Under the pieces are notes generated by a model, which was given only the letters and a program-made list of their open reading frames with translations, did no database searches and was not told the DNA's origin. The position numbers and the translations under genes were made by a program. DNA of 64,000 nucleotides, taken from the NCBI GenBank assembly GCA_024672275.1, contig GCA_024672275.1_4536.1; one strand, 5' to 3'. Shown here one piece after another: positions 1-64,000 of the stretch; within the stretch, counting starts at the first letter, position 1, and every line of letters starts with the position of its first letter. This DNA comes from a phage.

Positions 1-34
1 AAAAAAACATCATTCATCACCTGGAGTTAAAATC

Positions 35-232
35 ATGGCAACATTGCACATAGTAGCGAAAGCAGGACAAATCAGCGTCGTGGTAAACGGTTTTACTGAG
101 TTCAGTCATCCCCAGGATGATCATGAAACGGTTTTATCTTTCATTGATTCCCTGTTAGAAATGGGAGTCATTACAGAAGACCAGCACGCTACAAAATGCA
201 AGCGCGTTAATCAAATTGCAGGAATAGAATAA
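35..232 (+). CDS. hypothetical small protein (65 aa)
   Basis: ATG at 35 preceded by purine-rich SD-like tract; same strand as following gene array; no recognisable motif. Confidence 0.45.
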   Translation: MATLHIVAKAGQISVVVNGFTEFSHPQDDHETVLSFIDSLLEMGVITEDQHATKCKRVNQIAGIE

Positions 233-238
233 AAAGTA

Positions 239-296
239 TTGACAACAAACAACAACCTGATAAGATGTATCACGTAGGGCGGCAATGGTGCCGCTC
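239..296 (+). promoter_or_regulatory. sigma70/sigA-type promoter + 5'-proximal GC hairpin cassette
   Basis: TTGACA 239-244, 16-nt spacer, TGn-TAAGAT 261-266, conserved CACGTAGGGCGG box, hairpin GCGGC/GCCGC 277-296 (20-mer TAGGGCGGCAATGGTGCCGC), 23 nt before ATG 320. Confidence 0.7.
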
Positions 297-319
297 ACAA
301 CAGAAGAGAGATTATAATC

Positions 320-592
320 ATGGCATCATATAGCGCAACAATGATCGTAGCTGGCACCACTGGTAAACCTATGAGCGGTGGCGGATCTTTCGCAAATATC
401 AACATTGACGGGCGTTTATCCCTGGACGCAGCGATCACCGTGGCGCGGGAAACATTTAAGAAAGAATGTAAATTCAATAAACAAGATTATCTCGGTTTTG
501 CTATTGAAAAAACCGCGCGCTTTGTTGATTATAAAAGCCCAAAAATGGTTGATACTACACTAAAAGCGCAAGATGTAGCGTTTTTACTTTAA
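320..592 (+). CDS. hypothetical protein (90 aa)
   Basis: ATG 320 directly downstream of promoter-hairpin cassette and purine-rich RBS; ORF track. Confidence 0.6.
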   Translation: MASYSATMIVAGTTGKPMSGGGSFANINIDGRLSLDAAITVARETFKKECKFNKQDYLGFAIEKTARFVDYKSPKMVDTTLKAQDVAFLL

Positions 593-595
593 GGC

Positions 596-651
596 TTGAC
601 ATTAACGAATAATTTGTTTATATGTTACATAAAGCGGGAATAGTTCCCGCT
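596..651 (+). promoter_or_regulatory. sigma70-type promoter + GC hairpin cassette
   Basis: TTGACA 596-601, 17-nt spacer, TATATG 619-624, hairpin AGCGGGAA-TAG-TTCCCGCT 633-651. Confidence 0.65.
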
Positions 652-668
652 ATTTGTAAGGTGGTAGA

Positions 669-926
669 ATGTTTTACATCAAATTAAAAGGTCACGTGAT
701 CGCGTTCAAAGATAACGCTTTTTACAGATTAGCAAAATATGCGTTAATACATCCCCACTATGTTTATATAAGGGGGCGTGATGAAATAAATATCTTTGAT
801 CAAACAACATGCGAAAACATCGAGATCCGCAAGGTTGGCGTACGTGATTATCGTACATCTTTCTACCCTTGCAAGGATTCAGCAAGTCTTTTTAAAGTAT
901 GCCAATTGTTGAAAAAAGGTGGTTAA
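669..926 (+). CDS. hypothetical protein (85 aa)
   Basis: ATG 669 after cassette; RBS GGTGG; ORF track. Confidence 0.6.
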   Translation: MFYIKLKGHVIAFKDNAFYRLAKYALIHPHYVYIRGRDEINIFDQTTCENIEIRKVGVRDYRTSFYPCKDSASLFKVCQLLKKGG

Positions 927-927
927 T

Positions 928-1485
928 ATGGGCCGCGAATATGTGATCCAGTCTTGGGTAAAACATGAAGCAGATGATCCGCGCATCATTCCCAATCATC
1001 TTATCGATGAATCCACGGGATATAGCGGTGAGCAAATAGGTAACAGATTAGCACGTAGTAACGGCAACGTAAAAGCGCGTTATGTGCGCCCTGGTTGGCT
1101 GGCAAATGGTAACGCTGATTTATCCAGTGCGGAAGATGCGAGCGACGGCGCGAAAGATAATCCTTTGTACAAAGTTGATCCGGCTTTTCGTGTCCTGGAT
1201 GAATACCCCAGCAAGATAGCGGCGCTCGATCAGGCCCTGGAAAGTAAGCGCATCACCTGGACCGCTTACAACATGGCAAAAAACGTACTTGATGGTAAAT
1301 TGATTCAAGCTGAAAGAAAATTAGCCAAAATTGCAGCCATAGCCCAGGAGGAAGACGAGGAGACAACGGAAGAGGAAGAGTACGAAGAGATCCCGCCGTT
1401 GTTGTGCGTTGATGCTTTTCCTGATTATCAGCCGACAGAGGAAGAAAAAAGGATCGCACTAGAAAACTTTGAAAATAGTCTTTGA
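928..1485 (+). CDS. hypothetical protein with acidic C-terminal tract (185 aa)
   Basis: Internal ATG 928 with RBS AAAAAGGTGG (track ORF begins at GTG 919); translationally coupled to 669..926. Confidence 0.6.
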   Translation: MGREYVIQSWVKHEADDPRIIPNHLIDESTGYSGEQIGNRLARSNGNVKARYVRPGWLANGNADLSSAEDASDGAKDNPLYKVDPAFRVLDEYPSKIAALDQALESKRITWTAYNMAKNVLDGKLIQAERKLAKIAAIAQEEDEETTEEEEYEEIPPLLCVDAFPDYQPTEEEKRIALENFENSL

Positions 1486-1540
1486 CATATCGCCGCCACT
1501 GGCATAATATTTACCACGTAGGGCGGCAATGGTGCCGCTC
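1482..1540 (+). promoter_or_regulatory. sigma70-type promoter + GC hairpin cassette
   Basis: TTGACA 1482-1487, N17, TAATAT 1505-1510, TTACCACGTAGGGCGG box, exact 20-mer hairpin 1521-1540. Confidence 0.7.
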
Positions 1541-1567
1541 ATAGTGAAATTATGCAAGAGGTTTACA

Positions 1568-1663
1568 ATGATTAATAAAGAAAATAGCTTGACGGTTGGA
1601 ACGATTAACGCTATCATTTTCGCCGTTCCATTTTGGGTTGTAGTAGCGGCTATTATTTTCTAA
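1568..1663 (+). CDS. small hydrophobic peptide (31 aa)
   Basis: ATG 1568 after cassette, RBS AGAGG; predicted single TM helix; below 60-aa ORF-track cutoff. Confidence 0.4.
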   Translation: MINKENSLTVGTINAIIFAVPFWVVVAAIIF

Positions 1664-1672
1664 AAAATATTC

Positions 1673-1733
1673 TTGACAACGTTTTTTAATCTGATAAGAT
1701 GTATCACATAGGGCGGCGGAATACTTCCCCGCC
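1673..1733 (+). promoter_or_regulatory. sigma70-type promoter + GC hairpin cassette
   Basis: TTGACA 1673-1678, N16, TGn-TAAGAT 1695-1700, hairpin GGCGGCGGAA-TAC-TTCCCCGCC 1711-1733. Confidence 0.7.
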
Positions 1734-1754
1734 AAAACAAAAAAGGGTAACACA

Positions 1755-2117
1755 ATGAGCAAGCAAATCAATACTATCATGTTTAATCTGGTATCTTTCC
1801 GCGATGATATGAAAAATTTACCACGTGAAACGGTTGATATTCATGTTTCAGCTTATCGCGCCCTTATTGACATGTTACCGCTAAAACGTGATCAACATGC
1901 CGCTAATATGATGCTTAATGCTATGCTTAAAAAGATGATTCAAACGGATCTCACCCTGGCGTATGAGTATCAAGGGCGCTTATATGCAACTTACAACAAG
2001 GCGGTACCTGGTCTGGGAAGTACCGAAGAGTTGCACGGCTTAAACCTGGATCAAAACACTTGGGATAGTATGCGCCGCGTTATGGTATGGGCTGAAAGCG
2101 GTAAAATTTACGAATAA
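1755..2117 (+). CDS. hypothetical protein (120 aa)
   Basis: ATG 1755 after cassette; ORF track. Confidence 0.6.
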   Translation: MSKQINTIMFNLVSFRDDMKNLPRETVDIHVSAYRALIDMLPLKRDQHAANMMLNAMLKKMIQTDLTLAYEYQGRLYATYNKAVPGLGSTEELHGLNLDQNTWDSMRRVMVWAESGKIYE

Positions 2118-2123
2118 AAACGG

Positions 2124-2183
2124 TTGACACTGTTTAAACTTCTGGTATAGTTTACCACATAGGGCGGGAAGTGGTTTCCCGCC
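2124..2183 (+). promoter_or_regulatory. sigma70-type promoter + GC hairpin cassette
   Basis: TTGACA 2124-2129, N16, TGn-TATAGT 2146-2151, hairpin GGCGGGAA-GTGGT-TTCCCGCC 2162-2183. Confidence 0.7.
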
Positions 2184-2205
2184 AACAATGAAAAAGGTTA
2201 TCATC

Positions 2206-2571
2206 ATGGCTATTAATATTAATGTTTCCTCTTATGCTACCCTGGCTGACACGGCTAAAATTGAATTATCCAGCATTGAGGCGGTGCATATTAGCGCCCG
2301 TCGCTGGTTTCAACAGTCCTACGGTAATACATATTTTTCTTTAATGGTTGACGTTGAGATCGGCGGTAAACTGATCGAGGTGGTTAACGTTCCGTTTCAA
2401 TATGGCTATGGTGATCATTTTGATACCGTCGCCCTGGAAGAATTTAGCAAGGTTGTTAATATGGAAGGTAAAGAGTTTTTACGCGGCGCGTATCTTTCCC
2501 GTTTTTGCCGTGACAATGGGATCACTGTATACAGTCATGCAAGCGATGTTAAACGTAAAAAAGATCTATAA
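2206..2571 (+). CDS. hypothetical protein (121 aa)
   Basis: Internal ATG 2206 with RBS AAAAAGG favoured over track start 2188; N-terminus MA.. like neighbouring genes. Confidence 0.55.
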   Translation: MAININVSSYATLADTAKIELSSIEAVHISARRWFQQSYGNTYFSLMVDVEIGGKLIEVVNVPFQYGYGDHFDTVALEEFSKVVNMEGKEFLRGAYLSRFCRDNGITVYSHASDVKRKKDL

Positions 2572-2577
2572 AAAGCA

Positions 2578-2637
2578 TTGACAACACGAATAAAAAGAGT
2601 AAACTGTATTACATAGAGAGCGGGAACACTTCCCGCC
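2578..2637 (+). promoter_or_regulatory. sigma70-type promoter + GC hairpin cassette
   Basis: TTGACA 2578-2583, N16, TAAACT 2600-2605, hairpin GCGGGAA-CAC-TTCCCGC about 2619-2637. Confidence 0.65.
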
Positions 2638-2660
2638 TCACTGAAAAAGAGAGAAAAATC

Positions 2661-2900
2661 ATGGCTAAATCTAAAATGTACAACGGTCACAAAAACAAAA
2701 CTCATTGGAATGTAAGCCTTTGGATTAATAACGATGAATCGTTATACCGGTTGGCCCAAGATTTTATTAACGCTAATGCTAATCGTAATGATGCGGCGCG
2801 GGATATGATGCTTTTTCTGGAACAAACTGGACAAGATAAAACGCCAGACGGTTTCAAATATAGCACTACTGCGATCCGTGCCGCGATGGTTGGAATGTAA
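2661..2900 (+). CDS. hypothetical protein (79 aa)
   Basis: ATG 2661 after cassette and AGAGAG RBS; ORF track. Confidence 0.6.
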   Translation: MAKSKMYNGHKNKTHWNVSLWINNDESLYRLAQDFINANANRNDAARDMMLFLEQTGQDKTPDGFKYSTTAIRAAMVGM

Positions 2901-2909
2901 TAAAAACAG

Positions 2910-2969
2910 TTGACAACGTTTAAAATTAGTGTAAGATGTATCACATAGGGCGGGAAGTGGTTTCCCGCC
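2910..2969 (+). promoter_or_regulatory. sigma70-type promoter + GC hairpin cassette
   Basis: TTGACA 2910-2915, N16, TAAGAT 2932-2937, hairpin identical to 2162-2183 copy (GGCGGGAAGTGGTTTCCCGCC) 2948-2969. Confidence 0.7.
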
Positions 2970-2990
2970 AAAACAGAGAGATTAAAGATT

Positions 2991-3218
2991 ATGGCTATCA
3001 ATATTGTTCGCGTATCCGGCACCGTTGGCACTTCCCAGGTCATTGCAGTTGTAACAAACAAAAAGATTAATGATGTATGTGAAAGCTTGAATAAGTGGGC
3101 TATTGCTAATTTTGGGGAATATGCAAGCGTTGAGTACATCGAATCCTACCAGGTGCCAACCATCAGCCTAACCGATCTCAACGTTGATCGCCTGTTATGC
3201 CTGGATGAATTAATCTGA
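2991..3218 (+). CDS. hypothetical protein (75 aa)
   Basis: ATG 2991 after cassette; ORF track. Confidence 0.6.
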   Translation: MAINIVRVSGTVGTSQVIAVVTNKKINDVCESLNKWAIANFGEYASVEYIESYQVPTISLTDLNVDRLLCLDELI

Positions 3219-3227
3219 AAAAGATTG

Positions 3228-3285
3228 TTGACACCGGAAAGAAAAAGAGTAAACTGTATTACGTAGGGCGGCAATAGTGCCGCTC
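3228..3285 (+). promoter_or_regulatory. sigma70-type promoter + GC hairpin cassette
   Basis: TTGACA 3228-3233, N16, TAAACT 3250-3255, hairpin GGCGGCAATAGTGCCGC (1 mismatch to 20-mer) 3266-3285. Confidence 0.7.
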
Positions 3286-3308
3286 ACAACAGAAGAGAGA
3301 TTATCACG

Positions 3309-3524
3309 ATGGCTAATATCCGTACACTGTTAAAAAATGCAAGTCAAGTTTTATTTTCAGATGACGAGTATTTCAATAAAGACATTACAGGCGTAAAAAA
3401 TCTTAAAGATGTAAAGGATGTGATAGGTATTCGCGGATCTTTACGTAAAGGTGACTACTACGGCAATAAAGTACAATATAAATTAAATCAGTCTTATGAT
3501 TTTACTTTGACAATTATTTCATAA
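3309..3524 (+). CDS. hypothetical protein (71 aa)
   Basis: ATG 3309 after cassette; ORF track. Confidence 0.6.
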   Translation: MANIRTLLKNASQVLFSDDEYFNKDITGVKNLKDVKDVIGIRGSLRKGDYYGNKVQYKLNQSYDFTLTIIS

Positions 3525-3530
3525 AACCGC

Positions 3531-3592
3531 TTGCAATCTTAATAAAATAAAGTAAACTGTATTACATCAAGGCGGCGGAATGGTCCACCGCC
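3531..3592 (+). promoter_or_regulatory. sigma70-type promoter + GC hairpin cassette
   Basis: TTGCAA 3531-3536, N16, TAAACT 3553-3558, hairpin GGCGGCGGAA-TGG-TCCACCGCC 3571-3592. Confidence 0.6.
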
Positions 3593-3616
3593 TAACAAAG
3601 AGAAGAGGAAAATATC

Positions 3617-3784
3617 ATGATCACTTTCGCTACCCGTGAAGCCGCTCGCAACGTTGCACGTAAAGTTAACGCCGCCAACCTGGGTGCTACTTTTAAAGCC
3701 CCGGTGAAAGATGAATCAGGAAAATGGATCTTCCCTGGTCTGCGTCATGCTGACAAGTTAGGTACTTTAAGCCTTAAAAAATAA
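3617..3784 (+). CDS. hypothetical small protein (55 aa)
   Basis: ATG 3617 after cassette, RBS AGAGGAAAA; below ORF-track size cutoff. Confidence 0.5.
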   Translation: MITFATREAARNVARKVNAANLGATFKAPVKDESGKWIFPGLRHADKLGTLSLKK

Positions 3785-3787
3785 TCG

Positions 3788-3824
3788 TTGACTTTTCGTT
3801 ATAGCGCCTTACAATGGGCGCTAT
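3788..3824 (+). promoter_or_regulatory. sigma70-type promoter with palindrome overlapping -10 (operator-like)
   Basis: TTGACT 3788-3793, N16, TACAAT 3810-3815; perfect inverted repeat ATAGCGCC/GGCGCTAT 3801-3824 straddles the -10 instead of lying downstream. Confidence 0.55.
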
Positions 3825-3858
3825 AGAGAAGAGAAACCACTACTAACAAGGAAACATC

Positions 3859-4080
3859 ATGATCACTTTCGCTATTGTCGCCGTTGTTGCTGGTCAGGTT
3901 TACATAAACGATACATTCACCACAGAAGACAAGGCCGCAGGAGACATAACCGCCGTTTACAATGAGTGCAAGGCAGTAGAAAGGATGTTAGCGCCTTGTA
4001 TGCTAATGAGTGAACGCCAGGACGGGATAACAGTATTTACTAACATTGAAACAGGGTACCAAATGGTAGTAACAAAATAA
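3859..4080 (+). CDS. hypothetical protein (73 aa)
   Basis: ATG 3859; ORF track. Confidence 0.6.
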   Translation: MITFAIVAVVAGQVYINDTFTTEDKAAGDITAVYNECKAVERMLAPCMLMSERQDGITVFTNIETGYQMVVTK

Positions 4081-4083
4081 AGC

Positions 4084-4141
4084 TTGACACGGATTTAATT
4101 TTCAGTAAATTGTTACACGTAGGGCGGGAATAGTTCCCGCT
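4084..4141 (+). promoter_or_regulatory. sigma70-type promoter + GC hairpin cassette
   Basis: TTGACA 4084-4089, N16, TAAATT 4106-4111, GTTACACGTAGGGCGG box, hairpin AGCGGGAA-TAG-TTCCCGCT 4121-4141. Confidence 0.7.
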
Positions 4142-4158
4142 AAAAAGAGAGAAAGACC

Positions 4159-4512
4159 ATGAAAGCACAAAATACAATTAAAGAGTACGTCCTTGCCGCT
4201 ATCGATTTTAATGATTACAGTATTACAACCGAAAAAGAGAAGATCGCGGAATTGATGCGCCGTTTTAATTCCGAGTACTGGTACCCTGATAACCAATCAC
4301 GTTTTAATTATAGTATTGTTAAAGCACTTGCATCATGGTTACAAGGTTTGCCATCAGATATCAATATCGCTTTCGAATATTGGGAAATTGATCGCTTGTT
4401 AACATCCTGGGGATACATTAAAGAGAATAGCAGCGATGATAAAATCCAACGAGAAAGGGAAAATTATTGGCTTTATATTGCAGGCGTGATCCTTGCTTGC
4501 TCTTATGAATGA
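4159..4512 (+). CDS. hypothetical protein (117 aa)
   Basis: ATG 4159 after cassette; ORF track. Confidence 0.6.
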   Translation: MKAQNTIKEYVLAAIDFNDYSITTEKEKIAELMRRFNSEYWYPDNQSRFNYSIVKALASWLQGLPSDINIAFEYWEIDRLLTSWGYIKENSSDDKIQRERENYWLYIAGVILACSYE

Positions 4513-4518
4513 TAAACC

Positions 4519-4572
4519 TTGACAATTTTACAAAACAGTTTAAATTAACAATATAGCGGCAATGGTGCCGCT
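4519..4572 (+). promoter_or_regulatory. sigma70-type promoter + GC hairpin cassette
   Basis: TTGACA 4519-4524, N16, TAAATT 4541-4546, hairpin AGCGGCAATGGTGCCGCT 4555-4572. Confidence 0.65.
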
Positions 4573-4591
4573 CATATGAAGAGGAAACAAA

Positions 4592-4738
4592 ATGAATACA
4601 TCTAATCGCGCAGAAAAAATTCAATCTTCCAAGATCCGCAAAGCCTGGAACGAGGAAGTGATCCGCAAAGGCGACAAGCGCAATAAAACAAAGCGCGGGA
4701 AGAGTGACAAATATAATTGGATGGATTTAGAGGATTAA
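4592..4738 (+). CDS. small basic protein (48 aa, K/R-rich)
   Basis: ATG 4592 after cassette; RBS AGAGGAAA; below ORF-track cutoff. Confidence 0.45.
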   Translation: MNTSNRAEKIQSSKIRKAWNEEVIRKGDKRNKTKRGKSDKYNWMDLED

Positions 4739-4744
4739 CATAAC

Positions 4745-4772
4745 AAGGGCGCACCAAGCGCCCTTTCTTTTT
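4745..4772 (+). terminator. rho-independent terminator
   Basis: Hairpin AGGGCGC-ACCAA-GCGCCCT followed by TTTCTTTTT; identical copy at 10451-10479. Confidence 0.7.
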
Positions 4773-4793
4773 ACATGTAGAGGATAAACAAAA

Positions 4794-4979
4794 ATGACTT
4801 TAAACGAGCTTAAAACAGCCTACAGCGCAACATTAAAAATAGCCGTGCGCTACCGTGACGAATACGGTTTTATTGCGCAGGGCGTGATCCTGGGCTTTTC
4901 TGACGATGGTTTGATCTATGTTGATGCACATCATAATAAGGTAAAACCTGAAAACGTCATTAGCATAAAATATCTTTAA
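4794..4979 (+). CDS. hypothetical protein (61 aa)
   Basis: ATG 4794 with RBS AGAGGA; ORF track. Confidence 0.5.
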   Translation: MTLNELKTAYSATLKIAVRYRDEYGFIAQGVILGFSDDGLIYVDAHHNKVKPENVISIKYL

Positions 4980-4985
4980 AAGTGG

Positions 4986-5045
4986 TTGACACCATAACTG
5001 GACCTGTTAAACTGTATTACATCAGGCGGGGAATAGTTCTCCACC
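4986..5045 (+). promoter_or_regulatory. sigma70-type promoter + GC hairpin cassette
   Basis: TTGACA 4986-4991, N16, TGn-TAAACT 5008-5013, imperfect hairpin GGCGGGGA-ATAGT-TCTCCACC 5025-5045. Confidence 0.6.
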
Positions 5046-5064
5046 ATACAAAAAGGTAAATATT

Positions 5065-5271
5065 ATGATCACCGCAAAACAAGAGAAAATCATTATCGAC
5101 GTTGCAGCCGTTGCCGCTATTGCTATTATTGGATCTTATTATGATACCCGTTTCCCGTCGGCTATGCATGAGGTCGCCGCCGTTGCATCAGTTGGCGTAC
5201 TGTTTTACGTTGGTAAACGCTATTTATCACCAATGATTAACAAGCTGACACCGTGGAAAAATAAAGGTTGA
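5065..5271 (+). CDS. hypothetical membrane protein (68 aa)
   Basis: ATG 5065; hydrophobic segment IIIDVAAVAAIAIIG; ORF track. Confidence 0.55.
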   Translation: MITAKQEKIIIDVAAVAAIAIIGSYYDTRFPSAMHEVAAVASVGVLFYVGKRYLSPMINKLTPWKNKG

Positions 5272-5325
5272 TCCTGTTTTATATTGTGTTATAGTTATCG
5301 TGTAGGGCGGCAATGGTGCCGCGCC
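5268..5325 (+). promoter_or_regulatory. sigma70-type promoter + GC hairpin cassette
   Basis: TTGATC 5268-5273, N16, TATAGT 5290-5295, exact 20-mer hairpin 5305-5322. Confidence 0.6.
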
Positions 5326-5342
5326 CTTTTGAGGATGCAATC

Positions 5343-5627
5343 ATGAGTAAAGCTAACACCGTGCTAATGTTTTCCCTGATTAATGATCCCGCTTACTTGT
5401 CCAACATGACGCAGGACGGTAACACATTAACGGCAACATTCACCAATAAGCTTGACCGGGTGATCATCGTCTCACTGAAAACAGTTAGTAAAGGCTTTTA
5501 CTCGTTAGCTTATCATTGGATCACCGATACCGATGAGACAAGCCAGGACTATAGCGCCCCTTTCCCTGAATCAATGGCACGGGAGATCATCGCCGCCGTT
5601 GTAAATGATGGTTTGTTTACTGCATAA
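5343..5627 (+). CDS. hypothetical protein (94 aa)
   Basis: Internal ATG 5343 with RBS GAGGAT; track start 5313 lies inside the promoter hairpin. Confidence 0.55.
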   Translation: MSKANTVLMFSLINDPAYLSNMTQDGNTLTATFTNKLDRVIIVSLKTVSKGFYSLAYHWITDTDETSQDYSAPFPESMAREIIAAVVNDGLFTA

Positions 5628-5644
5628 AATAATTTAGAAAAAGG

Positions 5645-5701
5645 CTTGCAATCATTTTGAGATAGTGTATATTTAATTCATAGGGCGGCGGGAATAGTTC
5701 C
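5645..5701 (+). promoter_or_regulatory. sigma70-type promoter + GC hairpin cassette
   Basis: TTGCAA 5645-5650, N16, TATATT 5667-5672, hairpin GGGAA-TAG-TTCCC within GGGCGGCGGGAATAGTTCCC 5682-5701. Confidence 0.55.
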
Positions 5702-5725
5702 CAAAGCAAACGAGAGGATTACACG

Positions 5726-5845
5726 ATGAGCAAGTACACAGTAGAATACACGGTAGAAAATCCGGCAGTATCCGAAGGTAAAAAGATGACATTTGCCATC
5801 AGTATAATCGCTTTCGTTGTCACTATCTTATCAATCATCTTATAA
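5726..5845 (+). CDS. small hydrophobic peptide (39 aa)
   Basis: ATG 5726 with RBS GAGAGGA; C-terminal TM helix; below ORF-track cutoff. Confidence 0.45.
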   Translation: MSKYTVEYTVENPAVSEGKKMTFAISIIAFVVTILSIIL

Positions 5846-5855
5846 GGTACATACC

Positions 5856-6017
5856 ATGAAAACAGCAGACATTATCAAAGAGATCGCCCTTGCCGCTGGT
5901 GTTGAAGTCGAGGAAGTGATCGCGCTCAATCTTACAGAAAACGATCTGCGCAACTATGAAGCGGAAAGCGTGAAAGCAAGCGGCGCGGTCCTGGTATATG
6001 ATCCGGCTAACAAGTAA
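5856..6017 (+). CDS. hypothetical small protein (53 aa)
   Basis: Internal ATG 5856 of track ORF 5817..6017; follows stop of previous peptide. Confidence 0.45.
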   Translation: MKTADIIKEIALAAGVEVEEVIALNLTENDLRNYEAESVKASGAVLVYDPANK

Positions 6018-6026
6018 GGGGATAAC

Positions 6027-6137
6027 ATGAATCCGAAAGATATGCAAGCATGGAAAGGGTACGACGATCTAAGCGCCTTGCGCAATAAGTCAAGCCGTAA
6101 CTTTAGACGGTTGGAAGCAAAGAAAAAGAAAAAATAG
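6027..6137 (+). CDS. hypothetical small basic protein (36 aa)
   Basis: ATG 6027 with RBS AAGGGG; ends TAG immediately before next promoter. Confidence 0.4.
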   Translation: MNPKDMQAWKGYDDLSALRNKSSRNFRRLEAKKKKK

Positions 6138-6138
6138 T

Positions 6139-6196
6139 TTGACAAGTCCGCCTAGTCTGATAATATATATCTTGTAGGGCGGCAATGGTGCCGCTC
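6139..6196 (+). promoter_or_regulatory. sigma70-type promoter + GC hairpin cassette
   Basis: TTGACA 6139-6144, N16, TGn-TAATAT 6161-6166, exact 20-mer hairpin 6177-6196. Confidence 0.7.
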
Positions 6197-6215
6197 ACAA
6201 GAAGAGAGAAAAATT

Positions 6216-6500
6216 ATGAAAATCACAAAAAGCCTAACTAATTATGCAGCACGTCGCGGATTATGTTTAACCGTTGAAAACTTAGGGAAAGAAGACTTTT
6301 TGTGTTTTTGGGAGCTTGAAAACGATTGCGAGTGGATGTTTTCCTATTCTATCTGCGAAGATCAAAACGGTTGTTTGTTAACCTGGCGCGGTAATATCTA
6401 TTTACCGGAAGAAATTAAAGAAGAGTTACCAGGTACGATCATGACAGAGAGACAGCTTAAGGAAGTGATCAATTTTGTAGGGCAAAACATTAAAAAATAA
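6216..6500 (+). CDS. hypothetical protein (94 aa)
   Basis: ATG 6216 after cassette; ORF track. Confidence 0.6.
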   Translation: MKITKSLTNYAARRGLCLTVENLGKEDFLCFWELENDCEWMFSYSICEDQNGCLLTWRGNIYLPEEIKEELPGTIMTERQLKEVINFVGQNIKK

Positions 6501-6501
6501 T

Positions 6502-6564
6502 TTGACAGTAGGCAAACAACGTAGTAAAGTTTATTACATAGAGCGGCGGAATGGTCCACCGCTC
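6502..6564 (+). promoter_or_regulatory. sigma70-type promoter + GC hairpin cassette
   Basis: TTGACA 6502-6507, N17, TAAAGT 6525-6530, hairpin GAGCGGCGGAA-TGG-TCCACCGCTC 6541-6564. Confidence 0.65.
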
Positions 6565-6585
6565 ACAACAGAAGAGAAACAAATC

Positions 6586-6756
6586 ATGATCCCGACTATG
6601 TTTTATGTATCGCGCAAAGGTCACAATATTTTTTGGTCTGAAGATTTAAATGAAGCTATGACGTTTGCCCGTGATCGTGTTGCTATCGGTGGCGTTAACA
6701 TCACCGTAACCGATGAAAATGGCATTGAATACTATAACGGCGACGATGAAGAATAA
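6586..6756 (+). CDS. hypothetical small protein (56 aa)
   Basis: Internal ATG 6586 downstream of hairpin and AGAAGAGA RBS; track start 6502 is the TTG inside the -35 box. Confidence 0.55.
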   Translation: MIPTMFYVSRKGHNIFWSEDLNEAMTFARDRVAIGGVNITVTDENGIEYYNGDDEE

Positions 6757-6763
6757 TTAATGA

Positions 6764-6784
6764 GGCGGGGGAGTATTCCCCGCC
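6764..6784 (+). promoter_or_regulatory. GC hairpin of cassette type without recognisable promoter
   Basis: Hairpin GGCGGGGGAG-TAT-TCCCCGCC 20 nt upstream of ATG 6804; no -35/-10 found upstream. Confidence 0.45.
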
Positions 6785-6803
6785 GTCAATAAAGAGGTAA
6801 ATC

Positions 6804-7073
6804 ATGAAAATATCATTGGACGTTGCAATCAAGGCCATCGAGTCCGGTTACATCCTGGTAAAAGATGATAAGGCTAAAATAGTGCATCATGTTAACAAGG
6901 AAACAGGCGAAAGCATGATCACATATAAAGCCGCCTACTTTCTCCAATCAGTAGCAGATCCGCGCGTACAACGCCAGGTTACGGCGACTATTGCTAAAAA
7001 ATTATGTGCTTTACAGGGTGCAAGTTTTAACGAGATCGCCCCGTGTTTTGAGTGGTCAAGCTTGAAAAAATAA
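6804..7073 (+). CDS. hypothetical protein (89 aa)
   Basis: ATG 6804 with RBS AAAGAGG; ORF track. Confidence 0.6.
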   Translation: MKISLDVAIKAIESGYILVKDDKAKIVHHVNKETGESMITYKAAYFLQSVADPRVQRQVTATIAKKLCALQGASFNEIAPCFEWSSLKK

Positions 7074-7074
7074 T

Positions 7075-7136
7075 TTGACAACAATTATAAATCGGGTAGA
7101 ATGTATTTCGTAGGGCGGGGCAATAAGGCAACGCCC
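7075..7136 (+). promoter_or_regulatory. sigma70-type promoter + GC hairpin cassette
   Basis: TTGACA 7075-7080, N16, TAGAAT 7097-7102, hairpin GGGCG..CGCCC 7113-7136. Confidence 0.6.
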
Positions 7137-7154
7137 ATTAATGAGGGTAGAATC

Positions 7155-7259
7155 ATGTTAGAGAAAATTTTCACGGTTGTAATAGTGGGCCTGGCGTTAT
7201 CGGTTGGAGTGGTTGCAACTATGGCTAATATGATCCTATCTTCCCACGGTATCGGTTAA
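7155..7259 (+). CDS. small hydrophobic peptide (34 aa)
   Basis: ATG 7155 with RBS GAGGG; predicted TM helix. Confidence 0.45.
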   Translation: MLEKIFTVVIVGLALSVGVVATMANMILSSHGIG

Positions 7260-7269
7260 GGTGAAACAA

Positions 7270-7431
7270 ATGATCACGAACAAAACAGGCAAAACGGAAT
7301 TTTTACGCGGCTTACAAGTTGGTAAGCCTGAGATCTGGCATTGCACGAAGTCCGCGCATAATGAAATGAAAGATTTTACCGCTACTTTACAACGTGTTAA
7401 AATATCTATCACACAGAAAAAGCCTTGTTAG
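7270..7431 (+). CDS. hypothetical small protein (53 aa)
   Basis: ATG 7270 with RBS AAGGTG; below ORF-track cutoff. Confidence 0.4.
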   Translation: MITNKTGKTEFLRGLQVGKPEIWHCTKSAHNEMKDFTATLQRVKISITQKKPC

Positions 7432-7480
7432 TAGTAGAAAACGAGATCCCGCAAACTATTATTATTGTCGAGCGTACAGC

Positions 7481-7867
7481 ATGAAAACAGAAATCATTAT
7501 TGAAATCATCAACGGCTATAAAGAAGCCTTTATTTTTGCTGAATCAGCAAGGGATCATGAAGGTAATTTTATTGATAACTTAGACGATTATGATTTTTCT
7601 CCTAGCGCGGACGAACGGATCGCCCAGGATGTAACAGCCTTTATTAATGCTAATCTTGCCGCTATCTCTGAGGCAATGAGCGACGGCGCAACAGCCAACC
7701 AGATCGGGAATGATTTACATTTTACCCGTAACGGTCACGGCGTAGGCTTTTGGGATCGCCCTGAGATATACACCACTAACACGGCGAACCGCCTAACCAA
7801 TGCAGCTAAGTTTATGCCGAACGTGTCGGCTTACATTGGTGAAGATAATTTGATTTATATTGAATAA
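7481..7867 (+). CDS. hypothetical protein (128 aa)
   Basis: Internal ATG 7481 of track ORF 7394..7867 (track start is GTG inside previous ORF); start uncertain, weak RBS. Confidence 0.5.
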   Translation: MKTEIIIEIINGYKEAFIFAESARDHEGNFIDNLDDYDFSPSADERIAQDVTAFINANLAAISEAMSDGATANQIGNDLHFTRNGHGVGFWDRPEIYTTNTANRLTNAAKFMPNVSAYIGEDNLIYIE

Positions 7868-7873
7868 AAAGTA

Positions 7874-7931
7874 TTGACACAGATCGCCAGTGTGCTAATA
7901 TTTACCACGTAGGGCGGCAATGGTGCCGCTC
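7874..7931 (+). promoter_or_regulatory. sigma70-type promoter + GC hairpin cassette
   Basis: TTGACA 7874-7879, N16, TGn-TAATAT 7896-7901, TTACCACGTAGGGCGG box, exact 20-mer hairpin 7912-7931. Confidence 0.7.
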
Positions 7932-7950
7932 ACTGTAAAAGGTAAACATT

Positions 7951-8142
7951 ATGAAAACTATCACCTATCTGGAATCGAATAACATGTTTTTTGCGCCCGT
8001 TGATGAAATCATCGAAGCATTAAACAACGAGGAAGGGATCAAAGGTTTATCTTATAGCCAACTTTTAGGAATGGTTGCAGCAAATGTAGAGCTTGCTTAC
8101 TATGTTGAAAATTTTGATGAAGCTGTAATCTTTACAAAATAA
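7951..8142 (+). CDS. hypothetical protein (63 aa)
   Basis: ATG 7951 after cassette; ORF track. Confidence 0.6.
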   Translation: MKTITYLESNNMFFAPVDEIIEALNNEEGIKGLSYSQLLGMVAANVELAYYVENFDEAVIFTK

Positions 8143-8145
8143 TCC

Positions 8146-8202
8146 TTGATCTAATCTCTTAAATAACTTATATTTAATGCGTAGGGCGGCAATGGTGCCG
8201 CC
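8146..8202 (+). promoter_or_regulatory. sigma70-type promoter + GC hairpin cassette
   Basis: TTGATC 8146-8151, N17, TATATT 8169-8174, exact 20-mer hairpin 8183-8202. Confidence 0.6.
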
Positions 8203-8220
8203 GATAATGAGGAAAGTAAA

Positions 8221-8520
8221 ATGGAAACTATCGCTATTGTTACCGTAGAAAAACTGGTTGTTGGTGATGTATTCGCGTTAATGGTGCCTAACAGCAGCAA
8301 GCTGGGCGCTTATGAAGTAATGGATCATAAAAATGAATCATTTGGCGACGGTTGCACAATGGCGGTAAAATCTTTAAAGGATGGAATTATCCGCCAGGCT
8401 AACTGGCACAAAGGGAATCAAGTCGGTTTAATATCAGCTAATTTCTTGCCAGAAGAGCAAACATTAGATCAACTATCAGGCGGTAAGACGTTAGCCGAAC
8501 TACTGGAAACAGCGATCTAA
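8221..8520 (+). CDS. hypothetical protein (99 aa)
   Basis: ATG 8221 with RBS GAGGAAAG; ORF track. Confidence 0.6.
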   Translation: METIAIVTVEKLVVGDVFALMVPNSSKLGAYEVMDHKNESFGDGCTMAVKSLKDGIIRQANWHKGNQVGLISANFLPEEQTLDQLSGGKTLAELLETAI

Positions 8521-8527
8521 TCGACAA

Positions 8528-8545
8528 GGGGGCGGCAACGCCCCC
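8528..8545 (+). promoter_or_regulatory. GC hairpin with GNRA-type loop, no recognisable promoter
   Basis: GGGGGCG-GCAA-CGCCCCC 30 nt upstream of ATG 8575. Confidence 0.4.
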
Positions 8546-8574
8546 ATTAAACGCAATAGAAAGAGGATAGACAC

Positions 8575-8859
8575 ATGAAAAAGATGATCGCAGTAGTTGC
8601 CCTGGTTGTTGGTATTAACGCGCCTGTAATGGCGAAAGAGTTGCCAGAATCCATCACGTTAACCGATATTAACGCAGTGAACCGGATCGGTGTTAATTAT
8701 CGCCTATGCCTTGCCGCTAAAACTTTCCAGGACGGCACAACAGAGTACTACGGATTCGAGGGTATCCGCTGCGGTGAGCTTTCACGCGACCTTAAGGAAG
8801 ATCCAGACCTTGAGGCCATACCGATGACCGTAAACGGTAAAGCCCAGGTAAACCGCTAA
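8575..8859 (+). CDS. secreted/periplasmic small protein (94 aa)
   Basis: N-terminal Sec-type signal peptide MKKMIAVVALVVGINAPVMA; RBS AGAGGA. Confidence 0.6.
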   Translation: MKKMIAVVALVVGINAPVMAKELPESITLTDINAVNRIGVNYRLCLAAKTFQDGTTEYYGFEGIRCGELSRDLKEDPDLEAIPMTVNGKAQVNR

Positions 8860-8882
8860 CCATGAGAAAGGTAATCATCACA

Positions 8883-8996
8883 ATGGGGATCGTAGTAGCA
8901 ACGCTGGCGCTAATCCCCTTCCTGATTAAATATGTGCTAATCAGTGTTGTTCTGGTAGTCAGTGACCTATTGGAAACGGTTGGCACCTGGTTTTAA
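8883..8996 (+). CDS. small hydrophobic peptide (37 aa)
   Basis: ATG 8883 with RBS AGAAAGG; alternative start ATG 8862; one predicted TM helix. Confidence 0.4.
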   Translation: MGIVVATLALIPFLIKYVLISVVLVVSDLLETVGTWF

Positions 8997-9008
8997 GGAG
9001 TAATAAAA

Positions 9009-9200
9009 ATGAATGCAGAACAAGTTAGAAAGGTATTAGCAGCGTTGCGGTATCACAACCATAGCAAGGTAAAGAATGATCCTGACTATGTGGATTCAAG
9101 CCTGGAAGAAGACACATTGCAAGCTATAAGCCATATGCAAAAATTGCTTAAGCGTATGACAGAAAAGAATAGATCTGATTATATAGGTGACGAGATCTAA
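9009..9200 (+). CDS. hypothetical protein (63 aa)
   Basis: ATG 9009 with RBS AAGGAG; ORF track. Confidence 0.55.
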   Translation: MNAEQVRKVLAALRYHNHSKVKNDPDYVDSSLEEDTLQAISHMQKLLKRMTEKNRSDYIGDEI

Positions 9201-9206
9201 AATAGC

Positions 9207-9264
9207 TTGCACAATGTATCGGATAGTGTAAGATGTATCACGTAGGGCGGCAATGGTGCCGCCC
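9207..9264 (+). promoter_or_regulatory. sigma70-type promoter + GC hairpin cassette
   Basis: TTGCAC 9207-9212, N16, TAAGAT 9229-9234, exact 20-mer hairpin 9245-9264. Confidence 0.65.
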
Positions 9265-9284
9265 ACTGAAAAAGGTAAATCATC

Positions 9285-9473
9285 ATGGCAATCGTAAAAG
9301 CAAAAGATCTCAAGGTCGGTATGGAACTGGACACGGGCGCGATGGTAGTGACCGTTATTATCATCGATGCGGATCTCGTAGAGCTTGAATTACAGGTTTA
9401 TGATCCTGATTGCGGGGAGGTTGACTTTTTATCTTTCCAGGAGAACGCCGAGGAAACGTATAACATCAACTAA
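9285..9473 (+). CDS. hypothetical protein (62 aa)
   Basis: ATG 9285 after cassette; ORF track. Confidence 0.6.
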   Translation: MAIVKAKDLKVGMELDTGAMVVTVIIIDADLVELELQVYDPDCGEVDFLSFQENAEETYNIN

Positions 9474-9492
9474 AACACTGATAAAAAACAAG

Positions 9493-9521
9493 GTTGACGA
9501 AAGTCAGCCTTTTTGTTATGC
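9493..9521 (+). promoter_or_regulatory. putative sigma70-type promoter followed by long structured leader
   Basis: TTGACG 9493-9498, N17, TATGCT 9516-9521; about 200-nt leader with GC-rich element GGGCGGCACTGGCAACGGGGGAGG before ATG 9729. Confidence 0.35.
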
Positions 9522-9728
9522 TTATTGAACGGGCGGCACTGGCAACGGGGGAGGTAATCACCGGAAGACCCCGCTATATATTGATAGCTAACATCTATCA
9601 AACAACAAAACATCAAAGAGATAAACTATCAAATCTTTACAATTCTACCTATTGACCAATAAATCACAACAGTTTAATATTGTTTTTAGAGGTTAAAATA
9701 TTCCCCAAACGAAAACAGGAAAAAGAAA

Positions 9729-9965
9729 ATGAAAGAAGTCATGATCCTCAAAAAATCACCTATTTTACGTGGCGGTTTTATCGCTTACTCTGATGATTTG
9801 TTAATTGCAACAGTTGCAAAAATACTAAAATCAGAAGATGACAGTAAAAACGGCGTTTATCGTATCTGTTTCACCCGTGGAAAATTACAAGGTAAGATCG
9901 CTTATGCCTTTGATTTACAAGATGTAAACGATAAAATATGCGCTGTTATTGATTATGCAAAATAG
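9729..9965 (+). CDS. hypothetical protein (78 aa)
   Basis: ATG 9729 with RBS ACAGGAAAAAG; ORF track. Confidence 0.55.
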   Translation: MKEVMILKKSPILRGGFIAYSDDLLIATVAKILKSEDDSKNGVYRICFTRGKLQGKIAYAFDLQDVNDKICAVIDYAK

Positions 9966-9977
9966 TTAATTTTCTTA

Positions 9978-10020
9978 TTGACACCGGATCACGCTTGCAT
10001 TATTATTTATCACGTAGGGC
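9978..10020 (+). promoter_or_regulatory. sigma70-type promoter with conserved box but no hairpin
   Basis: TTGACA 9978-9983, N17, TATTAT 10001-10006, conserved TTATCACGTAGGGC box retained but second hairpin arm absent. Confidence 0.6.
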
Positions 10021-10052
10021 AAATCATTTTAAACGGTAAACGAGGAATCACC

Positions 10053-10436
10053 ATGAGCAATATCATCAACCTGGCAGCGACTGTAAACGGTAAAGACTTT
10101 AACGGCGCTGTAGACCGTGATCCTATGTGGTGCTTATCAGTGTTTAAAGGCGACCTGGTTGAAGTTAGAACAACCGAAGGTTATAGCGACGATTATAAAT
10201 GCGAGATCCATTTACATAACTGGTACACGGGTAAAACTTATGCGCTGAATCACGCGTTTATCGGAAAAATCGAATATCGTGAGATGATCGACGAAGAAAC
10301 GGGGCAAGATTTTAGCGAAAACGTTTATATTCGTTCAGAAACATTGGCCGAACGTTTGATCGAGAAAATGAAAGCAAAAAATAAAATTAATTTATCTCAT
10401 TGGATTGATATAACAAACGATCCAGCTTATCAATAA
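10053..10436 (+). CDS. hypothetical protein (127 aa)
   Basis: Internal ATG 10053 with RBS ACGAGG; track start 9978 is the TTG of the -35 box. Confidence 0.6.
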   Translation: MSNIINLAATVNGKDFNGAVDRDPMWCLSVFKGDLVEVRTTEGYSDDYKCEIHLHNWYTGKTYALNHAFIGKIEYREMIDEETGQDFSENVYIRSETLAERLIEKMKAKNKINLSHWIDITNDPAYQ

Positions 10437-10450
10437 ATAACATTTCATAC

Positions 10451-10479
10451 CAGGGCGCACCAAGCGCCCTTTCTTTTTG
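10451..10479 (+). terminator. rho-independent terminator
   Basis: AGGGCGC-ACCAA-GCGCCCT + TTTCTTTTT; identical to 4745-4772; closes the + strand early-like array. Confidence 0.7.
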
Positions 10480-12057
10480 CCCGAACAATGTTGATAGCTT
10501 TCGCCTATGAAAAACCGACACAGAACAAAATTGAATAAATCGCGGTATCGAGCTAATCAACCATTAAACGAATAACCATACCTCCCAGGGTAACAGGCTG
10601 TTAGAGAGCCATTTATAGCGGTTAAAATCGATCAACAACCAACAACAAACCATCAAAAACACCCTTTTACCTCCTTTCTAGTGCAATGATAACCATTATC
10701 ATCTATACATGATTATATATGCAATATAAGTGCATAACTATAATGTTGATAATAGTTCGCAACAACTAACTAACCAACAACCTAAAACAATAAGCAAACT
10801 AATTATAATCAAAGGAATAATAGCAAGATGATTGATAACGACAAACAATCAAACCATGATGAATACTAAGCAAGATAACGATAACACGACAAAACAACCA
10901 ACTAACGAACAATAACAAACGAAATCATTAAAATAATAACTATTGCCATAATAGTGACTGAATGAATCATTACAAAACGAATCATTCCCAAGATCATCAT
11001 TAGCACGCTATGCCGGACACATAGCGAGCTAATAATAAGCCAACTACACCCCAACAATCATAACCATCGGTGATGGTTATTTCTTGTTACTGCGTAGCTT
11101 GCAATAATTGCAAGCGTAATGACGCTTACACTTATTGCGCTGGCTTATTATTAGCATTATATGTAATTACCAAGATCATAACATTAGCGCAATAACAATA
11201 ATCATTGTAATTGTTACAAGATGAGATTATTAGCATGGCAATAATTATTGGGGGGCAATGGGAGGATGATTATCATCATTCCGATACATTGCACACTATG
11301 CACATAATAGAATAAAAGTCAATAATTTTGGGGCGAAATGTTACCGCCACGGGCGGGAATGTTGAGCACTAAGAAAAGAGATAAACCTTAATCATGGGGG
11401 CGTAAATATCCGAGGATTGCCAACGGCGATCCGGTAGGATGTTGAGCAAGTTTTCTTAAACGTAAATAAAATCAGAAAATTCTTGATTTATTTTAGTTTT
11501 TATGTTAATAAACGTTTAAATAATAATCATTCTCATATGAATAATAGTCCGTCTGTCATGCGCGGGATCAGTTGACATTGTTCCGTCATATGATGAAGTT
11601 GCCAAACCATTGATAAATAAGCGTTTGTGTGATTTATAATCAAGTGGCCCACCTTGTCGCTATGTTGGCATGAGCCTTGCATAAGTCATTGAATACGAAT
11701 GATAATTATTCTCATTCGCATGATATTTGGGAATTGTCGCTGCGTGGACCTGACGGCCCGAAAATTCGCGTTAAGCACTTCTTACGTATGCGCCATGATT
11801 TTTGCCATATCATATTGATTCTATTAGATATTCTTGCCATGATTGCCATGAAACAGGGTGTGTCGAAATAATCTCTCCCCGTAGATATTTTGGGTTACTT
11901 TTTATACAAGAGTGGGGTGTCAAAAATAATCGATATATATGGGATAATTAATAGGAATCCCCTATGGTAATTCGATTGTAATTGCCGAAGATTGATCGTA
12001 TGATGTTGGTGATTGATGATTGCCATGAAAGATGGCTAACGATGAGAGGAGATTGTC
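10480..12057. other. ORF-free, strand-skewed, repeat-rich spacer between gene modules
   Basis: No credible ORF; 10600-11000 is A+C-rich with CAACAA/AAC repeats; ATTAGC/AATAAT repeats 10980-11260; direct repeats GGAATGTTGAGCA (11358, 11428), TTGCCATGAAA and GTGTC(G/A)AAA..AATC (11838-11870, 11913-12030). Confidence 0.5.
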
Positions 12058-12402
12058 ATGCAAGAGAGTAAAAATGTTCCCTTGAGTAGCTTACGTCTAA
12101 TGAAGTTTTACAAAGCTTGGCTTGCTGGTGAGGTAGAAGGTCACACAACGAGTGGTTTGTGCATATGTCTGATTAAGTATGTAGAGGGAACATACCCTGA
12201 TGAACTGTTACCTCGTCTACAACAGGAGATGAAATCACAGTTTATTAGTGCAGGATTGGATTACAATTTCCCGTTTAATGAAGGTGGTTATGAAGAATAC
12301 ACCTTCGAACATAAAAAACTTATTTGCCATAAAAACAAACATCGTATACAATGGGTGCTAGATAGAATTCAGGATTACGAAGGAGAGAAAAATGACAAAT
12401 AG
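12058..12402 (+). CDS. paralog family member 1 (FY..W / GLC.CL / PF / WV.DR motifs), 114 aa
   Basis: RBS GAGAGGAG + ATG; shares conserved motif set with 12392, 17031, 20375, 23213, 24518. Confidence 0.65.
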   Translation: MQESKNVPLSSLRLMKFYKAWLAGEVEGHTTSGLCICLIKYVEGTYPDELLPRLQQEMKSQFISAGLDYNFPFNEGGYEEYTFEHKKLICHKNKHRIQWVLDRIQDYEGEKNDK

Positions 12403-12760
12403 TATTCCGTTGAGCAGTGCAACATTGCTTCGCTTCTATAAAGCATGGATTGCCAACTATCCTGCAATGAATCGCACAACGAGTGGCTTATGTGGTTGTC
12501 TGGTAGATTATGTAAATGATTTTGTTGGTGAGACAACTAGAGAAGAAGATAGAAGATGGCGGGATAGTTTGTTAGACCGTTTGAAATATGAAATGAGGAA
12601 ACAATTTACATGTGCAGGGCTGGACTACAATCTTCCGTTCAATGCAGATTGCATGGATTACCTTTCAGAGTGTATAAACTTGGCGTGTCATACCAACACG
12701 TTACGTCTTCAATGGGTGAAAGATCGCATTGAAGATGCAAATAATTCTTGCATTGAATAA
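12392..12760 (+). CDS. paralog family member 2, 122 aa
   Basis: RBS GAAGGAGAG + ATG overlapping previous gene; motifs LRFYKAW, GLCGCL, PFN, LQWVKDR. Confidence 0.65.
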   Translation: MTNSIPLSSATLLRFYKAWIANYPAMNRTTSGLCGCLVDYVNDFVGETTREEDRRWRDSLLDRLKYEMRKQFTCAGLDYNLPFNADCMDYLSECINLACHTNTLRLQWVKDRIEDANNSCIE

Positions 12761-12819
12761 AAATGTCTGTATGATAGTTTGCATACCGCGCATAACAGAT
12801 AGCCAATGAGGAGATTGAA

Positions 12820-13029
12820 ATGTCAAATATGAAAACTGTATCCTTGTATTTAGCTAACACTGATCGTGTGCACACCCTTGCTAATGCAAGTCGTGTACTC
12901 GTGCAGTTCCGAAACTTAGCACCGTCCGTTGTGACAGGCAGTGAAACGTGTGTGATCGATTTCATCAATGAATATTTCCACGGGAATCCTGTTGCTCGTC
13001 ACTTCGTGGAGAATATGAAAGATGCATAA
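12820..13029 (+). CDS. hypothetical protein (69 aa)
   Basis: RBS GAGGAG + ATG; ORF track. Confidence 0.5.
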   Translation: MSNMKTVSLYLANTDRVHTLANASRVLVQFRNLAPSVVTGSETCVIDFINEYFHGNPVARHFVENMKDA

Positions 13030-13252
13030 CATGAAACGTATGAAAATTCGTATTGAGAATGATGGTGGTTATAAAGGATTGGCACATGCAAAATTTCCAC
13101 TTGTGTTGGAAGCTACAGTGGAATACAGTGGGCTTGCTCATGTGCGATTCTCGAAGATGATGGAAGTGCAGGACTGGTTTTGGGACGAGATAGATGCACG
13201 AGAAGGGGAAGATTATGTTTTCTTTCCTCACGAATATGAAATTGTCTATTAA
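13022..13252 (+). CDS. hypothetical protein (76 aa, start uncertain)
   Basis: ORF track; alternative in-frame ATGs at 13031/13040; overlaps upstream stop. Confidence 0.45.
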   Translation: MHNMKRMKIRIENDGGYKGLAHAKFPLVLEATVEYSGLAHVRFSKMMEVQDWFWDEIDAREGEDYVFFPHEYEIVY

Positions 13253-13264
13253 AGGTTGTGTGCA

Positions 13265-13504
13265 ATGATCACACCACAACAGAACGAAGCAGCAATGGAT
13301 CTTCTTGATAGTTTGTATTTCGATAATTGGTACTCCGAATGTGAATGGATGAATATGCAAACTCTGAAAGAGAAAACAGAAGCGTTGATTACAGTAGATC
13401 AATTTCTTGCAGAGACGGAAAGAATGAACTATGATATGGCATCTCGCGCACGACGCGTTTCCATTTTCAATAGAATGTTAGCATTATGGGGAGGTAGAAA
13501 ATGA
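13265..13504 (+). CDS. hypothetical protein (79 aa)
   Basis: Internal ATG 13265 with RBS AAAGG (track start is TTG 13256). Confidence 0.55.
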   Translation: MITPQQNEAAMDLLDSLYFDNWYSECEWMNMQTLKEKTEALITVDQFLAETERMNYDMASRARRVSIFNRMLALWGGRK

Positions 13505-13962
13505 GACAATTCACTATACTGGCAGCTTATGTGCAATGTGTTCACGATTATGTTAGTGCTCATACAGGTTTGCTGGAAGTTACCAGTAAAATTGAAGGTA
13601 ATATGGGTACTGTCTGTGTGCAACATACTTTATCCAATGTGCCGTTTAAAGTGTTCACTGTTGTAGCTGCCGATTACAATCGTGTAGATGTGCGTTTCTT
13701 GGATCATAATTTTCGTAACGCACTAGATAATATCGAAGATTATCTTCCCGTGAAACCTTTGTCATTTCCACCGAGTCGTGCAAATAATGTAGTGACAAAC
13801 CTTAATGAAAGGAATGTGACTATGCACAAAAAAGTCCGTCAACTGAAAACGCTGATGGAAATGCAAGAAGAGATTGAAAAAGAACTGAAAGAAGATTTTG
13901 GTATGCTTCCAAAAGACGCTTTGAAATGGTATGATGAGTTAGGAGGAGAAAGTTATGAATAA
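13501..13962 (+). CDS. hypothetical protein (153 aa)
   Basis: RBS GGGAGG + ATG overlapping upstream stop (ATGA). Confidence 0.6.
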   Translation: MRQFTILAAYVQCVHDYVSAHTGLLEVTSKIEGNMGTVCVQHTLSNVPFKVFTVVAADYNRVDVRFLDHNFRNALDNIEDYLPVKPLSFPPSRANNVVTNLNERNVTMHKKVRQLKTLMEMQEEIEKELKEDFGMLPKDALKWYDELGGESYE

Positions 13963-14149
13963 AGGAACTACTGTATATTTAGTGACTAAGAACACCCCAG
14001 GGTGGAGCCAATGCAGCACTGTTCCTTACAAGATCTGTGCAACATTAGAACTAGCACAACGCGCAGAAGCAGAAGTGGATGCCATGCAACACAGCTATGG
14101 TGAGATCATTCCTTTTACTCTTGAACAAGAAGGAGCACATCATGTTTAA
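13955..14149 (+). CDS. hypothetical protein (64 aa) consisting of a repeated about 50-aa domain
   Basis: RBS AGGAGGAG + ATG; domain VYLV..C..V...A...A...A....E shared with C-termini of 14142 and 14603 genes. Confidence 0.55.
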   Translation: MNKGTTVYLVTKNTPGWSQCSTVPYKICATLELAQRAEAEVDAMQHSYGEIIPFTLEQEGAHHV

Positions 14150-14597
14150 AGTAGGGTTTACTTATAAATTCAAAAGCGTTGCTGACCAAGGAGATATGGC
14201 AACACATGACAAAGCAAATATTGCTGTTTGCCAAGCGATTGGAAACGAAGTTTTCAAAGTTATGAATACAGATGATAAGTATGGTCATGTTCTTGAGTTT
14301 TATATCAATGGTACCCTCTATACAGCAGGTGTTACCCCAGGGTTTAATTCGTATACTTATTTGATTGATAACGAAGAATTTAAATATTTTGAAGAAGTAA
14401 AGGAGGAAACAATGGGTAAAGCAGAACCACAATGGCATGTTGTGATCGTAGGATCAGAGTGTGTAGATGTTTGTTCTAGTTTTGAAAAAGCTTCTGAAGT
14501 CGCTACAAAAGCTAAGAAGGATTATCCGTCGAAGACGGTTGAGATTTACGCTCGTGTTGCAGTAGCAAACGCCACAATCACTATTGATAAGGAGTAA
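14142..14597 (+). CDS. hypothetical protein (151 aa), MFK-start paralog with shared C-terminal domain
   Basis: Internal ATG 14142 with RBS GAAGGAG; N-terminus MFKVGFTYKF like next two genes. Confidence 0.6.
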   Translation: MFKVGFTYKFKSVADQGDMATHDKANIAVCQAIGNEVFKVMNTDDKYGHVLEFYINGTLYTAGVTPGFNSYTYLIDNEEFKYFEEVKEETMGKAEPQWHVVIVGSECVDVCSSFEKASEVATKAKKDYPSKTVEIYARVAVANATITIDKE

Positions 14598-14602
14598 AGC
14601 CA

Positions 14603-15061
14603 ATGTTCAAAGAAGGTCATGTCTACCGTTTCCAGGATGAAGATTATATGCGACTATATTCTACCTTTGATAACAGTATTGCTGCTATCATTGGAGAGAA
14701 TTTTTTCGAGGTGTTGAGCACTGATGCAAATGGTAATATCTTGTCAATGGTTGTAATAGGTATGAGAGACGGTATTATCACTGCTGGTGACGGGGATCGT
14801 TACATAATCAATTCTGCTCATATAGATTATTTTGTTGATGGTGGTGTTCGTGGTGGTCGTGGAAAACCCCAAGAAGAACCTGTTGATACAACAAAAGAAG
14901 AGTGGTATGTTGTAATGACTGATGACACCTGTATTTCTGGATTTGAAAGTTATGAAGAAGCCTTGAAAGAAGCAGCAGAGCATAAAATGGCTAATCCTAC
15001 AGAAGAGGTTGAAGTTTATAAACGTTTGGTTGTTGCTACCATCGGCGTATCTTTTGTTTAA
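14603..15061 (+). CDS. hypothetical protein (152 aa), MFK-start paralog
   Basis: RBS AAGGAG + ATG; C-terminal WYVVMTDD..C...FESYEEA domain parallels 14142 gene. Confidence 0.6.
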   Translation: MFKEGHVYRFQDEDYMRLYSTFDNSIAAIIGENFFEVLSTDANGNILSMVVIGMRDGIITAGDGDRYIINSAHIDYFVDGGVRGGRGKPQEEPVDTTKEEWYVVMTDDTCISGFESYEEALKEAAEHKMANPTEEVEVYKRLVVATIGVSFV

Positions 15062-15073
15062 AAGGGGAATGTT

Positions 15074-15511
15074 ATGTTTAAAGTTAATGCTGTTTACTGT
15101 TTCAAAAGTAAAGCTGCCTGTGAAGCTTTCTCTATGATCTCTGATGAAAATTTCAAAATGGCAGCTTTGATTGAAGGGTCTTGTTTCCGCGTCGAAGATG
15201 TTAGTGAATCAGGGTCCGTTTGCTCATTGACTTTATTGGACAGCGGAGATATTATTGAAGCTGGACAGTATCCGTTCAGGAGTTGGGAGATATTGTTAGC
15301 TCGCGGAGAGCGTAACTTTTTTATGTGCGTGTCTGCGGGGGAAGTTGTGAAAGAAACTAAAGATGTTTCTGTTTACAATTCTGAATTTATAAGTTATAGT
15401 GAGTATCAACATCTGGAAGGCATTGTTGGTCACTTGTTATCTCTGATTGACGTTGAATGTGACCTGCCTGAATCATTGAAAGAAGAGTTGAAAGCATTAG
15501 ATCTGTTATAA
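15074..15511 (+). CDS. hypothetical protein (145 aa), MFK-start
   Basis: RBS AAAGGGGAA + ATG; ORF track. Confidence 0.6.
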   Translation: MFKVNAVYCFKSKAACEAFSMISDENFKMAALIEGSCFRVEDVSESGSVCSLTLLDSGDIIEAGQYPFRSWEILLARGERNFFMCVSAGEVVKETKDVSVYNSEFISYSEYQHLEGIVGHLLSLIDVECDLPESLKEELKALDLL

Positions 15512-15538
15512 TGTTTCGCACAACGAAAGGAGAATAAG

Positions 15539-15838
15539 ATGAATCTGACCGAACAGTTACGCCGTATTGCAAAAGAAGCTTCCTTCAACTTCCCTGTTGA
15601 AGAAGTGATCGAGACATGCTTTGCTGAAGCACGAGCGGGAAACTCTTCAAGAAATTTCACGCCATCTGATTTTGGTCTGAATAATTCTCCCACTCACCCA
15701 GAGCAGATCTACAATCAGGTGAAGTGGATGGATGAAGCAGTAGCAATTCTTCGTGAGCGTGGGCTTGTTGTTTATAAAGAAATGGATCTGAACGGGGCAT
15801 ACGAGTGGATCACTATTGATTGGTCCGAGGTGAAATGA
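15539..15838 (+). CDS. hypothetical protein (99 aa)
   Basis: RBS AAAGGAGAA + ATG; ORF track. Confidence 0.6.
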   Translation: MNLTEQLRRIAKEASFNFPVEEVIETCFAEARAGNSSRNFTPSDFGLNNSPTHPEQIYNQVKWMDEAVAILRERGLVVYKEMDLNGAYEWITIDWSEVK

Positions 15839-16071
15839 TGAAAGGTAACAAGATGAAAGTTAATCAAGTGCCGAGCGCATACACTTTGTGGCTTGCGCGA
15901 GCGTTACACCAGACGATCAAAGACCCTAAGAAGCCAATGAAGAGCGGGAAGAAGTTTATGTCTAAGGGCAAAACAACCTTTGGCTTCACTCGTATGTCTG
16001 TTAAGATGAAAAGGCTGGGGTATAAGCCAAACTATGCGCGTTACCCTTCCGAATATAACTGGTTCGACTAA
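15835..16071 (+). CDS. hypothetical basic protein (78 aa)
   Basis: Internal ATG 15835 with RBS GAGGTG overlapping upstream stop; K/R-rich. Confidence 0.5.
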   Translation: MMKGNKMKVNQVPSAYTLWLARALHQTIKDPKKPMKSGKKFMSKGKTTFGFTRMSVKMKRLGYKPNYARYPSEYNWFD

Positions 16072-16083
16072 AAGGAGAAAGCA

Positions 16084-16557
16084 ATGGCAGGTTTGAAACT
16101 GGAAATGTTGACAAAGCAAGAATTTGTTCCCGAACATGGTGAAACTTACATTGCTTTCTTGATCAGTGATTTTTATGGGGATTTAGAATACGTTGAACTG
16201 GAATGTGAATTTCACTACCAGATGATCGACGCAGAAACTGGCTATTGCCTTTCTATGTCTGCGGTGTATAATGGGGATAACGGGATTCCTTTTCATACCG
16301 CAATGCGTTACGAAGCGAAAAACCGATTCAAACTTCTCACCGAAGAAGAGAAAGAGACATACAGGTATCACGAAGAAGAGGATCAACGCTTCTGGTGGGA
16401 GAAAACTTGGTTCCTGTCTGATCGCCGTAATCTCCAGATACACCCAGAAGAACTGGATGAAATGTCTATCGGGATTATGAAGAAGAAAGACTTCATGTTC
16501 CAGGTGAGAGAAGCTAATAAGTTCCGTATTGCAATTAAAGAGGAGAACAAAACATGA
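16084..16557 (+). CDS. hypothetical protein (157 aa)
   Basis: RBS AAAGGAGAAAG + ATG; ORF track. Confidence 0.6.
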   Translation: MAGLKLEMLTKQEFVPEHGETYIAFLISDFYGDLEYVELECEFHYQMIDAETGYCLSMSAVYNGDNGIPFHTAMRYEAKNRFKLLTEEEKETYRYHEEEDQRFWWEKTWFLSDRRNLQIHPEELDEMSIGIMKKKDFMFQVREANKFRIAIKEENKT

Positions 16558-16838
16558 AAACATCTATTCGCGTAAAACATGATCCAAACAGCAGTTACCC
16601 ATACGCGGATGTTGAACGTCATGAAGGAGACTATTACACCATAAAACGTAAAGTCCCAACTGATACAGGGTTTAACTTTGATGTTATTGCGCTGGATGAT
16701 CAAGGTGTTGATAATCTGGTGAATGCATTACTCGCATTGAAGGAAGTGCGATATGAAAATCAGACTAAAGGTAAAGTGGCTTTCGATTCTTGTGATCGTT
16801 TAGCCGAAGAGATTGCCGAATGGCGTGACACTAACTAA
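16554..16838 (+). CDS. hypothetical protein (94 aa)
   Basis: RBS AGAGGAG + ATG overlapping upstream stop. Confidence 0.6.
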   Translation: MKTSIRVKHDPNSSYPYADVERHEGDYYTIKRKVPTDTGFNFDVIALDDQGVDNLVNALLALKEVRYENQTKGKVAFDSCDRLAEEIAEWRDTN

Positions 16839-16853
16839 AACAGGAGAAAGATT

Positions 16854-17030
16854 ATGGCTACTTTTCAACAATTGAAAGATGTTTCACGTTTAGTAAGAAA
16901 AATCCGAGAAGCAGACGCTGCTGTGCGGAATGCATTAACGCCAGCAGAGCGTGAAGATCTTGAAGAGGAGGTGAAAACAGCCGAGAATGCTTTTGCTGTG
17001 TATCTTTCAACACTGTATACAGGAGGTTAA
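16854..17030 (+). CDS. hypothetical small protein (58 aa)
   Basis: RBS ACAGGAGAAAG + ATG; stop TAA abuts ATG 17031; below ORF-track cutoff. Confidence 0.5.
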   Translation: MATFQQLKDVSRLVRKIREADAAVRNALTPAEREDLEEEVKTAENAFAVYLSTLYTGG

Positions 17031-17345
17031 ATGTCAGAAGAACTTAAAGAATTTTATCAGGCATATCATAACTGGCTATTAGCTGGTGCTCCAGATAATA
17101 ATCCTTTCTGGCATGATAAAGGATTATGTAGTTGCCTCTACCTTTGGACTGGTGGTTACGATGATCTAAATTATGAAATGCAAATGCAATTTCGAGAAGC
17201 AGGGTTGTCTGAAGAATACCCGTTTGATGACGGAGACTGGTTTAAATATGATTTTGCACAAAGAAACGGGCTATTGCATTTGAATGCTGCCCGTATAAAA
17301 TGGGTAAAAGATCATGCTACACAGGAGGATGTGCAATGCCAATAG
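17031..17345 (+). CDS. paralog family member 3, 104 aa
   Basis: RBS ACAGGAGG + ATG; motifs LKEFYQAYHNWL, GLCSCL, PFD, RIKWVKDH. Confidence 0.65.
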   Translation: MSEELKEFYQAYHNWLLAGAPDNNPFWHDKGLCSCLYLWTGGYDDLNYEMQMQFREAGLSEEYPFDDGDWFKYDFAQRNGLLHLNAARIKWVKDHATQEDVQCQ

Positions 17346-17536
17346 TGTTTAGTTTCTTGATAATTGTTATGGTTGTTCTTTTCGCGGCATGGCTTTGGGA
17401 TTTTGACCCAGGAGCAGCGCAGCAAAGAGCTACAGACTGGAAAGAACAATGTATTGTGCTCAAACATGAACGAAATGCGGAGAAATTTCTTGACCTAGAG
17501 TGTGATCGCCTTGTAAGATACAAGCAAGATAAATAA
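17336..17536 (+). CDS. small membrane protein (66 aa)
   Basis: Internal ATG 17336 with RBS CAGGAGGAT; N-terminal TM helix PIVFSFLIIVMVVLFAAWLW. Confidence 0.55.
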   Translation: MPIVFSFLIIVMVVLFAAWLWDFDPGAAQQRATDWKEQCIVLKHERNAEKFLDLECDRLVRYKQDK

Positions 17537-17550
17537 CCTTGAGGTGCAAA

Positions 17551-17739
17551 ATGGTAATTGAGATTAAACTTGAATATGCTGGGGCTGTTGCTCTGATCGC
17601 ACAAACGCTTGGAGCAAAGATTGAAGAAGTGTATATCAATGCCTGGAGCGTAGAGATTGATGTTCCTATGGACAACATTGCTAATCGCTTGCTGGTGGCA
17701 GAGTGTGAACGCACCAACATAATCTACAAAGGAGCATAA
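17551..17739 (+). CDS. hypothetical protein (62 aa)
   Basis: Internal ATG 17551 with RBS GAGGTG. Confidence 0.5.
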   Translation: MVIEIKLEYAGAVALIAQTLGAKIEEVYINAWSVEIDVPMDNIANRLLVAECERTNIIYKGA

Positions 17740-17740
17740 T

Positions 17741-17962
17741 ATGAAAATTAGAGTTTGCGATGTATTGGGTTATGTTGGTTTTGAGAATGTTCAGATTCCT
17801 TTTGTTGTTGAAGCACATCTTGTTAGCGATGACATGACTACATTCTTTGTTACGATAGAAGAAATGTCCAAAGTTGAGGGATGGGAGTGGTTTGAAGAAG
17901 ATGTTTGGGAAGGTTGTGATTACGTATTTTTCTCTGATGAAGTGAATGTTCTTTCGGAGTAG
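17741..17962 (+). CDS. hypothetical acidic protein (73 aa)
   Basis: RBS AAAGGAG + ATG; ORF track. Confidence 0.55.
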   Translation: MKIRVCDVLGYVGFENVQIPFVVEAHLVSDDMTTFFVTIEEMSKVEGWEWFEEDVWEGCDYVFFSDEVNVLSE

Positions 17963-17964
17963 GT

Positions 17965-18171
17965 ATGTCTTGTTTTACAAAAGCAGTGTCCATATGTAAG
18001 AAACAATATGAAAGTGATTACGGAATATTTAATATTCCAGTGGATCATATAGAGTATTGTTCATGTGGTGGCAGAATGAAGAAAACAGTGATTTATGCGG
18101 ATAATGGAGATGAACTTGTTCCGGTTATGGTTTGCAAAGCTTGTCATTCTGTTAAAACATTAAAAGCGTAA
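17965..18171 (+). CDS. zinc-ribbon small protein (68 aa)
   Basis: Two Cys pairs (C-x-C-G-G ... C-K-A-C); ATG 17965. Confidence 0.5.
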   Translation: MSCFTKAVSICKKQYESDYGIFNIPVDHIEYCSCGGRMKKTVIYADNGDELVPVMVCKACHSVKTLKA

Positions 18172-18174
18172 GGA

Positions 18175-18215
18175 GTCGGGACACCCGACGATTGGAGCTA
18201 AAAATTTTGCGTACA
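18175..18215 (+). terminator. putative hairpin terminator
   Basis: Hairpin GTCGGG-ACAC-CCGAC right after stop 18171, followed downstream by A/T run; precedes gene with own RBS. Confidence 0.3.
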
Positions 18216-18266
18216 ACCCTTTCCGCCCAACAGGGGCGCGTCGGGTAAATAAAGAGGAGAGTTTAT

Positions 18267-18665
18267 ATGAAAAAGATCATTGTAGGTTTATTGTTACTCA
18301 TTGCATCACTTGGAACAGCAAATGCGTCTCAAGTTTATGAGTGTGTGTCAGAGGTGGTTGTTAAAAATCTGAAAGGTGAAGTTATTTCTGGTCCTAAGAA
18401 AATGGCTTCTGTTGTCATTAACAAAGATAACTCCTTTATCCTTAAAAATTCAGGTGGTGCTTTGATGAGTGGCATTCTGCAATACACAGGAGAAAAAAGT
18501 AAAGATGGTAGTGCTATGTACGGTTCACAACAGTTTATTGGCACTACTGAAGTAGTAATGATGCGCACAGAGTATCGAGACACTTTGGCTTGGTTTGCAT
18601 TTCTAAAAAATGATAAAACAATAACGAATGTTCTTACTCTAGAAGCTGATTGTACGCAACGATAA
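18267..18665 (+). CDS. secreted protein or lipoprotein (132 aa)
   Basis: Sec signal peptide MKKIIVGLLLLIASLGTANA; RBS AAAGAGGAG. Confidence 0.6.
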   Translation: MKKIIVGLLLLIASLGTANASQVYECVSEVVVKNLKGEVISGPKKMASVVINKDNSFILKNSGGALMSGILQYTGEKSKDGSAMYGSQQFIGTTEVVMMRTEYRDTLAWFAFLKNDKTITNVLTLEADCTQR

Positions 18666-18675
18666 GGGGGTATTT

Positions 18676-19131
18676 ATGACTAAAATGCGACATTATGCTG
18701 TAAACTGCAACGATGTTTGGCGTTTATGTCCTGATGATCCGACAGAAGGCACATTTGTAAGATATGAGGATTATAAAGAGTTATCGGATGCTGTGATCGC
18801 ATTGTTAACTGATATCCGTTCACGTTATCCAGGACAAGATTTCACTTGCCCTCACATCAAACTTCTTGCCCTTCTGGTAGAAGGGGAGGAACAAGTGGAA
18901 GATGGCTTCAAGCGTGTAGAGTATCAAGGTGAAACTTTAGAGGTTCCTGAATTTGTTAATTATATTGCAACAGATTCGAATGGCGAGCGTTATGGTTACA
19001 GTCATAAACCGGAGATTCCAGATTTCGCTTATGCGTGGCGTATTCCTTATCAAGTTTTTAATGCTGCGGATTACTGGTATTTAGGAGAAGGAGATAGCCG
19101 TAATTGGCGTGACTCCTTGGCTCAGGTTTAA
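18676..19131 (+). CDS. hypothetical protein (151 aa)
   Basis: RBS AAGGGGG + ATG; ORF track. Confidence 0.6.
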   Translation: MTKMRHYAVNCNDVWRLCPDDPTEGTFVRYEDYKELSDAVIALLTDIRSRYPGQDFTCPHIKLLALLVEGEEQVEDGFKRVEYQGETLEVPEFVNYIATDSNGERYGYSHKPEIPDFAYAWRIPYQVFNAADYWYLGEGDSRNWRDSLAQV

Positions 19132-19135
19132 TACT

Positions 19136-19399
19136 ATGAAAGAAACATTACCAGCAGCCTACCGTCTGAATGATGAACGTATTTGGGAGTGGACCGACGT
19201 TTCTTGTTTTTACCCTGAAATAGTTCAATATTGGCGAGCGAAAGGGTGTGTTGTAGTTATCAACCCTTGTGGACCAGTAGATGAAGATTGTTTGTATCTC
19301 AATGGAAAATGGCACAGTTATTGTCGCTGGCCTTTTGAGTGGATGTGTAAAGAAGATCTCCCAGAGGGTTGGGAGTATCCTAAAGCAAATAGGAGATAA
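19136..19399 (+). CDS. hypothetical Cys/Trp-rich protein (87 aa)
   Basis: Internal ATG 19136 (track start is GTG 19109 inside previous gene); weak RBS. Confidence 0.45.
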   Translation: MKETLPAAYRLNDERIWEWTDVSCFYPEIVQYWRAKGCVVVINPCGPVDEDCLYLNGKWHSYCRWPFEWMCKEDLPEGWEYPKANRR

Positions 19400-19400
19400 T

Positions 19401-19763
19401 ATGTCTAAAGATTTTGTTGAAGTATTTGTCAAAGATGAAGAAACTGGTTTAGGCACGGGTTTCATTTGTGAAGAAACTTTTAAGCGTGAACAAGAAAAAG
19501 CTATTCTTATGCACCGCTATGATCATGCACTAGAACAATGGAAAAATGCAGAACAAAAATGCAAAAACCTTTACGCAGAAAATAGAAAACTACAAGATCA
19601 AATGGAGTTGTTAGCTATCAGTTTACGATCTCTCATTTTGGCTGTAGAAGATGGCTTTAAAAATCCAGATGGTTTTCCTGTGAGCGATATTGAACATGAT
19701 TTGTATCTTGCTCGTGGTGCTTACTTTTATGTTAAACAGAAGTCTGTAGAAGGAGAGAAATGA
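19401..19763 (+). CDS. hypothetical coiled-coil protein (120 aa)
   Basis: Internal ATG 19401 with RBS AGGAGATAAT. Confidence 0.55.
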   Translation: MSKDFVEVFVKDEETGLGTGFICEETFKREQEKAILMHRYDHALEQWKNAEQKCKNLYAENRKLQDQMELLAISLRSLILAVEDGFKNPDGFPVSDIEHDLYLARGAYFYVKQKSVEGEK

Positions 19764-19936
19764 TGGAAGAAAAACTGGAACGTATTATCGAGTTAGCCAT
19801 GTCTATTGGCTACGACGATTGTTTTCTCCAAACCATTGGAGAATCAGAGAAAGATTACGACTCTTGGGTGAAAGAGTTGGAAGAACTCAAAACTTCCTTG
19901 ATTGCTGACTTTGCTGAAGCAGAGGAGGATGAATAA
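19763..19936 (+). CDS. hypothetical acidic small protein (57 aa)
   Basis: ATG overlapping upstream TGA (TGATG), RBS AAGGAGAG; ends in TAATG overlap with next gene. Confidence 0.5.
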   Translation: MEEKLERIIELAMSIGYDDCFLQTIGESEKDYDSWVKELEELKTSLIADFAEAEEDE

Positions 19937-20163
19937 TGTCGGATTATAACTGGTATGAACTTGAAGCTGTTTGTCAGTTTTATGATTCAATAGTTCTACG
20001 TGATCCAATCTGTCAAGAATTAAGTCGCCGTGCAAGTGCATTGGCAATCCGTGTTAAAATAAATGGTTGGGACGCAGATCTGGAAAAAGAATTGGAATTC
20101 CTTTTGGAAACAACTCGTGTCTTCCGTAAAGTATTCCCTCAATGGTTTAAGATGGAGGAATAA
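19936..20163 (+). CDS. hypothetical protein (75 aa)
   Basis: ATG 19936 with RBS GAGGAGGATGAA; ORF track. Confidence 0.55.
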   Translation: MSDYNWYELEAVCQFYDSIVLRDPICQELSRRASALAIRVKINGWDADLEKELEFLLETTRVFRKVFPQWFKMEE

Positions 20164-20165
20164 TC

Positions 20166-20378
20166 ATGTGGATTGTCCGTCTTAAGTATGATGGCAAGTT
20201 TCCGTGGGAGAAAGATGTTTGTGCCTGTGATTCGGCAGCACATGCCAAAGCAGCGGGTCAGGCAGTAGTTGACATGTATAACAACACTTCCGTTGATCCA
20301 GAAATGGGAGGTGTTACAATGAGCATGTTCACTTACTATTCTTTTGAGGTTTACTATCATGAAGGAGAGTGGAAATGA
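20166..20378 (+). CDS. hypothetical protein (70 aa)
   Basis: RBS GATGGAGGAA + ATG; ORF track. Confidence 0.55.
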   Translation: MWIVRLKYDGKFPWEKDVCACDSAAHAKAAGQAVVDMYNNTSVDPEMGGVTMSMFTYYSFEVYYHEGEWK

Positions 20379-20695
20379 GCGAAGAACTATTAACATTTTA
20401 CCGCACGTATTTGGCATGGTTGGAAGCTGGTGCTCCTGAAGGTGAACCGTTCACCCGTTGCACAGGATTGTGCTCGAACCTCTATGATTTTTACGATATA
20501 GGGGAAAACGAACGATACGAACCTGTACTGGATGAAATGCATGAGCAGTTCTACCGCAAAGGTTTGGTTATGGTGTTGCCTTTCAACAGTAATTTTGGAA
20601 AGTACACCTTAGAAGCGGAAAGAAGCCGTTGTCATTTGAATGTGGATCGTGTGAACTGGGTAAAAGAACGTGTAGCAGAAGAAATAATTGGTTGA
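20375..20695 (+). CDS. paralog family member 4, 106 aa
   Basis: Internal ATG 20375 with RBS GAAGGAGAG; motifs LLTFYRTYLAWL, GLCSNL, PFN, RVNWVKER. Confidence 0.65.
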   Translation: MSEELLTFYRTYLAWLEAGAPEGEPFTRCTGLCSNLYDFYDIGENERYEPVLDEMHEQFYRKGLVMVLPFNSNFGKYTLEAERSRCHLNVDRVNWVKERVAEEIIG

Positions 20696-20720
20696 CAGAA
20701 GGATCTATCTTTGTCACAAT
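20692..20720 (+). promoter_or_regulatory. putative internal promoter
   Basis: TTGACA 20692-20697 (overlaps stop of upstream gene), N17, CACAAT; shares TTGACAGAAG start with 21160 element. Confidence 0.35.
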
Positions 20721-20749
20721 CATCTCATCGAAACAGAGAGGAGAAAATC

Positions 20750-21163
20750 ATGAAACAGTTTATCTGCACCCGTTCCACTAACAGTGATATCCTTGTAGGT
20801 AAGGTTATCAAAGGAGAACTCTTCCATGCAAACGGTAAGAAATATATTCTGCTGAAAGATTCTTTCAACGGGGAATATCCGCGCTGCACTTTCTTCAATT
20901 ACAACACTCCGTTTGCTTTAGAAGGAGATGCTTGGGAATGGGCTGAACTCAATCCTTGTTGTGAGGAAGAAGAATCTATGTTCTTAGGTTTAAACGTTTA
21001 CCGTGTAGATTACACCATGTGCGGAGCGGAACATTCTGTTCGCGTAGAAGCCGAATCCAAACTACAAGCACCTTTCAAGGCGGGATTGACTTTGGGTCAT
21101 TGTTTGGCAAACATTGAAGATGTTGTGATCCAAAAGGTTGTTTTAGAGAAAGAGGCTATTTGA
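20750..21163 (+). CDS. hypothetical protein (137 aa)
   Basis: Internal ATG 20750 with RBS GAGAGGAGAAAA. Confidence 0.6.
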   Translation: MKQFICTRSTNSDILVGKVIKGELFHANGKKYILLKDSFNGEYPRCTFFNYNTPFALEGDAWEWAELNPCCEEEESMFLGLNVYRVDYTMCGAEHSVRVEAESKLQAPFKAGLTLGHCLANIEDVVIQKVVLEKEAI

Positions 21164-21188
21164 CAGAAGACGGCACAATATTTAAATA
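21160..21188 (+). promoter_or_regulatory. putative internal promoter
   Basis: TTGACA 21160-21165, N17, TAAATA 21183-21188. Confidence 0.35.
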
Positions 21189-21215
21189 TAAAGATTAACC
21201 ACAAAGGAGATAGAT

Positions 21216-21515
21216 ATGCAAGTTGAAGACCTGATCAAAATTTTGAATGAAGCCAAAGAGAAAGGTGCTATCAAGGACTGGAAACGTGAAACAAGTGAAG
21301 ACCTATCTCACTGTTGCCGAGAATTTTACATCGAAGGTATTGCTGACGATCATTATATTATCGAATGGTATATCAACTTAATGACTCTTAAGCACGGTTC
21401 GTTTGAGGTTTGGTTTGATGACATTGATGTAAATGGTTTTCATCCTGGCTATAAAATCGCTATGCAGTTGTCTTATCGTAGAGAAGTTGTAGCACATTTG
21501 GGTTTACATAATTAA
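21216..21515 (+). CDS. hypothetical protein (99 aa)
   Basis: RBS AAAGGAGA + ATG; ORF track. Confidence 0.6.
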   Translation: MQVEDLIKILNEAKEKGAIKDWKRETSEDLSHCCREFYIEGIADDHYIIEWYINLMTLKHGSFEVWFDDIDVNGFHPGYKIAMQLSYRREVVAHLGLHN

Positions 21516-21525
21516 GGAGAAAAGA

Positions 21526-21849
21526 ATGCAAGCAGTTGTTAACGAAGCTATTATGAACTTATCCTTCTTGTTAGCTGGTTTAGGAGGTGTTCTCATAGGT
21601 TTGGCTCTTATCTGGTGTATTCGTCGATTAATCGGGTACCGACAAAAAGGTGTTTCATGTTTTGTATCTTACAATTTTACAACTGCTTACAGCAATGAGG
21701 TTGGATCTGGCAATGCTCAAGCATTTTTACCAACATATCCTCCTACGGTGGAAGATATTCGAAACTTGGAAGTAGAACTTATGGGACTAAGTGATAACTA
21801 TACATCTCTCGTTATTCAAAATATTTTTCGACTAAAACAGGAGGCGTGA
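21526..21849 (+). CDS. membrane protein (107 aa)
   Basis: RBS TAAGGAGAAAAG + ATG; N-terminal TM helix LSFLLAGLGGVLIGLALIW. Confidence 0.6.
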   Translation: MQAVVNEAIMNLSFLLAGLGGVLIGLALIWCIRRLIGYRQKGVSCFVSYNFTTAYSNEVGSGNAQAFLPTYPPTVEDIRNLEVELMGLSDNYTSLVIQNIFRLKQEA

Positions 21850-22062
21850 ATGAAGGCACATTACCCTCATCCCTTTGATCCTAAAAACAAAGCCGTAATT
21901 CTTCGTCAGTGGCAACGGGTTTGTCGTACTAAATGTCCAATTAATAGCCAACACGATGTGGACAAGGACTATCTTGGGACATTTGTTGAATACACTTACA
22001 TAGACAAAAACAAGCGTAAACAACATGTCGAGGAATACTGCTTAAGAGTAGAATGGCTGTAA
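21850..22062 (+). CDS. hypothetical basic protein (70 aa)
   Basis: RBS CAGGAGG + ATG; ORF track. Confidence 0.55.
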   Translation: MKAHYPHPFDPKNKAVILRQWQRVCRTKCPINSQHDVDKDYLGTFVEYTYIDKNKRKQHVEEYCLRVEWL

Positions 22063-22074
22063 ATAATAAATACC

Positions 22075-22103
22075 TTGACAAGTGTTTATTCGTTTTGTAA
22101 AGT
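22075..22103 (+). promoter_or_regulatory. sigma70-type promoter upstream of recombinase gene
   Basis: TTGACA 22075-22080, N17, TAAAGT 22098-22103. Confidence 0.45.
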
Positions 22104-22132
22104 GAGAATACAGCAATGGTTTAGGAGTGGTT

Positions 22133-22804
22133 ATGAAAAAGTTTGTTGTTTACAGTCGTCTTTCTAAACAGAAAAAAGGTGAGGCACAATATGGTATGGA
22201 GAGCCAAGAGAACGATATCCGTTACTTCTTAGACTCTGTGCCTGATGCGGAAGTTATTGGTCAATTTTCTGAATACTATTCGGGTAAGGGCGATTGGAAG
22301 CAACGTAAAGAACTGGTTAAAGCGGTTGAAATGTGTAAAGCTACCGGAGCAACTTTATTGGTAGCTAAAGTTGACCGCTTGGGTCGTAACAACGCCTCCG
22401 TAGCAACTCTTCTGGAGATGATCGATGTTAAGATAGCCATCATGCCAGACGCAGATAAAATGGTTATACAGCTTCTATCTGTTCTGGCTGAACAAGAAGT
22501 TAGAGGTATTGCTGATCGTATTAAAAAGGGTCTTGCTGTAGCAAAAAGTAAAGGTGTTTTATTAGGTAGTGCTAATCCTAAAACTGCCGCTGCACGTAGA
22601 AAAGGAAAAATGGAATACAACTCTGTTAAAGCAGACGCTTTTGCAGAGACATTCCGTGAACGCTTGGAGATCCTTAGAGATTTAAATACACCTTACAAAA
22701 CTATTGCTGAAAAATTCAATAGTAAGAAAATAGCAACAGCACGTGGTGGTAAATGGGATGCTAAAACTGTTTCTCGTTTGTGTGCCAGACTTAACATTAA
22801 ATAG
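22133..22804 (+). CDS. small serine recombinase (resolvase/invertase family), 223 aa
   Basis: N-terminal catalytic motif VYSRLS (Ser nucleophile) and LLVAKVDRLGRN box; C-terminal HTH-like segment; ATG 22133 with RBS TAGGAGTGG. Confidence 0.75.
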   Translation: MKKFVVYSRLSKQKKGEAQYGMESQENDIRYFLDSVPDAEVIGQFSEYYSGKGDWKQRKELVKAVEMCKATGATLLVAKVDRLGRNNASVATLLEMIDVKIAIMPDADKMVIQLLSVLAEQEVRGIADRIKKGLAVAKSKGVLLGSANPKTAAARRKGKMEYNSVKADAFAETFRERLEILRDLNTPYKTIAEKFNSKKIATARGGKWDAKTVSRLCARLNIK

Positions 22805-22812
22805 GAGAGGAT

Positions 22813-23223
22813 ATGAAACAAGAAAATGAATCTGTAGATCACTTAATCATGCTGTCAGCCCTTTTTGCCGGATGGGACGTATTTTTTGAAAATTTGTTCA
22901 ATTCTGCTACAGATGGTTCCGATTTTATGCGGCAGTTTAAACGACGAACTGTTGAGGACTATGCTTTCTATTCAGGTCGGATTGAAAAAGGTTACGAAGA
23001 TACAAATACAACACTCACCATTAAAGTTTTAGATGTGATGTTTAGTGTTATAGATGCTATCGACGAAAGTCTTCCGATCCTAGACAATTGTAATACGAAA
23101 GCCTATGTTTACAAAATAGCTCGTGCTTATGTGTCTGCAAACAGTTGTCTTCTTTCCACGCAGATTGCCGTGAACAATCTTGCCAACTTGTTCGACGAAG
23201 GAGAAACTTTTTATGACAATTGA
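22813..23223 (+). CDS. hypothetical protein (136 aa)
   Basis: RBS ATAGGAGAGG + ATG; ORF track. Confidence 0.6.
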   Translation: MKQENESVDHLIMLSALFAGWDVFFENLFNSATDGSDFMRQFKRRTVEDYAFYSGRIEKGYEDTNTTLTIKVLDVMFSVIDAIDESLPILDNCNTKAYVYKIARAYVSANSCLLSTQIAVNNLANLFDEGETFYDN

Positions 23224-23578
23224 TTTGAAGTGTAAAAGGATTCTTTTAGATTTCTATAATAATTGGTTAGAACACCTCCGTCTCTTTCCAAGAGAAAGTG
23301 GTTACGCTGATGTTGGCTTATGCCGAGGTCTACGTATGTATATAAGTGATGAATTTCGGGCCGAGCATTCTTTAGCATATTCTGTTTATGGTATGCAATT
23401 AGCCAGTTTTGAAAACGCTGGTTTAGATACAACTTTCCCATTTAACACAGCAAAATCTTTTGAGCAAGAGTGTAAGGAAAAACGTTGCATGTTTAATGAA
23501 AAACGTGTACAGTGGGTTAAGGATCGAGTTAAACAATTGGAACAAGAGTTGGATTTCTTCTATGATGAGGCAGAATAA
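23213..23578 (+). CDS. paralog family member 5, 121 aa
   Basis: Internal ATG 23213 with RBS GAAGGAGAAA; motifs LLDFYNNWL, GLCRGL, PFN, RVQWVKDR. Confidence 0.65.
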   Translation: MTIDLKCKRILLDFYNNWLEHLRLFPRESGYADVGLCRGLRMYISDEFRAEHSLAYSVYGMQLASFENAGLDTTFPFNTAKSFEQECKEKRCMFNEKRVQWVKDRVKQLEQELDFFYDEAE

Positions 23579-23850
23579 TGGATAGACAAACCTTAAAAAC
23601 AATGGCAGATGCTACCAATTCCCCGTACTTTGAAAAAGTAAGTAAATTGGTAGCTCAAGCCGCAGAGGAAGGATATTATAACATAAACATCCACAACCCA
23701 AGTCTTATACTAGAAATGCCAAGTGATAAGAAGATACAAGAGAGTATTTGTGAAGGTATTGTTAGTTACTGGCGCGAGCGTGGGTGTGGTGCAAACATGG
23801 CTTTAGACAGTGCAAACATTGTAAGATATATAAATATTTCTTGGGGGTGA
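23578..23850 (+). CDS. hypothetical protein (90 aa)
   Basis: ATG overlapping upstream stop (TAATG), RBS GAGGCAGAA; ORF track. Confidence 0.55.
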   Translation: MDRQTLKTMADATNSPYFEKVSKLVAQAAEEGYYNINIHNPSLILEMPSDKKIQESICEGIVSYWRERGCGANMALDSANIVRYINISWG

Positions 23851-23854
23851 TTTT

Positions 23855-24466
23855 ATGATTCAATGCACTCATATCCAAATTACTTGGAGAGATGAACTTT
23901 ACCATTTGGGACAATTTACTGTAGGGGAAACATACCCTATCATTAAACATAATCCTAACATCGCAAACTTTGACAAGATGGTTCTTGTTGAGGACGATCT
24001 AGGTCAAACTTATTCTTTAGATCTAAAATATCCGTTTTCTTACGGCTACGATTGGATCGTTACTTTTGAAGACGTGGAGGAAAATAAAACAATGAACGAA
24101 AAAAATTCTTGGTATTATCGTTGTGAACTGCCGCCAGTAGGTGAAAAGGTTATCTTTGTTCCTGATTTGGAAAGATATTCTTGGGACAGTTCTTATTCTG
24201 TTCCTAAAGAAGGCACCGAAGTTGAAGTTATTGCACATCGCACAACTTCGCATGGTAACGACGTAGCAGTTGTTTTCTGGGATGATGAAGGTGCTGCTTG
24301 TGCAGGTGGCTTTGTTGCAGGTAATTTTGAACCCCTGCCAGATCCTTTAAAGGAGGCAATTTTAGGCGTAGCTTCTTTTGGACTCTCTTACACGTCTGCA
24401 CAAGAGATCGTAGAAGGTATTTTAAACGGTACCGTTCCAAACGAAATTTTTAAACAGATTAAATAA
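23855..24466 (+). CDS. hypothetical protein (203 aa)
   Basis: RBS GGGGGTGA + ATG; ORF track. Confidence 0.6.
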   Translation: MIQCTHIQITWRDELYHLGQFTVGETYPIIKHNPNIANFDKMVLVEDDLGQTYSLDLKYPFSYGYDWIVTFEDVEENKTMNEKNSWYYRCELPPVGEKVIFVPDLERYSWDSSYSVPKEGTEVEVIAHRTTSHGNDVAVVFWDDEGAACAGGFVAGNFEPLPDPLKEAILGVASFGLSYTSAQEIVEGILNGTVPNEIFKQIK

Positions 24467-24470
24467 CAGT

Positions 24471-24500
24471 TGCACCCCGTTCTGCGGGGTGTTATTGTAT
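24471..24500 (+). terminator. rho-independent terminator
   Basis: Hairpin CACCCCG-TTCTG-CGGGGTG followed by TTATTGTAT. Confidence 0.55.
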
Positions 24501-24517
24501 ATGTAAAGGAGGCGCTA

Positions 24518-24856
24518 ATGTATTACACTGAAGACTACATACTGTATAACTTTTTTAAAGGTTGGTTAGAATGGGCGGAAAAAGCTCCTGTTGGAGATTG
24601 TGTTTTTCCTTGGGATTCTCGTCAAGGTTTGTGTCGTTGTTTGGAAGATTGGCTTATAACCACAAACTACAACTCAGAAACTAAGAAATCTACATCACAG
24701 AGACTAAAAATGTTATTTGAAGAAGATGGTTTAGATCCGATTTATCCTTTCGGTGAGGAAAGTTTCCACAATGGTCTTTTCCTTGGCACTCAACATTATG
24801 ATAAAGATCGTGTAGATTGGGTAAAAGAAAAGGTAGCACAGTATGAATGGGGTTAA
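24518..24856 (+). CDS. paralog family member 6, 112 aa
   Basis: Internal ATG 24518 with RBS AAAGGAGG; motifs ILYNFFKGWLEW, GLCRCL, PFG, RVDWVKEK. Confidence 0.65.
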   Translation: MYYTEDYILYNFFKGWLEWAEKAPVGDCVFPWDSRQGLCRCLEDWLITTNYNSETKKSTSQRLKMLFEEDGLDPIYPFGEESFHNGLFLGTQHYDKDRVDWVKEKVAQYEWG

Positions 24857-25046
24857 GAATTATCACCGCTGGTTAGAAAGCTATCTTAAGAAATGCGAAC
24901 TTGGTGTTCCAGGTTATACTTACGACACGGACGAGATTCTTGATGAAATGGAAGTTTGGTTTAAAGAGCCTCGTGAACTATTGGCAAATATTCTAATGGC
25001 TTGGGATGGTACGGCACAAAGCATCGAAGGAGGTAGAAATGAGTAA
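24843..25046 (+). CDS. hypothetical protein (67 aa)
   Basis: ATG 24843 overlapping end of upstream gene; weak RBS. Confidence 0.45.
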   Translation: MNGVKNYHRWLESYLKKCELGVPGYTYDTDEILDEMEVWFKEPRELLANILMAWDGTAQSIEGGRNE

Positions 25047-25173
25047 GAAATTGTTTAATATTCGTGAGAATCGTGATGGATCGTTCTCTGTAGTCAATGA
25101 ATTTAACGTTTCGGTTGGGACTTTTATTACTAAACGTCAAGCAGAACAAGTAAGAGATACTTTAAACAAGTAA
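25039..25173 (+). CDS. hypothetical small protein (44 aa)
   Basis: RBS GAAGGAGG + ATG 25039; below ORF-track cutoff. Confidence 0.45.
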   Translation: MSKKLFNIRENRDGSFSVVNEFNVSVGTFITKRQAEQVRDTLNK

Positions 25174-25190
25174 GTTTTTAAGGGGGACTT

Positions 25191-25610
25191 ATGTTAGGTA
25201 AGATCAAAGCTTTTTTCAAACATATTATTGAAGGAAGTCCAACAGAAGGTGCATTAGGAAGATCTCTAACAGGAGAACCACTTGCCATAATTTCTATCAG
25301 TCGTCATGGTGGATATTCCATTCGACAAACACCTTTAGGTATAGAAGGTAGTATGCTTTCTTGGACAATATCTCAAGTTGGTGATAACAGACTTGCAGCT
25401 ATAGCGTTACTTCGTGGGGAGTATGACTATTGTTTATCAGCATCTTGTAAAAAGCACCTCATAGAGCACATTAGAGACAGAGTAGAAAGAGAAGGCGGAT
25501 ACTTCTTCGAAACTAAGAGAAACGAACAAGGAACTCTTGACTTCACTAAGGTTTACTGGGACAATCATACTCGTCAAACTGTTGAACAACTTCTGGAGGA
25601 AAGATGTTAA
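25191..25610 (+). CDS. hypothetical protein (139 aa)
   Basis: RBS AAGGGGGA + ATG; ORF track. Confidence 0.6.
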   Translation: MLGKIKAFFKHIIEGSPTEGALGRSLTGEPLAIISISRHGGYSIRQTPLGIEGSMLSWTISQVGDNRLAAIALLRGEYDYCLSASCKKHLIEHIRDRVEREGGYFFETKRNEQGTLDFTKVYWDNHTRQTVEQLLEERC

Positions 25611-25813
25611 AAGCTTTTGCTGTATACTCTACTGTAGGATTCTTTTATTGGATTATCGTTATTGTCGGATGTTGGTTAGGTTCTTGTGTTGTGATGGGAG
25701 AATGGTTAACATACAATGTATTCGAATGGGATGTAGTTTGTAGATCATTACTTGTTATATGGACTGCTATTGTTTGTTGGATAACTGTTAGTCTAACATT
25801 AGATCTATATTGA
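25604..25813 (+). CDS. small membrane protein (69 aa)
   Basis: RBS GGAGGAAAG + ATG; two predicted TM helices. Confidence 0.55.
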   Translation: MLKAFAVYSTVGFFYWIIVIVGCWLGSCVVMGEWLTYNVFEWDVVCRSLLVIWTAIVCWITVSLTLDLY

Positions 25814-26106
25814 TTAATAGATGGTAGATAGATGATCATAGTTTATCTACCTTCACTTACGTTTCATACCTCACTATCGTGAGTAACATGAAACATTATT
25901 ATATAGAAATCTACTACTCGCTATCGCTCGTAAACATATGTTTAGGGTACCATACTTTTTTGAAAAAGTCAATGGTGACTCACCTATCAATTATCTGTTT
26001 AAGATAAGTCTTACCTATCAATCTAACTCTTAACTAGTATTGCACCTATAGTAAGACTATTCCTATAGTTATTAACCCTCTTCTTCTGTAGAATGTAATT
26101 AGATCC
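25813..26106. repeat. intergenic region with nested inverted repeats and direct repeats
   Basis: Inverted repeats GGTAGAT..ATCTACC (about 25822-25850) and GTTTCAT..ATGAAAC (about 25861-25895); direct repeats CCTATCAAT (x2) and CCTATAGT (x2) about 25980-26080. Confidence 0.45.
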
Positions 26107-26135
26107 TTGACAAACTCACAAAACTTGTGTTACAT
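26107..26135 (+). promoter_or_regulatory. putative sigma70-type promoter
   Basis: TTGACA 26107-26112, N17, TTACAT 26130-26135; upstream of ATG 26174. Confidence 0.4.
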
Positions 26136-26173
26136 TGTGTCTCACAGGTGAATAATACCGAACAGGAGGAAGA

Positions 26174-26389
26174 ATGAGTTCCAATTTTCTATACAAAGCA
26201 AAAGATTCACGAGATGGAGAGAACCATTGGTGGTTGATCACAGAAGATGGTGTTATCATCCTACCGTGGGACGGAGAGACGAAAGTTCAAATATTAGAGA
26301 AAGTAAAAGGTGTTAGTTTTAATGTTAGTCATGACATAACAACTTTCAAAGCTTTTGCTATGAATCCTAATCTTGTTGCTGAATGGTAA
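26174..26389 (+). CDS. hypothetical protein (71 aa)
   Basis: RBS ACAGGAGGAAG + ATG; ORF track. Confidence 0.6.
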   Translation: MSSNFLYKAKDSRDGENHWWLITEDGVIILPWDGETKVQILEKVKGVSFNVSHDITTFKAFAMNPNLVAEW

Positions 26390-26402
26390 TCCAGGAGAAA
26401 AT

Positions 26403-26621
26403 ATGACTAAAATGTATGCAGCCGTTGATAAGCTGGATGGGTCTGATTCTGTTTTTATTTTGAATAAAATGGGTGTCTTAGTTTATGCCCGAACTTCTCA
26501 AAACATAGAACACCAAGTGGAAGCAGCACAAATTTTAGAGCAAATAACCCCTCCATACCTATACTCAAATGTTGAGCGTTTTAACGATGCACTTGGTTTG
26601 ACGTTAATAGCGGAATGGTAA
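26403..26621 (+). CDS. hypothetical protein (72 aa)
   Basis: Internal ATG 26403 with RBS CAGGAGAAAA. Confidence 0.55.
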   Translation: MTKMYAAVDKLDGSDSVFILNKMGVLVYARTSQNIEHQVEAAQILEQITPPYLYSNVERFNDALGLTLIAEW

Positions 26622-26623
26622 TA

Positions 26624-26821
26624 ATGGCGAAAATGTTGGAAATTGATAATGTCGTAACAATCACTACGTCCATACCTTGCCATCCTATGCCTTGCCCCTA
26701 TTGTGGTGGTGCAGGATATGTTATGGCGGATGTAGGTCAAATTTACGAGTGTAACCCGTGCAAAACCACAGGTTATATCGAAATAGAATCAGAGGAGAAA
26801 CACTATGAGCCAAAACGCTAA
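26624..26821 (+). CDS. zinc-ribbon small protein (65 aa)
   Basis: Internal ATG 26624; Cys pairs CPYCGG ... CNPCK. Confidence 0.5.
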   Translation: MAKMLEIDNVVTITTSIPCHPMPCPYCGGAGYVMADVGQIYECNPCKTTGYIEIESEEKHYEPKR

Positions 26822-27254
26822 AGAAAAAGAAGTAATCACGGTAATCCGTCAGATGGAAGGTGCCGAAAACAATGCTTTTGTTACTAAGATTCTTCTTAAT
26901 ATCTTTGAAGATATTATTTTAAACAATCCTGGTCATAAAGATTATCAGTATGATGTTATGATGGGTGCTTTGCTTGAGATTAACAAAAACACTTTTGCTG
27001 AATATGAGCAACACATGCTTTTACCAGAGGAAGATCAGGATTATTTGTTATCTGGTGCTTTAAGTGCACAAGAAAATTTCTACCACGTTCTTAATATGGC
27101 TTATGCAGATGAACTTGCTGTTTCCCTTGAAGAGCGTATTCAAATGGTTCGTGATGTGATGAATGAACAAATCCAAGAAGTTGAAGACTTGGTGGCAGAA
27201 CCTTTAGCAGAAATTCGTGCAGCTATTGAAAAACAAAAAGGAACTCAATCATGA
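26805..27254 (+). CDS. hypothetical protein (149 aa)
   Basis: RBS GAGGAGAAA + ATG; ORF track. Confidence 0.6.
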   Translation: MSQNAKEKEVITVIRQMEGAENNAFVTKILLNIFEDIILNNPGHKDYQYDVMMGALLEINKNTFAEYEQHMLLPEEDQDYLLSGALSAQENFYHVLNMAYADELAVSLEERIQMVRDVMNEQIQEVEDLVAEPLAEIRAAIEKQKGTQS

Positions 27255-27418
27255 TGCAAGTAGGTGATGTGGTTTGTCTTAAAGGTGCAAACAAACAAAT
27301 GACAGTAATAGAAAGTTATGGTGAATCTTGTAAAGTAACTTGGTTCGATGAAAACGGGGAATTGCAACACGCCATATTCGATCAAAAAGCTTTGAGGAAG
27401 GTTGAAGAAAAAGAATGA
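27251..27418 (+). CDS. hypothetical small protein (55 aa)
   Basis: ATGATG overlapping upstream TGA; ends in ATGA overlap with next gene; below ORF-track cutoff. Confidence 0.45.
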   Translation: MMQVGDVVCLKGANKQMTVIESYGESCKVTWFDENGELQHAIFDQKALRKVEEKE

Positions 27419-27678
27419 GACATCCGTCAATATTTTTCTGTTTTGTCGATCTTGAAAACGAGTCTTTAATCGTTGATAGTGAGGGTTACTTCACTTATTG
27501 GGAATCCGAGCACGAAACTATAAGTGTAGTGAAAGAAATTATGCAAACCAATCCAAATCTACCAGCGCATAAGTACGGTATTGCAAAAGTGTTTGTTACT
27601 AAAACAGAGTACACAAAAGAGCGAAGCACTTTGTACCATAATATTGAAGTGATTCACTATTTCAAAGATGTTATTTAG
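27415..27678 (+). CDS. hypothetical protein (87 aa)
   Basis: ATG 27415 overlapping upstream stop; ORF track. Confidence 0.55.
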   Translation: MRHPSIFFCFVDLENESLIVDSEGYFTYWESEHETISVVKEIMQTNPNLPAHKYGIAKVFVTKTEYTKERSTLYHNIEVIHYFKDVI

Positions 27679-27686
27679 GAGGTTAT

Positions 27687-28295
27687 ATGGAAGAGAAGAT
27701 TTGGGATGGTAAAGATCCTTTAGAAGTTGGACACGTAGCGCGTGTCAAAAAATCTACTACAGGTCCTGGTTTTTCTGGTTTGTATCATATACCAGAAGAA
27801 GGTCAGCACGTTACAATTTTGGCTCGTGACAAACAAAACGGAGCAACGCCTGTGTGGATTGTTCGTTGGTATGACAAAGATCTTAACATTTGCTTGTCAC
27901 CTATTATGGCTCATTTGCTGGAAGCCCCTTGCTCTGAAGAAGCTCTAATTTTTGTTTCAGCTTTTCAGAAAGCCACAGGTTTAACATTAGATGCAAAAGA
28001 TGTGCAAAAAGCATTTGACATTATTCAGGAAGACAACGATACTACATCTAACGACGAACTGGTTGAAGTTACAATCTTATCTTCAGCAGATATCCGAGAG
28101 ATTGATAATTGTGATTTTCCAATCACATTTAAAATGTCGCAGAAAGACATACAGTCATCTGGAAGTTGTTTTGGTATACCTCGTTGGTTTTTTGATTCTA
28201 TCAAAAATTCTACTACAGAGGGATCAGACTATGATCAAGATGACATGCTTTGGTTCTTAAAAAACCGAGAGATTGTTCTCTCACCACTTAAATAA
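27687..28295 (+). CDS. hypothetical protein (202 aa)
   Basis: RBS TAGGAGG + ATG; ORF track. Confidence 0.6.
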   Translation: MEEKIWDGKDPLEVGHVARVKKSTTGPGFSGLYHIPEEGQHVTILARDKQNGATPVWIVRWYDKDLNICLSPIMAHLLEAPCSEEALIFVSAFQKATGLTLDAKDVQKAFDIIQEDNDTTSNDELVEVTILSSADIREIDNCDFPITFKMSQKDIQSSGSCFGIPRWFFDSIKNSTTEGSDYDQDDMLWFLKNREIVLSPLK

Positions 28296-28304
28296 GGAGA
28301 AATA

Positions 28305-28406
28305 ATGGTTTCATTTATCGTAGGTGTAGTTGTAGGCTATCTTATTAACAAATATCAAGACGTTATCACGGCAAAAGTAAAAGACATTTTAGACTCATCT
28401 AAATAA
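28305..28406 (+). CDS. small hydrophobic peptide (33 aa)
   Basis: RBS AAGGAGAAA + ATG 28305; predicted TM helix. Confidence 0.4.
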   Translation: MVSFIVGVVVGYLINKYQDVITAKVKDILDSSK

Positions 28407-28412
28407 TCTATC

Positions 28413-28446
28413 AAAGCTGCATCTTCAATAGGTGCAGCCTTTTAAA
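28413..28446 (+). terminator. putative rho-independent terminator
   Basis: Hairpin GCTGCA..TGCAGC followed by CTTTT. Confidence 0.4.
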
Positions 28447-28458
28447 AGGAGATATGGC

Positions 28459-28632
28459 ATGACTAAACGCACTGATTTTAAATGTATGCATTGTGGGAAA
28501 TCTTTTGGGGATCATCAAGCTCGCACATTCAACTGTCCACGTAAAGGTCGCGGAAATTTTAAAGGTTTTAATCCCGCACATGTTTATTCTCCAGATTACG
28601 ATAAGCCAGAAGAAGAAAAATTTGTTATTTAA
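28459..28632 (+). CDS. zinc-finger small protein (57 aa)
   Basis: Internal ATG 28459 with RBS AAAGGAGA; CMHCG ... CPRKG motif. Confidence 0.5.
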   Translation: MTKRTDFKCMHCGKSFGDHQARTFNCPRKGRGNFKGFNPAHVYSPDYDKPEEEKFVI

Positions 28633-28644
28633 TAAGGAGGTCAT

Positions 28645-28926
28645 ATGGAACTCGTTCAAGAATTGTATAATGCTTTAGGAGCAAAAGGAAAAGATTGGCC
28701 CGAACATGCGCTTATTGCTATAAGAGACTCCGATGGTGAGATTAAGTTTTCAAGCGTAAGTAAAGAGCACATCGTAGAAACAAAACTGGGTATTTACATG
28801 CGTGGAACTTATTGCTTATTCAACACCAGAATGGTAGAAGCCCCTGTTATCGAGGATGGAACAAAAGATTGTCCCACAATCGTAACAAAATCTGAATATG
28901 AGAAGTTTTTCTACGCTAAGGCTTGA
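28645..28926 (+). CDS. hypothetical protein (93 aa)
   Basis: RBS TAAGGAGG + ATG; ORF track. Confidence 0.6.
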   Translation: MELVQELYNALGAKGKDWPEHALIAIRDSDGEIKFSSVSKEHIVETKLGIYMRGTYCLFNTRMVEAPVIEDGTKDCPTIVTKSEYEKFFYAKA

Positions 28927-28960
28927 CACAGAAACAATACTATAGGATAGTGATCCTATC
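28923..28960 (+). promoter_or_regulatory. putative promoter with operator-like palindrome
   Basis: TTGACA 28923-28928; palindrome GATAG-TGATC-CTATC about 28945-28960; -10 assignment ambiguous. Confidence 0.3.
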
Positions 28961-28967
28961 GTAGCAA

Positions 28968-28993
28968 TAGAACCCGCTTCGGCGGGTTTTTTC
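28968..28993 (+). terminator. rho-independent terminator (UUCG tetraloop)
   Basis: CCCGC-TTCG-GCGGG followed by TTTTTT. Confidence 0.65.
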
Positions 28994-29044
28994 ATATCTG
29001 TAGCAATAGGAGGTCGTGTGTTAAATAAAATCGAAGAAGGTTGT

Positions 29045-29248
29045 ATGGCATTTTTGGTAGATAACCCGTTTCCCTTTATGGTTAAGGTCCATGTAGGAGA
29101 GTATTTAGGTTATGACGAATGGGATTGTAGTATCAATAGTGAAATGCACCACTACCAACCAACAATACTTAAGACGGATCAAATGGCGCGTATTACAGTA
29201 GAGGATGAATTGATCATTGAGTTATACGAGAGAGCACTACACAAGTAA
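29045..29248 (+). CDS. hypothetical protein (67 aa)
   Basis: Internal ATG 29045 with RBS GAAGAAGG; alternative GTG 29018. Confidence 0.5.
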   Translation: MAFLVDNPFPFMVKVHVGEYLGYDEWDCSINSEMHHYQPTILKTDQMARITVEDELIIELYERALHK

Positions 29249-29287
29249 GCTAGAACCCACCTAAATCGAACAGAGACGCTCTAAAAT

Positions 29288-29320
29288 AGAAAAGGCACCC
29301 ACTTGGGTGCCTTTGTTTTA
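29288..29320. terminator. bidirectional rho-independent terminator at convergence point
   Basis: Hairpin GGCACCC-ACTT-GGGTGCC flanked by A-run upstream and T-run downstream; + strand block ends, - strand block begins. Confidence 0.65.
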
Positions 29321-29590
29321 TTCTTCGTTAGATTGCGTCTCAGACGCGTTAAATTCGGTTTCAGTACAACTTGCTAGGTAACTTATATTTTGCATCACTA
29401 CAACTACAGGTGTTTGAAGTTTATCTTCTAGCCCCGCAGCCACTTGAGCCAAGGCATTATCAATATTTGATTTCCTAACGCCTGTTCCATGTCCTGTTGC
29501 CAAGTAAAGATTACCTTCCCCTTTTTGTGTAGCATTGGCAAAGTAGTAAACGTAATGTGCAAGGTAGTAATCACGGATTTCTTCAGTCAT
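29318..29590 (-). CDS. hypothetical protein (90 aa)
   Basis: RBS AGGAG + ATG at 29590; ORF track. Confidence 0.55.
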   Translation of the reverse strand: MTEEIRDYYLAHYVYYFANATQKGEGNLYLATGHGTGVRKSNIDNALAQVAAGLEDKLQTPVVVVMQNISYLASCTETEFNASETQSNEE

Positions 29591-29605
29591 TTTATTCTCC
29601 TAATA

Positions 29606-29628
29606 AGAAAGGGGCCGAAGCCCCTTGA
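29606..29628 (-). terminator. UUCG-tetraloop hairpin terminator (family copy 1)
   Basis: AAGGGGC-TTCG-GCCCCTT on - strand followed by UUUCUUAUU and the next RBS; identical hairpin at about 41715 and 46005. Confidence 0.6.
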
Positions 29629-29633
29629 GTGGT

Positions 29634-30449
29634 TTATTTGTTTAAGTGGTCTTCGACCATTTTAATGAAACCTTCATTGCTGAAGGCTGTTGCAGCTTTT
29701 TCTCGGTAAACAAAAACTCCACGATCTTCATAGAGAAGTGTTTCTTCGTAATTAACTCCAGGGTTAACTACAACCATTTTTGTACCCATACTAAGTGCAG
29801 GAAATAATTCCCAATTAAAATTGATAACTTGGTTTGAACATCCTACTACTACAACCAAATCTTGCATGGTCAAAGTATCGAACAAGTGAGCCATATCTGC
29901 ATACAAAGGTGCAGCCTCACCAAAAAATACAACATTAGGCTTCACCCAGTTATAATCATCTATGTTTATACTATTGTAACCAATATCTACCAGTGTTTTG
30001 TAATCTCCAGGATGCATACGGTAAACTACTTCAGGAAGATATCCGTGTACGTGAATAACAGAATCTCTGTCTACACCTGCTCGCTCTAGTAGATCATCAA
30101 CGTTTGTTGTCAAGTTTACTATTTGGTTAGGATATTCCTTAAACCACTTTGCTATTTGAATATGTGCAGCATTAGGTTGTACATCTTTAAGCTCAACACG
30201 TCTTTTGTTATAAAATTCGTGTGTTTTGGCATACAAATCCATACCGTTCTCGTCTACACCACCGACCACTGGAAGATCTGGAGATGTTCTAACACGATAA
30301 CCTGCCTGGAAAGCTCCAATATCGCAGACCTCTTCTAAATCATATTCTTCCCATAAGGCACGACCACTATCGGTGTCTGTTCGGAATGTTCTAATCCCAC
30401 TATCTGCACTTAAACCTGCACCGCTTACAAAAATCACTCGTCTTGGCAT
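29634..30449 (-). CDS. Sir2-family NAD-dependent deacylase/ADP-ribosyltransferase-like protein (271 aa)
   Basis: Sirtuin motifs GAGLSADSGIRTFR, TTNVDDL, HVHG, VFFGE, LVVVGCS; no Cys4 zinc ribbon; RBS GAGGAGG. Confidence 0.6.
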   Translation of the reverse strand: MPRRVIFVSGAGLSADSGIRTFRTDTDSGRALWEEYDLEEVCDIGAFQAGYRVRTSPDLPVVGGVDENGMDLYAKTHEFYNKRRVELKDVQPNAAHIQIAKWFKEYPNQIVNLTTNVDDLLERAGVDRDSVIHVHGYLPEVVYRMHPGDYKTLVDIGYNSINIDDYNWVKPNVVFFGEAAPLYADMAHLFDTLTMQDLVVVVGCSNQVINFNWELFPALSMGTKMVVVNPGVNYEETLLYEDRGVFVYREKAATAFSNEGFIKMVEDHLNK

Positions 30450-30925
30450 TCTTCCTCCTCATAATCATCATAATCTTCGTCATCCAAATCGTACACTTCG
30501 TCTTGAGAATAACTCACTTCAAAGTAAATATCAAACTCCGCAAACAAACGTAGAATGTTGGACATGCTATAATAATTATCGTAGGCAGATTCAGCTTCAT
30601 AGTAAACATAAAGCAAATGGTTAGCCTTATCATCTTCCAAATATTTCCCGTCTGCATACGCATAGTCTGCATATGCTTTACCTGCATCTTCCACAAGAGA
30701 ACGATCAAGCAGAGTAGGAAATGGTTTCTCTTTTTCTTTTAGTTTGCTCACCAACCAGTGTGCAATATTATGCCAATCTGCATCCTCTCCGCTGAAGCAG
30801 CTTGCGACTTCGCCAAACTTGGCATCTCCTAAGTCCCCGCTGATAGTGATCATGGTTGAACTATTGTAACCACAAGTTTCGCAATTTGAACAACTGTTGT
30901 GCACATGAATTTCTACTTGAAACAT
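30434..30925 (-). CDS. hypothetical protein with N-terminal Cys cluster and acidic C-terminus (163 aa)
   Basis: Internal ATG 30925 with RBS GGGAGG; CSNCETCG motif. Confidence 0.5.
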   Translation of the reverse strand: MFQVEIHVHNSCSNCETCGYNSSTMITISGDLGDAKFGEVASCFSGEDADWHNIAHWLVSKLKEKEKPFPTLLDRSLVEDAGKAYADYAYADGKYLEDDKANHLLYVYYEAESAYDNYYSMSNILRLFAEFDIYFEVSYSQDEVYDLDDEDYDDYEEEECQDE

Positions 30926-30942
30926 ATTTCCTCCCATAAAAG

Positions 30943-30970
30943 AAAAGCCCCCTGAAACAGGAGGCTTTGT
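30943..30970 (-). terminator. putative rho-independent terminator
   Basis: - strand hairpin AGCCUCCUG..CAGGGGGCU followed by UUUCUUUU. Confidence 0.45.
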
Positions 30971-30983
30971 TCAGATGCTGGCA

Positions 30984-31637
30984 CTATACCAGACTTTGTA
31001 GGTATTTGTCAAGGGCTTCTTGATCGCCTTGACAAACATAGCAACGGAAGTCTTGAGCCGAAGGTTGTTTATTTTCATCCCAGTCCCAATAAACATTACC
31101 CTTATAACGTGAACCAGGAAACTCAAAAGAGGCTGTATGTGTAATGTATCCTGGGCCACCAGTGAAATCACAGAATGAGAATTGGGGGTATGCCGCCTTT
31201 ACTGCCTCAATAAACCAAGCTTTACGATCTAAGGCTTCATTGATGCTATATGCATGTCTCTCCATTTCTTCCCAAGTTTTCCAGACACTTCTCTCATCAG
31301 GAGAAAAGACAAGCCATTCTGGAAGGTAGAGAGTGTCATAGTAATCATCATATTCGATCTCGGAGGCGCACGAAGCTGACTCCTCCAGTTTTGAGTAATC
31401 AAAAGCAGAATATACCCACCAACCATCTTCCAGTAAGGCTTTGATAGGGACGAAGCCTTTATCAGCATATTGATCGAAGTGTTTGACACGGTGGCTTGTG
31501 CAGTCTTCAAACTCACATTCTAAACGATATGCACCTTTTCGACGAGCCTCAAGACCGTGTGTACTGAAAATAACAACACTTCCTTCACCATCATTACGAT
31601 CTACTTGATAAGCAACTACTGGTTTTGAATTTGACAT
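30984..31637 (-). CDS. hypothetical protein (217 aa)
   Basis: RBS AAGGAG + ATG at 31637; ORF track. Confidence 0.6.
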   Translation of the reverse strand: MSNSKPVVAYQVDRNDGEGSVVIFSTHGLEARRKGAYRLECEFEDCTSHRVKHFDQYADKGFVPIKALLEDGWWVYSAFDYSKLEESASCASEIEYDDYYDTLYLPEWLVFSPDERSVWKTWEEMERHAYSINEALDRKAWFIEAVKAAYPQFSFCDFTGGPGYITHTASFEFPGSRYKGNVYWDWDENKQPSAQDFRCYVCQGDQEALDKYLQSLV

Positions 31638-32320
31638 TATTTCTCCTTATCTAGAAGATTGTTAGACAAAAACACGGCACGAGCAAAACCACGTGCGGTT
31701 AGGGATCTAAGTTGTTTTGTTTTTGCACTAGCTCCACCTAAGCTTTTCCAACCCCAGAAGCAGCCTATATGATCTACTGGTTTCTTCACTGGTTGAACAA
31801 AACCATTGCCGTGCCAAATACAAGTTTTCTTTGTATACCCATCACGGGTAGGCATTTTAGGATGAAAGCTTCCTTCCTCTTCAAACAAATACCCACCATA
31901 CTCATAAGGATCAAAGTAAAAATCGGGTTTACGCCATAAGGTTGAAAGTTTACCTACTGGGTTTTCAATCATCCAAGGAACATTATATTTGTTACCCAAA
32001 GCTTCCACTACACGAATATTAGCTAAAGCTTCATCTAATTCCTCTGTGCTACGTTCGTGTTTGCTACCACTACCTGCTAACATAGTGCAAGGTGGAAATC
32101 CAAAAATAATATCGGGTTTAGGTATCCCATGATCTTCAGGGTTGAATGTAGAATCTATCCAGGCATTCACATAGGTTATGTTTGGGTGCTCCATCCTAAC
32201 CTCGTATTTACCGTGATCCCCTTCATCAGCGTTTACACAAAAACACTTGTGACCTGCTTCGGCATAACGTAACACCATGATCCCAGATCCGTCAAACATA
32301 GACAAAACTGTTTTACTCAT
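31637..32320 (-). CDS. C5-cytosine methyltransferase-like small protein (227 aa)
   Basis: Motif I-like FDGSG, motif IV-like GFPPCT, motif VI-like ENPVG; no obvious target-recognition domain; internal ATG 32320 with RBS GGAGGGG. Confidence 0.4.
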   Translation of the reverse strand: MSKTVLSMFDGSGIMVLRYAEAGHKCFCVNADEGDHGKYEVRMEHPNITYVNAWIDSTFNPEDHGIPKPDIIFGFPPCTMLAGSGSKHERSTEELDEALANIRVVEALGNKYNVPWMIENPVGKLSTLWRKPDFYFDPYEYGGYLFEEEGSFHPKMPTRDGYTKKTCIWHGNGFVQPVKKPVDHIGCFWGWKSLGGASAKTKQLRSLTARGFARAVFLSNNLLDKEK

Positions 32321-32708
32321 TACCCCTCCATTCAAGACAAGCCATAACTTTACGCCAATCACTTTCTGTAAGAAAAATCTCGTTTGCTTTCTTCCACAAA
32401 TCTAAATCGTGAAGGGTTGGAATACGATATGTTAGTTCACAGAATCTATGCTCTTCTTCTGTAATATAACCAAAATGCAGAGCCACATCGTGAAACCAAC
32501 ACCAACCATGCATCTCTCGAACAACATGGTCATGTTGAGACATTGTTTTATGCCGTAAACCTAACCAACAAGGAACAGATACTTTAGTAGTCTTTAATCT
32601 GTGATCAACAGTATTAGAGTATTCAATAATAGCTGTCAGTTTCAATCGTGCTTTTTCTAAATCCTCGTGCGTCACTTTGAAATAACTTTCTGAAAGATAT
32701 CCACACAT
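32313..32708 (-). CDS. hypothetical protein (131 aa)
   Basis: Internal ATG 32708 with RBS AAGGAGG. Confidence 0.5.
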   Translation of the reverse strand: MCGYLSESYFKVTHEDLEKARLKLTAIIEYSNTVDHRLKTTKVSVPCWLGLRHKTMSQHDHVVREMHGWCWFHDVALHFGYITEEEHRFCELTYRIPTLHDLDLWKKANEIFLTESDWRKVMACLEWRGNE

Positions 32709-32709
32709 A

Positions 32710-33651
32710 TTAATAACCTCCTTCAAAAGGCTTTACTACATGTTGATTAGCTTTAAAACGTTCAACATAATCGTTTTCGCCCATGTTTTCATATAGCTTA
32801 GTAACAACATAAAAGTTTTCCCAAGCATATTCCCTAAACCAACCACTAGTGATGGATGTGCAGACTTTAGATAAAGCCATTATAAAACTTTGCTTAGGGG
32901 TTGGACCTCCGATCTCTCCACCGAAAGGAATTTGTGAACGTTCCAAAGCCAAAACACACGCTTCTTCATAAACACCTAACAGGCGCACATGTTTTGGTTG
33001 AGCAAAAAACTTTTCTTTGCTGGTCATAACTTCACTTCCATCTTTCATATAAGATTTATATGCCGGAGCATCCATTACCGCGATTGCTTCATGGATAGAA
33101 TCATGATCATAAACATACGGAACCTCATCACCTTTAAAAAAGTCTTTACTTTTTACGTTTAAGTTCGGATGAGAGTAAGTGTATGTTTCTTTCTCACGCA
33201 ACTCATAAATACTCTTAAGATTTTCTGGGATCTTTGCGCCCAGTGACCGCATGAAATGAATATCTTTCATAGTTTTAAAGAAGTGAGGACTATCCTTTTT
33301 AAAACGATGACTCATTTTAAGAAGGTAGAGCACATCTAAAGGAGCAACAACATGTCCAGCGTAAGTTCGACGAACATCATCAGAATCTTCACAATAACTA
33401 ATCAAAGCTTCTGTGCTATCTCCTTGAGAAGCAATATCGTATTCCAAATGTGCACCAGCTATCATTTTGACATGGCCTTTGTTTCCTTTACGTTCTACAA
33501 GTTCAACAAACTCATCTTGAGAGAACATTTTTGATAATTCTTCCCACTCTTGTTCTGTACACAGGTAATCTAAATCTACACAAGGGCGATACAAGTCTTT
33601 TCCCATGTCCATAGCATGAATTTGCAATGCACGGCTACCAATTAACACCAT
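32710..33651 (-). CDS. hypothetical protein (313 aa), weak nucleotidyltransferase-like N-terminus
   Basis: RBS AGAGGAG + ATG; N-terminal GS...(19)...DLD pattern reminiscent of Pol-beta-type NTases (weak). Confidence 0.55.
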   Translation of the reverse strand: MVLIGSRALQIHAMDMGKDLYRPCVDLDYLCTEQEWEELSKMFSQDEFVELVERKGNKGHVKMIAGAHLEYDIASQGDSTEALISYCEDSDDVRRTYAGHVVAPLDVLYLLKMSHRFKKDSPHFFKTMKDIHFMRSLGAKIPENLKSIYELREKETYTYSHPNLNVKSKDFFKGDEVPYVYDHDSIHEAIAVMDAPAYKSYMKDGSEVMTSKEKFFAQPKHVRLLGVYEEACVLALERSQIPFGGEIGGPTPKQSFIMALSKVCTSITSGWFREYAWENFYVVTKLYENMGENDYVERFKANQHVVKPFEGGY

Positions 33652-33681
33652 AATATTTCTCCTCTATTGGTTGATAGGTTA

Positions 33682-33710
33682 AGTTTATCAAGCTTCCAGA
33701 TTCCTGTCAA
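33682..33710 (-). promoter_or_regulatory. sigma70-type promoter (- strand)
   Basis: On - strand TTGACA, N17, TAAACT immediately after terminator hairpin and upstream of ATG 33651. Confidence 0.5.
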
Positions 33711-33711
33711 T

Positions 33712-33737
33712 AAAAAACCCGCCGAAGCGGGTTATTA
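33712..33737 (-). terminator. rho-independent terminator (UUCG tetraloop)
   Basis: - strand AACCCGC-UUCG-GCGGGUU followed by UUUUUAUU. Confidence 0.65.
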
Positions 33738-33741
33738 TTTA

Positions 33742-34014
33742 CTAACACATTGAGGAAGAAGAGATCCAAACACCTCTTGTGGTTAAACCATTTTCATCCA
33801 ACTCTACACCATAATCTTCACAAATGAAATCAATATAGTGATCTGCGGCTGGCGTTCCTGTAGGGTAATAAGTTTCTCCGTTACCGTAGTCACCTATCCA
33901 AGCTTGTTCCTGAAACTGTTCACAAAGTTCTTCAATCTCCTTACGAAACTTTCTTTGTGCTTGTTCCATCTCTTTAACTTTCTTTTTTATCAGCAGTTCG
34001 CCTTCAGACTCCAC
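33742..34014 (-). CDS. small acidic protein, C-terminal W-x-SSS-x-C family (90 aa)
   Basis: RBS AAGGAGAG + GTG start; C-terminus GVWISSSSMC. Confidence 0.5.
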   Translation of the reverse strand: MESEGELLIKKKVKEMEQAQRKFRKEIEELCEQFQEQAWIGDYGNGETYYPTGTPAADHYIDFICEDYGVELDENGLTTRGVWISSSSMC

Positions 34015-34023
34015 AATCTCTCC

Positions 34024-34242
34024 TTAACAGCTACTACTGTGCCAAACGCCTTGAGAATTAACGACGAAACCATCATCACCTTCACCATAACAAGAAGAGG
34101 ATTGCCAATCTTCAAAACAGATTGCGTCATTTTCTAAACTAAGACCAAAACCAGCATCTTCAGCTTCTTTTGTAAGTTCGTCCACTAAAGCCATAATAGC
34201 TTGGGCTTTTTCAGTTAATTCTTCAACATTACGATCACTCAT
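34024..34242 (-). CDS. small acidic protein, C-terminal W-x-SSS-C family (72 aa)
   Basis: Internal ATG 34242 with RBS AGAGGAGAAA; C-terminus GVWHSSSC. Confidence 0.5.
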   Translation of the reverse strand: MSDRNVEELTEKAQAIMALVDELTKEAEDAGFGLSLENDAICFEDWQSSSCYGEGDDGFVVNSQGVWHSSSC

Positions 34243-34517
34243 TAGTATTTCTCCTCTGGTTGGAAAACTGAACGACAAGCCCACATACTAGCTTCTTTTA
34301 AATGTTTAATAGCACAACGGATTTGATCAATACGTTCGTATGCAAAATCTAATTCTTTCTCTGTGCCGTCAAAAGACCCATGATATGCTTCACAATACTC
34401 TTCCTCTAAAGCTTTGAAGATTAAACCTAAACGCTCTTCTGCATCTTTAATAGCGTTAACCTTGCCAATCTTATCGTCAGTATGCGCCTTATAACCTTTG
34501 ATATCTTCGATTCCCAC
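34242..34517 (-). CDS. hypothetical acidic protein (91 aa)
   Basis: GTG 34517 with RBS TAGGAGG preferred over track ATG 34556. Confidence 0.45.
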   Translation of the reverse strand: MGIEDIKGYKAHTDDKIGKVNAIKDAEERLGLIFKALEEEYCEAYHGSFDGTEKELDFAYERIDQIRCAIKHLKEASMWACRSVFQPEEKY

Positions 34518-34528
34518 TTTACCTCCTA

Positions 34529-34726
34529 TTAACAACTTAAAGAAGATGGATGCCAATTTGTTCCAGTATTCTCATTTTCATCTTCTGGATCATAATAACC
34601 ACCCATCCCATATTCAGGGGAGAAACGGAAACCTTTACCAGTCTCATCTGCTAACTGCTCTGCTTCCGCTAAAGCCTCATAAGCTGCTTTTACGGCTTCT
34701 TCTACTGTTTTAAACTTGGTCGTCAT
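34529..34726 (-). CDS. small acidic protein, C-terminal W-x-SS-x-SC family (65 aa)
   Basis: RBS AGGAGAGGAGAAA + ATG; C-terminus NWHPSSLSC. Confidence 0.5.
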   Translation of the reverse strand: MTTKFKTVEEAVKAAYEALAEAEQLADETGKGFRFSPEYGMGGYYDPEDENENTGTNWHPSSLSC

Positions 34727-35000
34727 AAAATTTCTCCTCTCCTAAAGACATGTTGACATGAAATGCACGATATGTAAATTCGTTGTCCGTTGTGTTTGAA
34801 TAAAACTCAAATTGAACAACACCATCTTGAGAAGACAGATACATGCCAATTTGAACTGTTCCTTCTGGTACCAGGTAAGCATACTCTGGACGTAGTGTTA
34901 CATTGTAAAAATAAAGTTCCCCAACACCCATTTCATCCCAAGCTTCCCAAGCGGTAACGAAGTTACTTTCAAAACTTGTTACTGATCTGAACTCTGCCAT
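34710..35000 (-). CDS. hypothetical protein (96 aa)
   Basis: RBS GAGGAGG + ATG; ORF track. Confidence 0.55.
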   Translation of the reverse strand: MAEFRSVTSFESNFVTAWEAWDEMGVGELYFYNVTLRPEYAYLVPEGTVQIGMYLSSQDGVVQFEFYSNTTDNEFTYRAFHVNMSLGEEKFYDDQV

Positions 35001-35491
35001 AAAACCTCCTCAATCTTGTAGTTTGACTCCATCTCCAACACATTTCCACGAACGTCTCTCCGAAGAAAGGCATAAGCTTTATTAGGTATTGTAGACTCAT
35101 ATTTAACCATATCTGGCACAGCAAAAGATACTACTACTCCTGCTGGGCTTCTGTCAAGAGCCTTATTAATATTTCTAAGGATATCGTTAGCCAAGATTTC
35201 TGCCAATTCTCCAAGAACAGTTTCGGTTATATCTTTATATCCCATTAAGTATTTGTTGATATCTTTCATCTCTGTATTGTTCAGAGTATAGTCCAAAGGA
35301 TAGAAATTCAAAGCGGAGTCACTTTTATGTGTCCACATGAAATGCACCCGATCAGAGCAGAATCGTAACCCTCTATGAAGAATATCTTCTACAACAGGGA
35401 GAATTTCTTTTGTCACATCATTAACCATGTTGTAATCTAAGATTTCTGCCAAGTTTGTTCTTTGTTCACCACGTTTACGTTTAGGAATCAC
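34979..35491 (-). CDS. hypothetical protein (170 aa)
   Basis: GTG start, weak RBS; ORF track. Confidence 0.5.
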   Translation of the reverse strand: MIPKRKRGEQRTNLAEILDYNMVNDVTKEILPVVEDILHRGLRFCSDRVHFMWTHKSDSALNFYPLDYTLNNTEMKDINKYLMGYKDITETVLGELAEILANDILRNINKALDRSPAGVVVSFAVPDMVKYESTIPNKAYAFLRRDVRGNVLEMESNYKIEEVLWQSSDQ

Positions 35492-36062
35492 TTGTTATTG
35501 CCCTCATTACCAAAGGTCGTAGAAAATCGTAAATCTCTTGTTTTGTTTTCCCACGAATGTTTAAACAAGGAACATTATTGGCTTTAGCTATCTTCCAAGC
35601 CGTAGCTGTTCCACCTTTTGCATCTCCATGTTTATCAGTATTAGCACAAGCCAACAAGAAACAGGATGGAGCAGGATTTTCCAAATCTCTACCTAACACT
35701 TGATGCACATTACGTTGGTGCAATTTTCTAGCACCCTGCTTAAGCTTTTCATAGGCTGGGTGAACATCTTTGATCCATTGCACAGAGATAGCATAGTTCA
35801 TTGTATCTGGTTTTGCAAGAACAATAACATCCCCTGGAATCTGATTACCTTTGAAATTTTCCCAAGGAACATAAATCTCCTTGTTAGTAGGATTTTCAGA
35901 CTCTTGGACACCTGTTTCAAAAGCAGAATCACTACCCTCTGCCTTCCCAGACCTTAATTTAAACCCAAGGTTTGAAAGCCATTTCCCTATGCCTACCATC
36001 AAAGCCCACTCTTCTTCGGATATATCTCTACTTCCAACTCCCGTATAGAACAGTTCTGCCAT
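35481..36062 (-). CDS. Rossmann-fold DprA/SLOG-like nucleotide-binding protein (193 aa)
   Basis: Internal ATG 36062 with RBS GAGGTG; GVGSRD ... SGKAEGSDSA pattern resembles DprA/SLOG motifs (weak). Confidence 0.35.
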   Translation of the reverse strand: MAELFYTGVGSRDISEEEWALMVGIGKWLSNLGFKLRSGKAEGSDSAFETGVQESENPTNKEIYVPWENFKGNQIPGDVIVLAKPDTMNYAISVQWIKDVHPAYEKLKQGARKLHQRNVHQVLGRDLENPAPSCFLLACANTDKHGDAKGGTATAWKIAKANNVPCLNIRGKTKQEIYDFLRPLVMRAITSDS

Positions 36063-36069
36063 AATCACC

Positions 36070-36378
36070 TCAACAAGTAATTTCAAAAGGTGTATAGGGT
36101 TCCGTATTTCTCATGATCCAAGGACTGCTAGGATTGCTCGGATCATAAGGACCAAAAGGTTTTATGGTAGGTTGTGTTTCTTTCTTCTGAATCTCTTCAA
36201 AAATACGACGAAGTTCAGAATATTCTTGATCCACCATAAGATTCGGTGCATCTGATTCTACAGCTTGCAGGTTATCTTCCTTAAGAACAATCTCACGAAC
36301 AAGATTAACATCTTCTGTTTCTAAGATAACTTCTTTACGGATATTGCCTACACTTTGAATAATTGTAACCTTATACAT
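36070..36378 (-). CDS. hypothetical protein (102 aa)
   Basis: RBS GAGGAGG + ATG; ORF track. Confidence 0.55.
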   Translation of the reverse strand: MYKVTIIQSVGNIRKEVILETEDVNLVREIVLKEDNLQAVESDAPNLMVDQEYSELRRIFEEIQKKETQPTIKPFGPYDPSNPSSPWIMRNTEPYTPFEITC

Positions 36379-37121
36379 TAATCCTCCTCAAGAGTTGAAT
36401 AAAATTGAAGACCACCGTCCATATCGAAATAAGCAAATGTTAAGTTATTATTGAACACAGATCCAGTATCCATATAAACACGATTCGCATTGATAATAGG
36501 TGTTTTTACATAAGAGTGTCCATGAAACACATAATCCACACCCATCACAACAGGAAGTTTCATTCCCTCTTTAGCACAATCCACCATATCTCTGTCCCAC
36601 ATAAGTGCTTCAGCAAAACGGTTTTCCTGTGTTTTTGTCATCTTCGAAGTGTATTCTGGAATATCTGTTACAGGGAGATATTCCAAAGAAGACGGATACC
36701 CACCATGAATAAACGCAAGTTTCATGCCTCTGTAGTTAACAATGAGAACAACAGGTAAATCTTCTGTCATCATTGCTAAGGCTGTAGCTCCTTCTTCACC
36801 ACATTCTTCAAGGACCGTATATCCTCCATTTTGATACCAACACTCGAAGTAGCTACGATCTCCTTCCAGCATACCTTTAATCATCATGTCTTCATGATTT
36901 CCACGAATAGCGTAGCGATTGTGTTTACGAGTAAATTCTAAAACACAACGAAAGTTTTGCTTTCCACGGTCAGTAAGATCTCCTAAAGATACAACTACAT
37001 CTGTATCTCGGATACCTAACTTTGCCTTTCCTTTTTCATACAAATTATAACAACCGTGTAGATCTCCAATTATAAAAAGATCTTGATCGCTTTTAACAGT
37101 AATTTCTCTGTGTATGATCAC
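36378..37121 (-). CDS. Ser/Thr protein phosphatase (calcineurin-like metallophosphatase), 247 aa
   Basis: PPP-family motifs GDLHG, GDLTDRG, GNHE; GTG start with RBS GAGGAGG. Confidence 0.75.
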   Translation of the reverse strand: MIIHREITVKSDQDLFIIGDLHGCYNLYEKGKAKLGIRDTDVVVSLGDLTDRGKQNFRCVLEFTRKHNRYAIRGNHEDMMIKGMLEGDRSYFECWYQNGGYTVLEECGEEGATALAMMTEDLPVVLIVNYRGMKLAFIHGGYPSSLEYLPVTDIPEYTSKMTKTQENRFAEALMWDRDMVDCAKEGMKLPVVMGVDYVFHGHSYVKTPIINANRVYMDTGSVFNNNLTFAYFDMDGGLQFYSTLEED

Positions 37122-37447
37122 TTATCCTCCTCAAAATCTAAGAAAATAAAAATATTCACCTTTCCTTCAATCTCTTGTTCTAAAACAAGATCGGCAAATT
37201 CTGCATAAGCTTTCTCTTCAACTTTTTCAATATGTTCTGCGGCATCTTTAAAAGGTGTATCCCCATCCACCTTTACTAATAAGAAAAGAGATCGCATTTC
37301 GACGCTTTTACTGTTACGAGGAAGGAAATCTACAGCTTCAACAATTCTCCAACCCAAATAGCCAGGGGTTTTATGAATCTCCCCTAAATACTTTTCTAAG
37401 ATTTTACGACCCTCGTCGATAAGGGCTTGTTCTGTAGTAATTTCCAT
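37118..37447 (-). CDS. hypothetical protein (109 aa)
   Basis: RBS GAGGAGGAAGG + ATG; ORF track. Confidence 0.55.
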   Translation of the reverse strand: MEITTEQALIDEGRKILEKYLGEIHKTPGYLGWRIVEAVDFLPRNSKSVEMRSLFLLVKVDGDTPFKDAAEHIEKVEEKAYAEFADLVLEQEIEGKVNIFIFLDFEEDK

Positions 37448-37457
37448 TCCTTCCTCC

Positions 37458-38030
37458 TCAAATTATTAACGAAACCGCATGACTAAATCTTGGTTCAGAT
37501 ATAACCTCTGCTACAGTCACATATGTATCGTGCAGCCAAAAAGATTCTACTCTACAAACACAAATACCGTTGATAATGAAATCTACACAGGATTTATTAT
37601 TTTCGCACACTTGTTGACTATAAACAACCCCTAAAGAGTCATAAAGTGATCTCACTGTTGCTACCATCTCATCTGTTTCGTCTTCCTGTGAAACAAAGAA
37701 AACGAATACAGACAAGTTATTAGCGAAAGTATTGCTATTCTCTACTTCAACCGACTTACAAGGTAAAAAGGAGTAATATTTACCGTTAGGTATCAATTTC
37801 GCCTCAACCTGGTTAAGTATGCTTTGAGATGGTTTTGTTACATAAAAAAGATTTTCTGTTGGGTTTTCAACATTGCTCCTTACTATGCAACGAGTGGGGT
37901 TCGAAGGATCAAAAACATGATCGAAATCGACACACACAGGTAAGTTAACAACTTTAAACTTTTTGCTAAGAATGCTTACTGCTGTAAAAATCAAACCAGC
38001 ATTTATTTTGCCAGTGAAAGTTGAACGCAT
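37458..38030 (-). CDS. hypothetical protein (190 aa)
   Basis: Internal ATG 38030 with RBS CGAGGAG. Confidence 0.5.
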   Translation of the reverse strand: MRSTFTGKINAGLIFTAVSILSKKFKVVNLPVCVDFDHVFDPSNPTRCIVRSNVENPTENLFYVTKPSQSILNQVEAKLIPNGKYYSFLPCKSVEVENSNTFANNLSVFVFFVSQEDETDEMVATVRSLYDSLGVVYSQQVCENNKSCVDFIINGICVCRVESFWLHDTYVTVAEVISEPRFSHAVSLII

Positions 38031-38044
38031 AACTACTCCTCGGA

Positions 38045-38239
38045 TCATTCTACCAAAGAGAATTCCGCCTCTTCCAGGTAGATTACAGACCTTGTTGCAT
38101 GATATTTAACGCTCCAGAAATTACCTTCGCGCCGTAAAAGTATCTCATTCACATCAAGATTGCTTAGAAAAACCATATAACTTAAAGCTTGTTGACGCGT
38201 TGAGAATTGTTTCTCTAAAAGTTCTTCTCCGCTCTGCAT
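38045..38239 (-). CDS. hypothetical protein (64 aa)
   Basis: RBS AAGGAGGG + ATG; ORF track. Confidence 0.55.
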   Translation of the reverse strand: MQSGEELLEKQFSTRQQALSYMVFLSNLDVNEILLRREGNFWSVKYHATRSVIYLEEAEFSLVE

Positions 38240-38284
38240 AATCCCTCCTTAAAATACTCCCTCCGAAAAGGGAGTATAAGTATA

Positions 38285-38488
38285 TCACGTAGTTGTTATG
38301 TTGTCTTCTTGGATACTAGAATCCACTTCTGCAAACATATCTTCTGCACTGTAATTATTTCCAGTCCAGCGTGATAAAAGGATAGCAGCAATCTCTTTCG
38401 CATGAGATTCGGACTCTGCATAAACGTTAGTCCCAGTGTCACCTTTTTTCTTTTCATGTGCATAAATGCAGTAATAATTGTAAGCCAT
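38285..38488 (-). CDS. hypothetical protein (67 aa)
   Basis: ATG overlapping upstream stop (TAATG); ORF track. Confidence 0.5.
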   Translation of the reverse strand: MAYNYYCIYAHEKKKGDTGTNVYAESESHAKEIAAILLSRWTGNNYSAEDMFAEVDSSIQEDNITTT

Positions 38489-38724
38489 TAATCTTCCCAG
38501 TCATTGCCCTCGGTAGAGTGAACTAAAGCTCGCACGATACCACCGTAATCTACTGCCTGATTTGCAGCATGTTCGGCATAAACTTCAATGGCTTTTTTGA
38601 AGAAAAGAGCAGTAGCTGCTTCAATATTATCCATTTCGCCATCTACGTCAGTAGAAAGTGAAAGGTTGAGGCTTTCATCTACTTCATCAAAATCAATAGC
38701 CACTGTCATAATTAGTTTACCCAT
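38488..38724 (-). CDS. hypothetical acidic protein (78 aa)
   Basis: RBS TAAGGAG + ATG; ORF track. Confidence 0.55.
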   Translation of the reverse strand: MGKLIMTVAIDFDEVDESLNLSLSTDVDGEMDNIEAATALFFKKAIEVYAEHAANQAVDYGGIVRALVHSTEGNDWED

Positions 38725-38736
38725 AGTTCACACTCC

Positions 38737-39246
38737 TTAAACAAAATAAAATGGTTGAGAGAGGCCCAAACGATTCTTTGGGTCGTATACATACCAAGCG
38801 TATGCTGTCTTATCTGTTCCACCTGCAACAAACGAAGGCCGTTCTGAAAGGACTATAAGGTTTGTTGGTGGATTCTTTTGATGGAACTCTCGTCGTTTCT
38901 TTGACTCCAAGAAGCCCAACCGAAGAAGATAAATACAAACATCCGCCTCTTTTAAGCTCTTTTCCAAGAACTCCATTGCTAACTTAAATGGAGGATTTGT
39001 GATTATAATGTCGGGACGATTTTCCCATTCATGACTAAAATAATCTTTACCTTCTTCAAGTTCGCAATATTCTGAACCTTCAGGAAAATGGCGATAAATC
39101 GCTTCAGCTTCACCTCTGCAAGGTTCTGCAAAAACCCAACCTTCTTCCTTTAGATTTTTGAAATCTATAACACTAAACAAACTATTGATTGCTTTTTGCG
39201 GTGTCGGATAATAATCGCTCGTTGGGCGATCATAATCTAATGCCAT
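38737..39246 (-). CDS. small methyltransferase-like protein with NPPF motif (169 aa)
   Basis: TNPPF resembles N6-adenine/amino-MTase motif IV (D/N-PP-Y/F); RBS AGAGGAG. Confidence 0.35.
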   Translation of the reverse strand: MALDYDRPTSDYYPTPQKAINSLFSVIDFKNLKEEGWVFAEPCRGEAEAIYRHFPEGSEYCELEEGKDYFSHEWENRPDIIITNPPFKLAMEFLEKSLKEADVCIYLLRLGFLESKKRREFHQKNPPTNLIVLSERPSFVAGGTDKTAYAWYVYDPKNRLGLSQPFYFV

Positions 39247-39664
39247 CTAAAATCTCCTCTTTTGTAATATTATCCAACTCTTTAAAGGATGAAATCTCGT
39301 TTAATAATCCTATTTGATCAGCTTCTAGAGGATAAGTGTTTTTATCTGTTTTTCTAGACAGAATATCTTCAACAAACTTATCAATAGCCAAAGAAGAATC
39401 ATAAAATTTTAAAAGTTGGTAATCCATAGGAGATATTTTGTCATCTCTTAGAAATATTTCTAACATGTTTTCAGGAGTGTCATGGTTTAGTTTATGTTCA
39501 CCAAAAATATTAACTTCATAAACATCTTTGCCAAACCAACGTTTCTTCTTTTCAACAGTATAGGTTTTTGCCACCAGACCATCTAAACAGTTTCTTGCCC
39601 TCTTACATGTTTGACGGTAAGAGTGGATAGCGCCTTCAACAAACTTAGCAGGAACTTGTAACAT
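39230..39664 (-). CDS. hypothetical protein (144 aa)
   Basis: RBS ATAGGAGA + ATG; ORF track. Confidence 0.55.
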   Translation of the reverse strand: MLQVPAKFVEGAIHSYRQTCKRARNCLDGLVAKTYTVEKKKRWFGKDVYEVNIFGEHKLNHDTPENMLEIFLRDDKISPMDYQLLKFYDSSLAIDKFVEDILSRKTDKNTYPLEADQIGLLNEISSFKELDNITKEEILDGIRL

Positions 39665-39685
39665 TATTAATCTCCTATGTTTAAG

Positions 39686-39706
39686 AAATGCCCCCGAAGG
39701 GGCAGT
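39686..39706 (-). terminator. rho-independent terminator
   Basis: - strand UGCCCC-UUCG-GGGGCA followed by UUUCUUAAA. Confidence 0.6.
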
Positions 39707-39709
39707 TTG

Positions 39710-40402
39710 TTAAATAGCGGTTCCTTCGAAATCCGCCACATTTACGAGATTAATATTTTCAGATTTAGAAGTCAAGTTGTTTTCTGCAACAGATTTTTCT
39801 TCAGTATCCGCCTCGTTACCTGCCACGTTACGAGGTTCTTCTTCACCGTAGGGATTACCGAATTTCAAAAGATTGATCAATTCTTCTTTGGAGAAGTTTT
39901 CTAAATCATCATCTGTTAATTCAATAATCTCGTCTTGTTCTTCAATAAATGTTTCACCACCAGAAAAAGCATCTCGCTTTTTAGCTACTTCCATAGCCTG
40001 TTCTGGTGTTGCCCCTGCATCAAGAGCAGCTAAAGCAAAATCTGACCCACTCCCTACTGCATAATATTCTTCATCAATCGGATATGCACGTGTTGGGTTG
40101 TTACCTTCGTGCAGGAAAATACGTCCGTCTGGATGAACAACAAGTGCAATAAACTCTTCATCTTCTTTATCTGGATCAGAGTGAATCATCAAACCAGGGA
40201 CAGCATCACGTGCTGCTTCGCACTGTAGATTTTGTTCAAACCATTGAAAGAAAGAAAGCACGGAGGTCAGACGACCAGCACCACCTACAAGGTAATCTCC
40301 AATTTTTCGGACCTTTTTGAAATTAATAGAATCTACACGTCCACCAAAAGTTACCTTACCGTCACTCAAAATCTTATTTTTGGTTGCAATAATTGTCGTC
40401 AC
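39710..40402 (-). CDS. HslV/proteasome beta-like Ntn-hydrolase protein (230 aa)
   Basis: GTG start giving N-terminus (M)TTIIATKN with Thr after initiator, followed by GG.......KKVRK...GGAG pattern like HslV; RBS GGAGGAAGAA. Confidence 0.45.
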   Translation of the reverse strand: MTTIIATKNKILSDGKVTFGGRVDSINFKKVRKIGDYLVGGAGRLTSVLSFFQWFEQNLQCEAARDAVPGLMIHSDPDKEDEEFIALVVHPDGRIFLHEGNNPTRAYPIDEEYYAVGSGSDFALAALDAGATPEQAMEVAKKRDAFSGGETFIEEQDEIIELTDDDLENFSKEELINLLKFGNPYGEEEPRNVAGNEADTEEKSVAENNLTSKSENINLVNVADFEGTAI

Positions 40403-40905
40403 TATTCTTCCTCCTCTGTTAATGTTTTAAGAACCGCTTTCCCGCCATTCACGTATTTGCAGATGTATTCTATCGCACGTAGCGTCTCTTTGTCAACAAA
40501 AATTTGATCAGACGTTGCGAGCGGGTTATTAAGAAGATCACTGCAATCACGAACAAGCAGTGCTTTCTTATTAAACAAATTACTTAAGAACAGTAACTTC
40601 GCCTCTTCTTCTGTTATGTGCAGAAGGCTAGGATCGGAGCCAGCTATTCCTATTATACAATCAAACAAGCTTTCTTTACTATCAGAAAGTTCTTGAAAAT
40701 GGTTTAAAAGCCAATCTTCTCCTAGACACCAACATTTAAACATTTCCAGTTTATCTCGGAGGGTCATATTCTCTAAAGTAAGAGCAATCTCTTTTTCAAT
40801 ATGGTTTACACAAATTTGACGAAATTCGTTAGGTTTTACGAGTCCCGTTTGATAGCACTCATCTATACCGCTTCTTCCGATAGCTATTGTTGCTACACCC
40901 ATCAA
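40402..40905 (-). CDS. hypothetical protein (167 aa)
   Basis: RBS AAGGAGG + ATG; ORF track. Confidence 0.55.
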   Translation of the reverse strand: MMGVATIAIGRSGIDECYQTGLVKPNEFRQICVNHIEKEIALTLENMTLRDKLEMFKCWCLGEDWLLNHFQELSDSKESLFDCIIGIAGSDPSLLHITEEEAKLLFLSNLFNKKALLVRDCSDLLNNPLATSDQIFVDKETLRAIEYICKYVNGGKAVLKTLTEEEE

Positions 40906-40937
40906 TCCTCCTTATAAATGGCTTCCCTGCCATGTTA

Positions 40938-41696
40938 TTAAATAAACACTTCAGTAATCAGTTTAGACAAACGTCCACGTTTATTATCGTCCGTTGTCAG
41001 TTCAACGTATCCAATAAAATCTACAATTGGCTCACGAACACCTTCTTCATTTTCTGGATATAAAAGTTCCAAAATTTGATGCAGACCATTGCTACGTTTT
41101 TTAATTGCATATGTCTGGCGAACATCGCCTAATACAATAACATGCGTATTAATACCTGCACGTTCAATAAGAAGTTTAAGTGTTTCTGTTGACATAAGTT
41201 GTGCTTCGTCAATAATGACGATTGTATTATCCAGGGTAGCCCCTAACAAATAGTTAGGAATATTCAATTCGATCTTACCTGATCCAATATCGTTTTCCAA
41301 TTTGTTGGCTGTCATGAATTGCTGGAAAATACGTTTTGTAGATTCATAGTGTGCTGCTAGTTTATCTGTTTTATCCCCCGACAAGAAACCAATCTGATCA
41401 TCTCCGACTTCAGTAGGGTTCTTGATAAAAAGTAGTTTACGGAAGTCTCCTGAACGAAGCATCTGCAAAGCTTTCCATAAAGCAACAGAGGTTTTACCAG
41501 TCCCTGCCGGAGCATTTACAACAGTCAGATCATTCCAAATCATGCTTTGAACAATCTTATTTTGGTCCCCTTCAGGCATAAATTCATCTAAACGGTAATC
41601 GTCATTACCTACCGCTTTTGCTGCATAACGGCTTTCAATCTTTGCTGAATTAGCCAGTTTCTGCCGTTGTGTTTTAGCTGCGGTTTTATTTCCCAT
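40938..41696 (-). CDS. phoH: PhoH-like ATPase (252 aa)
   Basis: Walker A APAGTGKTSVAL, Walker B IIDEAQ, PhoH-like C-terminus; internal ATG 41696 with RBS AAAAGGAG just after hairpin. Confidence 0.8.
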   Translation of the reverse strand: MGNKTAAKTQRQKLANSAKIESRYAAKAVGNDDYRLDEFMPEGDQNKIVQSMIWNDLTVVNAPAGTGKTSVALWKALQMLRSGDFRKLLFIKNPTEVGDDQIGFLSGDKTDKLAAHYESTKRIFQQFMTANKLENDIGSGKIELNIPNYLLGATLDNTIVIIDEAQLMSTETLKLLIERAGINTHVIVLGDVRQTYAIKKRSNGLHQILELLYPENEEGVREPIVDFIGYVELTTDDNKRGRLSKLITEVFI

Positions 41697-41711
41697 AGTA
41701 GCACTCCTTTT

Positions 41712-41735
41712 AGAAGGGGCCGAAGCCCCTTTATT
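41712..41735 (-). promoter_or_regulatory. UUCG-tetraloop hairpin (family copy 2), terminator/processing site
   Basis: Identical AAGGGGC-TTCG-GCCCCTT between lysozyme stop (41734) and phoH RBS; weak U-tract, so may be attenuator or stability element. Confidence 0.5.
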
Positions 41736-42234
41736 AGTTGTAAGCATCTAAAGTTCCAGAAGTCAGAACTTTAATTACTCGTTCAGCACGGTTTGGCGTC
41801 TGGCTATACCATCGGCTTTTACGCATGTTTTTACCTGCTTGAGTATAATATGCATTGCTGATTAAAGTCAAGCTATTTTGAAACCCTTCAGCACCTTTTA
41901 ACCCCAACTGGAAAACCATGTTGATTATTCCCAATTTACGAGTATCACTAACCTTATCATAGATTGGTGATAAGATAGTACTGTTTTTTATGTCTCTCTT
42001 CACTTTTGCAACATCATCAGCAAAGATTTGACGGGCTTCTTTTTCTGTGATAACTCCATTAGTCTTACGACCAAGAAGATTATCTAAGATTTGAATAGCC
42101 TTTGCTTTATCTTTTATTTTAGTCAGAAGGTGTCCTATGCCGACTGTCCAATAACCAAGATGGTCTTGATAAACAGTAAGCTTCAGTCCTTCATCGACTC
42201 GTAGCATATCAAACTCATCTACTACTTTAGCCAT
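41734..42234 (-). CDS. T4-type lysozyme (GH24 endolysin), 166 aa
   Basis: Near-colinear with T4 gene e lysozyme: catalytic region MLR.DEGL.L..Y.D..GYWTIGIGHLLTK, C-terminal SRWY.QTPNRA..VI. Confidence 0.9.
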   Translation of the reverse strand: MAKVVDEFDMLRVDEGLKLTVYQDHLGYWTVGIGHLLTKIKDKAKAIQILDNLLGRKTNGVITEKEARQIFADDVAKVKRDIKNSTILSPIYDKVSDTRKLGIINMVFQLGLKGAEGFQNSLTLISNAYYTQAGKNMRKSRWYSQTPNRAERVIKVLTSGTLDAYN

Positions 42235-42241
42235 TTACTTC

Positions 42242-42391
42242 CTATTCGTCGTCTCCTACTCCGTGATCCAACTCGTTAAACAACAGATGTTCTGGAGAAG
42301 TTTCACGTTTTGGTTTCGTTTTCTTTATGTTGGACTTCAGCTCATTTGCCAAAGCACGAGAAAAGATCTTACGTTTCTGTTTACTTTTCAT
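42242..42391 (-). CDS. small basic protein (49 aa)
   Basis: ATG 42391 with RBS GGAG; K/R-rich; below ORF-track cutoff. Confidence 0.35.
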   Translation of the reverse strand: MKSKQKRKIFSRALANELKSNIKKTKPKRETSPEHLLFNELDHGVGDDE

Positions 42392-42396
42392 AATTG

Positions 42397-42657
42397 TTAC
42401 TCCGCAATTTGAGCCATGAGATCACGCAGTTCGGTAAAACCGCCTACGTATGTTACCTCCCCGTTCACTTCAGACAGAATTTGTGGAAATGTGCGTGGAG
42501 GAACTCCGGTAAGATCAACAACTGTTTTAGTCATTGATTCTAAATCATAGTCTTGATCAAGACTTAAATATTCAAACTGTTTATTGCGCATGGTTAATAG
42601 TTGTTTTGACATTTCGCAAAATTGACAGTTAGGTTTACCAAAAATTACAAATTCCAT
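42397..42657 (-). CDS. glutaredoxin-like redoxin (NrdH/Grx-type), 86 aa
   Basis: Active-site CQFC in thioredoxin-fold context FGKPNCQFCE; location beside nrdAB. Confidence 0.7.
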   Translation of the reverse strand: MEFVIFGKPNCQFCEMSKQLLTMRNKQFEYLSLDQDYDLESMTKTVVDLTGVPPRTFPQILSEVNGEVTYVGGFTELRDLMAQIAE

Positions 42658-43499
42658 TACCTCTCCTTATTAAGTAATACTGCTAAAGACTGTTCAATAC
42701 CTTTATTTAAATCTGATTTTGTAAGATAGTGACTGGTTACTAATTGTGACTTCACCGGACGTGCTGCTGGAGCATTATAGGTTGAAGCTGATACCGCCGA
42801 TATCTTAACAGGTTCTGGCATCTGTGTCAAGATCTTTTCCGCAAACTCCGCCCAAGAAATAAAATGGCTTCCTGCAAAATGGTAAGTCTTAACAGACCTT
42901 GACCAACCTGTTTTTAATACTTCAAAAATAGCTTCTGCTAAATCTGGAGCATATGTTGGACAAGAGAACTGATCAGCAACAATAATAAAATCACGTTGTC
43001 CATCGTTATAGCGAGACAACATCGTTTTTAGAAAGTTATTTCCAAATTCACTATATACCGAGGCTGTTCGAATAATATATGCATTTGGGTTAACTCCTCG
43101 CACCATTTTTTCACCAAGTTCTTTCGTATACCCATAATTGTTTATTGGGTTAGGTGTAGTATCTTCAAAAATAGGATGAGAATAATTAAAAATATAGTCT
43201 GTAGAAATATGCACAAAATCAATTTTAAGTTTGCTGCACACTGCCGCAATATTCGCAGGTCCATAAGCATTAACAGCCAAAGCAGTAGCAAAATCATGTT
43301 CTGCTTTATCTACAGCCGTATAAGCGGCGCAATTAATAACACCATCTACATAATCTTCAATAATAGCGTTTCGCACAGCTTCAAAATTTGTAATATCTAC
43401 ACGTTCTTTAGGATAAATTAAAGATACATTTGAAGGAGCCACTTTACGTAAAGCTTGTCCCAGTTGTCCATTACCACCCAATACCAGATATGTTAGCAT
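42657..43499 (-). CDS. rmlD: dTDP-4-dehydrorhamnose reductase RmlD (280 aa)
   Basis: N-terminal Rossmann LVLGGNGQLG, YTAVDKAE, STDY..Y.K...E catalytic region; overlaps rmlC stop. Confidence 0.85.
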   Translation of the reverse strand: MLTYLVLGGNGQLGQALRKVAPSNVSLIYPKERVDITNFEAVRNAIIEDYVDGVINCAAYTAVDKAEHDFATALAVNAYGPANIAAVCSKLKIDFVHISTDYIFNYSHPIFEDTTPNPINNYGYTKELGEKMVRGVNPNAYIIRTASVYSEFGNNFLKTMLSRYNDGQRDFIIVADQFSCPTYAPDLAEAIFEVLKTGWSRSVKTYHFAGSHFISWAEFAEKILTQMPEPVKISAVSASTYNAPAARPVKSQLVTSHYLTKSDLNKGIEQSLAVLLNKER

Positions 43500-44059
43500 A
43501 CACCCTCACTACGCAACTGTTGAAAAGATTTAGCCATTGCATCTTTTGTTGATAAGATAGGTTTAAAACCTTCGTCAAAAATCATATCGAAGCCCCAATC
43601 GATCCCTATGTCAGGATCATCCCAACGTAAACTTTGTTCGCTAGAAGGGTCGTATGGAGTTGTGCATTTGTATTCAAAGATAGCGTCCATACTCAAAACT
43701 ATAAAACCATGTGCCAAACCAGGGGGAAGCCAAAACTGCGTATGGTGTCGTGCACGAAGAACAACACCGTCCCAAGCACCGTAAGTTGGACTATCTTTAC
43801 GTAAATCTACAGCGAAATCCAATACTTCTCCACTTACACAACGAACAAGCTTACCTTGCGGGTTATTTGTTTGAAAGTGCATTCCTCGCAAAACACCGAA
43901 GTTTGATTTAGACATATTGTCTTGAACGAAAGTTTGTTTACCAATGATATCTTCGTATTTTTGTTCATTGTATGTTTCTAAAAAGAAACCACGATCATCT
44001 TTATAAACGTCTGGTTTGATAATTACCGCACCTTCAATTTTTGTTTTTTCTACTTTCAT
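43493..44059 (-). CDS. rmlC: dTDP-4-dehydrorhamnose 3,5-epimerase RmlC (188 aa)
   Basis: Cupin signature DDRGFFLETYN, VQDN.SKS..GVLRG.HFQ, GKLVRCV.GEV.D.AVD.RK.SPT.G, DP.IGIDW. Confidence 0.9.
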   Translation of the reverse strand: MKVEKTKIEGAVIIKPDVYKDDRGFFLETYNEQKYEDIIGKQTFVQDNMSKSNFGVLRGMHFQTNNPQGKLVRCVSGEVLDFAVDLRKDSPTYGAWDGVVLRARHHTQFWLPPGLAHGFIVLSMDAIFEYKCTTPYDPSSEQSLRWDDPDIGIDWGFDMIFDEGFKPILSTKDAMAKSFQQLRSEGVC

Positions 44060-44068
44060 TTTCTCTCC

Positions 44069-44395
44069 TTACCAGACATGTTGAGAAATAATAGTTTCCG
44101 TTTTAATGTTATATTTTTCAAGTAGCTCTACATAGGCTTCTTTTGCATTCTCATTTACTTGCTCAAGATCTACAGCTACGCTTCCTTCTCCGCCTTCTAA
44201 ATAAATACCATATATGCAATAAGACTCATCAGCATCGTAGAAAGGAGAGATGCGACTTAAGTCAAGACCTTCTTGTAAGAACCAGTTAAAATCTCCATCA
44301 AATTCTTCTTCAATTCTAGGATCTTCTCCTACAACCTCTTCCCACTTATTAAAAGGTGCACCCTGTAACATACGCCATTCGATATCAATACCCAT
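44069..44395 (-). CDS. hypothetical acidic protein (108 aa)
   Basis: RBS AGGAGGAG + ATG; ORF track. Confidence 0.55.
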   Translation of the reverse strand: MGIDIEWRMLQGAPFNKWEEVVGEDPRIEEEFDGDFNWFLQEGLDLSRISPFYDADESYCIYGIYLEGGEGSVAVDLEQVNENAKEAYVELLEKYNIKTETIISQHVW

Positions 44396-44549
44396 TTTTC
44401 ATCTCCTCCTCTTCTTGAGCAGCTTTAATAATTGCTTCATAAATATCGTAAGCAATGCCTCCACAACATCTAGCTTCGAAAGCTATTGCTTCTGCAATAT
44501 GATCTGTTAATTCTCGTGGAATTCGGACATACTCTTTTTCACTCTCCAT
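44385..44549 (-). CDS. hypothetical small protein (54 aa)
   Basis: RBS GGAGGTAGAAG + ATG 44549; overlaps both neighbours; below ORF-track cutoff. Confidence 0.45.
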   Translation of the reverse strand: MESEKEYVRIPRELTDHIAEAIAFEARCCGGIAYDIYEAIIKAAQEEEEMKNGY

Positions 44550-44691
44550 CTTCTACCTCCAACCCTTCTTTTTCAAAGACTACTACTCGTCCTTCACCAT
44601 GACAATTCAGGCAAGGAAATGTTACCATAATTTCCACTTCCATCTGTCCAGTCCCACCACACACAGGACAAAAAATAAGTTTTTCAGCCAT
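44539..44691 (-). CDS. zinc-ribbon small protein (50 aa)
   Basis: RBS AAGGAGGAATA + ATG 44691 (TAATG overlap); CPVCGG ... CLNCHG. Confidence 0.45.
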   Translation of the reverse strand: MAEKLIFCPVCGGTGQMEVEIMVTFPCLNCHGEGRVVVFEKEGLEVEDGE

Positions 44692-44900
44692 TATTCCTCC
44701 TTAATTATTTCAAACTTGGCAACACCATTTACAATAATATGACCACAAGACATAACTCCTAGCCAAGGATCGCCGTTTTTCTTCAGGCGTTTACCGAATA
44801 CATCACAAAAACCATTCTTCATTTCGGAGGCTTCATAAGAAGCCCCTTTGTCAAAAACGTCTTTGAATGTGTCGATTATACCAACACATCTCAAAATCAT
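44691..44900 (-). CDS. hypothetical protein (69 aa)
   Basis: ATG overlapping nrdB stop (TAATG); ORF track. Confidence 0.5.
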   Translation of the reverse strand: MILRCVGIIDTFKDVFDKGASYEASEMKNGFCDVFGKRLKKNGDPWLGVMSCGHIIVNGVAKFEIIKEE

Positions 44901-45985
44901 TAGAAGTCAAGCTCCTCATCATCAGAGAGATCTTTGTTAGCTGAATTCAATTTGTAATTAGTTAACTGAATCTCTTGGGCTGCTGACTGAATCAAATCAG
45001 GATTCAACCATTTTTCCATCCAAGCTAAAGGACTATGTTTAGGTGCTTTAAACTTAGCTTTCATTTTCAATCGACGATAAATAGGAGCAGCATTGAAATA
45101 AACCCACTGTTTAGACAATTCAGCGTTAAGACCTACAATAAAACGACCTTCACTAAACAGGTAGTCACACCACTGTTCCTCTTGTTCAACAACAGTGTCG
45201 AGGATCAAAGTCAACTCTTCAATATTGTCTTCGTAAATTTTACGCCAAATTGGGTCATGCAGCAATGCATCAATTACAGCATAATCCATCTTAACATGCA
45301 AGATTTCATCTAGCATAATTTTCTGGATCAGTTTACAAGCCCCAACAAACAGTTGTTGTTCTGCCATAGCAAAAGTAGCAGAGAAGGAAGATATAAACTG
45401 AATACCTTCTAATCCAATCAGGGCTACCATCCCTTTAAGAATCAGCAGTCGAAGTTCATCGTTAGCTTCAATCAATCCTAGAGCATACTTATGACCAGCT
45501 TCTTCCAACTGACCCATGATATCAGCAATGATACCCATACGATTGAAAATTTTATCATTAATCATAATCTGATTGATGACTTCAATTGGATCTGGAGTAC
45601 ATTGACGGATTATTTCAGAATACGTTAACGCATGGAGAACTTCCATTTCACTCTGCTTCATCATCATAGCACAGGCTTCATTGTTACTCAAGAATGGAGA
45701 GAACAAAGTGATGATTGATTTTGCAAGAGAATCATTTTCCCATTGGAACGATAAGTTTTTAATCATAACATCATAGTTGTTTTTAGAACAAGCTACGAAA
45801 TCTTTACGTGTCTGATCCAGATTAACTTCGTTTTCATCCCAATCTTGTGCTTTTTGAAGTTTGTAGAGTTTGTGCATTTCTGGATAAGTTACGTTAACAG
45901 AATCAAAGATCCCTAATTGTTCCCCTAAAAATACTGGATATTTTCCTGTTTTGTAAACTTCGTTATGTAAATTAATTGCTGCCAT
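44900..45985 (-). CDS. nrdB: ribonucleotide reductase class Ia small subunit NrdB (361 aa)
   Basis: Colinear with E. coli NrdB: N-terminal PVFLGE...Y....KLYKLQKAQDW..NEV, di-iron ligand region, C-terminal acidic tail DDEELDF. Confidence 0.9.
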   Translation of the reverse strand: MAAINLHNEVYKTGKYPVFLGEQLGIFDSVNVTYPEMHKLYKLQKAQDWDENEVNLDQTRKDFVACSKNNYDVMIKNLSFQWENDSLAKSIITLFSPFLSNNEACAMMMKQSEMEVLHALTYSEIIRQCTPDPIEVINQIMINDKIFNRMGIIADIMGQLEEAGHKYALGLIEANDELRLLILKGMVALIGLEGIQFISSFSATFAMAEQQLFVGACKLIQKIMLDEILHVKMDYAVIDALLHDPIWRKIYEDNIEELTLILDTVVEQEEQWCDYLFSEGRFIVGLNAELSKQWVYFNAAPIYRRLKMKAKFKAPKHSPLAWMEKWLNPDLIQSAAQEIQLTNYKLNSANKDLSDDEELDF

Positions 45986-46001
45986 TTAAATCCTCCTCAA
46001 T

Positions 46002-46024
46002 AAAAGGGGCCGAAGCCCCTTTAC
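46002..46024 (-). terminator. UUCG-tetraloop hairpin terminator (family copy 3)
   Basis: Identical AAGGGGC-TTCG-GCCCCTT between nrdA stop and nrdB RBS; - strand U-tract UUUUAUU. Confidence 0.6.
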
Positions 46025-46051
46025 GTTTACCCTTCTTCACCTGTTCTCCTA

Positions 46052-48295
46052 CTACATTTTACAGGCACTACACCCTTCGTCTTCAGAATCTTCTTGTGCT
46101 AAAGAGTCTGCTGATTTTGTTCTACTATTAAGGTAATACAATGACTTGCCACCCAATCTGGCAAAATTCAGAATAAACTGCATCTCAGCTTTCACTGATA
46201 AACGTCCACCTACCAATTTAGAATAATCTAGCCAAGAATCACAAGAAATTCCTTGGTCCGTGAATTTGGTAAAGATACCATACATTTCTGCAAGATCTTT
46301 AGCCGGAGTATCCCAGGCGGATTGGTAGAACATTTTCAGTTTTTCGTAGTCTGGAACAATAAATAATACACTACCTTTCTGACTTTGTTTATACATGATA
46401 GTATCACGAACAGGATACAGAGAGTTAGTAGTATTGCTTACCAAACTGCTGGACTCATTAGGTGCAATAGCAGCCAAAACACTGTTACGGATACCACCTT
46501 GTTCAATGATTTCAGCACGTAAGCCTTCCCAGTCCATTTTAAGATCGAAATTACCGATACTATCTACTGTTTTAGCATAAGTATCAATTGGTAGCCAACC
46601 TTGAGGCCATTTGGTCTTATCGATCCACTCCGCATTACCTTTTTCCTTAGCCAGGCGCAGAGAGGCTTTTGCCAACCAAAAGTAATGACGTTCTGCAAGT
46701 TCATGCATTAATTTTTTAGCATAAGCATCTGAATAATTTACAAAATTACTTGCCAAGTAATGCGCTAAGTTTGTAATGCCTACACCAATAGATCTACGTG
46801 CTTTAGCAGTTATTTCGTTATGTTTAAATGGATAATCCATTGTTTCAATAACGTTGTCAATTGTCAATACAGCGTAGTATGCAACATCTTCATATTCTTC
46901 AGGTAATACACGACCAGCAACAATAGAAGATAAGAAACATAAAGCCAATTCTTGATCTTCAGTATTCTCACCAGTAAAGAGATCCGGCATATTGTGGAAA
47001 GCTTTAGTCGGTAAGAAAATCTCTTGACACAGATTTGATTGATACACCGTATCCAGGAAAGGTGTATGGTTGTTAACGTTGTCAGCAAAGAACATGTAAA
47101 TACGTCCTGTTTCTGCACGTTGAACAATAATCTCTGTCAGAAGATCACGAGCCTTAACAAATTTTTTCTTAATGCGACGACGGCTTACTTTGTCATAAAC
47201 TGCATCAAACTCTTCTTCACTTTTATACAAAGCTTCATAAAGTTCAGGAGCATCATCACAACTAACTAACATCCAATCTTCGTTTTTTGCTGCTCGACGC
47301 AAGAATGAACGGTTAACAACAATAGAATAATCCAGTTTGTCTACTCGTTTATCTATAGGTGTTGTTGGATTCTTCAGTCGAATCAGATCATCAAAGTCTG
47401 GTTCAAGTATGGTGAAGGTAACTGTAGCACTACCTCCACGGCTTGCTTGCTTCGAAGCTCCAACACTATCTTCCATCCATTTCAGATACGGAAGAAGACC
47501 ACCATGAATAATACGATTATTCTTAACACCTTGACCTGTGGCACGAGTTTGAAGATTAACACCAATACCTGCGTTATTCAACGTATACTCATGAGCTAAG
47601 TAGTTAGCAATGGCTAAAGACTCTGCCGTATCGTCTGCACGGAATAAACAACAAGACGCACTTCCTTTGATTGGAGTTCGTAGAGTTGTCAGATACGGCG
47701 ATGGCAGATTAATCTTAAGATCGCTAACATAAGTATAAAGTTTTTTAATATCTTCTATACGGCGTTCTTTTGGTTGGATCTCCATAACCTTCATTGCGAT
47801 ACCAATGAAAAGAAACTGTGGAGACTCATGCACAACATCGTTTACTGCATCTCGAATAAGATATTTATCTACCATCTGACGTAAAACAGAATAACCATAA
47901 GTTAGATTTTTATTATGCTTTACAATCTTACCGATTTCTTTGATCTCTTCATCAGTATAATCCATTTTAGCCCAATGTCCACGTTCTACCATATCATGAT
48001 AAAAGGTATTCAGTGAAGGGATACTGTGGTATCCCCCATGAGCCTGTTTGTAAATCATACCCAGAAGAAGTCTTCCTGCCATATCACTGTAAGCTTGTGT
48101 TTTCTTGTCAATACACGCTGCAATCATTGCTTTATGCAGATCACGTGTAGACACACCGTCATAACACCGCTTCACAGCTTCTAATTCAATTTCAGACCAG
48201 TTTAGTTTACCTGCTGCAAATTCAGACCACTTGCGAAGTTTTTCTGGATTAAACTCCTCTGTCTTACCGTTAGATTTAGTTACAAAACGAATCAA
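46052..48295 (-). CDS. nrdA: ribonucleotide reductase class Ia large subunit NrdA (747 aa)
   Basis: ATP-cone N-terminus (VTKSNGKTEEFNPEK), active-site region SNLCQEIFLPT, C-terminal redox Cys pair CSACKM; TTG start with RBS AGGGAGGAG. Confidence 0.95.
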   Translation of the reverse strand: MIRFVTKSNGKTEEFNPEKLRKWSEFAAGKLNWSEIELEAVKRCYDGVSTRDLHKAMIAACIDKKTQAYSDMAGRLLLGMIYKQAHGGYHSIPSLNTFYHDMVERGHWAKMDYTDEEIKEIGKIVKHNKNLTYGYSVLRQMVDKYLIRDAVNDVVHESPQFLFIGIAMKVMEIQPKERRIEDIKKLYTYVSDLKINLPSPYLTTLRTPIKGSASCCLFRADDTAESLAIANYLAHEYTLNNAGIGVNLQTRATGQGVKNNRIIHGGLLPYLKWMEDSVGASKQASRGGSATVTFTILEPDFDDLIRLKNPTTPIDKRVDKLDYSIVVNRSFLRRAAKNEDWMLVSCDDAPELYEALYKSEEEFDAVYDKVSRRRIKKKFVKARDLLTEIIVQRAETGRIYMFFADNVNNHTPFLDTVYQSNLCQEIFLPTKAFHNMPDLFTGENTEDQELALCFLSSIVAGRVLPEEYEDVAYYAVLTIDNVIETMDYPFKHNEITAKARRSIGVGITNLAHYLASNFVNYSDAYAKKLMHELAERHYFWLAKASLRLAKEKGNAEWIDKTKWPQGWLPIDTYAKTVDSIGNFDLKMDWEGLRAEIIEQGGIRNSVLAAIAPNESSSLVSNTTNSLYPVRDTIMYKQSQKGSVLFIVPDYEKLKMFYQSAWDTPAKDLAEMYGIFTKFTDQGISCDSWLDYSKLVGGRLSVKAEMQFILNFARLGGKSLYYLNSRTKSADSLAQEDSEDEGCSACKM

Positions 48296-48311
48296 CTTCT
48301 CCTCCCTATTA

Positions 48312-48554
48312 TTAATGCATATTCAAAACATCTACATCATAACCGAACTTCATTTCATTAAAAAGTCCATTAGCATATAGAAAACCTTCAAAATGAGTTA
48401 TGTCATCAAACCCTTTTGCTTTTGCTCGACGATCTGCTTCTTGTCTTTTAGGAGATAAACGTTTTGAAGTGTCTAGAATTACAGTTACATTACAACCAAC
48501 AGTTTCATCAAAATAGACTTCGATTTCACAGCCTTCATATTTATTATCAGTCAT
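48312..48554 (-). CDS. hypothetical protein (80 aa)
   Basis: Internal ATG 48554 with RBS GAGAGGG; track ATG 48566 overlaps upstream stop. Confidence 0.5.
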   Translation of the reverse strand: MTDNKYEGCEIEVYFDETVGCNVTVILDTSKRLSPKRQEADRRAKAKGFDDITHFEGFLYANGLFNEMKFGYDVDVLNMH

Positions 48555-48562
48555 TGTCCCTC

Positions 48563-48973
48563 TCATTGATTAGTATCATCTGCTTTCGCAGGATCATAAG
48601 AGTTACCGAAATCATCCATCTTAATATGTGACGCACCCCAACCTGTAAATTCTTCATCACCAAAATGAAAAATATCATTTTCTTGGTAGATTCGTTTAAA
48701 ACCACAATTAGGTGAAACAGGGAAAGTGAAAAGCGTTGTATTTGCAAACACTACTCGCTTATCGTTATTGCTTCGGATATTCACATTACGCTCAACAGAA
48801 TAGTGTGAATCTTCAGCCATACCCAGCATTACAAGCGACGCTCTAATAACAGCATTTTGTTTCTCGTGTGGGATATTACCATTGTGTTTATTTGATTCTA
48901 GTTTCCAGATAGGGGTAGACATTACAGTAGACATGCTTACGGTAGCCCAAGTTGTAGTATTTACTAATGACAT
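48563..48973 (-). CDS. dUTPase-like protein (divergent), 136 aa
   Basis: Internal ATG 48973 with RBS GAAGGAG; alignable to trimeric dUTPase motifs (SNKHNG..IP ~ RSG.G.KHG; LGMAEDSHY ~ GLIDSDY; RVVFANTTLFTFPV ~ RIAQMIFVPV) with substitutions. Confidence 0.45.
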   Translation of the reverse strand: MSLVNTTTWATVSMSTVMSTPIWKLESNKHNGNIPHEKQNAVIRASLVMLGMAEDSHYSVERNVNIRSNNDKRVVFANTTLFTFPVSPNCGFKRIYQENDIFHFGDEEFTGWGASHIKMDDFGNSYDPAKADDTNQ

Positions 48974-49027
48974 ATTTTCTCCTTCATTTTGAATGGGAGG
49001 ACTCACCTCCTCCCAGTATTGTGCTAT

Positions 49028-49055
49028 ATTATACTAAAACTAATACTAAAGTCAA
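49028..49055 (-). promoter_or_regulatory. sigma70-type promoter (- strand)
   Basis: On - strand TTGACT, N16, TATAAT upstream of dUTPase-like gene. Confidence 0.5.
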
Positions 49056-49071
49056 TAACTATTTAAACAGA

Positions 49072-50070
49072 TCACCATTTAGTATGATTTGTTAAAAGTT
49101 GACGATGTTGAATCCAGCCTTTGAAATTGCCAGACCAAAACTTACCATTACGATCTACATGGGTAATACCTGGTTCCCAAGAGTTAGAATCCCAAGGAGC
49201 ATTGATAAACAAATCTTCAAAACAGTTCTCTCCATATTGTTCGCATGTTTCTTGCATTGGAGTGGCTTGATGTTCAAACGGAGAAGCATGAACCTTGCGC
49301 CCAGTCAGCAAACGACCATAGATATCTAAAGCTTTATCTTTAGTTGCATTTAAACGACGATAGCTAACCTGTGCACAACACGAAGCTGAAATAGCTTTGG
49401 CTTCTTCCAAAGTAAGCACAACAACTTCTCCAGATTCATCTTGAACGTAGTATCCACCAAAAACAAAATGATCGTCACCTTCTGTGCCAATATTATCATA
49501 GAAATGGTCTACATAAGGTGTGTGCCATTGCCCTGGTTTCAGCACTTCTGGTGTAGATTCTTCATACTCTTTGTGCATCTCTTTAGCCAAAGCTTCGATA
49601 GTAGGATCGGCTTCTTTGTCATCACGTAGCCACCAGAAATTTTCATATTCTGTTGCTGTCAGAACTGTTTTAATTCGTTGGAAAGGTTCCAGAAGACGGT
49701 TTGCAACTTGTTTGTGGTACCCTGCCAAAGAGAATTCTTCTGCAAAACGTGCTGCACTAAGCGCGGCAAGATCCCACCACTCTTGAGCAGTATAACCTGC
49801 ATCAATAAGAGCGTCATGATCAACACCTTTATCCTGCATACCAGGTTGGTTAGCCCCAAAACGATAAGGACGAGCAGGTTGATTTCGCACCATTTCAATC
49901 AGTGTTTTAACAGGTATAGCACGGCTAGAAGCAGCATTACGACTGAACAGGCGGTGAGTCATCAATTCTGAATGAATAATACGTGGATATTCTAGTTCAA
50001 AAGTTACAATCTCTTTTCCGTCTTCAGTGATGGAATGCGCAATAATACTAGCCGAAATCTGTTTTGTCAT
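49072..50070 (-). CDS. thyX: flavin-dependent thymidylate synthase ThyX-like protein (332 aa)
   Basis: ThyX signature region FELEYPRIIHSELMTHRLFSRNAASSR matches FTFH...P.....RQ.RHR..S.N..S.RY pattern; extra C-terminal domain. Confidence 0.55.
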   Translation of the reverse strand: MTKQISASIIAHSITEDGKEIVTFELEYPRIIHSELMTHRLFSRNAASSRAIPVKTLIEMVRNQPARPYRFGANQPGMQDKGVDHDALIDAGYTAQEWWDLAALSAARFAEEFSLAGYHKQVANRLLEPFQRIKTVLTATEYENFWWLRDDKEADPTIEALAKEMHKEYEESTPEVLKPGQWHTPYVDHFYDNIGTEGDDHFVFGGYYVQDESGEVVVLTLEEAKAISASCCAQVSYRRLNATKDKALDIYGRLLTGRKVHASPFEHQATPMQETCEQYGENCFEDLFINAPWDSNSWEPGITHVDRNGKFWSGNFKGWIQHRQLLTNHTKW

Positions 50071-50079
50071 TTTTTCTCC

Positions 50080-50688
50080 TTAGTTTTTAAAATTGTTCAA
50101 AGTGTTAAAAACATCCAAACATGTTAGCCACTGATCTTCTAAACTTGTGATCACAACATTTGGTTTTTTCTTTAGTTCTTCTAGATGGTTATCTTTATAA
50201 GGCGTATTAAAATATATTTTAACCACTTCATCTGGAAAATATAGTAGGTTATCAGCCCTGTCATCTATTGCTATGTCACAAGGCAATAAGTATTTTTCTT
50301 TCGTAGCAAAAAAGCCGTTGCCAGATCCTTTGCTAAAATCAATCGTATCTAATGTTCTTAAAACATGCTTATGTTTAGAACTTAAGTGACCACCTTTTGT
50401 CACACTTGCGATCAAAAGATTGCTACCTTTTCTTGAAACATACTTTAAGAAATCTGGCATACCTGTAACAAAACCCATCGTATCATAGAGATGAGGATTA
50501 TCCAGAAATCCGTAAGGATCTATGTTGAACTCTTCCCTGAAACCAGGAAAATAGTTGGTAAGATCGTAATCTGCATTTTTTGTGAATGTGTCGATTTTAA
50601 CACCAAGGCCACTAATCTTATTCAACCATTCTAACCAAGCAACATCTAACGGAGCCACAACTAAATCCCAATCACATACTATCTGCAT
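50080..50688 (-). CDS. HAD-family 5'(3')-deoxyribonucleotidase-like protein (202 aa)
   Basis: N-terminal DxD motif (VCDWDLV) of HAD phosphatases; location in dNTP metabolism cluster. Confidence 0.4.
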   Translation of the reverse strand: MQIVCDWDLVVAPLDVAWLEWLNKISGLGVKIDTFTKNADYDLTNYFPGFREEFNIDPYGFLDNPHLYDTMGFVTGMPDFLKYVSRKGSNLLIASVTKGGHLSSKHKHVLRTLDTIDFSKGSGNGFFATKEKYLLPCDIAIDDRADNLLYFPDEVVKIYFNTPYKDNHLEELKKKPNVVITSLEDQWLTCLDVFNTLNNFKN

Positions 50689-50706
50689 AAAACCTCCTCT
50701 CTCTTT

Positions 50707-50735
50707 TAGTATAGTTATCTTATACTAACTTTCAA
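50707..50735 (-). promoter_or_regulatory. putative sigma70-type promoter (- strand)
   Basis: On - strand TTGAAA, N16, TATACT upstream of HAD gene RBS. Confidence 0.35.
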
Positions 50736-51300
50736 TTTCCTGCAATAGGATTTTGACTATTTGTTTACGGCGTTTTGCTACTGTGCTTTCAGGTTCTATT
50801 TTACGCTTCTTCAACCAAGCTTTATCTTTCTTAGCTCTACACAAAGCTATTGCTTCTTTTTCAGCTTTTGCTTCTTCAAAAGATATGCCTTGCTTGTCTG
50901 CATAAGCAAGAATAGAGTTGCACAATTTACAAACCATTCGCAAATCTTCTTCTTTCACATAGATTAAACGGAAAACAAAAAGAGGAATATCATCAAAACA
51001 TTGAAGTTGTTTTGCTGCGTGAATATGATCCACTTGGAAGTCTTTCATTCCTCCTCTATGTCCACATATTTCGCACTCACAATTCCAAACTTGTTTTGGT
51101 TTTCCAGTTTTCTTGTCTATCATCACATTGCCGTCTTTATCTACTCGATCAACTTTAAAACGCCTTGCATTGATAACCTTAATTTTATTAGGGTGTCTCA
51201 TCCATGCTTTTCTAAAACATCCCCTAAGATAAGTATAAAATTCAGCTTGTGTTTTCCAGGGTGTTCCTTCACCCCACATTATTTTTGGTTCACCTGCCAA
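50725..51300 (-). CDS. HNH endonuclease (homing-endonuclease-like), 191 aa
   Basis: HNH motif CECEICGHRGG...DHIH...CKLCN; start ambiguous (TTG 51300 or ATG 51279). Confidence 0.6.
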   Translation of the reverse strand: MAGEPKIMWGEGTPWKTQAEFYTYLRGCFRKAWMRHPNKIKVINARRFKVDRVDKDGNVMIDKKTGKPKQVWNCECEICGHRGGMKDFQVDHIHAAKQLQCFDDIPLFVFRLIYVKEEDLRMVCKLCNSILAYADKQGISFEEAKAEKEAIALCRAKKDKAWLKKRKIEPESTVAKRRKQIVKILLQEIES

Positions 51301-51347
51301 TATTGCTCACCTTTTTAGCTGTATATTCCCCTGGTGGGATATTGTGT

Positions 51348-51380
51348 TTAAAAAACAAAAGGCGGTCTAACCCCGCCTTG
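51348..51380 (-). terminator. rho-independent terminator
   Basis: - strand AAGGCGG-GGUUAGA-CCGCCUU followed by UUUGUUUUUU. Confidence 0.55.
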
Positions 51381-51467
51381 CACATTGTTTCTGGAATAGT
51401 CAAAGTTAGTAAAAGTTTATCACCTTTTCGGTTGAATATTTTATAAACTTCTCCTGCTCCATATTGT

Positions 51468-51869
51468 TTAGTATTGCTCGCCACTAATACGTTCCTTAAG
51501 TTGTTTAATAGCTTCAACTGCATCTACATAAGAAGAGTTATACATGTGTTTCAGTGCCACTCGGATTAAAGGATCTTTTGTGAAGAAATCAATAAGAAGC
51601 ATAGCTTGATCATGTTTAGCTGCATTTGTCATAGATGGATAATTTTCACGAACCATATACGTGTTATTTTGCATAAGGGTTCTTTCTAGTTCAATACAAT
51701 GAATAGCTTTATCTAGGTTAATCTGACGTTCACCTTTAATACGTGTTGCGTATTTTGCCAATTTGCAAAAACAAGGTGTACCACCAACCAAATAAGCTAG
51801 TTCAATAGGTTGCATTGCCATTTTTGTGTAGTGATCACCGTCAACCTGATTATCAAAAGCATTAGACAT
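51468..51869 (-). CDS. hypothetical protein (133 aa)
   Basis: RBS CAGGAGGAAA + ATG; ORF track. Confidence 0.55.
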   Translation of the reverse strand: MSNAFDNQVDGDHYTKMAMQPIELAYLVGGTPCFCKLAKYATRIKGERQINLDKAIHCIELERTLMQNNTYMVRENYPSMTNAAKHDQAMLLIDFFTKDPLIRVALKHMYNSSYVDAVEAIKQLKERISGEQY

Positions 51870-52089
51870 AATTTTCCTCCTGAATTCCTACTGCGCCTTC
51901 TTCTGGGTAGTCTGTATAATAAGCTACCCTACCTTGATAGATAACATCACCATCATCATTGTAGATTGCTGTATCTTCTTGAATTGTTATTTCAACGTCA
52001 AGTAAATCTGGGTCTTTCTCGATGGTATAGTTTAGACCTAACATTTCAAACAGTTCGAAAATTTCGTTACCTGTTAATGTAATGCTCAT
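51862..52089 (-). CDS. hypothetical acidic protein (75 aa)
   Basis: Internal ATG 52089 with RBS AAAGGAGGAAAT (track start 52134 lacks RBS). Confidence 0.5.
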   Translation of the reverse strand: MSITLTGNEIFELFEMLGLNYTIEKDPDLLDVEITIQEDTAIYNDDGDVIYQGRVAYYTDYPEEGAVGIQEENYV

Positions 52090-52175
52090 ATTTCCTCCTT
52101 TTATTGTGGTTAGCAGAGTATACACTAATATCAAATTTTTGTCAATAAAAAAGGGAGCAATAAGCTCCCTGATTA

Positions 52176-53135
52176 TTAGATTCCAATAATAGTTGCTGCT
52201 CGTTTATCTTTGGATCTGGTGTTTGCTCTACTACGTGACAAACCTCCACAAGATTCACAACGAATGATATCGAAAGAACTTACCGCAGTGTGGTATTGCT
52301 TACCAGTAACAACGTGAACATGATCACTGCCGCAACGAGAACAACGGACTTTCTCATCTGGGTAATAAGCGGATAAGTTAGGATGCTGTGGAATCCACGG
52401 AAGGATTTTCATATACAAATCACGGAGTGAAACAACATCGCCATCATTGTAAATCTGCATACGTTCAAAAGCATCACGATCACCTTCACAACATGCTTTC
52501 CATAAAGGGAACCCCTCGTTATCCAGTTTTTCACTTTCTGTTTCAAAATACGCTCCCATTTCTTTAAGAGAATTGGAAGGAAGTGCAAACTGTTTCTTAG
52601 CTGCCTTCAAGGTATCAACAACTACATAGTTAGAAGGTGGAGCCATATCATGATATGCGAAGCGTTGGTTAATGTATGCACGGTCAAACTTATACCCGTT
52701 GTGTGCCACAACTACATCTGCCTCGTTCAGAAGGTTCCAAAGATCTTGGCAAAGCTCCCAATCATCCGTATGATCAATATCAAAAAGAGGATAAGAAGAC
52801 AAGTTCTTACCTTCCACTTCGCCAGTATACAGGTCAGCAGAAGAGTAGGATAACAAATAACCTCTGCGAATCACCTGGTCTGGAGAAATGAAGGCTTTGA
52901 ATCGACGGAAAGTATATGCAATCTCTGGTGCAGTTTCAACATCAATAATTTTAATAACTGGTTGTTTCTTTTTAACTGGCTCTTGTTTACTTGCTCCAAA
53001 TCGTGCAAGGAAATCGTTCACTGTGCTTTTTCTTGTTGGACTACCTAAAACAATTGCTGCAATATTACGAGAAGACATACCCTCTGCACTCATACTAAGG
53101 ATATCTGCTTTCTGCTCTTCTGTTAATCTGCTCAC
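52176..53135 (-). CDS. DnaQ-like (DEDD) 3'-5' exonuclease with N-terminal HTH and C-terminal zinc ribbon (319 aa)
   Basis: Exo I IDVETAP, Exo II VVAHNGYKFD, Exo III YNDGD; C-terminal CSRCG...CESCG; GTG start with RBS CAGGAGG. Confidence 0.6.
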   Translation of the reverse strand: MSRLTEEQKADILSMSAEGMSSRNIAAIVLGSPTRKSTVNDFLARFGASKQEPVKKKQPVIKIIDVETAPEIAYTFRRFKAFISPDQVIRRGYLLSYSSADLYTGEVEGKNLSSYPLFDIDHTDDWELCQDLWNLLNEADVVVAHNGYKFDRAYINQRFAYHDMAPPSNYVVVDTLKAAKKQFALPSNSLKEMGAYFETESEKLDNEGFPLWKACCEGDRDAFERMQIYNDGDVVSLRDLYMKILPWIPQHPNLSAYYPDEKVRCSRCGSDHVHVVTGKQYHTAVSSFDIIRCESCGGLSRSRANTRSKDKRAATIIGI

Positions 53136-54250
53136 TCTGCCTCCTGTTGTGAGATGTATGACTGAAGCATACTCTCAAATGTTGTATCGTCATTATCCCA
53201 GCGTTTCATGTATACCAACTGGAAAATTGTTTCTATCCATTCATCTGTTGTCATATGGACTTCTTCTCCATCCCAAGAAGTAAAATTAACACCATCTGGG
53301 AACCACGAGTAGTAAGTATCTTTAACTGTTTGGAAAAGTTCTGCTTGAGTTTTACAAGCTGAAAGAAGATTAAAACAAGTAATATCTCCGAACTTAATAT
53401 CAAAATCTTGATAAGGTCGGATACTATCTGTTTTATCTCCCATTAGCATCTGATATGCTAACCAGTAACTGCCCCAACCTTTAACTTCTTTCTTTTTACC
53501 TTTATCTACAATCCATATATCGCCAATAGACTCGTCAATAAGAATTATATCTGGATTTTTAAATACTCCATCCTCTTTGTAGAAATTAAAAAGGATACTA
53601 GGAGTATGTAAACTATCTTTATCTATAGACACTACGATATAAGAAAATTTACCCGTCCTTTTATAATCTTTATAACCTTGGAAACCATACTTCTCTAACT
53701 CATCGTCAGCCTCTATTACAGTAACAACATCACCATTGTGGAACTCCACAAGATAATCTTTGGTTTCTGAAAGCTGAAGTGGTTTGATATCTAATCGTTC
53801 AGATTTATATTCTACAGGCATTTTGAAGGCGTGTCTGAAAGTTTTTCCTACGCCAATAACTCCGCAATATTTTTCTAAACGTAGATGTTTTAGAATACCT
53901 AAGACTTTTGTTTTAGCTGCTTGGAAGGTGTGTCCGATATCTTCTGGCGGGTATTGCTTATCAATGATTTCGAACTCTTCCTTTGTGAAGGGACGTTTGT
54001 TTTTGGAGGCTCTTTCTGCATTTGTATCTCCTAGCCAACCTCCAATTTTAGTCTTGCTTTTACCCCAAAACTCTGTCTTATTTTTAAATTCCTTTTGAGC
54101 ACCTGAAGGGATGTGCTTCGCAATGATTGTTCTTTTCTCTAACGCAGACGCTGCTTGGAAAGCGATCTGATCATAATCAATTGCAGCTATTGTTTCTTCG
54201 TTGACATATAAATGAAGATCTTCAGGTTTAATTAAAATATAACCGCTAAT
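53132..54250 (-). CDS. T4 RNase H-like 5'-3' exonuclease / flap endonuclease (about 372 aa) with non-canonical start
   Basis: C-terminal half (track ORF 53132..53821) has FEN motifs EADDE, VVSIDKDS, MLMGDKTDSIRPY; 146 stop-free in-frame codons upstream encode N-terminal IAAIDYDQIAF (cf. T4 RNase H ICLIDFSQIAL) but contain no ATG/GTG/TTG; candidate AUU start at 54250 after AGGGGG. Confidence 0.65.
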   Translation of the reverse strand: MSGYILIKPEDLHLYVNEETIAAIDYDQIAFQAASALEKRTIIAKHIPSGAQKEFKNKTEFWGKSKTKIGGWLGDTNAERASKNKRPFTKEEFEIIDKQYPPEDIGHTFQAAKTKVLGILKHLRLEKYCGVIGVGKTFRHAFKMPVEYKSERLDIKPLQLSETKDYLVEFHNGDVVTVIEADDELEKYGFQGYKDYKRTGKFSYIVVSIDKDSLHTPSILFNFYKEDGVFKNPDIILIDESIGDIWIVDKGKKKEVKGWGSYWLAYQMLMGDKTDSIRPYQDFDIKFGDITCFNLLSACKTQAELFQTVKDTYYSWFPDGVNFTSWDGEEVHMTTDEWIETIFQLVYMKRWDNDDTTFESMLQSYISQQEAE

Positions 54251-54262
54251 ATTTCCCCCTAA

Positions 54263-54472
54263 TTATTCATCGTCATCCTCTGTTGAGAATGTTTTAGTAT
54301 ACGGACATTGACGACTTTTCGGGATTGCTATAACTTCATCTTGGTTAGCGTTAGAATAGTAGCAATATTTTGTATTGCCATTAACTTCAGAATCAGACAA
54401 GATTAAAGTAATTTGACCTGCTGCTACTGTGAAACTAAAAGCTAAAAGAACGACTGTCAGAATCTTTTTCAT
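54263..54472 (-). CDS. secreted small protein (69 aa)
   Basis: Signal peptide MKKILTVVLLAFSFTVAAGQ; RBS AGGAGG; stop codon in frame with downstream FEN reading frame. Confidence 0.55.
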   Translation of the reverse strand: MKKILTVVLLAFSFTVAAGQITLILSDSEVNGNTKYCYYSNANQDEVIAIPKSRQCPYTKTFSTEDDDE

Positions 54473-54483
54473 AACGCCTCCTA

Positions 54484-54512
54484 AAAAGCCTACCTCATTA
54501 AGTAGGTAGGCA
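54484..54512 (-). terminator. rho-independent terminator
   Basis: - strand 8-bp stem GCCUACCU/AGGUAGGC followed by UUUUUAGGAGG. Confidence 0.6.
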
Positions 54513-54544
54513 TAATATCATAACTAATCCCGCAAGTCAAGAAC

Positions 54545-55423
54545 TTATTTAAGGATTGTTGCTTTGGTTAAATCTTCCATCAGACCTCGAATCTCATTGA
54601 AGCACAGAAGGACCGAAGCTTCAATACTACCTTCTTCGTCTGCAAAATATTTCGGAAAACGTAGTTTAGAAAGTTTAAACTCTTTATCCACTACAAAATC
54701 TACAACACCGTCATATTCAAGACCGATTGCAACAACATCTTTACCATCTTCTTTTAGTTCGACAGCTTTAGACTCGTATAGGGATTCTTTACTCCAAACA
54801 ACAACGCCCTCGCTATCCTCCATTTTGATATAATTTCCGAGAGTAATACGATCTGCTTCATGATTCTCCAGCAATTCACCAAAACCTTTTACAATAGCTT
54901 CTTCGTGCACACTAAAACCTACCGAAGGGAAAGTCCCCAGAACGGAACGGAGGAAAGAAGTAATCTCTTCTGCAACCTTTTTACTTCCATTAAGAACATA
55001 AAGAAGATTCGTAGTTTTATCCAAGACAACATAGTTAAAGAAATCTTCAGGTTCTGTTTCAGGCAATAGTGCAAATTCAATATCTTCCTTCATTGCTTTG
55101 ACTACTTCTTTATCGACATAAAACTCTTTACCTTCGCTCTCCATGTCCTGACGCATTTCTTCTAGACGTTCATTCAGAATACGTTTAACTTTCTTTTTAT
55201 CTACCTTCTTCACAGATTGACCTACATTAAGTAGTTCAAGATCTGAAAACTCTTTTACAAATTTAGAGTCATCTTCGAAACGAACAAGACCGATAGTGTG
55301 TGACTGGGAGCCTTCTGCTGTTACAAATTCCAGAGGAATATCTGTAATGCTGTTAAGGGATGCTACAGAAGCATTGTCACCAACAACCATAGGCAGAGCG
55401 GATTTAAAAGATTTTACAAACAT
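54545..55423 (-). CDS. RdgC-like recombination-associated protein (292 aa)
   Basis: Size and segment ITSFLRSVLGTFPSVGFS resembling RdgC LALLRKSLGSLPVVPLS; RBS ATAGGAGGAAA. Confidence 0.4.
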   Translation of the reverse strand: MFVKSFKSALPMVVGDNASVASLNSITDIPLEFVTAEGSQSHTIGLVRFEDDSKFVKEFSDLELLNVGQSVKKVDKKKVKRILNERLEEMRQDMESEGKEFYVDKEVVKAMKEDIEFALLPETEPEDFFNYVVLDKTTNLLYVLNGSKKVAEEITSFLRSVLGTFPSVGFSVHEEAIVKGFGELLENHEADRITLGNYIKMEDSEGVVVWSKESLYESKAVELKEDGKDVVAIGLEYDGVVDFVVDKEFKLSKLRFPKYFADEEGSIEASVLLCFNEIRGLMEDLTKATILK

Positions 55424-55453
55424 GTTTCCTCCTATTTAATACATCTCACATTA

Positions 55454-55470
55454 CCGCCCGTAAAGGGCGG
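55454..55470 (-). promoter_or_regulatory. GC hairpin upstream of RBS (- strand)
   Basis: CCGCCC-TTTAC-GGGCGG between stop 55480 and RBS of 55423 gene; resembles + strand cassette hairpins; no U-tract. Confidence 0.4.
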
Positions 55471-55479
55471 CTTACAACA

Positions 55480-56205
55480 TTACTTGTTAATAATACCTGC
55501 GATATTAGGTTTAATGAAACCTGACCACTTCATGATCTTACCTTTATCATCAAAGAACACATACACTTTCTGTTTTTCATTATAAACAGCATGGACACCA
55601 GTGTATGCCCCTTCTGGACGATTGGCATTTCGTTCTTCAATTGCAGCGCATTCTTGTGCAATGGCTGAATCGATATCTGAAGTTTTCCAAGTTTTCAGCA
55701 ACTGTTGTTTAGTTGGATACTTGGAATCATTACTTTTCAATACCTCTTTAATAACTTTCTTTTCTGGATATTTTGAACGGATCAGAGTGTCACGAGACAT
55801 ACGCATAATACCCGCAGCCATTAGCGCCATTTGAACTGGCTCTGTAAATGTTTGTTCCAAAGCATCGAAATCGGTATACACAGTTGGAGTAAAAACATCG
55901 CCTACAGCATAGTCCAAGAAATTCAGCGTATGTTCTTCACCAAAGAACATGTAAGTAAGATAACTGGATACTACAAAAATATCCGCTGCTGCATCCAAGA
56001 GTTCTACATGATCGTTTACTTTCGCGGCTGTTTCATACTCTTTAAGCTCTTCACGAACGAACCCGATTTGGGACATAAATAACTCTTGAGTGAATTCAGG
56101 TTGTTCACCACCTCGTGCTTTGGCATTCCAATCAATTACGTGCTTTGCTGCATTTTTGAAAAATTCAGTATCGAATTTAATATCTTTAAAAAAATTCTCG
56201 ATCAT
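55480..56205 (-). CDS. MazG-like all-alpha NTP pyrophosphohydrolase-like protein (241 aa)
   Basis: EE..E...A......VELLDAAADI pattern typical of MazG/HisE fold (weak); RBS TAAGGAGAAA. Confidence 0.35.
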   Translation of the reverse strand: MIENFFKDIKFDTEFFKNAAKHVIDWNAKARGGEQPEFTQELFMSQIGFVREELKEYETAAKVNDHVELLDAAADIFVVSSYLTYMFFGEEHTLNFLDYAVGDVFTPTVYTDFDALEQTFTEPVQMALMAAGIMRMSRDTLIRSKYPEKKVIKEVLKSNDSKYPTKQQLLKTWKTSDIDSAIAQECAAIEERNANRPEGAYTGVHAVYNEKQKVYVFFDDKGKIMKWSGFIKPNIAGIINK

Positions 56206-56218
56206 TGTTTCTCCTTAT

Positions 56219-56407
56219 TTAAAAATATTGTTTTGTAAATTCCACCAGATATACAACAACTGCACCCATTTGTGTACCTGCTGCACCGTAGACAATAATT
56301 AGACTAACCTTCTGCCACCATGTTGGGTGAGAGAAAGTTGATGCGCCAATTATACCACAAGCAACAATAGAAAGGAACACAAGAACCAGAATAACTTCAA
56401 TGCTCAC
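56219..56407 (-). CDS. small membrane protein, holin-like (62 aa)
   Basis: Two predicted TM helices; GTG start with RBS AAGGAGG. Confidence 0.45.
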   Translation of the reverse strand: MSIEVILVLVFLSIVACGIIGASTFSHPTWWQKVSLIIVYGAAGTQMGAVVVYLVEFTKQYF

Positions 56408-56418
56408 TGCAACCTCCT

Positions 56419-57048
56419 TTATGTTTTAATCTTGCCAAAATACAATACTTCAGCTTCCTGTCTTGCTGATATAGCATCTTCAATATCAGTAAATGCTCCA
56501 AGACGGATATCTTTTCCTTGATAGGATATACGAGCAATCCATCTTTTTTCTTTCTCGCTCCACACAACACCTGTTTTACCAGAAGTGTTGTTTTTCTGTT
56601 TTCGTGTATTGTATGACTGGACAGACCTTGTAGCCCAGCGACAATTTTCTTTACTGTAATCTTTTTCCGAGTCTATTCTGTCAAGAGATAAACCTTTAGG
56701 TCTATCTCCCATATCCTCAAAAAATGCAGAGAATGAATTTCTCCAAGCATCGCAGACCTTAATACCACGACCACCGTAGTATTCAAAGTGAGTATTGTTT
56801 TTGTTATAGCATCTCCCTAACATAGCTTCCCACGATTTGTATGCTCCTGTTTGTGTTGTTTGCGGTCTACACTTCGAACAATAAGAACTTTTATTCTTCC
56901 TAAGTGTTGCCATAGTTACCGTGCAAATATTACCACAATCACAAGAACAAGTAAAACGTCTTTTGCCATGCTTGTCCCTTTCAATCTCTTCTAAGACAGT
57001 ATAACAACCACATTTCTTACCTACAAGGTCTACTCTCTTGGCTCCCAT
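56419..57048 (-). CDS. homing-endonuclease-like protein with AP2-type DNA-binding repeats (209 aa)
   Basis: N-terminal Cys cluster; AP2-like repeats W.AMLGRC....YGGRGIKVCD.W and GVVWSEKEKRWIARISYQGKDIRLGAFTDIEDA; paralogous to 62751..63356. Confidence 0.5.
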   Translation of the reverse strand: MGAKRVDLVGKKCGCYTVLEEIERDKHGKRRFTCSCDCGNICTVTMATLRKNKSSYCSKCRPQTTQTGAYKSWEAMLGRCYNKNNTHFEYYGGRGIKVCDAWRNSFSAFFEDMGDRPKGLSLDRIDSEKDYSKENCRWATRSVQSYNTRKQKNNTSGKTGVVWSEKEKRWIARISYQGKDIRLGAFTDIEDAISARQEAEVLYFGKIKT

Positions 57049-58145
57049 GTTCCCTCCACCATTTCCCGTAAACGGACACCTGTTGGTTTAGTAGGTATTC
57101 CACCATCAGAAAACTCTTCATACTCAATCTCAACAAATTTACCAATTAACATTTCGGCATTCTCTGCTTTACGATAATTGATAGTCTCATGAGCATCTTT
57201 ACGCATTAAGAATTCGACTACTTTACCATTTTCCATCTCACCTGTCAACACTCCATCGCCATTTTTATCACTTTTTGAATTTGTTACTTTAACTTCAAGG
57301 GTATGGCGAGGCTTACGTTTAATAACGTCATAAGAACGTTTATCAAATTCGTAAACTCCGTGAGCATTACGATATACTACACCTTCAGCTTTCTCAAGTA
57401 AAGCTTTTTCATAGAAAGCATCAAACTGTTCTTGGTTTTCAATATACTCTGTATGAACTACACAAATAAGCTCGTCAAGACCATAATCTTCAACTACTGC
57501 CTTAAGAGCAGCAAGAACATCAACACGTTTTTCAAACGGTAGATCTGGAACTGGAATATCGTATACGTAATAGTTCAGCAAAGGTGTATTTGCATTATGC
57601 TTCTTCCAGGCACTGTTAATTTGTTGTAGACTAAGGACACCTAACCCAGCAAACACTTCACCATCAAGAGGATGACCAACAACTTCACTAATAAAGTTTG
57701 GAATACCTTTCCAATGAGGTGGCAGGTTATACACTTCCCCAGCTTTTGATAAACACTCTCCTTTCATGTTAATCATAGAACGTAACCCGTTCAGTTTGTA
57801 TTGTGCATAACCAGGGAACACAACCCTTTCAGGATAATCTTTATAATCCTGGCATTTCATTGGTGTGGAAGGAACATGGTTTTCAGCTTCTTCTTTTGTT
57901 TTATAATAGCCATTCTTTAACTGTTTTGTCCATTTGGCAAAAGCTTCAAGTTCAGCTTGTTCTTCTGGTGTTGTTTCATTGGAACGACCAATGTTTTTTG
58001 CTTCTGCTGTATAAGATTTTTCTGTGATTTTTCCACCTACCCTTCCATGAGCTACAGTAACAACTGCACCATCTGTATACACTGTCCACTGTTTAAGTTT
58101 TCCTTTTGAATCTTTACCATACAGCGTTTGATTTGTTTGTTGCAT
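57030..58145 (-). CDS. ATP-dependent polynucleotide ligase-like nucleotidyltransferase (371 aa)
   Basis: Motif I variant YAQYKLNGLR (KxNG), motif IV-like EGVVYR, motif V-like KRKPR; internal ATG 58145 with RBS GGGAGGA. Confidence 0.5.
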   Translation of the reverse strand: MQQTNQTLYGKDSKGKLKQWTVYTDGAVVTVAHGRVGGKITEKSYTAEAKNIGRSNETTPEEQAELEAFAKWTKQLKNGYYKTKEEAENHVPSTPMKCQDYKDYPERVVFPGYAQYKLNGLRSMINMKGECLSKAGEVYNLPPHWKGIPNFISEVVGHPLDGEVFAGLGVLSLQQINSAWKKHNANTPLLNYYVYDIPVPDLPFEKRVDVLAALKAVVEDYGLDELICVVHTEYIENQEQFDAFYEKALLEKAEGVVYRNAHGVYEFDKRSYDVIKRKPRHTLEVKVTNSKSDKNGDGVLTGEMENGKVVEFLMRKDAHETINYRKAENAEMLIGKFVEIEYEEFSDGGIPTKPTGVRLREMVEGTWEPRE

Positions 58146-58366
58146 TAGTCCTCCCATTTAAAAACTGAAATTTTCAATCTGTTACACACTTCATCCAAAT
58201 CTGCGTCGAGTAACGTTGTAGATGTTGCCAACATATAATCAATGCTTGTGAAACCTTGCCCTTTGGCATAGTCAAGCATATCTTCATACATATCTTCAAG
58301 ATCACCGTCATCAAAAGTAGCTAGAAAATCCTCGTCCCCACTACGAACATAAAATGCAGTACTCAT
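58145..58366 (-). CDS. hypothetical acidic protein (73 aa)
   Basis: ATG overlapping upstream TGA; ORF track. Confidence 0.5.
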   Translation of the reverse strand: MSTAFYVRSGDEDFLATFDDGDLEDMYEDMLDYAKGQGFTSIDYMLATSTTLLDADLDEVCNRLKISVFKWED

Positions 58367-58554
58367 TCATCTTCATCCCAAGATTCAAAAACGCAGCAAT
58401 CATCGGTTTCTATAATACCAACACGTCCGCAGGTATTGCAAGTGATTTTATCACCGTAGAATAAATAATTTTTATCACCCTCTGTGTTTACAGTTATGTC
58501 ATTACTACCACAAGGGCAAGTCAGCCAACCAACAACAACGATATCTTTTTTCAT
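58363..58554 (-). CDS. zinc-ribbon small protein (63 aa)
   Basis: CPCGSN ... CNTCG; RBS AAGGAGGGATT. Confidence 0.5.
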   Translation of the reverse strand: MKKDIVVVGWLTCPCGSNDITVNTEGDKNYLFYGDKITCNTCGRVGIIETDDCCVFESWDEDE

Positions 58555-58563
58555 AATCCCTCC

Positions 58564-58890
58564 TTAAGCGTTAAGTTCGTTGTTGAGTTCGTAAATCTCT
58601 TCTTGAAGAGCATCAATCTCTTCCTCCAAACGGGAGATCTCTTCTTTTAGATATACCATTTCGGATTCTTTCTCTTCTAATTCATTTTCAAATTTTACTT
58701 TATTAGCCTCATTTTCATAATGCAGTTCAGCGTAATCATCACGCATTTGTTCAATAAGATGAATCAGAGACAAGATATAATTGTCTCCCGTTTCATCACG
58801 CCACTCTTCACCGTGACGGAGAACGGTAATTCGTCCAGTATCTTCATCTAAAATTGTCTCATATTTACGATCATCTGTATAAATCTGCAT
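58564..58890 (-). CDS. hypothetical coiled-coil protein (108 aa)
   Basis: RBS AAGGAGAAATA + ATG; heptad-rich C-terminus. Confidence 0.55.
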   Translation of the reverse strand: MQIYTDDRKYETILDEDTGRITVLRHGEEWRDETGDNYILSLIHLIEQMRDDYAELHYENEANKVKFENELEEKESEMVYLKEEISRLEEEIDALQEEIYELNNELNA

Positions 58891-58899
58891 TATTTCTCC

Positions 58900-59304
58900 T
58901 TATTGAAGTTTAAGTGAACCACGAAGACGTTTCTCTTGCTGATCACGGATATATTGTGGAACCTCGTGAATTGAATCATTACCGTGCCTATTTTCAACAA
59001 CTAAAGAGATAACTTGATAACCAAATTCTTCAGCAAGAGCTAGATAAGGTTTAAGTTCTTTCTCTGTGGTTGAAGTATTAGAAACAATAATCTTGTTAAG
59101 ATTAGATGCCATAGCATCACGAACAATACCCTGACACCATGCGTGTGCTTTACCTACATTTTCTGGCTTCCAATCGTAAACACCACTCTCTGTGTAATGA
59201 TATTGATCTGCCTCACAGATAGGCCAATAACCTTCAGAAATAATTTCTGCTACTGTAGATTTACCAGCACCTGAAACACCACGTAAAATGATAAGTTGTT
59301 TCAT
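58900..59304 (-). CDS. P-loop polynucleotide kinase-like protein (134 aa)
   Basis: Walker A GVSGAGKST at N-terminus as in T4 Pnk kinase domain; directly follows RNA ligase gene. Confidence 0.55.
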   Translation of the reverse strand: MKQLIILRGVSGAGKSTVAEIISEGYWPICEADQYHYTESGVYDWKPENVGKAHAWCQGIVRDAMASNLNKIIVSNTSTTEKELKPYLALAEEFGYQVISLVVENRHGNDSIHEVPQYIRDQQEKRLRGSLKLQ

Positions 59305-60237
59305 TTATCCTCCAAAAAAGTTTTCGATTTTTTCACGTCGCTCTTGCTGATTTAAAGCAGCCCATTGAATCTTCGTAAAATTATTTCGAATCCATTCTAA
59401 CAAAGCGTAATATTCTTCGTCAACCATTTGTTTGGCATTTTTTGGATTATCCCAAATCAGATCCCACTTTTTATCTCCACCGCGCATAAGAAACTTCTTA
59501 GTAAGATAGTGTGGTGATTTAATTTTTAAAAGTAAGTTGAACGGATAGTTTGTTTCACGAACTACAAACCCTTCGTGTTTACAATGTTTAGACATTTCAA
59601 CAACATCTGAAAACTTAACCATTGGATGAACTTCAGGACGCTTAAATTTGGTGACAGAAGCAATTCCATCAAGAGCACCTTCAGGTAACATAAAACTTGT
59701 CCCATCAGGATTTTGAATTCTGGCACCAATTAAGTATGCACCTGGTTCTTCTTCGACAATATGCGGATCAGAAGGATCACAGATTTCAAACAGGAAAGTT
59801 GCTTTTGCACTCTCTGCCCATTTGATGAAATGTTCTATGTCATCGCACTCTGAAACAATATGATTCTTTGCAATACTTGCAAAATCTGATTCAAGGCTTC
59901 CTGTTGTCGATACAATAAGTTGACCTTTATATACACCTACAGAGGCCATAAAACCATTTACTTTACGAACCACATCTACAAGTTCATCCGCTGGTAGATC
60001 TGTGCCATTCTCAAAACGATTAAAAATCTTAGTGAAAGGCCAAATAACAACATTGTCATCAGCATCAACAACGATTCCGCGACATTCTAGAAGACGAGAA
60101 TCAATGCTCCATAAGTTATCCCAGAAAACTTTGTTCTTATACTTAAGAACAGATAGGCCAGAATACTCTCCTTCTTTATATGTTTTCTTATGAACTAAAC
60201 CTTTTTCAACCAAATCGTCGCAATTAAATTTAGTCAC
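59305..60237 (-). CDS. RNA ligase, T4 Rnl1-like (310 aa)
   Basis: Colinear with T4 RnlA N-terminal half: LLECRGIVVDADDNVVIWPFTKIFN (cf. [29 protein letters not shown]), motif I KVNG, EGFVVRE, LLLKIK; GTG start with RBS AAAGGAGAG. Confidence 0.75.
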   Translation of the reverse strand: MTKFNCDDLVEKGLVHKKTYKEGEYSGLSVLKYKNKVFWDNLWSIDSRLLECRGIVVDADDNVVIWPFTKIFNRFENGTDLPADELVDVVRKVNGFMASVGVYKGQLIVSTTGSLESDFASIAKNHIVSECDDIEHFIKWAESAKATFLFEICDPSDPHIVEEEPGAYLIGARIQNPDGTSFMLPEGALDGIASVTKFKRPEVHPMVKFSDVVEMSKHCKHEGFVVRETNYPFNLLLKIKSPHYLTKKFLMRGGDKKWDLIWDNPKNAKQMVDEEYYALLEWIRNNFTKIQWAALNQQERREKIENFFGG

Positions 60238-60238
60238 A

Positions 60239-60790
60239 TTACTCTCCTTTGATTATTTTGTGATGGTCTACAGTCACGATATCTCGTTTACCCATCATAG
60301 AAATTATCTCATCAAAATGCAAGATTTTTCCGTGTGCATCCCAACCCACATCTAACATTTTACCATAAGCTTCATCAGGGAAAGATCCGTGGGAATGCCC
60401 GTGTAGCATGATTGATCCACGCCCTTGTTTATTCCAGGAGGCTATAGGGTAATGGCTTAAGACGAAGAACAGCTTCTGATATTTCACTTCGTCATAATAC
60501 ACCACTTCTCCATACTCTGCAAGCACTTCTCGGTGTTTGCTGTAATCATGGTTCCCAACACAGTAGGTGATATCTCCTTGGAGACGGGAAGCAATTTTAC
60601 GGGTATCTTCTTCAGTTCCGAAACAGAAGTCGCCCAAATGCCACATCTTAACACCAGGAGTAGTAGCACATTTGTTCCATGCTTCGATCAAGGCTTCTGT
60701 CATGTGGTCCATATCTTCCCACGGACGATATTCAGGAGCAAACTCTCGAATACGTTTATGCATAAAATGCAAATCGCTTGTAATAAACAT
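60239..60790 (-). CDS. calcineurin-like metallophosphoesterase, candidate polynucleotide 2',3'/3'-phosphatase (183 aa)
   Basis: MPE motifs SDLHFMH, HLGDF, GNHD, LHGHSHG; immediately upstream of RNA ligase and kinase. Confidence 0.6.
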   Translation of the reverse strand: MFITSDLHFMHKRIREFAPEYRPWEDMDHMTEALIEAWNKCATTPGVKMWHLGDFCFGTEEDTRKIASRLQGDITYCVGNHDYSKHREVLAEYGEVVYYDEVKYQKLFFVLSHYPIASWNKQGRGSIMLHGHSHGSFPDEAYGKMLDVGWDAHGKILHFDEIISMMGKRDIVTVDHHKIIKGE

Positions 60791-61146
60791 TAGTATAATC
60801 CCTCGCTAAATAATTCATGGTCGTGACCATTACGCTCATGGTCGATCTGGTCCGCATTTTCCGCGATGATGTAAGCATCCGCACGACTCCACCAATTGTA
60901 ATACTGATCGATAAAGCCTTGATTATCTGGTGTGCACAAAGTTTTGTTGATTACACCTGCTTCTTTCAACACGCTTAACTGTGCATATAGTACAGGATTT
61001 GCATGTCGAACACAAGGAATAATTAACTCTTCACCATTATTCAAAATATACTTATTCGCAGCACAGACGATAACACGTTGCGCATAATGACCCTCACCAA
61101 TCCAGGTAAGAGGTTGGTAACAAATGTTGTTTTCAATACCACTCAT
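60790..61146 (-). CDS. hypothetical protein (118 aa)
   Basis: RBS GAGGAGGATT + ATG; ORF track. Confidence 0.55.
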   Translation of the reverse strand: MSGIENNICYQPLTWIGEGHYAQRVIVCAANKYILNNGEELIIPCVRHANPVLYAQLSVLKEAGVINKTLCTPDNQGFIDQYYNWWSRADAYIIAENADQIDHERNGHDHELFSEGLY

Positions 61147-61296
61147 TGTTTCCTAATCCTCCTCTCTTAAGTTATCCTCGAAAAAACTAGTGTCTGGAAG
61201 TAAAAGATCATTACTTGTGTCGGGCCAATCCTCTTCTTCTCGGTAGATAAAGTAACCTTCGTCCTCTTCTTGTTCCGACCAAACCGAATGATGCAT
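61147..61296 (-). CDS. hypothetical acidic small protein (49 aa)
   Basis: RBS TAAGGAGAAAAC + ATG about 61296; fills gap between flanking genes; below ORF-track cutoff. Confidence 0.4.
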
Positions 61297-61305
61297 GTTT
61301 TCTCC

Positions 61306-61650
61306 TTAGTAGTGCACACGAATCATTTTAATACCATAACGCAGCATGGATTCTTTTGCAAGCATGAATTTATCCCCAGCGGCGGGATTAGAAGTATGCA
61401 CGAAAATGGTAGGTGAACCAAAGCAAGGTTTACCAAACGCCAGAAGTTCTTCCAGGTGCAGGAAAACATCATACCCATCTTGGTCTGACTCCATACCTAA
61501 ATCATTGTCAAAAGACCACTCGGTTACTCTTCGATACAGTTTAGCAGGATCATTGAGAAAGGTCATAGCTTCTTGTGACGTTTTAAACCAAATTGCGTCT
61601 TCCTGTCCATAGTCGGCTGGGTTCCGCATATCATCTATCCAAACTTTCAT
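61306..61650 (-). CDS. hypothetical protein (114 aa)
   Basis: RBS AAAGGAGG + ATG; ORF track. Confidence 0.55.
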   Translation of the reverse strand: MKVWIDDMRNPADYGQEDAIWFKTSQEAMTFLNDPAKLYRRVTEWSFDNDLGMESDQDGYDVFLHLEELLAFGKPCFGSPTIFVHTSNPAAGDKFMLAKESMLRYGIKMIRVHY

Positions 61651-61660
61651 ATAACCTCCT

Positions 61661-62131
61661 TTAAGCTGGCATGATCAAAAAAGAACTTTCCACTTCAAAA
61701 TGCCAATCATCAACAAGCCCTGATTCCCAATCTTTCTCTTCATGGAAAGAGCAAATCCAACGGTACATACCTGGCGGTGTATTCTCAACATCTTCTGGCA
61801 ACCCATAATCCAAAGCTGTCTTACCGTTCTCTGTAAAACCAGGATGGAGATTAGGAGCTTTCAGTACAGAAACCATACCTCCAACATCCACAGCTACGAT
61901 CCACTCTGTCATGTATGGGCTGTCATATTGAGGCTCATCAGAACCTACCTCAACAGCCTCTGTGCGTAAGATGATAATAGCCTGCTCTGTGATTGGGGCT
62001 TTGACAATATACCCGTGATCCTCAAAAAGATCGATAACCTCGAACTCATCGCCGTTTTCTACACCATAACTCTTATTCAAAGAGATAAACTTCGGGTTAT
62101 CATCGTAAGCTTTAGTTACTTTAATTCTCAT
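61661..62131 (-). CDS. hypothetical protein (156 aa)
   Basis: RBS GAAGGAGG + ATG; ORF track. Confidence 0.55.
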   Translation of the reverse strand: MRIKVTKAYDDNPKFISLNKSYGVENGDEFEVIDLFEDHGYIVKAPITEQAIIILRTEAVEVGSDEPQYDSPYMTEWIVAVDVGGMVSVLKAPNLHPGFTENGKTALDYGLPEDVENTPPGMYRWICSFHEEKDWESGLVDDWHFEVESSFLIMPA

Positions 62132-62334
62132 TTTTCCTCCTTCACTTTAACCTCAAATTCTACAGGATTACCCTCAATGTAAAAACACTGATACTCTGCC
62201 TTATCATCCTCATCATGAGGCCAAGTTACCAAAGAGTTATAGCAATCTTCTGGTGCTTTGAAGATGGTTTTAGTCTCCACAGTAACATTCCCATTGAGTG
62301 TTGCCAATACCACCCACCCAGCTACAGGGATCAT
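62128..62334 (-). CDS. hypothetical protein (68 aa)
   Basis: Internal ATG 62334 with RBS GTGGAGG. Confidence 0.5.
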   Translation of the reverse strand: MIPVAGWVVLATLNGNVTVETKTIFKAPEDCYNSLVTWPHDEDDKAEYQCFYIEGNPVEFEVKVKEEK

Positions 62335-62513
62335 AGTGCCTCCACTTTCCACGTTTTACCATTATCAACCAAGGTCTTTGCTACAGCATACTCCTTCCCA
62401 TTAACAAGGAAATAATAAACGATAAAAGATTTCCCGATTGTTACTGTCTTAGTAACCTCTACACGTTTAACACCTTGCATGTATTTTGCCTTACCGGAAT
62501 AGAGTAAAATCAT
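62331..62513 (-). CDS. hypothetical protein (60 aa)
   Basis: RBS AGAGGAAT + ATG; ORF track. Confidence 0.5.
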   Translation of the reverse strand: MILLYSGKAKYMQGVKRVEVTKTVTIGKSFIVYYFLVNGKEYAVAKTLVDNGKTWKVEAL

Positions 62514-62791
62514 TTTGCATTCCTCTTGTTGTTGATAACATCCATAGCAGTATATGGTTTATTAGTGCCATGATACTCCAGAATCATTGGAGAGCCTTCT
62601 TGCACTACTTCAAAGATACCATAAACAGAACTTTCAGCAAATACCATTTGCTTCGTGCCTTCATCGTTTACAACGAGAGAAAACTTCTTGCCTGTCCCGT
62701 TGAGGATCTCATATTTCTTGCCAGCAGTGAATAATCCAGAGTACCACTCATTATCTGTTGCTTTTACACACTTCAGGAAAGTCTTGATCAT
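62510..62791 (-). CDS. hypothetical protein (93 aa)
   Basis: RBS AGAGGAGATAAA + ATG; ORF track. Confidence 0.55.
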   Translation of the reverse strand: MIKTFLKCVKATDNEWYSGLFTAGKKYEILNGTGKKFSLVVNDEGTKQMVFAESSVYGIFEVVQEGSPMILEYHGTNKPYTAMDVINNKRNAK

Positions 62792-63356
62792 TTCTTTTTA
62801 TCTCCTCTTTTAATCTATCTACTATACGAACATCATAGACGCCCTCTGTATACATGTCAATAACTTCTTCAAGATAAACTTTTTTAGCTTTTCTGTAAGC
62901 TTCTTTTGCTGCCTCTTCTGTAGAAAAACTTCCAAGATAGAAGCCCTTACCGAACTTACGGATGCTCGCTTGGTAGACCTTATCTCTCTTGTGATATGTA
63001 ACACCCCTATAAGATGTCGAACCCATAAGTGCAAAATTCACATACTCTGGTATAAAGACACACGTGCTTGGTGAATAAACTTTAGAATCGGAAAGAAAAT
63101 CCTTATCTAAAACTTTACCTTCCCAAGATTGACTCTCCATCCAGTTTTTGAAGTTAGAGAAGACCAACCATTCATCACAAACTTGAGCATTTTTGTATGC
63201 TGGCATCCTTGCCAACTGCTTCTCACAGTAACACCTACGCAACATATCCGTCCATCTCTCGTAATAAGGGCATGTCTTCCTTTTACCATCTTCTCCCCAA
63301 AAAGTAACTGGAACTTTTGAATCATTTATTCCTTTTCCGAACACTAGTTTTTTCAT
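62751..63356 (-). CDS. homing-endonuclease-like protein with AP2-type DNA-binding domain (201 aa)
   Basis: AP2-like segment YRGVTYHKRDKVYQASIRKFGKGFYLGSFSTEEAAKEAY; W..MLRRCY box shared with 56419..57048. Confidence 0.5.
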   Translation of the reverse strand: MKKLVFGKGINDSKVPVTFWGEDGKRKTCPYYERWTDMLRRCYCEKQLARMPAYKNAQVCDEWLVFSNFKNWMESQSWEGKVLDKDFLSDSKVYSPSTCVFIPEYVNFALMGSTSYRGVTYHKRDKVYQASIRKFGKGFYLGSFSTEEAAKEAYRKAKKVYLEEVIDMYTEGVYDVRIVDRLKEEIKRNDQDFPEVCKSNR

Positions 63357-63675
63357 AAATTTTTAATACTCCGTTTTCTTTTGCACAGGTTGGTACTGTC
63401 TTAAGTCCTCTTCGTTTTGCATCTGGAAGATTGAGTGTCCACCATCCGAACCAATAAATTTGGTCTGCCGTGAGTGGTTCAGCCATTGGATCTGCCTCCT
63501 GCTCCTCAAGACGTTGCAACGCTTCTTCAATCTTCTCGATTGGTGTGTCAAAGACGAATGCCTCCGTATCAAATTTATCTTTCTTAGGAACTGATTTAGC
63601 TACTTTGAGAACCTCGTTTTTCGGTTTCTTAGTAACGTTCTTTGGCTTTGATAACTTCTTCGGTGTTTTCGCCAC
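63322..63675 (-). CDS. hypothetical protein with basic N-terminus (117 aa)
   Basis: GTG start with RBS GGAGGTAGTAA; K-rich N-terminal 40 aa. Confidence 0.5.
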   Translation of the reverse strand: MAKTPKKLSKPKNVTKKPKNEVLKVAKSVPKKDKFDTEAFVFDTPIEKIEEALQRLEEQEADPMAEPLTADQIYWFGWWTLNLPDAKRRGLKTVPTCAKENGVLKIYEKTSVRKRNK

Positions 63676-63868
63676 TTACTACCTCCATACGATCTAAAAA
63701 GTCATTCACAAATCTCCAGTAACGTTGACCTGTTCTAAGATCTTCATAGATAACCACAGGATCAAACACTTTAGATATTCCGGCAGGTTTTGGAAATTCC
63801 ACTACTGTATATAAACCACCTTTTGCTACACAAGAATAGGTTACGCCTGTAATTGGATAGTTGCTCAT
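63629..63868 (-). CDS. hypothetical protein (79 aa)
   Basis: ATG overlapping upstream TGA (ATGA); ORF track. Confidence 0.5.
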   Translation of the reverse strand: MSNYPITGVTYSCVAKGGLYTVVEFPKPAGISKVFDPVVIYEDLRTGQRYWRFVNDFLDRMEVVSGENTEEVIKAKERY

Positions 63869-64000
63869 TTCTTTACGTACTCCATGATTGGGGTATGGTC
63901 GCCAGTAAGCGTAACACGGCTGTAGGACACATCTTGTGTCTTCAGTGTATCAATCCACTCTAAGAAGTGTTCTTTCGCTTCTGTGTAGTTCTGTGTGCCT
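63865..64000 (-). CDS. hypothetical protein, 3' end only (continues beyond window)
   Basis: Stop-free - strand frame from window edge to TGA at about 63865 that overlaps ATG of next gene. Confidence 0.4.
   Translation of the reverse strand, partial: GTQNYTEAKEHFLEWIDTLKTQDVSYSRVTLTGDHTPIMEYVKK

Follow-up and report, generated by a model that had tools for sequence, protein, structure and literature searches.

The small acidic proteins A, B and C, encoded on the minus strand between 33742 and 34726 of the window (the whole 64,000-nucleotide stretch that was analysed, from a Phapecoctavirus, a phAPEC8-like E. coli myovirus), belong to a phage protein family whose common C-terminal tail is linked near-obligately to one nucleotidyltransferase-fold (NTase) protein, the two forming a conserved genetic module. 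Together, the tail proteins and the NTase point to an undescribed two-part phage system.

Paralog A (33742-34014, minus strand; pI 4.40, net charge -10) most likely starts at GTG 34014 (AAGGAGAG-ATT-GTG), giving a protein of 90 aa; the RefSeq-annotated ATG start at 33969, which gives 75 aa, has no Shine-Dalgarno sequence. Its tail, GVWISSSSMC, is encoded by the codons at 33745-33774 and a YGNGETYY motif lies at 33865-33888. Paralog B (34024-34242, minus strand; 72 aa, pI 4.05, net charge -13) ends in GVWHSSSC (34027-34050) and carries a second, internal motif, DWQSSSC (34090-34110), while the YG-x-G motif is missing. Paralog C (34529-34726, minus strand; 65 aa, pI 4.31, net charge -8, stop codon TAA) opens with an N-terminal helix, carries YGMGGYY at 34592-34612 and ends in NWHPSSLSC (34532-34558); GGAGAGGAG upstream is its Shine-Dalgarno sequence. 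All three C-termini read exactly as in the first-pass annotation, which had described them as the ends of adjacent genes. The adjacency does not hold for B and C, which are separated by a minus-strand gene with a GTG start for a 91-aa homologue of the Acb2/Vs.4-type cyclic-oligonucleotide sponges (34242-34517). The genes of the array are tightly packed, each behind a strong Shine-Dalgarno sequence, and the NTase gene (32710-33651, minus strand; 313 aa, DUF7277 plus DUF7275) follows 90 nt downstream of paralog A on the same strand. Between the two, a GC-rich hairpin followed by a T-run (33716-33733; AACCCGCTTCGGCGGGTT TTTTATTGAC on the minus strand) resembles an intrinsic terminator directly 3' of paralog A, and a sigma-70-like promoter site (33682-33710, minus strand; TTGACA-17-TAAACT, extended -10 TG, 10/12) is positioned before the NTase gene. 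Both sites are consensus matches only, and with them in this position the co-transcription of A and the NTase is not guaranteed in the window.

The tail motif is confirmed as real and far above chance. The pattern W.{0,3}SS.{0,3}C$ occurs in 3 of the 1086 six-frame open reading frames (ORFs) of at least 30 aa in the window, namely A, B and C only; by residue shuffling, 0.065 such ORFs would be expected per window, and not one shuffle in 2000 gave three. A profile search shows the three proteins to match PHROG 899, which is annotated as function unknown, with E-values of 2.9e-12 (A), 1.4e-5 (B) and 1.2e-12 (C), each match extending to the C-terminal end of the profile. By profile search the family has 904 or more clusters at 50% identity, every one of them acidic and 63-153 aa long, and the profile match extends to the C-terminus in every case. 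The first-pass annotation was right that the W-x-SS-x-C tail is conserved, but the family form is sharper: a C-terminal G-W-x-[S/A/P]-S-S-x(0-3)-C, or G-W-x-[S/A/P]-S-S-x-x-C where the terminal Cys stands at W+7, as it does in 244 of 266 diverse representatives. The Trp, the Ser at +3 and the terminal Cys are invariant, and the Ser at +4 is present in 239 of the 244. In 146 of the 266 representatives the protein has no Cys other than the terminal one. Outside the tail, the average column identity is about 23%, leaving the tail as the one universal feature of the family. No true match was found among 185,579 bacterial and archaeal genomes. A Citromicrobium match (L039) was a false positive, a LexA/CI-like repressor in which AYGMGGTY occurs by chance.

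As the earlier description had it, A, B and C are true paralogs, all three matching PHROG 899; in pairwise comparison they share no more than 22-23 identical residues, counted over the shorter protein. Between phages the relationships are far closer than within the genome. Paralog A has homologues in 443 phage records, and its orthologue in the Klebsiella phage Potts1 (gp4) is 52% identical (E = 8e-25), whereas A matches B or C with an E-value of about 0.1 only. The Potts1 orthologue of B (gp6; 39% identity, E = 2e-15) also has the double motif, and orthologues of C with 58-97% identity are found in metagenomes. At the sequence level, the paralog split is shown to be ancient, and the closeness of orthologues across phage families compared with paralogs of the same genome argues for distinct, conserved roles behind one common tail.

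The link to the NTase is seen from both sides. The locus search for the small proteins was seeded with a narrower alignment; the broad alignment has no conserved stretch. In 37 of the 39 loci obtained in this way, a DUF7275 protein of about 310 aa is encoded on the same strand downstream of the array. The remaining two loci are contigs that end just after the array, and every locus reaching past it has the NTase. No other gene family is common to more than half of the 39 loci. The arrays hold one to six paralogs immediately upstream of the NTase gene, on the same strand. When the search was seeded with the NTase, at least 72 of 80 loci had the strict motif at the end of one to six ORFs lying upstream on the same strand; in four more (L076, L101, L114 and L115) the upstream tails are degenerate. 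Upstream of the NTase, L044 and L045 lack any ORF that could be a partner, and in L094 and L109 no tail can be recognised on the ORFs found there; the NTases of all four keep their catalytic residues. This asymmetry suggests that the small proteins depend on the enzyme and not the reverse. Independent gene calls and Pfam marks give minimal two-gene modules with a gap of 15-33 nt in other phage types. The module, found on phage or viral contigs only, is spread over T4-like phages including RB69, Phapecoctavirus and jumbo phages of 350-450 kb.

The partner protein has a length of 300-320 aa across loci and belongs to an enzyme family of 2209 clusters at 90% identity. A fold search with its AlphaFold model finds the closest likeness in the MenT/AbiEii nucleotidyltransferase toxins, placing the protein in the Pol-beta superfamily with intact catalytic residues: G5-S6 (33625-33639 region), D26-x-D28 (33568-33576) and E70, in agreement with the hG[GS], [DE]x[DE] and third acidic residue of the MenAT/AbiE fold. 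The invariant GS, DxD and E residues and the fold are compatible with an active enzyme. Close structural neighbours are ANT(2'') and LnuA, which transfer nucleoside monophosphates onto hydroxyl groups, and MenT enzymes are also described to transfer phosphate to an active-site Ser/Thr (PMC11375011). The fold search alone was informative here, since sequence searches of the PDB, with the single sequence and with a profile, gave no match for the NTase. Its identity to the MenAT/AbiE enzymes is only about 15%, and the Pfam model DUF1814 (AbiEii) is not matched by the 34 aligned members, which give only DUF7275 and DUF7277 even at E <= 10. Several other assignments were considered and dropped. A HEPN domain (R116-x6-H123) was discarded in favour of the better fit of K112...R116...D130 to the MenT/AbiEii nucleotide-binding helix, membership in the RlaP RNA-repair NTase family (PMC7824862) was dropped for lack of a Pfam match, and a link of the NTase to nearby tRNA genes was given up because the window has no tRNA genes. 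No natural fusions of a small protein and the NTase were found, longer NTase entries being N-terminal over-extensions or insertions.

The phage anti-CBASS/anti-TIR-STING NTases of Ho et al. (bioRxiv 10.1101/2022.06.09.495361) are likewise members of the Pol-beta superfamily in anti-defence neighbourhoods. They are characterised by GS-x-AY[GAN]T-x4-SDxD with a downstream NP-x-h2-[DE] (bioRxiv 10.1101/2022.06.09.495361), whereas the window NTase reads GSRALQIHAMDMGKDLYRPCVDLD, in which 19 residues separate GS from DxD (GS-x19-DxD), and lacks the NP motif; its identity with that family was rejected on motif spacing. No window ORF has the Ho-type motif, and a looser scan for GS...[SD]DxD gave one unrelated site, which is not in the NTase. 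No tail-bearing proteins are described in association with that family.

We tentatively favour, at somewhat short of even chances, the reading in which the tail serves every paralog as a constant handle for engaging the one conserved NTase. The single enzyme would recognise the invariant tail of every paralog. Most plausibly the tail would act as an acceptor peptide on which the enzyme nucleotidylylates or phosphorylates Ser hydroxyls. In the minimal version, the tail would dock in the active-site groove, anchored by its Trp and with its terminal Cys and carboxylate close to the metal site. The acidic bodies, which diverged long ago, would direct the paralogs to different targets, probably host ones reached early in infection, in an anti-defence neighbourhood. 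We infer for this system a physical contact between tail and NTase, a covalent modification and a host-directed function. The full form of the proposal, a phage protein-tagging system in which the NTase nucleotidylylates or phosphorylates the tail, arming or switching the acidic effectors so that one enzyme controls an arsenal against host defence, is a more speculative step that we consider possible but rather unlikely. The first-pass annotation had suggested a recognition tag, for secretion, lipidation or another modification. The general idea of a modification or a partner gains strong indirect support from the tail being the sole universal element and being locked to one NTase-fold protein; secretion and lipidation are not supported, as neither a signal peptide nor a lipobox is present in A, B and C and no gene of that kind co-occurs with the family.

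A co-variation of NTase residues with the tail is suggestive, though it involves a single clade and is confounded by phylogeny: five NTases with Y131/W256 are paired with tails missing the second Ser or with no tail, whereas those with I131/F256 (and W271/D182) have canonical tails in 102 of 104 cases. Observations against the handle include the few NTases with no tail partners, the acidity of both partners (median pI of the NTase, 5.6-6.2) and the packing of the tail in the predicted fold of paralog A. In this AlphaFold2 model (75-aa form; pLDDT 78), an N-terminal helix (residues 2-22) is followed by a small sheet, and the tail forms a strand (67-70) and a turn (71-74) with a pLDDT of about 71. 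The Trp lies in a beta-strand packed on the YG-x-G-x-TYY strand and not in a free peptide, so the tail could belong to the fold.

Some known systems resemble parts of the proposed module. In the HEPN-MNT (HepT-MntA) type VII systems, a minimal NTase of the Pol-beta fold (oligo)AMPylates a hydroxyl side chain of its partner, a precedent for the proposed transfer from the NTase to the partner tail. The acceptor there is a Tyr near the active site of the HEPN RNase, in contrast to the Ser-rich C-terminal tail here, and the small proteins have no HEPN match. Amino-group carrier proteins of the LysW type (LysW ends in EDWGE) and acyl carrier proteins are small, very acidic proteins in which a C-terminal extension or a Ser is loaded covalently, and in the case of CitX/MdcG the loading is done by an enzyme with a nucleotidyltransferase fold. 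In contrast to these carriers, with which the small proteins share no sequence or fold similarity, the module has several divergent paralogs per genome and is not linked to genes of a biosynthetic pathway. The internal proteins of T4-type phages carry an N-terminal capsid-targeting tag, which is cleaved by the prohead protease and serves packaging, on variable bodies with anti-defence functions. The likeness is no more than one of logic: bodies of high variability, encoded in tandem in variable regions of large myoviruses, share a short tag that stays constant at one end. The tag in our family is C-terminal, the genes are of the early type and the linkage is to an NTase and not to head genes.

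From gene linkage alone, one cannot tell whether the small proteins serve the enzyme as substrates or adaptors, or inhibit it. The small proteins could be antitoxin-like regulators that restrain or time an NTase acting as the effector, for example by MenT-like modification of tRNA 3' ends, with the tail and the N-terminal helix binding the enzyme; the purpose would be host translation shut-off or the repair or alteration of tRNAs. MenA1-MenT1 (MenAT1) and AbiEi-AbiEii are toxin-antitoxin systems with DUF1814 NTases (PMC10435456, PMC11375011, PMC7450476), and the binding of the 68-aa MenA1 to MenT1 is a precedent. Those systems are chromosomal or plasmid-borne loci of bacteria and have a single cognate antitoxin, whereas the module here is phage-only, has no DUF1814 match and carries one to six ancient, divergent paralogs per locus. 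A single NTase of such strong conservation would not need up to six ancient paralogs, which are about 25-30% identical and persist across phage families as separate orthologous groups. Furthermore, the C-terminus of MenA1 is dispensable (PMC10435456), whereas here the tail and not the helix is universally conserved and defines the module, and partnerless NTases persist with their catalytic residues intact. We regard a regulatory role as possible but rather unlikely.

Slightly more doubtful is the idea that the small proteins are independent host-directed binders, in which the tail and the YG-x-G loop would form a site for a ligand, metal or target and the NTase would serve the same pathway with no contact between the two. 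They could be nucleotide-signal sponges, DNA mimics or pseudo-substrate plugs for host defence enzymes. The predicted packing of the Trp strand on the conserved TYY strand suggests one composite conserved site, and binding of phosphate is typical of Gly-rich loops and of clusters of Ser. Internal W-x-S-S-(S)-C repeats in 49 of the 266 members and the presence of a genuine sponge gene in the array also speak for binding. The strong acidity suits inhibitors of the DNA-mimic type, A, B and C sharing the small size and acidity of the anti-restriction proteins Ocr, ArdA and Arn. However, fold searches returned no structure of the Acb2, Tad1, Tad2, Ocr or Arn type for the small proteins, the Acb2_Tad1_hairpin model matches the embedded neighbour at 34242-34517 only and not A, B or C, and these three give no match to Pfam, NCBIfam or PADLOC models. 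A search of PDB sequences with the family profile gave low-complexity helical noise only. Members of the B type and the 65-aa type keep the tail and lack the YG-x-G loop, and independent binding leaves unexplained that, in phage lineages unrelated to each other, the family has always been seen together with this NTase.

A Ser- and Cys-containing C-terminal segment, tandem precursor-like genes and a neighbouring enzyme recall RiPP loci, and in most members the Trp follows a Gly or Gly-Gly. The small proteins would then be precursors or scaffold peptides whose W-x-x-S-S-x-x-C core is remodelled into a small product, by Ser activation and Cys addition to a thioether ring, by a Trp-Cys crosslink or by chemistry at the terminal Cys. 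We consider this very improbable: the core is the most conserved part and the leader the most variable, the reverse of RiPP logic, the Ser-to-Cys spacing varies from 0 to 3 residues inside one genome, the N-terminal part is a predicted folded domain, and no dehydratase, cyclase, radical-SAM enzyme, protease or exporter co-occurs with the family. Least credible of all is a secretion or lipidation signal or a proteolysis tag, for which the only argument is that conserved peptides at a protein's end may, in principle, direct sorting or act as degrons: to our knowledge the tail is unlike known bacterial degrons, the proteins are hydrophilic, acidic and cytosolic-looking with no linked sorting machinery, and by inspection their N-termini are charged, hydrophilic amphipathic helices (MESEGELLIKKK..., MSDRNVEELTEK..., MTTKFKTVEEAVK...) with no hydrophobic stretch.

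This widespread module bears only DUF and PHROG labels. Literature searches for DUF7275, DUF7277, PF23940, PF23942, PHROG 899, PHROG 2141 and the RB69 ORF names returned nothing relevant, and those for phage NTases, AMPylation and AbiEii gave only the comparators cited here. A nearly invariant eight-residue tail coupled to one highly conserved enzyme makes a clean, testable hypothesis. If the tail is written on by the enzyme, phages would have a new way to control families of effectors, and tagging, if true, would add a new class to the post-translational modifications made by viruses and a new principle to the way in which large lytic phages organise their anti-defence genes. If the small proteins are antitoxin-like, the module would be the first of the MenAT type dedicated to lytic phages. 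Either reading would give a function to hundreds of hypothetical proteins of therapeutic coliphages and Klebsiella phages.

Two points go beyond the first-pass annotation, the NTase partner and the Acb2/Vs.4 sponge gene within the array. The sponge gene product matches Acb2_Tad1_hairpin (Pfam ID PF24729; E = 1.5e-16, 60.8 bits against a cutoff of 27) and the structure named Vs.4 (PDB ID 7uq2; E = 7.4e-29), and is not a member of the tail family. The gene is missing from the otherwise equivalent array in L030/L040. In the window it has the Shine-Dalgarno sequence AGGAGG, and its stop codon overlaps the ATG of paralog B (TAATG), coupling the two translationally. With this gene inside the array, a function for the module would also extend the map of counter-defence loci.

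The region from 33000 to 36500 is 99.5% identical to genomes of Phapecoctavirus (e.g., WPEC1 and vB_EcoM-Ro121c4YLVW), a group of phAPEC8-like E. coli myoviruses whose genomes measure about 150 kb. It encodes three small proteins on the minus strand, paralogs A (33742 to 34014), B (34024 to 34242), and C (34529 to 34726), whose C-termini are exactly those read by the first-pass annotation, namely GVWISSSSMC, GVWHSSSC, and NWHPSSLSC. B carries a second, internal motif copy, DWQSSSC (34090 to 34110, minus strand). The pattern W.{0,3}SS.{0,3}C ends 3 of the 1086 six-frame open reading frames (ORFs), these being A, B, and C, and is found at no other C-terminus in the window. The tail is beyond chance, with 0.065 occurrences per window expected from composition-preserving shuffles and three reached in 0 of 2000. 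The proteins are indeed acidic (pI 4.40, 4.05, and 4.31 for A, B, and C) and paralogous, all three matching PHROG 899, a family of unknown function. They have no match in Pfam, NCBIfam, or PADLOC, and RefSeq labels them only as hypothetical proteins.

The three genes had been described as adjacent, but a 91-aa gene (34242 to 34517, minus strand) separates B from C. Its product is a homologue of the Acb2/Vs.4 cyclic-oligonucleotide sponge, an anti-CBASS protein (PF24729, E = 1.5e-16; PDB ID 7uq2 "Vs.4", E = 7e-29). The gene, which starts with a GTG preceded by AGGAGG, is unannotated in RefSeq NC_052654, which shows a gap there between gp203 and gp204; a related phage (L030/L040) lacks it in the corresponding array. 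The array is closely packed, with a strong Shine-Dalgarno sequence ahead of each gene: 11 nt lie between C and the sponge gene downstream of it, whose stop codon overlaps the ATG of B, and 9 nt separate B from A. The most likely start of paralog A is GTG 34014, which is preceded by AAGGAGAG and gives 90 aa, in agreement with the 89- to 90-aa metagenomic gene calls in close relatives (P0033 and others) and with the longer T4-like orthologues. The RefSeq start (ATG 33969, 75 aa) has no Shine-Dalgarno sequence. After A follow a terminator-like hairpin (33716 to 33733), a promoter-like site (33682 to 33710), and the gene for a nucleotidyltransferase-fold protein (NTase; 32710 to 33651, minus strand). 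Two genes upstream of C, a 149-aa protein of PHROG 8569 (unknown function; 34979 to 35428, minus strand) ends in LWQSSDQ, which partly resembles the tail but has no Cys and may be either a chance occurrence or a degenerate relative.

A tblastn search finds homologues of A in 443 phage records, including T4-like phages of Escherichia, Klebsiella, Enterobacter, Aeromonas, Serratia, and Edwardsiella, RB69 among them. A family profile run against 1.84 billion representatives (E <= 1e-3) yields 904 clusters, all of 63 to 153 aa, and the match reaches the last residue every time. Among 266 representatives (median pI 4.46), 244 end in G-W-x-[S/A/P]-S-S-x-x-C, where W, the Ser three positions after it, and C are invariant and the next Ser is kept in 239 of the 244. 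Seven have the shorter W-x-x-S-S-C form seen in B, and 11 carry one additional residue beyond the Cys. Of the 266, 146 contain no Cys besides the terminal one. Additional internal W-x-S-S-like units occur in 49. A second motif, AYGMGGTYYP, is present in 223 and missing from B-type and 65-aa-type members, so the tail is the only universal feature. A scan covering 185,579 bacterial and archaeal species, with one genome per species, gave no true member, its single hit being a LexA-like false positive, and the family therefore appears to be restricted to phages, mostly large lytic ones.

Records that bear the names Campylobacter phage B15 and Acinetobacter phage vB_AbaM_ABPW7 (e.g., MG065650.1 and OP562383.1) encode a protein 100% identical to C and resemble Phapecoctavirus genomes; probably the hosts are mislabelled or the records contaminated. 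The first array paralog of RB69 (L003, 3926 to 4232) is seemingly frameshifted into ORF139c and ORF138c and ends in WVSSPALC, with Ser replaced by Pro. In the near-identical phage APCEc01 the gene is intact, codes for 101 aa, and ends in WVSSSALC, so that a pseudogene or a sequencing error is the probable explanation for the RB69 copy. A 112-aa member (P0064; L120, 4001 to 4339) ending in GWVSSSEQC, 15 nt upstream of a DUF7275 gene, is named "seryl-tRNA synthetase" by JGI, a probably spurious name for which its charged helical N-terminal extension is perhaps the cause.

A is 52% identical to gp4 of Klebsiella phage Potts1 (E = 8e-25) and B is 39% identical to gp6 (E = 2e-15), with the double motif in both, whereas A matches B or C only at E of about 0.1. 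Since orthologues across phages are closer than paralogs within the genome, the split is old and each paralog has been conserved across phage families, which speaks for separate roles despite the shared tail. The AlphaFold2 model of A (pLDDT 78) combines a long helix at the N-terminus with a small sheet that pairs the strand holding the Trp with the TYY strand, and it ends in a short turn bearing S-S-x-C. No similar solved structure was found for this model.

The main finding is that the family has a fixed partner gene, the one for the NTase. In the e.2-e.3 variable region near nudE, T4-like phages carry tail-family genes in tandem arrays of three to five, and an ORF of about 320 aa homologous to 32710 to 33651 follows each array. 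When all ORFs of 39 loci seeded on the small proteins were clustered, the NTase was the only other family common to most of them (37 of 39), always on the same strand and downstream of the array; the two remaining loci are contigs ending just past it. Conversely, 72 of 80 viral loci seeded on the NTase have one to six upstream same-strand ORFs with a strict motif end. In four more (L076, L101, L114, and L115) the tails are degenerate (e.g., SSWVQSSC, GWAPSNVCW, and WTPSGCSY), two have upstream ORFs without a recognisable tail (L094 and L109), and two have no candidate gene within 4 kb upstream (L044 and L045). Independent gene calls with precomputed Pfam marks also reveal minimal two-gene modules in other phage types, for example on a 122-kb contig with PolB, RecA, and DnaB, where 15 to 33 nt separate the small gene from the DUF7277/DUF7275 gene. 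The NTase is missing from no locus that reaches past the array, and it sometimes stands alone with its conserved residues kept. In L044 and L045, both viral contigs (NTase at 4001 to 4927), the catalytic residues are kept and the otherwise conserved D182 and W271 are replaced by Q and R. A short distance downstream in L044, the protein at 5287 to 5985 may be a relative of the annotated "DNA methyltransferase" three genes downstream of the NTase in the window (31637 to 32362, minus strand); by eye, both show an FDGSG...AEAGH stretch near the N-terminus.

The Pfam content of the NTase is DUF7277 and DUF7275 only, with no match to DUF1814, RlaP, or any further model. Clustering at 90% identity gives 2209 clusters, and the versions from Phapecoctavirus, T4-like, and jumbo phages share about 50% identity. 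Its invariant residues include G5-S6, D26-x-D28, and E70, the Pol-beta nucleotidyltransferase signature, and its helical C-terminal domain is highly conserved (K112, H115, K126, H183-D184, H187, and KVCTSITSGWFR). It is not one of the phage anti-CBASS NTases of Ho et al., whose GS-x-AY[GAN]T-x4-SDxD motif is absent. Canonical tails accompany 102 of the 104 NTases with I131/F256 (and W271/D182), and the five with Y131/W256 (L099, L101, L109, L114, and L115) have tails lacking the second Ser (GWQHSQVC, GWIHSAVC, GWAPSNVCW, and AWTPSGCSY) or no tail. This co-variation is a weak hint of contact, coming from one clade and confounded by phylogeny.

One very conserved enzyme, several old, divergent small proteins that have only the short invariant tail in common, and a near-obligate linkage in which the small proteins seem to depend on the enzyme together form the pattern to be expected if the tail were what the NTase recognises. 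Structural neighbours of the NTase transfer NMP to hydroxyl groups. In MenT enzymes, a Ser/Thr in their own active site can be phosphorylated when prompted by a short upstream-encoded protein (PMC10435456, PMC11375011). On these grounds our tentative preference is that the tail would serve the NTase as an acceptor or as a peptide docking in its active site, and that the acidic bodies would be effectors. The gene order and the conserved N-terminal helix also speak for MenA1-like regulators of an effector NTase, a somewhat doubtful reading, since the paralogs are multiple and old and their invariant part is the tail, not the helix. Binding by the small proteins on their own, for example as sponges, DNA mimics, or metal sites, would fit the acidity, the predicted Trp packing, and the Acb2 neighbour but leave the strict NTase linkage unexplained, and we consider it unlikely. 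Poorly supported are RiPP-like precursors, which are very improbable, and the secretion or lipidation tag raised by the first-pass annotation, which is scarcely credible.

We found no mention of these DUFs, PHROGs, or genes in the literature. The nearest described systems are MenAT/AbiE, HEPN-MNT, and the phage NTases of Ho et al., from which the module differs in being phage-only, in its paralog arrays, and in its invariant C-terminal tail. We place it in the known general kind of an NTase with a small cognate partner, and it stands a fair chance of being categorically new as a viral tail-tagging system. Also in this neighbourhood, the gene for a 271-aa phage protein of the Sir2 family (29634 to 30449, minus strand; also called Sir2 by RefSeq) overlaps the end of the gene for a 167-aa protein (30434 to 30937, minus strand). 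The 167-aa protein has a cluster of Cys residues, CSNCETC, at its N-terminus and a C-terminus that is extremely acidic and rich in Asp, Glu, and Tyr.

Follow-up and report, generated by a model that had tools for sequence, protein, structure and literature searches.

A phage-encoded N-terminal-threonine hydrolase of the proteasome fold that probably acts without HslU

Described relatives and the phage gene

HslV is a dodecamer of two hexameric rings, and the gene for its partner, hslU, is usually present in the same operon. The Escherichia coli protein, whose sequence begins MTTIVSV, matures by removal of formylmethionine ahead of threonine. The pocket of HslV for the C-terminal tail of HslU lies between subunits and is formed by F54, F57, Q114, and, on helix H2, A79/K80 (PMC6429459), and a basic pore cluster comprising R86/R89/K90 is needed for HslV activity (PMC5777263). 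The Betaproteobacteria proteasome homolog (BPH; PDB 5ovs/5ovt) carries an acidic pore loop, lacks a partner unfoldase, and exhibits no activity on standard substrates (PMC5777263). Phage proteasome homologues (PPH) were catalogued bioinformatically by Fuchs, Alva and Lupas in 2021. These compact subunits of ~140 residues are encoded by Caudovirales phages, and by prophage regions, of Proteobacteria, and neither an AAA+ partner nor an informative gene context was found for them (PMC8665760). The stated hallmark of PPH is the absence of helix H2 with retention of H1, H3, and H4, and H2 is also missing from RPC (PMC8665760).

The gene analyzed here encodes a proteasome-like protein of the PPH type ('peptidase HslV family') and resides on the minus strand at positions 39710-40402 of a 64,000-nucleotide stretch of phage DNA, the whole of which we call the window. 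The frame of 230 aa runs from a GTG start codon to a TAA stop codon at 39710-39712, and its translation in the ORF listing of the window begins MTTIIATKNKILSDGKVTFGGRVDSINFKKVRKIGDYLVGGAGR... Genomes of Phapecoctavirus, a group of phAPEC8-like E. coli myoviruses in the Stephanstirmvirinae, match the window at 99.4-99.8% identity; 71 records cover the region, and the reference phage Mt1B1_P17 is 99.6% identical over the peptidase region. A 99.6%-identical protein is already annotated as 'peptidase HslV family' or 'ATP-dependent protease subunit HslV', and the homologue in phi92 is labeled 'putative 20S proteasome'. As an annotation and a bioinformatic result the finding is therefore not new, since both the RefSeq label and the 2021 PPH catalogue (PMC8665760) precede it. 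Our additions are modest: orthology with HslV does not hold, the features by which HslV docks HslU have been lost, and a subfamily can be recognized by a conserved C-terminal motif. Viral proteasome-type peptidases are familiar from annotations and sequence catalogues. The literature that we searched held annotations and the 2021 survey only, with no experimental study of any phage HslV/PPH-type protein.

The initial annotation had described the ORF as beginning GTG-ACG-ACA, and this is confirmed exactly. The plus strand at 40394-40402 reads ...tgtcgtcac, which gives GTG ACG ACA on the minus strand, and a strong Shine-Dalgarno sequence read from the same strand (GAGGAGG, 40410-40416) is located 7 nt 5′ of the GTG. 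Between the preceding stop codon and the GTG there are only eight in-frame codons, none of which is a start codon, and therefore no propeptide can be encoded. The protein begins M-T-T-I-I; among 150 distant relatives, an MTT start is found in 136 and Thr occupies position 2 in 142. Removal of Met ahead of Thr is the established specificity of methionine aminopeptidase (MetAP). Translation starts at the GTG, and we infer that the host methionine aminopeptidase takes off the fMet encoded at the head of the fMet-Thr-Thr-Ile codons (40391-40402, minus strand), whereupon Thr2 would become the N-terminal nucleophile, Thr1, with neither a propeptide nor autocatalysis being needed.

Signals that may govern expression of the gene were also noted. 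Its GTG overlaps by one base the TAG stop codon of the upstream ORF, hereafter X. A sigma-70-like promoter candidate (TTGACA-18-TAGAAT, 11/12 positions; 40467-40496, minus strand), which is a consensus match only, lies inside X approximately 65 nt 5′ of the GTG. On the 3′ side, a consensus scan alone yielded a terminator-like hairpin (TGCCCC-TTCG-GGGGCA followed by TTTCTT; 39689-39704, minus strand) that is positioned 5 nt past the peptidase stop codon, which suggests that the gene may end a transcription unit.

Fold, active site, and relation to HslV

The phage protein is an N-terminal-threonine hydrolase of the proteasome fold with an intact predicted active site, and the earlier proposal of an HslV/proteasome-beta-like Ntn hydrolase is thereby borne out. 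Its score for Pfam PF00227 (Proteasome) passes the gathering threshold (25.6 versus 22.4 bits, E = 1.1e-5), and PHROG 1040 ('peptidase HslV family') matches it over the full length (E = 1.6e-63). When solved structures were searched with the single sequence, HslV from T. maritima (1m4y) was recovered with E = 4.9e-9, and a 22-sequence profile of the phage peptidase reached HslV with E = 1.2e-14 and proteasome beta5 with E = 4e-11. The AF2 model has a mean pLDDT of 80, wherein the core blocks mostly range from 86 to 98 and a loop at residues 61-80 dips to 69-77. Structure comparison with HslV had been proposed as a check, and the predicted model does hold the Ntn-hydrolase fold: the best Foldseek matches are the HslV structures 3ty6 and 1m4y (E ~1e-10, target TM 0.69-0.70), followed by BPH and then by archaeal and eukaryotic 20S beta subunits, all with a Foldseek probability of 1.00. 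By the AF2 model, Foldseek, and PF00227, the four-layer alpha-beta-beta-alpha arrangement of proteasomes is present.

The catalytic core is a beta-sandwich spanning residues 1-160 (39923-40402, minus strand), as delimited by the AF2 model, Foldseek, and conservation. Its landmarks are helix H1 (residues 45-67), an acidic loop with the sequence DPDKEDEE (76-83), a GSG motif (117-119), and the sequence RDAFSGG (143-149), and the strings FGG, KKVRK, and GGAG singled out previously in the N-terminal part are all found in the translation. DSSP assigned to the model a helix at 45-67, coil at 68-83, strands, and helices at 120-128 and 133-143, with no helix corresponding to H2, which agrees with the PPH hallmark.

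Numbered from Met1, the active-site set consists of T2, D14, K30, G43 as the oxyanion glycine, G117-S118-G119, and D144/S147. The proteasome counterparts of Asp14 and Lys30 are Asp17 and Lys33, and that of the GSG serine is Ser129. Conservation was scored over 150 aligned cluster representatives, one for each 50%-identity cluster. Gly117 and Gly119 are found in all 150 sequences, Lys30 in 149, Asp14 in 145, and Thr2 in the 142 mentioned above; Ser118 is present in 135 (with Thr in a further 13), Asp144 in 145, Ser or Thr at position 147 in 148, and Gly148 in 131. Asp144, Ser/Thr147, and Gly148 belong to the proteasome-type RDxxSGG motif (Asp166/Ser169 of the proteasome), which E. coli HslV lacks. 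This near-invariance of catalytic residues argues, at the level of sequence, for an active enzyme. In such an enzyme, the freed amino group and hydroxyl of Thr1 would act with Asp14 and Lys30, and the Ser of GSG together with the Asp and Ser of RDxxSGG would complete the site. The label 'peptidase' is based on these residues only, since the relative BPH is inactive on standard substrates (PMC5777263).

The likeness to 20S beta subunits (beta5 and archaeal beta) extends through the fold and the catalytic residues, including GSG and RDxxSGG, and is reflected in the profile match to beta5 given above. The phage peptidase differs from these subunits in being much smaller and in having no propeptide, no alpha-subunit partner, and neither H2 nor H5.

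We propose that, as in other members of the family, the protein probably assembles into a homo-oligomeric single or double ring whose active sites face the interior. When every ORF of 50 aa or more in the window and in the remainder of the Mt1B1_P17 genome was searched with a profile, no second proteasome-like gene was recovered; with one such gene in the phage, any ring would have to be homo-oligomeric. Aeromonas phage 2L372D carries two different proteasome-like genes in tandem. A very improbable alternative is that the protein is a specific processing enzyme or a transpeptidase/ligase that serves one phage or host target, possibly as a monomer or small oligomer. Precedent exists in the superfamily, which includes the monomeric and highly specific ligase connectase (PMC8665760), and BPH has an equally intact active site yet is inactive on standard substrates (PMC5777263); moreover, without H2 and with an added C-terminal element, the protein could form rings differently or not at all. 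However, the helical insertion between S3 and S4 that defines connectase is absent from the model, the closest structural matches (HslV, BPH, and 20S beta subunits) are ring-forming proteins, and no candidate substrate is tied to the gene.

Although its closest solved relatives by sequence and by fold are HslV structures, the phage peptidase is not an HslV orthologue. It shares with HslV (ClpQ) an MTTI N-terminus and the arrangement of Thr1, Asp17, Lys33, and Ser124, but its N-terminal hairpin is four residues shorter, H2 and R86/R89 are deleted, the residues of the HslU pocket are not conserved, a 70-residue C-terminal extension has been added, and there is no neighboring hslU gene. The NCBIfam equivalog models for HslV, TIGR03692 and NF003964, return 31.4 and 32.2 bits, whereas their cut-offs are 157.75 and 137. 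Identity to E. coli HslV is ~22% in the Foldseek alignment and about 22-28% to HslV overall. The failed equivalog cut-offs, the missing H2, the loss of the HslU pocket and basic pore, and the lack of a phage HslU are the grounds on which we reject orthology. Recent capture of a host hslV gene was likewise rejected, given identity of ~22% and equivalog scores that are ~100 bits short.

The docking surface was examined position by position. Across the phage family, the positions of the HslU-tail pocket are occupied by L, F, a gap or variable residue, and A/E/P, such that F57 is the sole pocket residue kept. Residues A79/K80 of HslV align to a degenerate loop in the phage family alignment. Of the H1 face of HslV, F57 and E61 are both retained in the phage peptidase. 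The position of K28, a residue that contacts the HslU tail, is not conserved in the phage family. A gap covers the positions of HslV R86/L88/R89 in the phage peptidase itself and in 142-143 of the 150 relatives (K90 was not mapped), and the place of the basic pore cluster is taken by the acidic loop DPDKEDEE, with a family median net charge of -3. The E. coli HslV sequence in this alignment is numbered consistently with the residues given in PMC6429459.

BPH offers a parallel for these changes. Like BPH, the phage protein is an HslV-derived homologue, by our proposal homo-oligomeric, that has no unfoldase and bears an acidic loop at the pore position. The resemblance is limited in other respects, as BPH retains H2 and a long pore loop, is bacterial rather than viral, and is only marginally similar to the phage peptidase in sequence (phmmer E = 1) and structure (target TM 0.54-0.55).

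On balance, we consider it probable that the product of the gene is a peptidase of the proteasome/HslV fold that is catalytically competent and uses an N-terminal threonine, one most likely to be independent of HslU, with the acidic loop replacing the basic cluster as in BPH. Two functional options had been raised at the outset, namely pairing with host HslU or action as a stand-alone peptidase. The second is more likely, because the HslV equivalog models fail, H2 is absent, and the pocket and basic pore residues are not conserved.

Pairing with host HslU deserves separate consideration. Phage rings acting as a surrogate HslV would dock on the HslU hexamer of the host, and the host unfoldase would thereby be redirected to a proteolytic chamber under phage control. 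The host E. coli has HslU, and all known hosts of the family (Escherichia, Vibrio, Aeromonas, and Caulobacter) are hslVU-bearing bacteria. Also in favor of pairing, no phage unfoldase tracks the peptidase gene. HslV structures remain its closest solved relatives, and F57 and E61 are kept on helix H1. We nevertheless regard such pairing as unlikely: the equivalog models miss by more than 100 bits, H2 as the source of pocket residues A79 and K80 is gone, F54, Q114, and K28 are not conserved, R86 and R89 are deleted, the loop at the pore position is acidic, and identity to E. coli HslV is so low. The protein may still dock to HslU, or to another host unfoldase, in a noncanonical manner.

Among the annotated genes of Mt1B1_P17, the near-identical phage, there is neither an HslU nor a ClpX-like gene. 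One phage-encoded candidate for a dedicated unfoldase was evaluated. The AAA ATPase gp041, which is encoded outside the window and is the single PF00004 ATPase of Mt1B1_P17, was rejected because its phyletic distribution is different. Homologues of gp041 occur mostly in phages of Enterococcus, Bacillus, Staphylococcus, and Lactococcus, groups that are absent from the peptidase matches, and the ten commonest groups of gp041 matches do not include the phages of Vibrio, Caulobacter, and Rhizobium that do carry the peptidase.

C-terminal extension and related families

Beyond the last core strand, the phage peptidase continues with an acidic linker and a conserved helical element of ~21 residues. 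The element, defined by the AF2 model and by relatives, comprises residues 162-182 (LTDDDLENFSKEELINLLKFG; 39857-39919, minus strand), and AF2 predicts helices at 164-169 and 172-181 with pLDDT values of 82-86. The subfamily consensus reads EExExLT[RK]ExLxxM[ST]KEELLxxLFG. After the element comes a variable acidic tail (residues 183-230; 39713-39856, minus strand) that is predicted to be disordered, with pLDDT below 50 for residues 189-229. Residues 161-230 together carry a net charge of -13.

The extension marks out a part of the family. Our exhaustive HMMER search for relatives gave 60 representatives at E<=1e-30, mostly of 180-350 aa, and the lower part of the 150 listed representatives consists mainly of proteins of ~137-160 aa with E~1e-24 to 1e-30. 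The C-terminal motif and tail are common to roughly 60 cluster representatives, mostly in this same 180-350 aa range. When the motif was applied as a strict pattern, it was found in 46 of the 73 relatives of at least 175 aa versus 1 of the 77 shorter ones. The tail itself cannot be aligned among relatives, and in other phages extra domains replace it. A scan of eight tails against Pfam (E<=10) returned noise only and hence no family. The same scan disposed of a helix-extended-helix DNA-binding motif of the SAP/HeH/Rho_N/LEM type, which had been considered after a likeness was seen by eye in one relative.

We compared the protein with PPH through their published description. Both are found in tailed phages of Proteobacteria and share a beta-sandwich core with Thr1, Asp, and Lys, the absence of a propeptide and of H2, and the lack of an AAA+ partner. 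The phage peptidase differs in its length, with 230 aa, of which 160 form the core and 70 the extension, versus ~140 aa, and in possessing the conserved C-terminal helical motif and variable acidic tail. On this description, the protein fits the PPH lineage with a C-terminal extension added. RPC, again compared by description, also lacks H2 and has a C-terminal extension without a match to known structures, but it forms a more divergent cluster and has been reported from proteobacterial genomes only, not from phages (PMC8665760).

Fuchs et al. pointed out that the C-termini of PPH are directed away from the presumed rings and are possible interaction sites (PMC8665760). By analogy, the helical motif and acidic tail could constitute an outward-facing docking or regulatory element. 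A more far-reaching proposal is that the extended PPH subfamily represents a viral, unfoldase-independent proteasome-like chamber, wherein the motif and the fast-evolving tail would recruit specific host proteins such as defense or stress factors for destruction, perhaps together with the co-transcribed X and the PhoH-like protein encoded upstream. We judge this distinctly unlikely as a complete account; if true, the chamber would be the first degradation system of the proteasome type to be functionally defined in a virus.

Genomic context and possible roles

Homologues of the peptidase were found in 234 phage records, whose hosts include Escherichia, Vibrio, Caulobacter, Aeromonas, Klebsiella, Rhizobium, and others, and the metagenomic loci that carry homologues are phage-like. 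In the window, the gene is part of a run of minus-strand genes for nucleotide metabolism and DNA modification, in the order ribonucleotide reductase (RNR) genes ... lysozyme, PhoH-like ATPase, X, peptidase, methyltransferases, phosphatase, and DprA. Its position thus belongs to the early/middle region of nucleotide metabolism and is remote from the head module.

The two genes immediately upstream were characterized further. The PhoH-like P-loop ATPase gene (40938-41747, minus strand; RefSeq start at 41696) is the first ORF of the PhoH-X-peptidase run, and its product matches PF02562, AAA_30, and DEAD in Pfam. X (40402-40902, minus strand) specifies a protein of 166 aa that belongs to PHROG 14834, a family of no known function, and in this phage lineage it is situated between PhoH and the peptidase. 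X is predicted to be an all-alpha protein (pLDDT 90), and a structure search with the predicted model recovered no informative relative.

The persistence of this arrangement raises the prospect that PhoH, X, and the peptidase form one module, in which X would be an adaptor or regulator and PhoH possibly an energy-dependent partner that docks via the C-terminal motif. Both phi92 and metagenomic phages with peptidases of only 42-50% identity preserve the order lysozyme-PhoH-X-peptidase, and PhoH is also found nearby, upstream of the gene, in Aeromonas and Vibrio phages with peptidases of ~35-38% identity. X and the peptidase are translationally coupled through the TAG/GTG overlap, the terminator-like hairpin follows the peptidase gene, and a single deletion in Escherichia phage VEcB, described below, hits all three genes. 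Nevertheless, we hold a functional module of this kind to be quite improbable. By its Pfam matches, PhoH is a helicase-like P-loop NTPase rather than an AAA+ unfoldase, and X offers no informative structural match and is missing from the Aeromonas and Vibrio loci. PhoH is not near the peptidase gene in phiCbK or at L010, a locus encoding a short PPH, and a gene order shared inside a single broad phage lineage may simply be inherited, with no functional link behind it.

The deletion in VEcB (Justusliebigvirus) bears on the role of the gene. In this phage, a single in-frame ORF fuses PhoH residues 1-113 with a peptidase part that starts at approximately residue 68, such that X and the first ~67 peptidase codons, including those for Thr1, Asp, and Lys, have been removed; an assembly artefact is possible. 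If the deletion is not such an artefact, the peptidase module is dispensable for laboratory propagation, which fits an accessory role. Given this dispensability in at least one natural isolate and the location of the gene outside the head module, the peptidase that we favor, one working without HslU, could serve during infection to degrade or process proteins or peptides of either the host or the phage.

If the enzyme is active, large lytic phages would bring their own compartmentalized protease into the cell, a point of relevance to the remodeling of the host proteome, the recycling of amino acids, or the disarming of host proteins by phages. Relatives of phAPEC8 and phi92 provide a convenient system for testing whether an unfoldase is needed, since they are easily grown and well studied, the active site is intact, the VEcB variant exists, and hslU and hslV knockout hosts are available.

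Finally, we considered whether the HslV-like protein might be the capsid (prohead) maturation protease, a role suggested by the fact that RefSeq annotates no head protease in the phage. This role is rejected and the reading effectively refuted: in Mt1B1_P17 a separate protease of the S78/XkdF type sits beside the portal gene in the head module, the HslV-like gene is ~30 kb away among nucleotide-metabolism genes and in a different transcription unit, and VEcB is viable without the catalytic part. The head-module protease is encoded by the ORF between the portal and scaffold/capsid genes, which matches Peptidase_S78_2/XkdF (E = 1.4e-11) and head maturation protease PHROGs; the RefSeq label of this ORF, 'DNA methyltransferase', is a mislabel.

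Gene order and coupling around the peptidase gene

A conserved gene block occupies positions 40938–42234 of the window (minus strand), and its gene order was compared with that of loci from other phages and records (L002, L004, L008, and L009). Escherichia and metagenomic phages retain the order lysozyme, PhoH-like ATPase, (X) and peptidase, where X denotes the ORF between the PhoH-like ATPase and peptidase genes. Ribonucleotide reductase genes come before this block both in the annotation of the near-identical reference phage Mt1B1_P17 and in the metagenomic loci, and the latter also have a glutaredoxin gene there. Even in Aeromonas and Vibrio phages, despite only ~35 to 38% peptidase identity, PhoH is found upstream of the peptidase, and the Aeromonas locus includes the lysozyme as well.

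In Stephanstirmvirinae-like phages, ORF X (40402–40902, minus strand; 166 aa, PHROG 14834) invariably separates PhoH from the peptidase. It is upstream of the peptidase gene and translationally coupled to it via a TAG/GTG overlap. Its strongly conserved motifs are GLVKPNEFRQI, LVRDCSD, and VDKETLRAIEY, and structure prediction gave a confident all-alpha model (pLDDT 90), for which searches returned no informative structural or family match.

A GC-rich hairpin (TGCCCC-TTCG-GGGGCA, window 39689–39704) with T-rich tails on both strands is located in the 45-nt gap 3′ of the peptidase stop codon. Within ORF X there is a near-consensus match to a sigma-70 promoter (TTGACA-18-TAGAAT, window 40467–40496, minus strand). 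Together, the hairpin and this candidate promoter suggest that the peptidase could also be transcribed separately.

Natural variation in the module and a phage AAA ATPase

Escherichia phage VEcB (locus L011, NC_052663.1) carries an in-frame deletion that creates a PhoH–peptidase chimera (2501–3304), in which the first 113 residues of PhoH run directly into the last ~155 residues of the peptidase. The deletion takes out X together with the peptidase's catalytic residues Thr1/Asp/Lys, and the RefSeq label remains "peptidase HslV family." If this is not an assembly artefact, VEcB is a natural knockout of the PhoH–X–peptidase module in a viable isolate.

Aeromonas phage 2L372D (L002, NC_048769.1) carries two different proteasome-like genes in tandem. 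The first (3432–3983) encodes a 183-aa protein with a TTG start followed by TCIIAL..., in which GCG replaces GSG; the second (4001–4885) encodes a 294-aa, C-terminally extended phage proteasome homologue with a GTG start (VTTIAYK...). This pairing hints that some lineages may form hetero-oligomeric phage proteasome-like particles.

Outside the window, Mt1B1_P17 encodes a classical AAA ATPase (PF00004; locus L006, 16017–17156, minus strand; 379 aa) with weak similarity to Rix7/VCP D-domains. Its homologues are widespread among large phages of Firmicutes and Enterobacteria and show no co-occurrence with the peptidase across phages.

Probable annotation errors in related records

In the record for phage vB_EcoM-Ro121c4YLVW (locus L012, NC_052654.1, 711–1403, minus strand), the peptidase is given as 159 aa from an internal ATG (MIHSDPD...). 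The 230-aa ORF is intact in full, yet this annotation leaves out its GTG start and the catalytic Thr1. In many further records the gene is listed as "hypothetical protein." Finally, an ORF beside the portal gene of Mt1B1_P17 (locus L007, NC_052662.1, 38391–38870, minus strand, outside the window) is annotated "DNA methyltransferase." Its matches are to Peptidase_S78_2/XkdF (E = 1.4e-11) and to PHROGs of head maturation proteases, so this ORF is probably the real prohead protease, mis-annotated.
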